Of a DNA stretch of 20,000 bases, positions 1 to 20,000 are shown in pieces; the first letter of the stretch is position 1; each line of letters starts with the position of its first letter. This DNA is from an uncultured virus (IMG/VR IMGVR_UViG_3300049783_001162) (taxonomy: Duplodnaviria > Heunggongvirae > Uroviricota > Caudoviricetes): IMG/VR virus record IMGVR_UViG_3300049783_001162. One strand, given 5' to 3'. Under the pieces are notes generated by a model. The model was not told the DNA's origin. It ran no database searches and worked only from the letters and a program-made list of their open reading frames with translations. A program made the translations under genes and the position numbers.

Positions 1-2
1 CT

Positions 3-659
3 GACGCATGGTTGACACGTAAGAAGGGCAAGCCGTTTATGTCCTTCGAAGAACGTACAAACATTATCAAGCACTTGGGCATAGTTGATCAAGTTATTGG
101 TTTTAACGATGATGACGACAGCGCATGTTGTGCTATTTTTCAAATGCTATCAACACATGGAAGTAGCACTGATATTATCTTTGCCAATGGCGGCGACCGA
201 AATAACATCAACAGTCCAGAATACAAAATGTACAAGCATCAACATGGATTGCAATTTGCATGCGGCGTAGGCGGCGAAGATAAAAAGAATTCGAGCAGTT
301 CAATTCTCAAAGAATGGAGTCAGCCTACAACTAAGCGTGCATGGGGAACATACACTGTATTAGATAAAAATAATGGATGGCAAGTAAAGGAATTATCCTT
401 CTTAGAAGGCAAGTCATTAAGTGATCAGAGACACTTCGACCGCAGTGAGCACTGGCATGTTGTGTCTGGACAAATACAAATGAATTTAGAGTTCGAGGAC
501 GGCCGCACACTTAATAATTTATACATAGCTGGTGAAAGCATTGACATTCCTAAAAATACATGGCACAAAGCAACCAACACTGGCCAGAATACTGCCAAGG
601 TAATAGAAGTTTGGCTAGGCAACAATCTAACGGAGAACGACATTGAACGAAGAGATTAA
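3..659 (+). CDS. Cytidylyltransferase-like domain (RfaE/TagD-type) fused to a C-terminal cupin (mannose-6-phosphate isomerase type II-like); 5' truncated by the window edge
   Basis: The frame is open from position 3 (DAWLTRKKGKPFM..ER). It has cytidylyltransferase-type motifs FANGGDR and GVGGEDKKNSSS, then a cupin segment RAWGTY...LSDQRHFDRSEHWHVVSG...IPKNTWHK...IEVWLG..L.ENDIER. Confidence 0.85.
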   Translation, partial: DAWLTRKKGKPFMSFEERTNIIKHLGIVDQVIGFNDDDDSACCAIFQMLSTHGSSTDIIFANGGDRNNINSPEYKMYKHQHGLQFACGVGGEDKKNSSSSILKEWSQPTTKRAWGTYTVLDKNNGWQVKELSFLEGKSLSDQRHFDRSEHWHVVSGQIQMNLEFEDGRTLNNLYIAGESIDIPKNTWHKATNTGQNTAKVIEVWLGNNLTENDIERRD

Positions 660-2343
660 ACCATTAAGAATTTTTATTGGCTGGGATAGCCGAGAAGATA
701 TTGCTTATCAAGTCTGCAAACAAAGTATACTTGACACTGCTAGTGTCCCAGTAGAAATAGTTCCTCTAAAACAAAAAGATTTAATAAGAAAAGGACTGTA
801 CAGCAGACCAACAGATACTCTTGCATCAACAGAATTTACATTTACTAGATTTCTATTGCCCGAACTTTGCAATTTTCAAGGATGGGCGCTGTTTATAGAT
901 TGCGATGTAGTCCTTAAGACAGACATTAAAGAACTGTTTGATCAAGTAGATGATCAGTATGCAGTTATGTGTGCCCAACATGACTACACTCCTAAAGAAG
1001 GCACAAAGATGGACGGCAAGCAGCAACTTCCGTACCCTCGTAAAAACTGGTCAAGCATGATGCTTGTCAATTGCGGGCATACTAGTAACAAAATAGTTAC
1101 AAAAGAATTTGTTAATGACCCCGAAAAGACCGGTGCTTTCCTACACAGATTTAGCTGGCTACACGACTCTGAACTTGGTAAGATTAGCCATACGTGGAAT
1201 TGGTTAGTTGGATGGTATAGCCAACCTACTAACGGTATTCCTGACCTTATTCATTACACAAATGGCGGGCCGTGGTTTGAAGAATACCAAGATTGCGAAT
1301 ACGCAGTTGATTGGTACAAGGCACATATTAACTTTTTAAAAACTAATATAAATGTCCTTGAAACTAGAATGACCGCTAATGAAGAAAGAGTAATAGGCAT
1401 AAGTGACTTGACTCTTTCGGATCAAAAAAAAAATCTAATTGAGTTATTTTTACAAAGTACAATAGATCCAGACGAAGTGGCATATAAAACAAAAAAGCAA
1501 TTGCACGATTTAAAGGACATCGAAATGGGAGTAAAAGTTGTAGCTATATCGCCATCAAAGGGTGATTTTAATACTGCTAAAAAAGGACATTTATATGATC
1601 CATATCTTAGAGATTTTGTATTAGGCAGCGGCGGCACCATTAGTGAATGGAATAAAATAAATCCTAGTGGCGAGTCGACACTAGTTATTCGAGGCCTTGG
1701 TAGCACTAGTCAAACTGCTCTTCGATATTGTTTAGAAAACAAAAGAAACTTTTATGCTATAGACACCGGATATTTACAACCCGGAACTAAAAAACAGTAT
1801 CATAGAGTATCATTTAATGGACTGCAAAATACAAATCCGCTGGTCGCTAGAGACAATAGCCGTCTTGATAAATTAAATTTTAAACCCGGAAAGTTCAAGA
1901 CTGGTCGTAAAATATTACTTGTACCACCGAGTGAAAAAGTAATGATGTTTTACGGCAAGGATCTCGACGAATGGATGTCTGAAACTATTACCGAAATTAA
2001 AAAACACACCGACAGGCCTATCGAAATTAGATTAAAACCTAATCGAACAGACAGAGTTACTAGCAACCCAATTTGGCAAGCAATGCAAGATGACGTACAT
2101 TGTTTAGTTACATTTAATAGTATTGCTGCAACAGAAGCATTTTTGTTTGGACTACCTGCTATTGCATTAGCGCCCAATGCAGCAACATCTGTGTGCAATA
2201 CCAGTATTGATCAGATTGAAAACTTAACAACTCCTGCGATAGATTTACAAATACCGTTAGCAAGGCATTTGAGCTATTGTCAATTCACATCAAGTGAATT
2301 AGCCAATGGAACTGCATGGCATATTTTAAATGAAGGTAGTTAG
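643..2343 (+). CDS. Two-domain glycosyltransferase: N-terminal GT-A (GT8-like) domain plus C-terminal GT-B-like/capsule-biosynthesis-like domain
   Basis: N-terminal motifs: IFIGWDSRE, STEFTFTRF, FIDCD (DxD), YPRKNWSS, WNWLVG, HYTNGGPWF. The C-terminal domain has HTDRPIEIRLKP and VTFNSIAATEA..GLP. The TTG start has GGAG (632-635) 7 nt upstream. Confidence 0.8.
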   Translation: MNEEIKPLRIFIGWDSREDIAYQVCKQSILDTASVPVEIVPLKQKDLIRKGLYSRPTDTLASTEFTFTRFLLPELCNFQGWALFIDCDVVLKTDIKELFDQVDDQYAVMCAQHDYTPKEGTKMDGKQQLPYPRKNWSSMMLVNCGHTSNKIVTKEFVNDPEKTGAFLHRFSWLHDSELGKISHTWNWLVGWYSQPTNGIPDLIHYTNGGPWFEEYQDCEYAVDWYKAHINFLKTNINVLETRMTANEERVIGISDLTLSDQKKNLIELFLQSTIDPDEVAYKTKKQLHDLKDIEMGVKVVAISPSKGDFNTAKKGHLYDPYLRDFVLGSGGTISEWNKINPSGESTLVIRGLGSTSQTALRYCLENKRNFYAIDTGYLQPGTKKQYHRVSFNGLQNTNPLVARDNSRLDKLNFKPGKFKTGRKILLVPPSEKVMMFYGKDLDEWMSETITEIKKHTDRPIEIRLKPNRTDRVTSNPIWQAMQDDVHCLVTFNSIAATEAFLFGLPAIALAPNAATSVCNTSIDQIENLTTPAIDLQIPLARHLSYCQFTSSELANGTAWHILNEGS

Positions 2344-3244
2344 TTATTTAAAAACTGTTCCGGCTCGCAATAGCAATCAGCAAAAACCGCAATTGTTAAT
2401 TAACTTTATTAAAGGCGTAAATGCAGCAGGCGACACTGGAATTGTTAGTAACTCAGAAGTTATACAAACTGCAGATGTAGCAGTGATACAGGGGTGGGTG
2501 TATGCTGACACTAGCAGTGCTCATTTGAAATTAAGAAAACAAATTATTGATGCTCAAAAAGTAGTAACTGGTGACGCCAATTTATTTTTGTATAAAGATA
2601 AAACAAATCCGCACGGGTACTTGCGATACAGCTTTAATGGCATATTTCCGACTACTGGAATTTATTGCGACACTGATGTTAATCCTATACGATGGAATCA
2701 AATTTCCAAAGATACTAATATACAATTAGAAGATTACAAAGTTAAAGGAAAAAGTATTGTTTTAATGCTGCAACGCAACAAAGGCTGGAGTTTAAAAGGT
2801 ACAGATGTGCAACAATGGGCAATAAAAACAATTACCCAACTGCGCCAACATACTGACAGGCCTATAATAATTAGAACACACCCGGGTGATAAATCAGCAG
2901 CTACATATATAAACACTTTAAATAATTCTATAAAACATATGAGCAATGTCAGAATAAGTGCAGTTGGCACTAGCTTGACTACTGACTTGCATAAAGCATG
3001 GGCCATAATAAATCATAATAGTAGCGCAGCAGTCGGCCCAATTATAGAAGGGTATCATTGCTTCTTAACAGATCCTGCTGATAGCCAGTGTGCCGAAGTT
3101 AGCAATATCGATTTTAGAAATATCGAAAATCCTCAAGAGTTTGACCGCCAACGGTGGCTGGAACGTATTAGCATGTTCCATTGGAAATTTGATGAACTAG
3201 AATCAGGCGAATGCTGGCGGCACATGCGCAATTACTGCCAGTAA
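2330..3244 (+). CDS. Putative GT-B-like glycosyltransferase (KpsS/KpsC-like capsule biosynthesis fold)
   Basis: 304-aa ORF with LQR, HTDRPIIIRTHPGD, INHNSSAAV..IIEG and RQRWLERIS...ELESGECW. It is paralogous to the C-terminus of 643..2343 and to 4113..4958. Confidence 0.55.
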   Translation: MKVVSYLKTVPARNSNQQKPQLLINFIKGVNAAGDTGIVSNSEVIQTADVAVIQGWVYADTSSAHLKLRKQIIDAQKVVTGDANLFLYKDKTNPHGYLRYSFNGIFPTTGIYCDTDVNPIRWNQISKDTNIQLEDYKVKGKSIVLMLQRNKGWSLKGTDVQQWAIKTITQLRQHTDRPIIIRTHPGDKSAATYINTLNNSIKHMSNVRISAVGTSLTTDLHKAWAIINHNSSAAVGPIIEGYHCFLTDPADSQCAEVSNIDFRNIENPQEFDRQRWLERISMFHWKFDELESGECWRHMRNYCQ

Positions 3245-4074
3245 CCTTCGTTTCTGTCAACTATTAGGTCCTTAGTCAAACTCTTTCCGGCGTTCTTTCG
3301 GTTGCCCTTCATGTGGTCAATCCATTGTCCTAACTTGGTATTAATAAGAGGATGCCCGCCTCCGCCTGTCTTTGCTTCCCTCAAGTACATCTCTGCACTA
3401 TAATCCAACACATTTGGCGCAAGTTGTTTCATCTTGTTTACAATATCTCCAAACACAAAGCTGTCGTGCCATTCTTCGAGTAAAAAGATTCCATTTGGTG
3501 CATCAGTGTATACTCTTTCAAACTCTGCCAAGAATTCCTGACACACTGTATCTTTTAAATTCATGCCATAGAACCCACACTCGGGCCATGTTTGCGATCC
3601 TTTGCCACGGCCCACATATGTGATCCAGCTGGTCTTCGGCAGGCACTCGTTGAATTGATCAAAACTCCAATCACTGTGTACAAACGTGTCGGCATCCATC
3701 CACACACACCAGTCTGTACAGCGTCTACAAGCGTCGTACACGGCGTAGGTCTTGTTGGCAAACCGTACAGCATCCCACTTGAATGCTTTGTGATGATCGC
3801 GTTGTCGCTTTGCACGAATGTCAGCAGGAGGAATTCCGTTTGCTTTTGGATCATCTTTCCACCGCATCTTAAACGCATTCAAGTCTGGTAAAACCAGTGC
3901 TGCATCAAGAATTGTAATCTGATTCTCGTCTGGGTTAACAGGCTTGCAATTTTCAGTGTACACTAAAAGTTTAACTTTCTTGTCGACTCGTTGAGCAAAG
4001 CTATCTAAAAACCGTTGTCCGTACAAGTCCATTCCCTCTTTGTGAAATGTTGTAACCACAGTTATATCTGTCAT
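3232..4074 (-). CDS. GT-A fold glycosyltransferase
   Basis: Motifs VVTTFH, AVRFANK, VWMDADT (DxD), ECGF, WHDSFVF and DHMKG.RK. An AAGGA ribosome-binding site lies upstream on the minus strand. Confidence 0.7.
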   Translation of the reverse strand: MTDITVVTTFHKEGMDLYGQRFLDSFAQRVDKKVKLLVYTENCKPVNPDENQITILDAALVLPDLNAFKMRWKDDPKANGIPPADIRAKRQRDHHKAFKWDAVRFANKTYAVYDACRRCTDWCVWMDADTFVHSDWSFDQFNECLPKTSWITYVGRGKGSQTWPECGFYGMNLKDTVCQEFLAEFERVYTDAPNGIFLLEEWHDSFVFGDIVNKMKQLAPNVLDYSAEMYLREAKTGGGGHPLINTKLGQWIDHMKGNRKNAGKSLTKDLIVDRNEGYWQ

Positions 4075-4085
4075 TTGTAAATCCT

Positions 4086-4110
4086 TTAAATACAGTAGTA
4101 AGGTATTTAA
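4086..4110. promoter_or_regulatory. Inverted pair of TAAATA (T4-late-like) boxes serving divergent genes
   Basis: TTAAATAC (4086-4093) and GTATTTAA (4103-4110) form an inverted repeat in the 38-bp gap between divergent genes. An SD-like AAGG follows each box in its own direction. Confidence 0.55.
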
Positions 4111-4112
4111 CT

Positions 4113-4958
4113 ATGAAATTCAGTCTCTTTAGAGAATATGGTGCGCTCAACAGCAAACCTGTTTTTGATGCATTTGAAAAGAGTTTAATTGACAGCGGTC
4201 ACAGATCACTAGGCGACGATATGCATGCTGATGTTGCAGTAATATGGAGTGTTCTCTGGAATGGTAGGATGGTAGGCAACAAACCAATATGGGATTATTT
4301 TAGAAAAACTCATCGAAATGTAATAGTTCTTGAAGTCGGCGGGTTACAACGAGGTACTACATGGAAGGTAGGACTTAACGGAATAAACCGAGATGCATAC
4401 TTTTCACCAACTGGAAACAACAACAGTCGTGCTGATCAGCTCGGCCTTGATCTAAAACCTTGGCGGAGCAAGGGAGGACCTATTTATATTTGCTGCCAGC
4501 ACAACAAAAGCCTACAATGGGCAAATATGCCGACTATTAACGCATGGGTATCAGAATCAATTGACACTATCCGACAACACACTGATAGAGAAATTATTGT
4601 ACGACCTCACCCGCGTTGTCCATTATCATACAACAATTCTAAATATAAAGATGTAAGTATACAGCAGCCCCGGTTGATCAAGGGATCGTATGACGATTAC
4701 GATTTACAGTACAAAGATGCATGGAGTGTTGTAAATTGGAGTAGTAACCCTGGGGTGCAAGCTGTTAGAGAAGGAGTGCCGGCATTTGTAGGATCCAGCA
4801 GCTTGGCACATGATGTAGCTTCGCAAGACCTAACACAAATTGAAAACCCTCTAATGCCAGATAGACAACAATGGCTAAACGACCTTGCACACACAGAATA
4901 TACTATTGCAGAAATTGCTCACGGTATTCCGCTGAATAACTTGACACAGTACATGTAA
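4113..4958 (+). CDS. Putative GT-B-like glycosyltransferase (third paralog)
   Basis: Motifs ADVAVIWS, VLEVG, CCQH, HTDREIIVRPHP, VVNWSSNPGVQAVREGVP and DRQQWLNDLAHTEYT..EI..G. Confidence 0.55.
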   Translation: MKFSLFREYGALNSKPVFDAFEKSLIDSGHRSLGDDMHADVAVIWSVLWNGRMVGNKPIWDYFRKTHRNVIVLEVGGLQRGTTWKVGLNGINRDAYFSPTGNNNSRADQLGLDLKPWRSKGGPIYICCQHNKSLQWANMPTINAWVSESIDTIRQHTDREIIVRPHPRCPLSYNNSKYKDVSIQQPRLIKGSYDDYDLQYKDAWSVVNWSSNPGVQAVREGVPAFVGSSSLAHDVASQDLTQIENPLMPDRQQWLNDLAHTEYTIAEIAHGIPLNNLTQYM

Positions 4959-4969
4959 CATGCTAGTAT
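4941..4969 (+). promoter_or_regulatory. Sigma70-like promoter, predicted leaderless transcript
   Basis: TTGACA (4941-4946), 17-bp spacer, TGc-TAGTAT (4964-4969). The ATG is at 4976 with no SD. Confidence 0.7.
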
Positions 4970-4975
4970 TACATT

Positions 4976-6154
4976 ATGACACAAACAATTGAAGATGTAA
5001 TTCTTAAGATCAACGAAGTCGACCTTGGTGAATCAGACAAGCAAGTACTGTTAAGTTTGCGTTCGCAGTTATTGAAAAATGTTTCTCTAACTGATCGTCA
5101 ATACGAACTTTCCAAGGAAAAACTAGTCAAATACAAGGACGAATTGTGTGAGTTGGGTATTACAGACCTAGCAACATCAATGTCTACACTTGGTTCCACT
5201 CTTCGCTTTATCGACCGAGCAAAAACTATAACTATAGTTGATGATGTGAATTTGAGTTATCCTTTACTGAATCAGTTAAGTCCAACATACATTAAGATTG
5301 ATTTCCCTTTCAATAAGAAAACTATTGCAGCAATTGACAATATGGCCCGTGCTGAACCAAAATCTGGCTATTTTCATCCACGCGGCGGAAAGTCTCACTA
5401 TTTTCCGTTGACTGAATTAAATATTGCAATGGTAATAGATACATTTAAAGATAGGAACTTTAACATCGACCAAGAACTCATTGACAACGCCGCAGCCATT
5501 GAAGAGATTAAAACAACCAAATCGCTTTTTGTTCCTGGCATTTACAACAATCAGATGTTAAACTTGAAACCTGCAGCGACGGAATTAATTTCGGAAGAAA
5601 TTAGTCTTGACGACCCTAATAGGTTAATCAAGCTGTGTGATCGTCGATTCAGGTACGGCCTTAATCATGTTGATATAGATACTGACAAAGATACTTTAGA
5701 TCCAACAAGTGTACTTTCACACATTATAAGTCGACTTGCACCGCTTGTTGAAATGGAGTTAACTGATTGTAACATTGCTGAGACATCTGCTGCACTTAGT
5801 ACATTGGATCATTTTCCAATATTAGTATTAGTTGATGGCAAATCGGCACTAAAACAAATTACTATGATGCATCAAGCATTTCCTAATATTGATAATGCTA
5901 CTCAGTCTGTGCTATTTAGAGAACCCAGCGGCGACGGAGACCTTGTTAACACTTATATAAAGGAAAATAACCTCAACAATTGGGTTGACGACACTACAAA
6001 AATAGTGTATATTAATAAGAAAAAGCTTCCAAAGATCTTGCTTAAAAGTAACTGGAAGCCAAGGTGTGCTATAAGTTTCTCAGAGCAACGCTCTTGTGAA
6101 CACATTAGAATATATGCAGCTCAGCACGCAGACCTAATTATACGTCCAAAATAA
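4976..6154 (+). CDS. Hypothetical phage protein (392 aa), upstream of the helicase
   Basis: Long ORF with its own promoter. An N-terminal LTDRQ motif is present, but no catalytic motif was recognised. Confidence 0.6.
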   Translation: MTQTIEDVILKINEVDLGESDKQVLLSLRSQLLKNVSLTDRQYELSKEKLVKYKDELCELGITDLATSMSTLGSTLRFIDRAKTITIVDDVNLSYPLLNQLSPTYIKIDFPFNKKTIAAIDNMARAEPKSGYFHPRGGKSHYFPLTELNIAMVIDTFKDRNFNIDQELIDNAAAIEEIKTTKSLFVPGIYNNQMLNLKPAATELISEEISLDDPNRLIKLCDRRFRYGLNHVDIDTDKDTLDPTSVLSHIISRLAPLVEMELTDCNIAETSAALSTLDHFPILVLVDGKSALKQITMMHQAFPNIDNATQSVLFREPSGDGDLVNTYIKENNLNNWVDDTTKIVYINKKKLPKILLKSNWKPRCAISFSEQRSCEHIRIYAAQHADLIIRPK

Positions 6155-6173
6155 CGAGTAGAAAAAAAATATT

Positions 6174-7631
6174 ATGAGTTTATGTAAATTAATAATCGAA
6201 GACGAAGTAAATATAAAATTTGAAGGATTGTCAGTGGATGTGCGACGACAGATGTCCAACGCACTGAAGTTCGAAGTTCCTTATGCAAAGCACATGCCAC
6301 AGTTTAAACTAGGTCGGTGGGACGGTAAAGTTGGCTTTTTTGGGCTCGGCGGCGCCGGCTACTTGAGTCATCTAGACGTATTGTTACCGATACTTGAAAA
6401 GAATAAGGTGAATATTTCAGAAATTGTTGATAAAAGATCTCCAATTGAATTGAATTTTCAACCTATTACTTGCAACTATTGGGGCTCTACAGTGTGGCCA
6501 AAAGGGCATCCTGCTGAAGGCGAACCTATTATACTACGAGACTATCAAGTCGAAGCAATTAACAATTTTATACAAAATCCACAAAGTTTACAGCAAATTG
6601 CAACCGGCGCAGGTAAAACAATTATTACAGCAACGTTATCTAAAATGTGCGAAGTGTACGGCAGGAGTTTGATTATTGTACCTAACAAAAGTCTAGTTGA
6701 ACAAACAGAAGAAGACTATATTAATTGCGGACTAGATGTAGGTGTTTACTTTGGAGACAGAAAAGAACTAGGAAAGACACACACCATCTGTACATGGCAG
6801 AGTCTTAATATACTCAACAAGCGCCACAAAGACGGCATCTCAACTCTTAGCTTGGCCGAATTTTTAGAAGACGTAGCGACTGTTATAGTTGACGAAGTAC
6901 ACCAAGCCAAAGCCGACGTACTGAAAAATATTCTAACACAAAACTTGAAGAATGCACCAATACGCTGGGGACTTACAGGAACAATTCCCAAAGAAGCATT
7001 TGAATTTCAAAGCATACTTGCAAGTCTCGGCCCTGTTGTAGGAAACGTAACAGCAAAGGAATTGCAGGACAAGGGTGTGTTATCAAAATGTCATGTTAAT
7101 ATATGTCAACTGATGGATATCAAGGCATTTACAAATTATCAAGAAGAACTCAAGTATCTTGTATCAGACGAAGCTCGCCTTGAATATCTTGGTAAGTTGA
7201 TGATTAAGATAAAAAGTTCAGGAAATACATTAATCTTAGTTGACCGAATTGCAGCAGGCGAAAAATTACAACAACTAATTCCGGGCTCTGTTTTCATCAA
7301 CGGATCTGTAAAAACCAAGAATAGAAAAGAAACATACGACAAGGTGCAGGATGCCACAGACATGGTAATTATTGCAACATACGGCGTAGCTGCTGTTGGA
7401 ATTAACATTCCGAGAATCTTTAATTTAGTATTGTTTGAACCTGGCAAAAGTTTTGTTAGAGTTATTCAGTCAATTGGCAGAGGCGTAAGAAAAGCAAAGG
7501 ACAAAGACTTTGTCCAAATATGGGATATTACCAGCACATGTAAGTTTGCCAAGCGGCACCTTACTGCACGTAAGAAATTTTACAAAGAAGCAGAATACCC
7601 ATTTACTATAGAAAAAATAGATTGGAATTAA
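6174..7631 (+). CDS. uvsW: Superfamily 2 DNA helicase, T4 UvsW-like
   Basis: LRDYQ (Q motif), ATGAGKT (Walker A), IVPNKSLVEQT, VDEVH (Walker B), GLTGT, IATYG...GINIP and QSIGRGVR. It also has the N-terminal WDGK typical of UvsW-like proteins. Confidence 0.88.
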   Translation: MSLCKLIIEDEVNIKFEGLSVDVRRQMSNALKFEVPYAKHMPQFKLGRWDGKVGFFGLGGAGYLSHLDVLLPILEKNKVNISEIVDKRSPIELNFQPITCNYWGSTVWPKGHPAEGEPIILRDYQVEAINNFIQNPQSLQQIATGAGKTIITATLSKMCEVYGRSLIIVPNKSLVEQTEEDYINCGLDVGVYFGDRKELGKTHTICTWQSLNILNKRHKDGISTLSLAEFLEDVATVIVDEVHQAKADVLKNILTQNLKNAPIRWGLTGTIPKEAFEFQSILASLGPVVGNVTAKELQDKGVLSKCHVNICQLMDIKAFTNYQEELKYLVSDEARLEYLGKLMIKIKSSGNTLILVDRIAAGEKLQQLIPGSVFINGSVKTKNRKETYDKVQDATDMVIIATYGVAAVGINIPRIFNLVLFEPGKSFVRVIQSIGRGVRKAKDKDFVQIWDITSTCKFAKRHLTARKKFYKEAEYPFTIEKIDWN

Positions 7632-7638
7632 AACTAAC

Positions 7639-8145
7639 ATGAGAATACTAACTCTAGAAAACGAAACATTTATACTTAATCAATTGCCGGAATCAGTTGA
7701 CGAAGCATTGCGCTTTGCAGTGCTAGACAACAGTAATCCAGCAGATCCGGATTTCTTTTTTAATCCATTGATATTTCTAGAAAGCTTCAACAGCCCTGCT
7801 ATTGTGCTAGAGATAAACGGCAACGAGATTACAATGCCGTTGGACTGGTGTCTAGCAGTAGGTTGTAGCGAAGCAGGCAGCGACTTAGAGGTATTACCTC
7901 TAACCAGCTTGAACGATAGAGGATTTGAAGCATTTGTATTCAATCCCCTAACTGGAACACATCCGCAATACGCAAAGGTAGAAATAATAAATTTCTACAA
8001 TGATGTCAAGTGGTATTTTCCAAAAATGAGAAACGGACAATTGTTAGCAGTTCCCCTTAACGAGGAACCGAACGCAAATTGTGCGTTTTTTGTAAAAGAC
8101 ATAAGTCGCCAGAGTGAAATTATCGACTTCGGCAAATTATTATAA
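7639..8145 (+). CDS. Hypothetical phage protein (168 aa)
   Basis: ORF starts 7 nt after the helicase stop and has a protein-like composition; function not recognised. Confidence 0.65.
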   Translation: MRILTLENETFILNQLPESVDEALRFAVLDNSNPADPDFFFNPLIFLESFNSPAIVLEINGNEITMPLDWCLAVGCSEAGSDLEVLPLTSLNDRGFEAFVFNPLTGTHPQYAKVEIINFYNDVKWYFPKMRNGQLLAVPLNEEPNANCAFFVKDISRQSEIIDFGKLL

Positions 8146-8213
8146 AACGAATAAACTAAATTATTAACAAAAAAAAATAGGCATACAAAAGGCATTAAGA
8201 AAAGGAATTTACT

Positions 8214-9344
8214 ATGAAAATAACAAAAACACCCAAGCCATACAAAATGAAAACTATTCCAGAAGTAATAAAAATTAGAAAAGAAATATCTCAGCATATT
8301 AACAGCACTAGCTGTTTGCATACGCTAACATCTTACCACAATTATCTACTCAAGGGAAATTTACAGCCAGTTATAAAATCTGCATTGGTTTCCAAGTTTG
8401 GTAGGTCAAACGGTAATGATAAACGGTTGCTCGATACATTTATAAATGGGCAAGGTAGTATACAAGAAAAAATTGAATTATTCAATAAAATTATAAGCAA
8501 AGACGGCGTGTTTTCGGGAAGTAAACTTTTAAAATATAGCTATGCCAACTTGTATGATATGATCAATGCAGAATCTCCATTGTTATACCAGTATGTTAAC
8601 GACATTTCGGCAATGGCCGGCAAGATGGGATACAGCAGCGGCGATGTTGGACCTGGAGAGTTTTTGTTAGCCACATTCGGCAAAGGTATAAATTTTGCAG
8701 AAAAAGGCGATTTGACATTTACTGTGCCAACTTCCACTAACCCTATTGTTGTCGAAGTTAAAGGAACAGTAAAAGGCAGGAAGTCGTACAGCGGCGGCCG
8801 CCTTTGTGGAACTTCGGGCTACGGTAGCCCTACATCTGTTCGCAAGCAATTGTACAAAGTAATGGCAGATGTAGGCATCCTAGAGGGAGAATTACTCGAG
8901 CATGGCATGGAAGTTGACAAGCCAGTAATACGCGGCGGATTTAATTTAAACATATCTGGATTAACAAACCTAGATCGAGTAATTGGTGATTATACAGATT
9001 ACAATGGATCGGTTAAGATATTCACTACTATGCTTCAGGGATTGTACACACGCATTGACCAATTGTTGATTGATGAATTCTTGACAGTATTGGATAAAAA
9101 CGGAAGATTTACAGCAATCGCAATGCAAATGGCATTGGCACAAGTTGCATTTAGTTATTACAAATCTGTTGAAGACCACGATTGTGTAATGTTTCTAAAT
9201 ACTAAAAACGGCTGCTACGGCATTGCACACACTGCTGATGATATCAAGTTCCTTTATGATGAAGGACGCCTAACATTTACTTGCGAAATAAATTGGCACG
9301 ATGACAGAGCCAAGGGTAGCACGCAATTTATCTTTGGAAAATAA
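8214..9344 (+). CDS. Putative PD-(D/E)XK restriction-endonuclease-fold protein
   Basis: GDVGPGEFLL...KGDL...VEVKG..G matches the E...D...E-x-K pattern. A strong AAAGGA SD is present. Confidence 0.5.
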   Translation: MKITKTPKPYKMKTIPEVIKIRKEISQHINSTSCLHTLTSYHNYLLKGNLQPVIKSALVSKFGRSNGNDKRLLDTFINGQGSIQEKIELFNKIISKDGVFSGSKLLKYSYANLYDMINAESPLLYQYVNDISAMAGKMGYSSGDVGPGEFLLATFGKGINFAEKGDLTFTVPTSTNPIVVEVKGTVKGRKSYSGGRLCGTSGYGSPTSVRKQLYKVMADVGILEGELLEHGMEVDKPVIRGGFNLNISGLTNLDRVIGDYTDYNGSVKIFTTMLQGLYTRIDQLLIDEFLTVLDKNGRFTAIAMQMALAQVAFSYYKSVEDHDCVMFLNTKNGCYGIAHTADDIKFLYDEGRLTFTCEINWHDDRAKGSTQFIFGK

Positions 9345-9354
9345 AGGAATTACC

Positions 9355-9915
9355 ATGAAAATTAAATCTAAAAAAGACGAGCATAACCGACTAAATCTTG
9401 ATTTTTATCAAAATCGGGTAGATACTAATATTGCAATTAAAAAGTTTTTAATTAATAAGATATTTGAGCACGATCCGGATTTTAAAATGGATAAAGAAAG
9501 TATGATGGCGGCCTTGGTTTATGAAGACTTATTAGAGATAGCAATTGCTGTAGTGAACAAAGATCTACGTATTGTACTCGGTCGGGGCAGAGATTACTGC
9601 GATAATTCTGATGCTAAGTTTACGTGTGTTAGAACAAGCGGTTATGGCAAATCATATTCGGCAATGGTTTCTGGAACTAGGAATAAAATTGGAGATTTAA
9701 GAGTACAATGTTACGAAAGAAAATTAGATCAATTTTATTATTTTGTTATTCCGTACAAGATGTATAAAGATGTTCCAAAAACAAGTAATATTGAAATTCG
9801 ATTTAACTTAGACGGAACACCAAAGAGAGAAAACAACTGTAGAATCAATTGGTGGGACTGGGAAGAGGCATCTTTCGAAGATATGTGTACTGTAACTCAT
9901 ACAGGAGAAAAGTAA
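9355..9915 (+). CDS. Hypothetical protein, possible PD-(D/E)XK nuclease
   Basis: Start moved to ATG 9355 because AAAGGA lies upstream. YEDLLEIAI...GRDYCDNSDAKF gives an E...D...D-x-K pattern. Confidence 0.45.
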   Translation: MKIKSKKDEHNRLNLDFYQNRVDTNIAIKKFLINKIFEHDPDFKMDKESMMAALVYEDLLEIAIAVVNKDLRIVLGRGRDYCDNSDAKFTCVRTSGYGKSYSAMVSGTRNKIGDLRVQCYERKLDQFYYFVIPYKMYKDVPKTSNIEIRFNLDGTPKRENNCRINWWDWEEASFEDMCTVTHTGEK

Positions 9916-10175
9916 TAGGAAACTTGTTAGAAGGCGAACGATTAATTTACGAAAGACTAGACAAAACAATATATGCTAGATACTCCAACAGGCCAGATAT
10001 ACCACGCTGGGTAATAAGCAGCGACAGTCCTGACTTTAAGTATTCTGAATTTGTAGACTTGATAGCCTTGACCAACAATGACGAAATATTTAAAAAAGAG
10101 TTTGACAAATTAATGACTCTGTATTATATTAAAAAAGAAGAAGAGAAAACATGCCAGCAGAAAAGCTTCCTGTAA
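9915..10175 (+). CDS. Small hypothetical phage protein (GNLLEGERLIYER...); start codon uncertain
   Basis: AGGAG (9903-9907) lies 7 nt before an in-frame ATA at 9915. An alternative TTG is at 9924. The ORF fills the gap before the next gene. Confidence 0.55.
   Translation: MGNLLEGERLIYERLDKTIYARYSNRPDIPRWVISSDSPDFKYSEFVDLIALTNNDEIFKKEFDKLMTLYYIKKEEEKTCQQKSFL
10102..10130 (+). promoter_or_regulatory. Possible sigma70-like promoter for the clamp-loader gene block
   Basis: TTGACA (10102-10107), 17-bp spacer, TATATT (10125-10130). The ATG is at 10151. Confidence 0.45.
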
Positions 10176-10609
10176 AGGATCTACTAGCCGCAATTGACTT
10201 AAACGGAAAAGACGTTTGGGACGAGCTAGACACAGACCAACGCAAGCAAGTTAGCTTCTGGTTGCTAAATCGTTACGTTAGTAGTATAAAAGGTAACAGA
10301 ACTTCTACCGAACTTGCAGTGTTTAAAACAAATGAATACTATAACAAAAACTGGGAAGTGCTAGGAGCAAGACATCCTAAGCTACAATGGCAATTGTTAT
10401 GCATGGCCGGTAATACTGGTAAGATACAGTATCATCCCTGGATTGGCTTGAAGCAACACAAGGATATTAACAACAAAGCGGTAAAACTGTTATTGGAAAT
10501 TTACCCTAACAAAAAGATAGACGAGGTTGAATTACTTGCTAGAATATCTACCAAAGCACAAATTAAGGAACTTGCTAGAGAACATGGATATGACAAAGTC
10601 AGCATCTAA
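10151..10609 (+). CDS. Putative clamp-loader small subunit (T4 gp62-like)
   Basis: 152 aa with L.AID...K, FWLLNRYVS, NEYYN, HPKLQWQLL and YHPW. Size, motif pattern and replication context resemble gp62-like proteins. Confidence 0.5.
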   Translation: MPAEKLPVKDLLAAIDLNGKDVWDELDTDQRKQVSFWLLNRYVSSIKGNRTSTELAVFKTNEYYNKNWEVLGARHPKLQWQLLCMAGNTGKIQYHPWIGLKQHKDINNKAVKLLLEIYPNKKIDEVELLARISTKAQIKELAREHGYDKVSI

Positions 10610-11282
10610 GAAATTTGTTTGCGAATATTGCAAAAAGAGTTATTCAAAAGAGAGTACTCTGATTGTGCATATGTGCGAGCCGAAACGCAGGTGGTTACAA
10701 AAAGACGAAAAGCGTGTGAAGCTAGGCTTGTATGCCTTCCAGCGATTCTATAAATTGAGTGCAGGAAACAAAACTGATAAGACTTATGCAGAGTTTACGA
10801 AGTCTACATTTTACAAAGCATTTGTAAAGTTTGGAAGTTTTGTAAACAATGTCAAGCCATTGTATCCAGAAAAGTATGTTGACTATGTTGTTACAAGTGG
10901 AGTAAAACTCGATCACTGGTGCAAAGACGCAATGTATGAAGAATATGCTGCTAACCTTATAATAAAGGAAGGTGTTGAAACAGCACTAGAGCGATCAGTA
11001 AACACAATGGTAGCATGGGCCGAAGCCAATCAGTCTGTGTGGAATCATTACTTTACATACGTCTCGACAAATAGAGCAGTGTATGATATAAAAGACGGCA
11101 AGATATCACCGTGGCTATTATTAAATTGTAATTCTGGAAAGGCACTTCTGGCCAAGTTCAATGACGAACAACTAGGCCTAGTTTTCCATATCCTAAATCC
11201 CAGTCACTGGGCTATGCGATTTAAAAGACAACCCAGTGATGTAGCACTTGTAAAGTCTGTTGCCAAACAAGGAAACCTATGA
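10590..11282 (+). CDS. Hypothetical protein with an N-terminal zinc-finger-like motif
   Basis: FVCEYCKKSYSKESTLIVHMC is C2H2/C2HC-like. The start is probably ATG 10590 or 10584 rather than 10527. Confidence 0.65.
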   Translation: MTKSASKKFVCEYCKKSYSKESTLIVHMCEPKRRWLQKDEKRVKLGLYAFQRFYKLSAGNKTDKTYAEFTKSTFYKAFVKFGSFVNNVKPLYPEKYVDYVVTSGVKLDHWCKDAMYEEYAANLIIKEGVETALERSVNTMVAWAEANQSVWNHYFTYVSTNRAVYDIKDGKISPWLLLNCNSGKALLAKFNDEQLGLVFHILNPSHWAMRFKRQPSDVALVKSVAKQGNL

Positions 11283-11837
11283 ATGGATATCGATATAGAC
11301 TTTGCAGACAGAGACATATTGCTGTCTAAGATACAGCATCATGTTGCAAAACTTGAAAATGGAAAGAAGCACAATACCGGTGTATATGCTACTACAATTC
11401 CGCACAACCCTATTGATAATCTTGCTACAATTGATTACAAAGCAGCCGAGGATAGAAAATATTTTAAGTTAGATTTCCTAAATGTAAGCATATACAAAGA
11501 TGTTCGCAACAATGCTCATATGGACGACTTGGTCAACAAAGAACCTATGTGGGAGTTGTTACAATATAAGGAATTTAGTGATACAGTTTTTCACGTGTCA
11601 GGGCATCATAATATTTTGCAAAAGCTCAAGCCTGACTCTATTGCAAAATTAGCAGCATGTCTTGCAATTATTCGTCCTGCGAAGCGACACTTGGTGGACA
11701 AAGAGTGGAATGATATATTTGAGGAAGTGTGGATCAAGCCGACTACTGATCAATATTTCTTTAAGAAGGCACATGCGTTTTCTTACGCAATGGCAGTAAT
11801 GGTTCACATGAACTTAATTTGTGAAGCGTCTATTTAA
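11283..11837 (+). CDS. Minimal DNA polymerase III alpha (DnaE, family C)-like protein
   Basis: DIDIDF, KHNTGVY, FKLDFLN, LAACLAIIRP and YFFKKAHAFSYA are collinear with the DnaE motifs PDxDxDF, HaaGv, KxDFLG, AlxRP and YgFNKSHaxaY, in only 184 aa. Confidence 0.75.
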   Translation: MDIDIDFADRDILLSKIQHHVAKLENGKKHNTGVYATTIPHNPIDNLATIDYKAAEDRKYFKLDFLNVSIYKDVRNNAHMDDLVNKEPMWELLQYKEFSDTVFHVSGHHNILQKLKPDSIAKLAACLAIIRPAKRHLVDKEWNDIFEEVWIKPTTDQYFFKKAHAFSYAMAVMVHMNLICEASI

Positions 11838-12198
11838 TTTTTTTAACAAGCTGGACGCTTTTTCTTTTTACTCGTTTCAATGATAAATTATTGAGATTCA
11901 CACACGGTCCTACAACAACCTTTACATCTTTGGAATTCATTGACATCATACAATAACGTACAGGATCAATTTCTCTCCTCATAAAGGTGCTAACTGGTAT
12001 GAGTCTATTTGATTCCCACCACCATGTTTCTGCAATATCCAGTAACAACCGTTTATCACTATTGGTTTTTAATCCAGTGTACACAAACATTGTTGTCACA
12101 TACTGATCTTGATTTGCAATCACTCCGACATACTCGTTGCCGCCGTATGCGACAACACTTACGTATGGAAATTGTTCTTCTATTTCTTTTAATAACAT
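11830..12198 (-). CDS. Hypothetical phage protein (122 aa)
   Basis: ORF fills the gap and carries FPYVSVV.YG..EYVGVI.N and WWWESNRLIP. Its 3' end overlaps the DnaE-like gene by 8 nt. Confidence 0.7.
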   Translation of the reverse strand: MLLKEIEEQFPYVSVVAYGGNEYVGVIANQDQYVTTMFVYTGLKTNSDKRLLLDIAETWWWESNRLIPVSTFMRREIDPVRYCMMSMNSKDVKVVVGPCVNLNNLSLKRVKRKSVQLVKKIK

Positions 12199-12202
12199 TA
12201 CG

Positions 12203-12210
12203 ATAAATAC
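12203..12210 (+). promoter_or_regulatory. T4-late-like promoter box ATAAATAC
   Basis: ATAAATAC is followed by an AAGGA SD and then ATG 12234 of a putative structural gene. Confidence 0.5.
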
Positions 12211-12233
12211 ACTATAATTAAGGATCCTACTAT

Positions 12234-13019
12234 ATGCAGCTAATACCTAGATATTTAGTCGATGAGAGAACAATTGTTGTATCTAATGATGCAGGATTCC
12301 CAGTGGAGTATAGACCAGTGTACAGCAGACAGTTAAAAGTATATAAAGGTATTGATAATACCATACAATTTAGATTATTAAACGCAGATCAAAAGCCTGT
12401 GGAAATCACATCCGATATGGTGTTTGTTGTGTTTGACGAAGGCAACAATATGATAATCAACAAGCTTACTACCGTCACAGATGACTCATCTGTGGCAAAT
12501 AGAGGAATGTTTGAAGTAACCATCACAGACAACGAATTACTTAATGTAAAACAACAATACCTAAAATACAATGTTTACAAAAGTGACAACGGAGTAAACA
12601 CTGTGACATATGCTAGTCGCAGTTTTGAAAGTGCAGGAATAATATACCTTGACGGCAACGCCTATCCAGGACCAAAATCCAGCACAACAATCACCAACTT
12701 TTATACAGTATCGGACTACTGGGTTGCCGGCAGTGATGACACTGACAAGATTGGCGCACAACCAGGATTAAACGGAAACGAAGCATTGCACACAGTTGCA
12801 GTTTATACCAGTGGATATATTGGCAAGGTAGAAATACAAGCAACACTTGACAATCAGATAACTGGCATCAACAACTGGAGCACGCTAGGCACGATGGTAT
12901 TTGACGGATCTGAAACTCAGGCAGTTCCGTTTAATTTCAATGGTGTTGTAAGCTTTGTTAGATTCAAGTTAGACAGTGATCCAGCTGGTACAGTAACCAA
13001 GATTCTTATTAGAAACTAA
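12234..13019 (+). CDS. Putative virion structural protein (beta-rich; baseplate/tail-like)
   Basis: Rich in T/V/G/N/D, with YKGIDNTIQFRLLNADQKPV and GKVEIQATL. It is preceded by a late-like TAAATA box. Confidence 0.5.
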   Translation: MQLIPRYLVDERTIVVSNDAGFPVEYRPVYSRQLKVYKGIDNTIQFRLLNADQKPVEITSDMVFVVFDEGNNMIINKLTTVTDDSSVANRGMFEVTITDNELLNVKQQYLKYNVYKSDNGVNTVTYASRSFESAGIIYLDGNAYPGPKSSTTITNFYTVSDYWVAGSDDTDKIGAQPGLNGNEALHTVAVYTSGYIGKVEIQATLDNQITGINNWSTLGTMVFDGSETQAVPFNFNGVVSFVRFKLDSDPAGTVTKILIRN

Positions 13020-13048
13020 TTGACATTTGCAAGTAATACTGCTATTAT
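13020..13048 (+). promoter_or_regulatory. Sigma70-like promoter, predicted leaderless primase transcript
   Basis: TTGACA (13020-13025), 17-bp spacer, TGc-TATTAT (13043-13048). The ATG is at 13055 with no SD. Confidence 0.75.
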
Positions 13049-13054
13049 AACAGT

Positions 13055-14038
13055 ATGAGTATTGTATCAGACACACTGCTGACAGTTTTGCCTGGCAAGC
13101 GCAAGCAAACCCCCAGCGGATGGATATCATTTAACGGAGTATGTTGCGTTCACAACGGCGAGTCTGCTGATAATAGAACTCGAGGCGGCGTGATACAAGA
13201 AGGCGAGGTAGTAAGCTACCATTGCTTCAATTGTGGATACAAAGCCAGTTGGCAACCTGGCAGACATATTTCGTACAAGTTAAAGAAACTGTTCCAATGG
13301 CTTGGCGCACCAGACGATGTTATTTCCAAGTTGAGTTTGGAAGTTCTAAAAATCAATGACGGGTTTGAGTCAGTCGAACGACTGGTTGAATTGCCTACAT
13401 TTGCTAGTGTGCCGTTGCCCGACGATGCAACACTAATAACGGACAATCCGTGTGCATCGGGCAAGTTGGTCGAAGTTATGGATTATATGTCCAGCAGAAA
13501 ACTTTGGCTAGATGACGGATATAATTATTACTGGTCGTCCCAACTGAAATACAGAGATAGATTGTTTATTCCGTTTTATTACGAGAATAGAATTGTTGGC
13601 TGGTCAGGAAGGACTGTTAATTCCAACAAAAAACCTAAGTACTTAACTGACTCTCAGCCTGGTTATCTTTTTAATTTAGACAAGCAAACTCCGGATAAAA
13701 TATTCTGTATTGTAGTCGAAGGCCCGCTGGACGCTATTCCAATTGATGGAGTAGCATTGTTGAGAGCAGAGATCAATGAACAACAGGTTATGTTGCTCAA
13801 GAGATTAAACAAAGATATAATACTATTACCGGACAGAGATTATTCCGGTAAAAGATTGGTCGAAGAAGCAATTGAGTATGGCTGGCAAGTGAGCATGCCC
13901 GACTGGGAAGAAGACATCAAAGACACCGGAGAAGCAGTGCAGCGATACGGGCAAGTATACACCTTGTTTAGTATCGCTGCGGCAGCAGAAAGTTCTCCGT
14001 TAAAGATTAGACTGAAAGCAAAAAAATGGTTCAAATAA
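13055..14038 (+). CDS. DNA primase (DnaG/T4 gp61-like)
   Basis: Zinc-binding CC.H...HCFNCG, FIPF...IVGWSGR, KPKY and TOPRIM motifs VVEGPLDA, PDRD..G and KD. Confidence 0.88.
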   Translation: MSIVSDTLLTVLPGKRKQTPSGWISFNGVCCVHNGESADNRTRGGVIQEGEVVSYHCFNCGYKASWQPGRHISYKLKKLFQWLGAPDDVISKLSLEVLKINDGFESVERLVELPTFASVPLPDDATLITDNPCASGKLVEVMDYMSSRKLWLDDGYNYYWSSQLKYRDRLFIPFYYENRIVGWSGRTVNSNKKPKYLTDSQPGYLFNLDKQTPDKIFCIVVEGPLDAIPIDGVALLRAEINEQQVMLLKRLNKDIILLPDRDYSGKRLVEEAIEYGWQVSMPDWEEDIKDTGEAVQRYGQVYTLFSIAAAAESSPLKIRLKAKKWFK

Positions 14039-14151
14039 TAATTAATATAATTACAATAATCATCTATCCGCTTACCTGGATCAGAGATGAAATAAAGTAC
14101 CGCTTGAAGATGAGGGCGCTTCGTAAAAAAGATCCGTTTAACTACGATTGA
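14026..14151 (+). CDS. 41-aa peptide MVQIIINIITIIIYPLTWIRDEIKYRLKMRALRKKDPFNYD (below the ORF-track cutoff)
   Basis: Translated by hand. It exactly fills the primase-carbamoyltransferase gap, and its TGA (14149-14151) overlaps the next gene's TTG start (14148-14150). Confidence 0.65.
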   Translation: MVQIIINIITIIIYPLTWIRDEIKYRLKMRALRKKDPFNYD

Positions 14152-15611
14152 TCTGGGGCATCAGTGCAAACAGTCATGATGCTGCGCTTGCAGTATTTGA
14201 CAACAACGTCGACTTGAAGTTTGCCAGTCAGAGTGAAAGATTTAGTAGAGTAAAAAATGATCCGCATTTGCACAAAGACTTGGTCGATTATGCAAAGCAG
14301 TTTGGTGAACCCGAGCATGTGGTGTGGTATGAAAATCCATACAAGAAAACAGCACGTCAGTTGCTAGCCGGACAAGGCTGGAATGCCAAGAAGAATAACG
14401 TTAAAGAATATCTACAACAGTACAACATCAATCCAGCCCGCATCAATTATGTAGACCATCATCGCAGTCATGCCGCTGCTGGATTTAACACAAGTGGGTT
14501 TTACGACGCTACTGTTGTGTGCATTGACAGCATTGGTGAGTTTGAAACACTGACTGTGTGGAGTGCAACACTAACTGGAATGAAGAAAGTATACAGCCAG
14601 CGTTACCCACATAGTGTGGGCCTGTGGTACACTGCAATGACTCAACGAGTTGGCTTAAAGCCACAGGAGGATGAATACATTCTCATGGGCATGGCTGCAT
14701 ACGGCGACGGCGATCGTCTATACCATGATGTGAAACGTGACTTTGTTGAAATTGGCGGCAAGCCTATGATCAAGTTTAATAGGAATTTACATCGCGGCTG
14801 CAAATACTGGCGCCCTGATCTAACCACTGAACAGGACCACTTCGATATTGCCGCAGCTACGCAACTTGTGTATGAAGATATTCTTCGTCACTTGTTGGGC
14901 ACATTTGCCAACAAGTTGCCTAGTAAAAATCTAGTGCTAATGGGCGGATGTGCATTGAATTGCAGCGCCAACTCAATAGCATACGAATACTTTAAAAACG
15001 TATGGGTTATGCCTAATCCGGGCGACAGCGGCAGTGCAATCGGCGCAGTGTTGTCCTATTATGACAAACGTATCAAGTGGCCAGGGCCTTACCTTGGCTA
15101 TAACATAGAAGGAGAATATCCGGTTGCTAAAATTCTTATTGAGCTTTCCCGCGGTGCTGGTATATGTGGTGTTGCTAACGGTCCTAGCGAGTTTGGTCCT
15201 AGGGCTTTCGGAAACCGTAGTCTACTTGCTGACCCGCGAGGATCAGATATCAAAGATAGAGTTAATACTATCAAACAACGGCAAGAATTCAGACCATTTG
15301 CACCAGCTATACTTGAGGAACACGCCAGTGACATTTTTGCCGGATCCTACGGCCCATATATGCAATTCACAGCACATTGCAGATATCCTGCTTTATACCC
15401 TGCAATTGTCCACGTCGACGGAACTTCAAGAGTCCAAACTGTTGGAAGACACGATAACAGAGGTTTTCGTCAACTGTTGGAGAGATGGTACGAATTAACA
15501 GGCTGTCCGATGCTGCTAAATACCAGTCTCAATGTAAAAGGGCAGCCTATCGTCAACACGATGTTGGACGCTATAGAATTTGAAAATCAATATAATATAA
15601 AAGTTTATTGA
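14148..15611 (+). CDS. Carbamoyltransferase, NodU/CmcH/TobZ family
   Basis: Motifs HDAA, ERFSRVKND, HHRSHAA, DSIGE, EYILMGMAAYG, GGCALNC.AN, PGDSGSAIGA, EFGPRAFGNRS, RPFAP, HVDGTSRVQTV and LLNTSLN. Confidence 0.93.
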   Translation: MIWGISANSHDAALAVFDNNVDLKFASQSERFSRVKNDPHLHKDLVDYAKQFGEPEHVVWYENPYKKTARQLLAGQGWNAKKNNVKEYLQQYNINPARINYVDHHRSHAAAGFNTSGFYDATVVCIDSIGEFETLTVWSATLTGMKKVYSQRYPHSVGLWYTAMTQRVGLKPQEDEYILMGMAAYGDGDRLYHDVKRDFVEIGGKPMIKFNRNLHRGCKYWRPDLTTEQDHFDIAAATQLVYEDILRHLLGTFANKLPSKNLVLMGGCALNCSANSIAYEYFKNVWVMPNPGDSGSAIGAVLSYYDKRIKWPGPYLGYNIEGEYPVAKILIELSRGAGICGVANGPSEFGPRAFGNRSLLADPRGSDIKDRVNTIKQRQEFRPFAPAILEEHASDIFAGSYGPYMQFTAHCRYPALYPAIVHVDGTSRVQTVGRHDNRGFRQLLERWYELTGCPMLLNTSLNVKGQPIVNTMLDAIEFENQYNIKVY

Positions 15612-15636
15612 CTTTTTCAACTGATTAAAGTATAAT
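15608..15636 (+). promoter_or_regulatory. Sigma70-like promoter, predicted leaderless transcript
   Basis: TTGACT (15608-15613), 17-bp spacer, TATAAT (15631-15636). The ATG is at 15643 with no SD. Confidence 0.75.
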
Positions 15637-15642
15637 AATTAC

Positions 15643-15960
15643 ATGACACAAATTAAAAAAATCACCAAAGACATGGTAAAGGACGCACTGAGAGAAGTAT
15701 ACGATCCAGAAATTGCAGGGATTAGTGTACAAGACTTGGGACTAATTTATGAGATAAATATCACAGGCGATCACGTACATGTTAAGCACACACTTACAAG
15801 TATGATGTGTCCGTTTGCAGAAGAAATATGTTCGGATATATATGAAGCAGTTGCAGGCATAGACGGAGTTGCAACAGTTAATAGAGAACTGGTATTTCAG
15901 CCTGAATTTTCTGTAGAGATGGTTCCTGAGGATACAAGAATGATTATGGGATGGTACTAA
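15643..15960 (+). CDS. DUF59 / SufT / PaaD / MIP18-like metal-sulfur cluster assembly factor
   Basis: ALREVYDPEI..ISVQDLGLIYEI and TLTSMMCP give the DPE-X-T-X-C signature. Confidence 0.88.
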   Translation: MTQIKKITKDMVKDALREVYDPEIAGISVQDLGLIYEINITGDHVHVKHTLTSMMCPFAEEICSDIYEAVAGIDGVATVNRELVFQPEFSVEMVPEDTRMIMGWY

Positions 15961-15982
15961 GACATTAAAGAGGTAATATAGC

Positions 15983-17392
15983 ATGAGTACAAGACAAAAT
16001 ACAGACTACGGGTTTGATATACAAAAAGTATATTTAGAAATGATGATGAGCGACGCAGCAACATTTGTACGTTGCCAGAGTGTGTTTGATGCAGAATCGT
16101 TTGATAGAAGATTAAAGCCTGCTGCCGAATTTCTAAACAACTATGTCATTGATCATAATGCATTACCTACATTTGACATGATCAATGCTGCTACGCACAC
16201 GCAACTCAAAGATCCGGGCATACTACAAGATTCGCATTACGATTGGTTGCTAACAGAATTTGAAACGTTTTCTAGGCACAAAGCACTGGAAGCTGCAATT
16301 CTACAGAGTGCCGATTTGTTAGAAAAAGGCGAGTACGGCCCAGTTGAAGAACTGGTAAAGAAAGCTGTTCAAATTGGATTGCAAAGAGATCTTGGCACAG
16401 ACTACTGGGAAAACCCGCGTGCTAGATTAGAAGCAATTAAAGAAAATAACGGACAAGTGAGCACAGGCTGGAAAAACCTAGACAAGAAATTGTTTGGTGG
16501 ATTTAACAGAGGCGAGCTTAATATCTTTGCTGGAGGTTCGGGTGCTGGTAAAAGTTTATTCCTTGCTAATCTAGGAGTCAATTGGAGTCTCATGGGCATG
16601 AATGTGCTGTACTTAACATTCGAACTTAGCGAGAACCTAGTAAGTATGCGCATTGACAGCATGGTAACTGGTATTCCCAGCAGAGACGTGTTTAAAACAA
16701 TCGACGATGTTGAAATGAAAGTTAAGATGATCGGAAAGAAAGCAGGAGCTTTCCAAGTCAAGTACATGCCATCTGGCAAGAATGCAAACGATATTCGCAG
16801 CTACATCAAAGAATACGAAATTAAGACAGGACGCAAGATTGATGTTCTGTTGATTGACTATTTGGATCTTATGATGCCATTGAGTGTTAAAATTTCTCCA
16901 GAAAACTTGTTTGTTAAAGACAAGTATGTAAGTGAAGAACTACGTAACTTGGCAATGGAATTGCAGACAATTTTTGTTACAGCGTCGCAGCTGAACAGAG
17001 GAGCAGTTGAGGAAGTTGAATTTGACCACTCGCACATCTCCGGAGGCCTTAGTAAAATCAATACAGCAGACAACGTGATTGGTATATTTACAAGCAGAGC
17101 AATGCGAGAACGAGGACGTTATCAATTGCAGTTGATGAAGACAAGAAGCTCAAGCGGTGTTAATTCAAAGATCGATTTAGGGTTTGAAGTTGACAGTTTG
17201 CGCATCATCGACTGTGAAGAAGATGATGAAGATTCGCCACAAGGACAAACAACTGGAAGTAGCATTGTTGCAAATCTCAAACGCAATAGCTCAACAAATC
17301 CTTCTGAGGGTGCGCCTGTTGCTAAAGTAACAGCAGAAACCGACGGCACTAAGTTACGCGCTTTCCTAAATGGCTTGGGTCAAGACGAGTAG
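15983..17392 (+). CDS. Replicative DnaB-like helicase (T4 gp41-like)
   Basis: STGW..LD....GGF.RGEL, GGSGAGKS (Walker A), YLTFELSE, IDYLDLM, TASQLNR and LMKTR. An AAGAGG SD is present. Confidence 0.92.
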   Translation: MSTRQNTDYGFDIQKVYLEMMMSDAATFVRCQSVFDAESFDRRLKPAAEFLNNYVIDHNALPTFDMINAATHTQLKDPGILQDSHYDWLLTEFETFSRHKALEAAILQSADLLEKGEYGPVEELVKKAVQIGLQRDLGTDYWENPRARLEAIKENNGQVSTGWKNLDKKLFGGFNRGELNIFAGGSGAGKSLFLANLGVNWSLMGMNVLYLTFELSENLVSMRIDSMVTGIPSRDVFKTIDDVEMKVKMIGKKAGAFQVKYMPSGKNANDIRSYIKEYEIKTGRKIDVLLIDYLDLMMPLSVKISPENLFVKDKYVSEELRNLAMELQTIFVTASQLNRGAVEEVEFDHSHISGGLSKINTADNVIGIFTSRAMRERGRYQLQLMKTRSSSGVNSKIDLGFEVDSLRIIDCEEDDEDSPQGQTTGSSIVANLKRNSSTNPSEGAPVAKVTAETDGTKLRAFLNGLGQDE

Positions 17393-17880
17393 TGTACACG
17401 CATCTTAACACTGCGCACAATCAAGTTGTTGCTGCTGGGCATATCGTTTCTTGGAGCAAAATCTATTAGTGCTCCAAACGATATGTCTGCAACATCAATA
17501 TCTTCCATCCCCCAATATGCACCAAGAAGTCCACTGTATGTTTTGATATTCTCTGTGCTGAGATCCGATACGTCTGTGCCGCTTGTGCCAAGTGCAAGCA
17601 ATTGAACTCTGTCATCTTGAATGCGTGAATATCGTTGTGCTTCTATACGCAGTTCAACTCTGTCAACCACACCAGCAGCAAATGAAAAGTTGGTGTATAT
17701 CAGTCCCTTGCTGCCATAGGTGTTGACTTTGTCGTTGTAATCCTGCGCAGATGCATACAACAACGCAGTGCTCTGTAGGTCTGTGGTTTGATCTAATACA
17801 CTATCTCCATCAGTGAAGTCTATACCTTCATCTGTGTCTTGTGCTATAGTTGCGGGGGTTTTCCAATTGGTCCATGTCAT
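17380..17880 (-). CDS. Hypothetical acidic beta-rich protein, possibly virion-associated
   Basis: Probable start is ATG 17880 (MTWTNWKTP), preceded on the minus strand by ATAAATA 5 nt upstream. It overlaps the helicase convergently. Confidence 0.6.
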   Translation of the reverse strand: MTWTNWKTPATIAQDTDEGIDFTDGDSVLDQTTDLQSTALLYASAQDYNDKVNTYGSKGLIYTNFSFAAGVVDRVELRIEAQRYSRIQDDRVQLLALGTSGTDVSDLSTENIKTYSGLLGAYWGMEDIDVADISFGALIDFAPRNDMPSSNNLIVRSVKMRVHYSS

Positions 17881-17885
17881 GATAA

Positions 17886-17892
17886 TATTTAT
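17886..17892 (-). promoter_or_regulatory. T4-late-like box ATAAATA
   Basis: The minus strand reads ATAAATA-ttatc-ATG(17880). Confidence 0.5.
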
Positions 17893-17994
17893 GAAGCACA
17901 CTGAGTTGCGGGCAATTAAATGGCCACTTAAACCGGTGATTCAAGCTGGTCAAGTACCAGCGTACTATTCTAACATACAAAATAAAAACTGCAA

Positions 17995-18050
17995 CAACCA
18001 CGTCGATAGCTAGCTATCGACGTGTCGTTAGGGCCCTATCGACACGGTTG
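17995..18050. repeat. Two tandem 22-bp palindromic units inside an outer inverted repeat
   Basis: CAACC-a-[CGTCGATAG-CTAG-CTATCGACG][TGTCGTTAG-GGCC-CTATCGACA]-c-GGTTG. Bases 17999-18024 form a perfect 26-bp palindrome. Confidence 0.9.
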
Positions 18051-18103
18051 ACAATTTAACGCCATTTTATAGTCAATTCCAGTAGACCCACTATACGTTT
18101 ACT

Positions 18104-18388
18104 TCACTTGCTGTATGGTGTTATTATCAATGTTTTACAATCGTGTTTTAACGCGAACATGGTCATTGCTGAACGGCGTTTGTGCCAAGCAAGTATAATA
18201 GCAGGACGACCATGCCCGCGCGGCCACTCGTCATTGATATTAAGATCAACTATAAACCCTTGGTCTGTTAACAGCTTGCCCAGTATCCTTGCTTCGCTTC
18301 TTAGAAATAGTGTATTTCCTTGCGGCCCCGAAACACTGCGCCAAGGCCGACGTTCCAAGGTCCAACAAGATTCGGCAAGTTCTGTCAT
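18104..18388 (-). CDS. Small paralog-family protein (W..GF..H..A..F.L family)
   Basis: CWTL...LTDQGFIV...AWHKRRSAMTMFALKH. ATGA coupling to the upstream gene. Confidence 0.7.
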   Translation of the reverse strand: MTELAESCWTLERRPWRSVSGPQGNTLFLRSEARILGKLLTDQGFIVDLNINDEWPRGHGRPAIILAWHKRRSAMTMFALKHDCKTLIITPYSK

Positions 18389-18639
18389 TGTTCTATCTTA
18401 ACGCATTCTACACTAAATGGGCATAGTCCTGTTTCGTTGAGAATGAACAAGTCCAATGCATATTTGCTCATGTGAATTACAAACAATTTAGTTTTCGGTA
18501 TATGATCAACTAAGAAGCACCTTCCGCCTCGGTGGACTACAAACCCGGCTTGTTCAAATCTATGAACTAGACCCAGATAATTCCCAAGGCCGAAATTATC
18601 TTCCGGCTGTGGAGTGTGCAGTGTCCAGCGATAAATCAT
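18385..18639 (-). CDS. Small paralog-family protein
   Basis: YRWTL...FEQAGFVV...VIHMSKYALDLFIL. ATGA overlaps at both ends. Confidence 0.7.
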   Translation of the reverse strand: MIYRWTLHTPQPEDNFGLGNYLGLVHRFEQAGFVVHRGGRCFLVDHIPKTKLFVIHMSKYALDLFILNETGLCPFSVECVKIEQ

Positions 18640-18917
18640 TGGCCAATCCTTGTGTTCTTTGAATATCCACTTGCCCGCGGCTGACTGCTTTCAAATACAA
18701 CAATATCGTTGATGTGCAGCACGCCGCGTGTGTTGGCAGCATCAGCTAGGACCTGCAACCGGGCTCTGTTGATCAACTTGACAAAATCTGGATATGTGTA
18801 CAACAACGCGCCTGTGCAACGATCTTGGATCCACATACGCTGGAATGCCTTTACAATGCCAAATTGTTGATCTGTGTTGCTCTTGGGAACAGCAACCTGC
18901 CGAGGAAGTGTGTACAC
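18636..18917 (-). CDS. Hypothetical protein (93 aa), not a member of the paralog family
   Basis: GTG start with AAAGGA upstream on the minus strand. Its stop overlaps the next ATG (ATGA). Confidence 0.6.
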   Translation of the reverse strand: MYTLPRQVAVPKSNTDQQFGIVKAFQRMWIQDRCTGALLYTYPDFVKLINRARLQVLADAANTRGVLHINDIVVFESSQPRASGYSKNTRIGQ

Positions 18918-18957
18918 GATAGTAGTTCCTTTGTATCAACTGTGATATTACTTGCTC

Positions 18958-18996
18958 AACGTAGCATGTTGACACGGGCATGTCAACAAGTATATT
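18958..18996. promoter_or_regulatory. Palindromic TGTTGACA-N6-TGTCAACA element providing overlapping opposite-strand -35 boxes
   Basis: Inverted repeat at 18967-18974/18981-18988. Minus strand: TTGACA-17-TGcTACGTT (18963-18958). Plus strand: TTGACA-16-TATATT (18991-18996). Confidence 0.5.
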
Positions 18997-19007
18997 CACA
19001 ACCTACC

Positions 19008-19041
19008 GTTATTACCCAAGATAACATCGATGGGTAATAAC
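19008..19041. repeat. Hairpin with an 11-bp perfect stem
   Basis: GTTATTACCCA-N12-TGGGTAATAAC. Confidence 0.8.
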
Positions 19042-19167
19042 CTCGGCGATGTCCAGCCATCCTTGCCATCAAGAGCCCGAAAGCCTAGAGGCCTGCCTAG
19101 CAGGGCAACGCAAAAAATTTTCACGGGTCTTTTTCGCAGTTGCATTCCTGCGTGTGATTTGTCTGTG

Positions 19168-19199
19168 ATCCAAAAGTTTGCGACGCAAACTTTTAGGAT
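19168..19199. terminator. Palindrome, possible (bidirectional) intrinsic terminator
   Basis: AAAAGTTTGCG-A-CGCAAACTTTT (19172-19194) flanked by ATCC/GGAT. It lies just past the stop of the minus-strand gene ending at 19214 and has T4 tails in both directions. Confidence 0.45.
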
Positions 19200-19213
19200 G
19201 CACCTCCCGTGGG

Positions 19214-19456
19214 TTATAATGCGGTTATCCTCATATCCATACCATGCGCATCAAATGCCAGCAGAAACAGTGTGAGGGCTCGTGCATGTTCATGTGACAC
19301 AGAGTAGCAGAATCTAGGGCCAACACTCCTGTACATGTCTGGCTGAGAATTGCTTAATTTTACACTGAATCCACGGCGGTTTAGAGTTCGTACAAAACCA
19401 TGTCGACGGCTGGGGATTCCCCAGTCGACTACAATGCTTATCTTCCAAGTGTTCAT
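19214..19456 (-). CDS. Small paralog-family protein
   Basis: MNTWKI...LNRRGFSV...YSVSHEHARALTLFLL. ATGA coupling. Confidence 0.72.
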   Translation of the reverse strand: MNTWKISIVVDWGIPSRRHGFVRTLNRRGFSVKLSNSQPDMYRSVGPRFCYSVSHEHARALTLFLLAFDAHGMDMRITAL

Positions 19457-19677
19457 AATTCAGTTACCTGCATTTCTTCCATCACGTTGCTCCACTTCAG
19501 TGAAAACATCATCATGGCATGCGCACCGGCATGTGTTACAATCCAACTGCTGTATGCAGTATCAGGATCAGGCGAAAGTGTTTTAAAGCATGCAAAGCCA
19601 AATTCTCGTAGAGTACTTAGAACAACGTCTTCGGCTGCAGGCGCAAAGCAGGTTACGTCCACTCGCCACTTATGCAT
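19453..19677 (-). CDS. Small paralog-family protein
   Basis: MHKWRV...LREFGFAC...WIVTHAGAHAMMMFSLKW. ATGCATAA overlap with the upstream gene. Confidence 0.72.
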   Translation of the reverse strand: MHKWRVDVTCFAPAAEDVVLSTLREFGFACFKTLSPDPDTAYSSWIVTHAGAHAMMMFSLKWSNVMEEMQVTEL

Positions 19678-19903
19678 CGGACACCCTGTAAGTGACTTCA
19701 GGTGTGCTTGCAGCCAACAAGAACATCATCATGGCACGCTTGCTGGCATGTGAAACAGCGTATGTGAATCGCGACCCCTGGGTTTCGCCTACAAACACAA
19801 TTTTAAATCCGGCCTGATCCAGGTCACATTCAACGCGATGCTGACGCGCCAGGCTGTGTCTGCTATGCGAATCGATTCTGATCAACAACTTCCATTTATG
19901 CAT
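19670..19903 (-). CDS. Small paralog-family protein
   Basis: Start moved to ATG 19903 (MHKWKL...LDQAGFKI...YAVSHASKRAMMMFLL). ATGCATAA overlap with the upstream gene. Confidence 0.72.
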   Translation of the reverse strand: MHKWKLLIRIDSHSRHSLARQHRVECDLDQAGFKIVFVGETQGSRFTYAVSHASKRAMMMFLLAASTPEVTYRVSDA

Positions 19904-20000
19904 TAGAGTACTCTGATATGACAGTGAACAAATTCGCATCAACTGTTAGCATGTGGATCATCATAGCGTGTTTGCTGTGGTGCTGTACAGTGTAACGCCA
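19896..20000 (-). CDS. Small paralog-family protein, 5' truncated by the window edge
   Basis: Hand translation from 20000 gives WRYTVQHHSKHAMMIHMLTVDANLFTVISEYSNA*, which matches the family C-terminal motif. Confidence 0.65.
   Translation of the reverse strand, partial: WRYTVQHHSKHAMMIHMLTVDANLFTVISEYSNA

Follow-up and report, generated by a model that had tools for sequence, protein, structure and literature searches.

In the internal-protein locus of phage T4 and in the gene accordions of poxviruses, small genes lie in tandem in variable number, take part in conflict with the host, and expand and contract by recombination. T4-type internal proteins carry a cleavable N-terminal leader that targets them to the capsid. 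Published work on jumbo phages describes arrays in which over 30 similar genes occur (PMC13282480) and, in Bacillus phage G, a zinc ribbon present in about 35 copies (PMC7824862); for large vibriophages, variable regions rich in uncharacterised and anti-defence genes are reported (PMC12028318). Much of what is unexplained in jumbo-phage genomes consists of such small-gene arrays. Here, an array of small paralogs is described from a 20,000-nucleotide stretch of an uncultured virus (the window), and this array is very probably an accordion whose copy number and content vary by strain via gain, loss and recombination. Small-paralog arrays are known in jumbo phages, and the protein family of this one appears to be undescribed; no paper on it was found in the literature, where members may be among the hypothetical genes of supplements.

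The window makes up the final 20 kb of a linear virus contig of 71,885 bp, and its end is the end of the contig. The whole contig was rated 20% complete. The window encodes a DnaB-like helicase and a primase. Among 50,697 phage records, the helicase is nearest to those of Pseudomonas phages PA5oct and Paride (50%) and Agrobacterium phage Atu_ph07 (48.6%). Closer uncultured relatives exist in IMG/VR, where 601 stretches were confirmed; the best 80 of the 601 are at 65-83%. One member of the paralog family, of the H4 type described below, sits on a contig of 368,678 bp, and the family is also represented on a contig of 123.5 kb. From the larger of these contigs, the helicase kinship and a length of 71.9 kb at 20% completeness, a genome of more than 200 kb is inferred, and the source is likely an uncultured phage of jumbo size. 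Ten sequencing runs hold at least half of the array's sequence words, all of them 2024 ice metagenomes and possibly from one campaign; the DNA studied here may come from four of them. No RNA dataset is among the listed runs that hold the array.

The original prediction, made from the letters of the window, had described a tandem array of five complete minus-strand ORFs of 74-94 aa and a partial one. All of these ORFs were found (Table 1). The six related copies stand, and the unbroken run does not, since the copies are split into two blocks, F-E-D-C and B-A, with about 575 nt from C to B that contain first a spacer rich in hairpins, then a putative promoter and then ORF X. The array was also expected to run off the edge; indeed, F is cut at the contig end, and a near-identical metagenome contig (from run X5) continues for 527 nt past it. 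The probable full-length form of F is a database protein of 83 aa (P0040), the last 34 residues of which are identical.

Table 1. Features of the paralog array and its surroundings, in window coordinates
Feature	Position	Strand	Basis
Paralog F, C-terminal 34 aa (cut by contig end)	19896..20000	-	leave-one-out 19.3 bits, 0/1000 shuffles
Paralog E, 77 aa, predicted ferredoxin-like fold	19670..19903	-	ORF, profile, AlphaFold
Paralog D, 74 aa	19453..19677	-	ORF, profile
Paralog C, 80 aa	19214..19456	-	ORF, profile
Conserved hairpin-rich spacer, 210 nt	19000..19210	-	folding, conservation
Putative sigma70-type promoter for X-B-A (TTGACA, 17 nt, TACGTT)	18958..18986	-	inferred
ORF X, 93 aa, not family-related, coupled to B	18636..18917	-	profile, dN/dS
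Paralog B, 84 aa	18385..18639	-	leave-one-out 11.3 bits, 0/1000 shuffles
Paralog A, 94 aa	18104..18388	-	leave-one-out 13.2 bits, 0/1000 shuffles; AlphaFold
Double palindrome closing the array	17995..18050	.	repeat search

The five complete copies are 14-31% identical in pairs. Paralogy despite such divergence had been claimed, and profile analysis bears it out: each copy, held out and scored against a profile of the others, reached 11.3-35.7 bits, and in six of six cases none of 1000 shuffles scored as high. A and B are not significantly alike in a pairwise comparison (z -0.2), and thus enter the family only via the profile. Every W, GF and C-terminal His-box motif quoted in the prediction is present in the ORFs. 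Neither a lack of profile similarity among the copies nor a match to a single housekeeping family was seen, the leave-one-out scores being significant and the family scans empty. When the family profile was run along the 71.9-kb contig for copy number, it gave six matches, all within the array; further copies were found in relatives. The junctions are, as had been noted, either ATGA or ATGCATAA(G/A)TGG. D/C, X/B and B/A are ATGA overlaps of 4 nt, and F/E and E/D are 8-nt ATGCATAA overlaps. In the nine-copy scaffold L001 described below, the word ATGCATAA(G/A)TGG occurs at six of six upstream starts against an expectation of 0.00025, a figure to be read with the coding constraint on the word, which also encodes MHKW and the preceding stop. 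No non-coding sites of the integron or shufflon type lie between the cassettes; the genes overlap by 4 or 8 nt, and the repeats are in coding sequence.

Clustering of all 75 distinct sequences at 45% linkage yields 14 subfamilies, between which the mean identity is 20%. Each of the 14 representatives scored above 300 of 300 shuffles in leave-one-out analysis. Their pI spans 4.3-10.8 and their charge -11 to +6. The most widespread subfamily, H4, accounts for 26 of the 75 sequences. A tree of these short proteins resolves the subfamilies and not their order of origin. W4, F33 and A57 are invariant in all 14 subfamilies and H52 is kept in 13, and the remaining conserved columns are mostly hydrophobic core positions. 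The spacing is 21-36 residues from W to F and 17-27 from F to H, and the loops differ in length and sequence across subfamilies. Among alleles, 120 of 215 columns vary in two loop regions versus 92 of 247 in the core; the p value of 8e-5 counts as weak support because the regions were drawn post hoc, the columns are non-independent and loops vary more in any protein.

The family is predicted to share the ferredoxin-like superfold. AlphaFold2 models of E (pLDDT 90.1, pTM 0.77) and A (pLDDT 78.5, pTM 0.69) are both beta-alpha-beta-beta-alpha-beta, and a low-confidence Atlas model of B (pLDDT 0.51) matched ferredoxin-like clusters with a TM of 0.56-0.65. The original prediction had proposed just this scaffold and called it ACT-like. 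The scaffold is supported by the models of E and A and by fold searches, which lead to ferredoxin-like domains. Among 48,161 solved chains, the best match was ribosomal S6 (Z 11.1, rmsd 1.6, 77 aligned); CheA-P2 gave Z 10.3 (rmsd 2.2, 75 aligned) and ACT domains Z 8.5-9.1. Foldseek added PII/SbtB, S10/NusE and acylphosphatase, and E2 domains are also among the fold hits. The scores are near-tied across unrelated families, the matches are at 4-16% sequence identity (8-13% for S6), and the fold, a common superfold, names no function. Being ACT-like holds at the level of the fold only: S6 and CheA-P2 score higher than ACT in structure, and no ACT profile matched at E up to 1 (20 members, Pfam) or E up to 0.5 (25 members, NCBIfam). 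ACT domains have a conserved glycine-containing ligand loop between beta1 and alpha1. No such loop was found across the 14 subfamilies, in which the beta1-alpha1 loop is length-variable and without a conserved residue. By what is known of this topology, W4, the GF turn and the His would be gathered at one sheet end, opposite the three loops beta1-alpha1, beta2-beta3 and alpha2-beta4.

Sequence searches gave no characterised relative. The S6 family did not match in Pfam, NCBIfam or PDB sequences, and YubB/Api92 (DUF1281; PF18406, PF06924) did not match in Pfam. Nothing significant came from Pfam, PHROGs, NCBIfam or PADLOC, where the best were single-member hits (E 0.006-0.4), or from PDB sequences (best E 0.41). 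Characterised anti-defence proteins (Acr, Tad, Acb etc.) were absent from the Pfam, PHROG, NCBIfam, PDB-sequence and fold hits, all of which come from general libraries. A BFVD fold search with the E model returned no match at E 0.001 or better. A 72-aa protein of Atu_ph07 ranked fourth in it (E 1.9e-3, TM 0.62).

Tandem duplication followed by diversification, as the original prediction had put it, is supported and extended by comparison of strains. The layout recurs in a Tara Oceans scaffold (L001), where nine copies are complete: G1 (F type), G2, G3, G4, E, D, C, B and A. Three of these, G2-G4, are absent from the window's strain. In L001, the start codon of C is ATA in place of ATG. By eye, the first bases of this scaffold resemble the tail of a tenth copy. 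In two of the four runs compared (X5 and X7; X17 contributed no contig), contigs go from L001 position 239 through 55 other nucleotides to position 997, and skip G2-G4. This join matches the arrangement of the window and coincides with the end of the His box. X5 carries both forms (depth 22.4 vs 2.9-4.6), and its lower-depth contigs are identical to the G1-G2 and G3-G4 stretches. The main X5 contig, which is near-identical to the window and may be its source, has a second EDAGFVV-type match upstream of F, so that at least seven copies are likely in the window's strain. A joint at 242-760 in X15 was set aside since one of its sides is only 24 nt long. Chimeras are found as well. Proteins P0038 and P0039 are identical over 63 residues up to HHSKHAM and diverge after it, and five F-type alleles have the N-part in common and unlike tails. 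In a more distant phage (L004), the neighbouring gene is 91% and the helicase, in three pieces, 86-97% identical to the window. The corresponding place in L004 is taken by five complete paralogs and by two fragments, one a truncated B-like copy and one the tail of a further paralog; the five are at best 24-39% identical to any copy of the window or L001.

The family was found in this narrow lineage only, by searches of limited reach that may miss distant relatives. It is in none of 10 large related records including Paride and Atu_ph07, eight of which are 28-73% complete, with the window's own contig as positive control. Searches of the 50,697 phage records by tblastn with E, an H4-type protein and a candidate single-copy sister protein gave no match, the H4 alignment found no locus in GTDB genomes, and IMG/VR scans with E, X and the alignment of D found nothing. 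In Paride and Atu_ph07, the genes that follow the helicase were rejected as members, being helical-looking and without the motif by eye. In six of the 80 best relatives (50 have at least 2.5 kb downstream), all related marine phages (L008, L012, L033, L034, L048 and L049), the single-copy gene follows the DnaB helicase at a distance of 427-1704 nt. Profile-profile comparison with the family gave weak matches at E 1.2e-6 and 1.9e-5, with a probability of 91% from 2 sequences and 78% from 13. Like the array copies, it encodes 85-90 aa, has the same neighbourhood and shows a similar helix1-GW/F-strand and A-x-x-F-x-L-K pattern; unlike them, it is well conserved, without the His, and on the helicase strand. 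It is probably related to the family, as a possible sister or origin of the array.

The spacer between the blocks folds with a z of -3.16 (1 of 200 shuffles was equally stable) and is 94% identical to L001, above C, B or A. No two-sided covariation was seen in 71 hairpin pairs from the two sequences compared, and no Rfam match was obtained; the spacer is possibly a terminator, a processing site or a small RNA. A stop-free frame of 73 codons from an ATA in it (18996-19217) had no support as a family member in any profile run. The promoter hexamers and their spacing are retained in L001, in surroundings of 82 nt that are just 71% identical. A consensus scanner left this promoter unlisted, its -10 being weak, and gave an overlapping plus-strand site instead. 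For the upstream block, F-E-D-C, the promoter lies beyond the contig. ORF X has no score against the family profile and no match in Pfam or PHROG. Its dN/dS is 0.40 in its own frame versus 0.95 in an overlapping alternative frame, by which ORF X is under purifying selection and the alternative frame (18742-18999) is ruled out as a real gene. The double palindrome, with a 26-nt perfect palindrome at 17999-18024, is kept in L001, L003 and L004 (E 1e-24 or better) though the last array gene differs. A 17-nt palindrome pattern gave six loci, three already known and three by chance (capsid-like genes, unrelated phages).

Taken as a whole, the array may be a set of small binders, directed at host proteins and varied by recombination, a reading that we favour tentatively and put somewhat short of an even chance. 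Copies would be added, removed and recombined by homologous crossing-over at two places, the ATGCATAA-TGG junction and the H-x-S-K-H-A-M box, and the head-to-tail overlaps would keep new products in frame and co-translated. Judging from the topology, the W, GF and His-x4-Ala residues would form a fixed scaffold at one sheet end, and the length-variable loops a variable binding pole at the other. Host RNA polymerase would transcribe X-B-A from the sigma70-type promoter, so that at least these copies would be made early. Each copy would then bind a different host factor, defence or regulatory, and the set would be tuned to the host strain. A role in host takeover or anti-defence, as originally suggested, would fit this scheme. 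That known protein-docking members of the fold include CheA-P2 was counted for the binder reading; against it count the lack of similarity to characterised inhibitors, the absence of dN/dS above 1 and the unchanged E between strains. In its most specific form, the proposal would be a shuffled binder library, with three variable loops at one pole of a fixed ferredoxin scaffold, and two homology boxes, which also serve translational coupling, where cassettes or half-cassettes are swapped so that new anti-host specificities arise in a natural population. This we regard as unlikely.

The timing of expression bears on the binder reading and on its best rival. PA5oct relies on the RNA polymerase of its host, its promoters are of the TTGAC/TATAATA type, and its early genes are mostly uncharacterised (PMC7318152). 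By analogy, the putative sigma70-type motif suggests that X-B-A is expressed early. A second motif was found in the contig, where ATAAATA-5nt-ATG precedes five ORFs. TAAATA-5nt-ATG, which resembles the T4 late promoter, precedes H4, the last paralog of L004, and mis-called N-terminal extensions of H4-type proteins fit it; the telling feature is the fixed spacing, seen in six of eight hits. The late-type motif of H4 does not fit an all-early role for the family. Instead, the copies could serve a single phage machine as its adaptors or specificity subunits, or be late virion proteins or internal proteins injected with the DNA, like those of T4. This is distinctly unlikely in our judgement, even though H4 and its subfamily share the late-type motif with five other genes of the contig, the MHKW start is common to the upstream block, and the conserved pole with a wide hydrophobic helix 2 could dock on one partner. 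Against it, the total of eight TAAATA is within the permuted-hexamer range (1-9); the common N-terminus is a strand of the fold and not a removable leader; X-B-A is preceded by a sigma70-type motif; and the failure to find the family in the 10 large related records, eight of them 28-73% complete, argues against a core virion part.

Five positions of helix 2 are hydrophobic in all 14 subfamilies; together they cover an arc of about 220 degrees on the helical wheel, a hint of a conserved interface. As this is more than sheet packing needs, the copies could form dimers or trimers through helix 2 and act as oligomeric small-molecule sponges or sensors of the ACT or PII type, with variable loops lining nucleotide or metabolite pockets. 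Translational coupling would suit hetero-oligomers, and SbtB/PII and ACT are among the fold hits. Such a role is improbable given that conservation of polar or basic residues suited to a ligand is limited to the His, that neither ACT nor PII profiles match, and that the charge varies so widely among subfamilies. Still more doubtful is that the copies are nucleic-acid or ribosome binders, like RRM, S6/S10 or papillomavirus E2, which regulate transcripts or DNA, possibly through the hairpins and palindromes of the locus. The standing of S6 as best structural match, with S10/NusE and E2 domains also appearing, would agree with it, as would the basic E, C and A (pI 9.7-10.8) and the conserved hairpins that flank the blocks; set against these are the low identity to S6 and the near-tied hits across unrelated families, the acidity of several copies (pI 4.3-5.6), and the absence of a conserved exposed aromatic or basic pattern across subfamilies.

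Selection was compared between the window and L001. The dN/dS is 0 for E, 0.35 for D, 0.59 for C, 0.61 for B and 0.54 for A, next to the value for the unrelated X given above. Since all compared genes are intact with dN/dS below 1, they are kept by purifying selection, and no gene showed positive selection as a gene-wide dN/dS above 1. E and its Tara allele differ by six silent and no amino-acid changes. DNA identity falls from 97% for E through 91% for D, 83% for C and 75% for B to 69% for A, in surroundings at 93% (X), 94% (spacer) and 91% (downstream). The faster turnover of A, B and C relative to their neighbours goes with raised dS and suggests that alleles are replaced through recombination. 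An array that grew by largely neutral gene birth and death from a domain that folds easily, persisting through its recombination-prone structure with little function per copy, could account for the loss of G2-G4 without evident cost, the truncated copy in L004, the ATA start of C and, as relaxed constraint, the raised dN/dS in A, B and C, but it is very improbable in view of the silent-only changes in E, the dN/dS below 1 throughout, the persistence of fold-defining residues at 20% mean identity and the retention of coupling junctions.

The confident predicted fold, the conserved and variable parts, the 14 subfamilies, and the copy loss and chimeras within one sample make a selected binder repertoire versus neutral expansion a tractable test. 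If the copies are binders, new host targets could be traced through them, and they would provide a compact natural scaffold. What is new here is an accordion with gain and loss between strains, His-box chimeras and unusually direct evidence of shuffling.

Among known systems, bS6, CheA P2, ACT and PII/SbtB have the same predicted topology, with Z 8.5-11.1 over 72-77 residues, and differ in sequence, with the identity of 4-16% noted above and no W..GF..H-x4-A signature by profile scans. Unlike T4 internal proteins, the copies have no cleavable leader, since the common MHKW start belongs to strand 1 (residues 2-10), and unlike those of the T4 and poxvirus accordions, they are old and diverged rather than recent and identical. 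The arrays of jumbo phages are a close likeness: again, one small gene with no function assigned is expanded in tandem, here in a genome that is likely very large. The array described here differs from them in that its copies are about 20% identical and ferredoxin-like, and in that gain, loss and chimeras are documented between co-occurring strains.

Two features around the array of small paralogs are conserved in L001, a Tara Oceans scaffold with the same layout (see table). One is the spacer between the array blocks F-E-D-C and B-A, which shares 94% identity with L001 and contains a 73-codon frame without stops that begins at an ATA overlapping the stop of C. Nothing in Rfam matches this spacer, which could act as a terminator or a processing site or encode a small RNA. 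The other is ORF X, with 93% DNA identity and no family match found.

Features in the window and in related phages
Feature	Location	Strand	Remarks
Multi-hairpin spacer	window 19000-19210	minus	folding z -3.16
ORF X	window 18636-18917		first gene past putative promoter
Double palindrome	window 17995-18050		perfect 26-nt arm pair
ATAAATA, ATG exactly 5 nt on	window 17380-17880	minus	
Fe-S cluster assembly protein (PF01883)	window 15643-15960		SufT/PaaD-like, phage-encoded; immediately before helicase
376-aa and 204-aa ORFs	window 8214-9915		low-GC stretch
Single-copy gene, 85-90 aa	L008 13138-13410; L012 11931-12188		3' of helicase
B-like copy, C-terminal half only	L004 115-459		no start of its own; overlaps end of paralog H1

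The double palindrome at the array end is kept in L001 and in the related phages L003 and L004. In P0047 and P0049, database proteins of the type of H4 (the last paralog of L004), the N-terminal extensions are mis-called and resemble repeats of the palindrome word; from the protein alone, we infer that such repeats may lie 5' of H4 in other phages. The ATAAATA-5 nt-ATG arrangement recurs at contig positions 2275, 35120, 40638 and 46137, and is likely a late promoter yielding leaderless mRNA in this phage group.

The conserved single-copy gene behind the helicase is present in 6 of 80 relatives and is weakly similar to the array family, with no match in Pfam or PHROG. These databases also gave no match for the 376-aa and 204-aa ORFs, which by eye read like nuclease-type insertions. 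The B-like half in L004 reflects either truncation of the copy or a join made during assembly. The helicase genes of L003 and L004 align in three pieces with long insertions between them; one insertion ends in THNS-like residues, which suggests inteins or homing elements.
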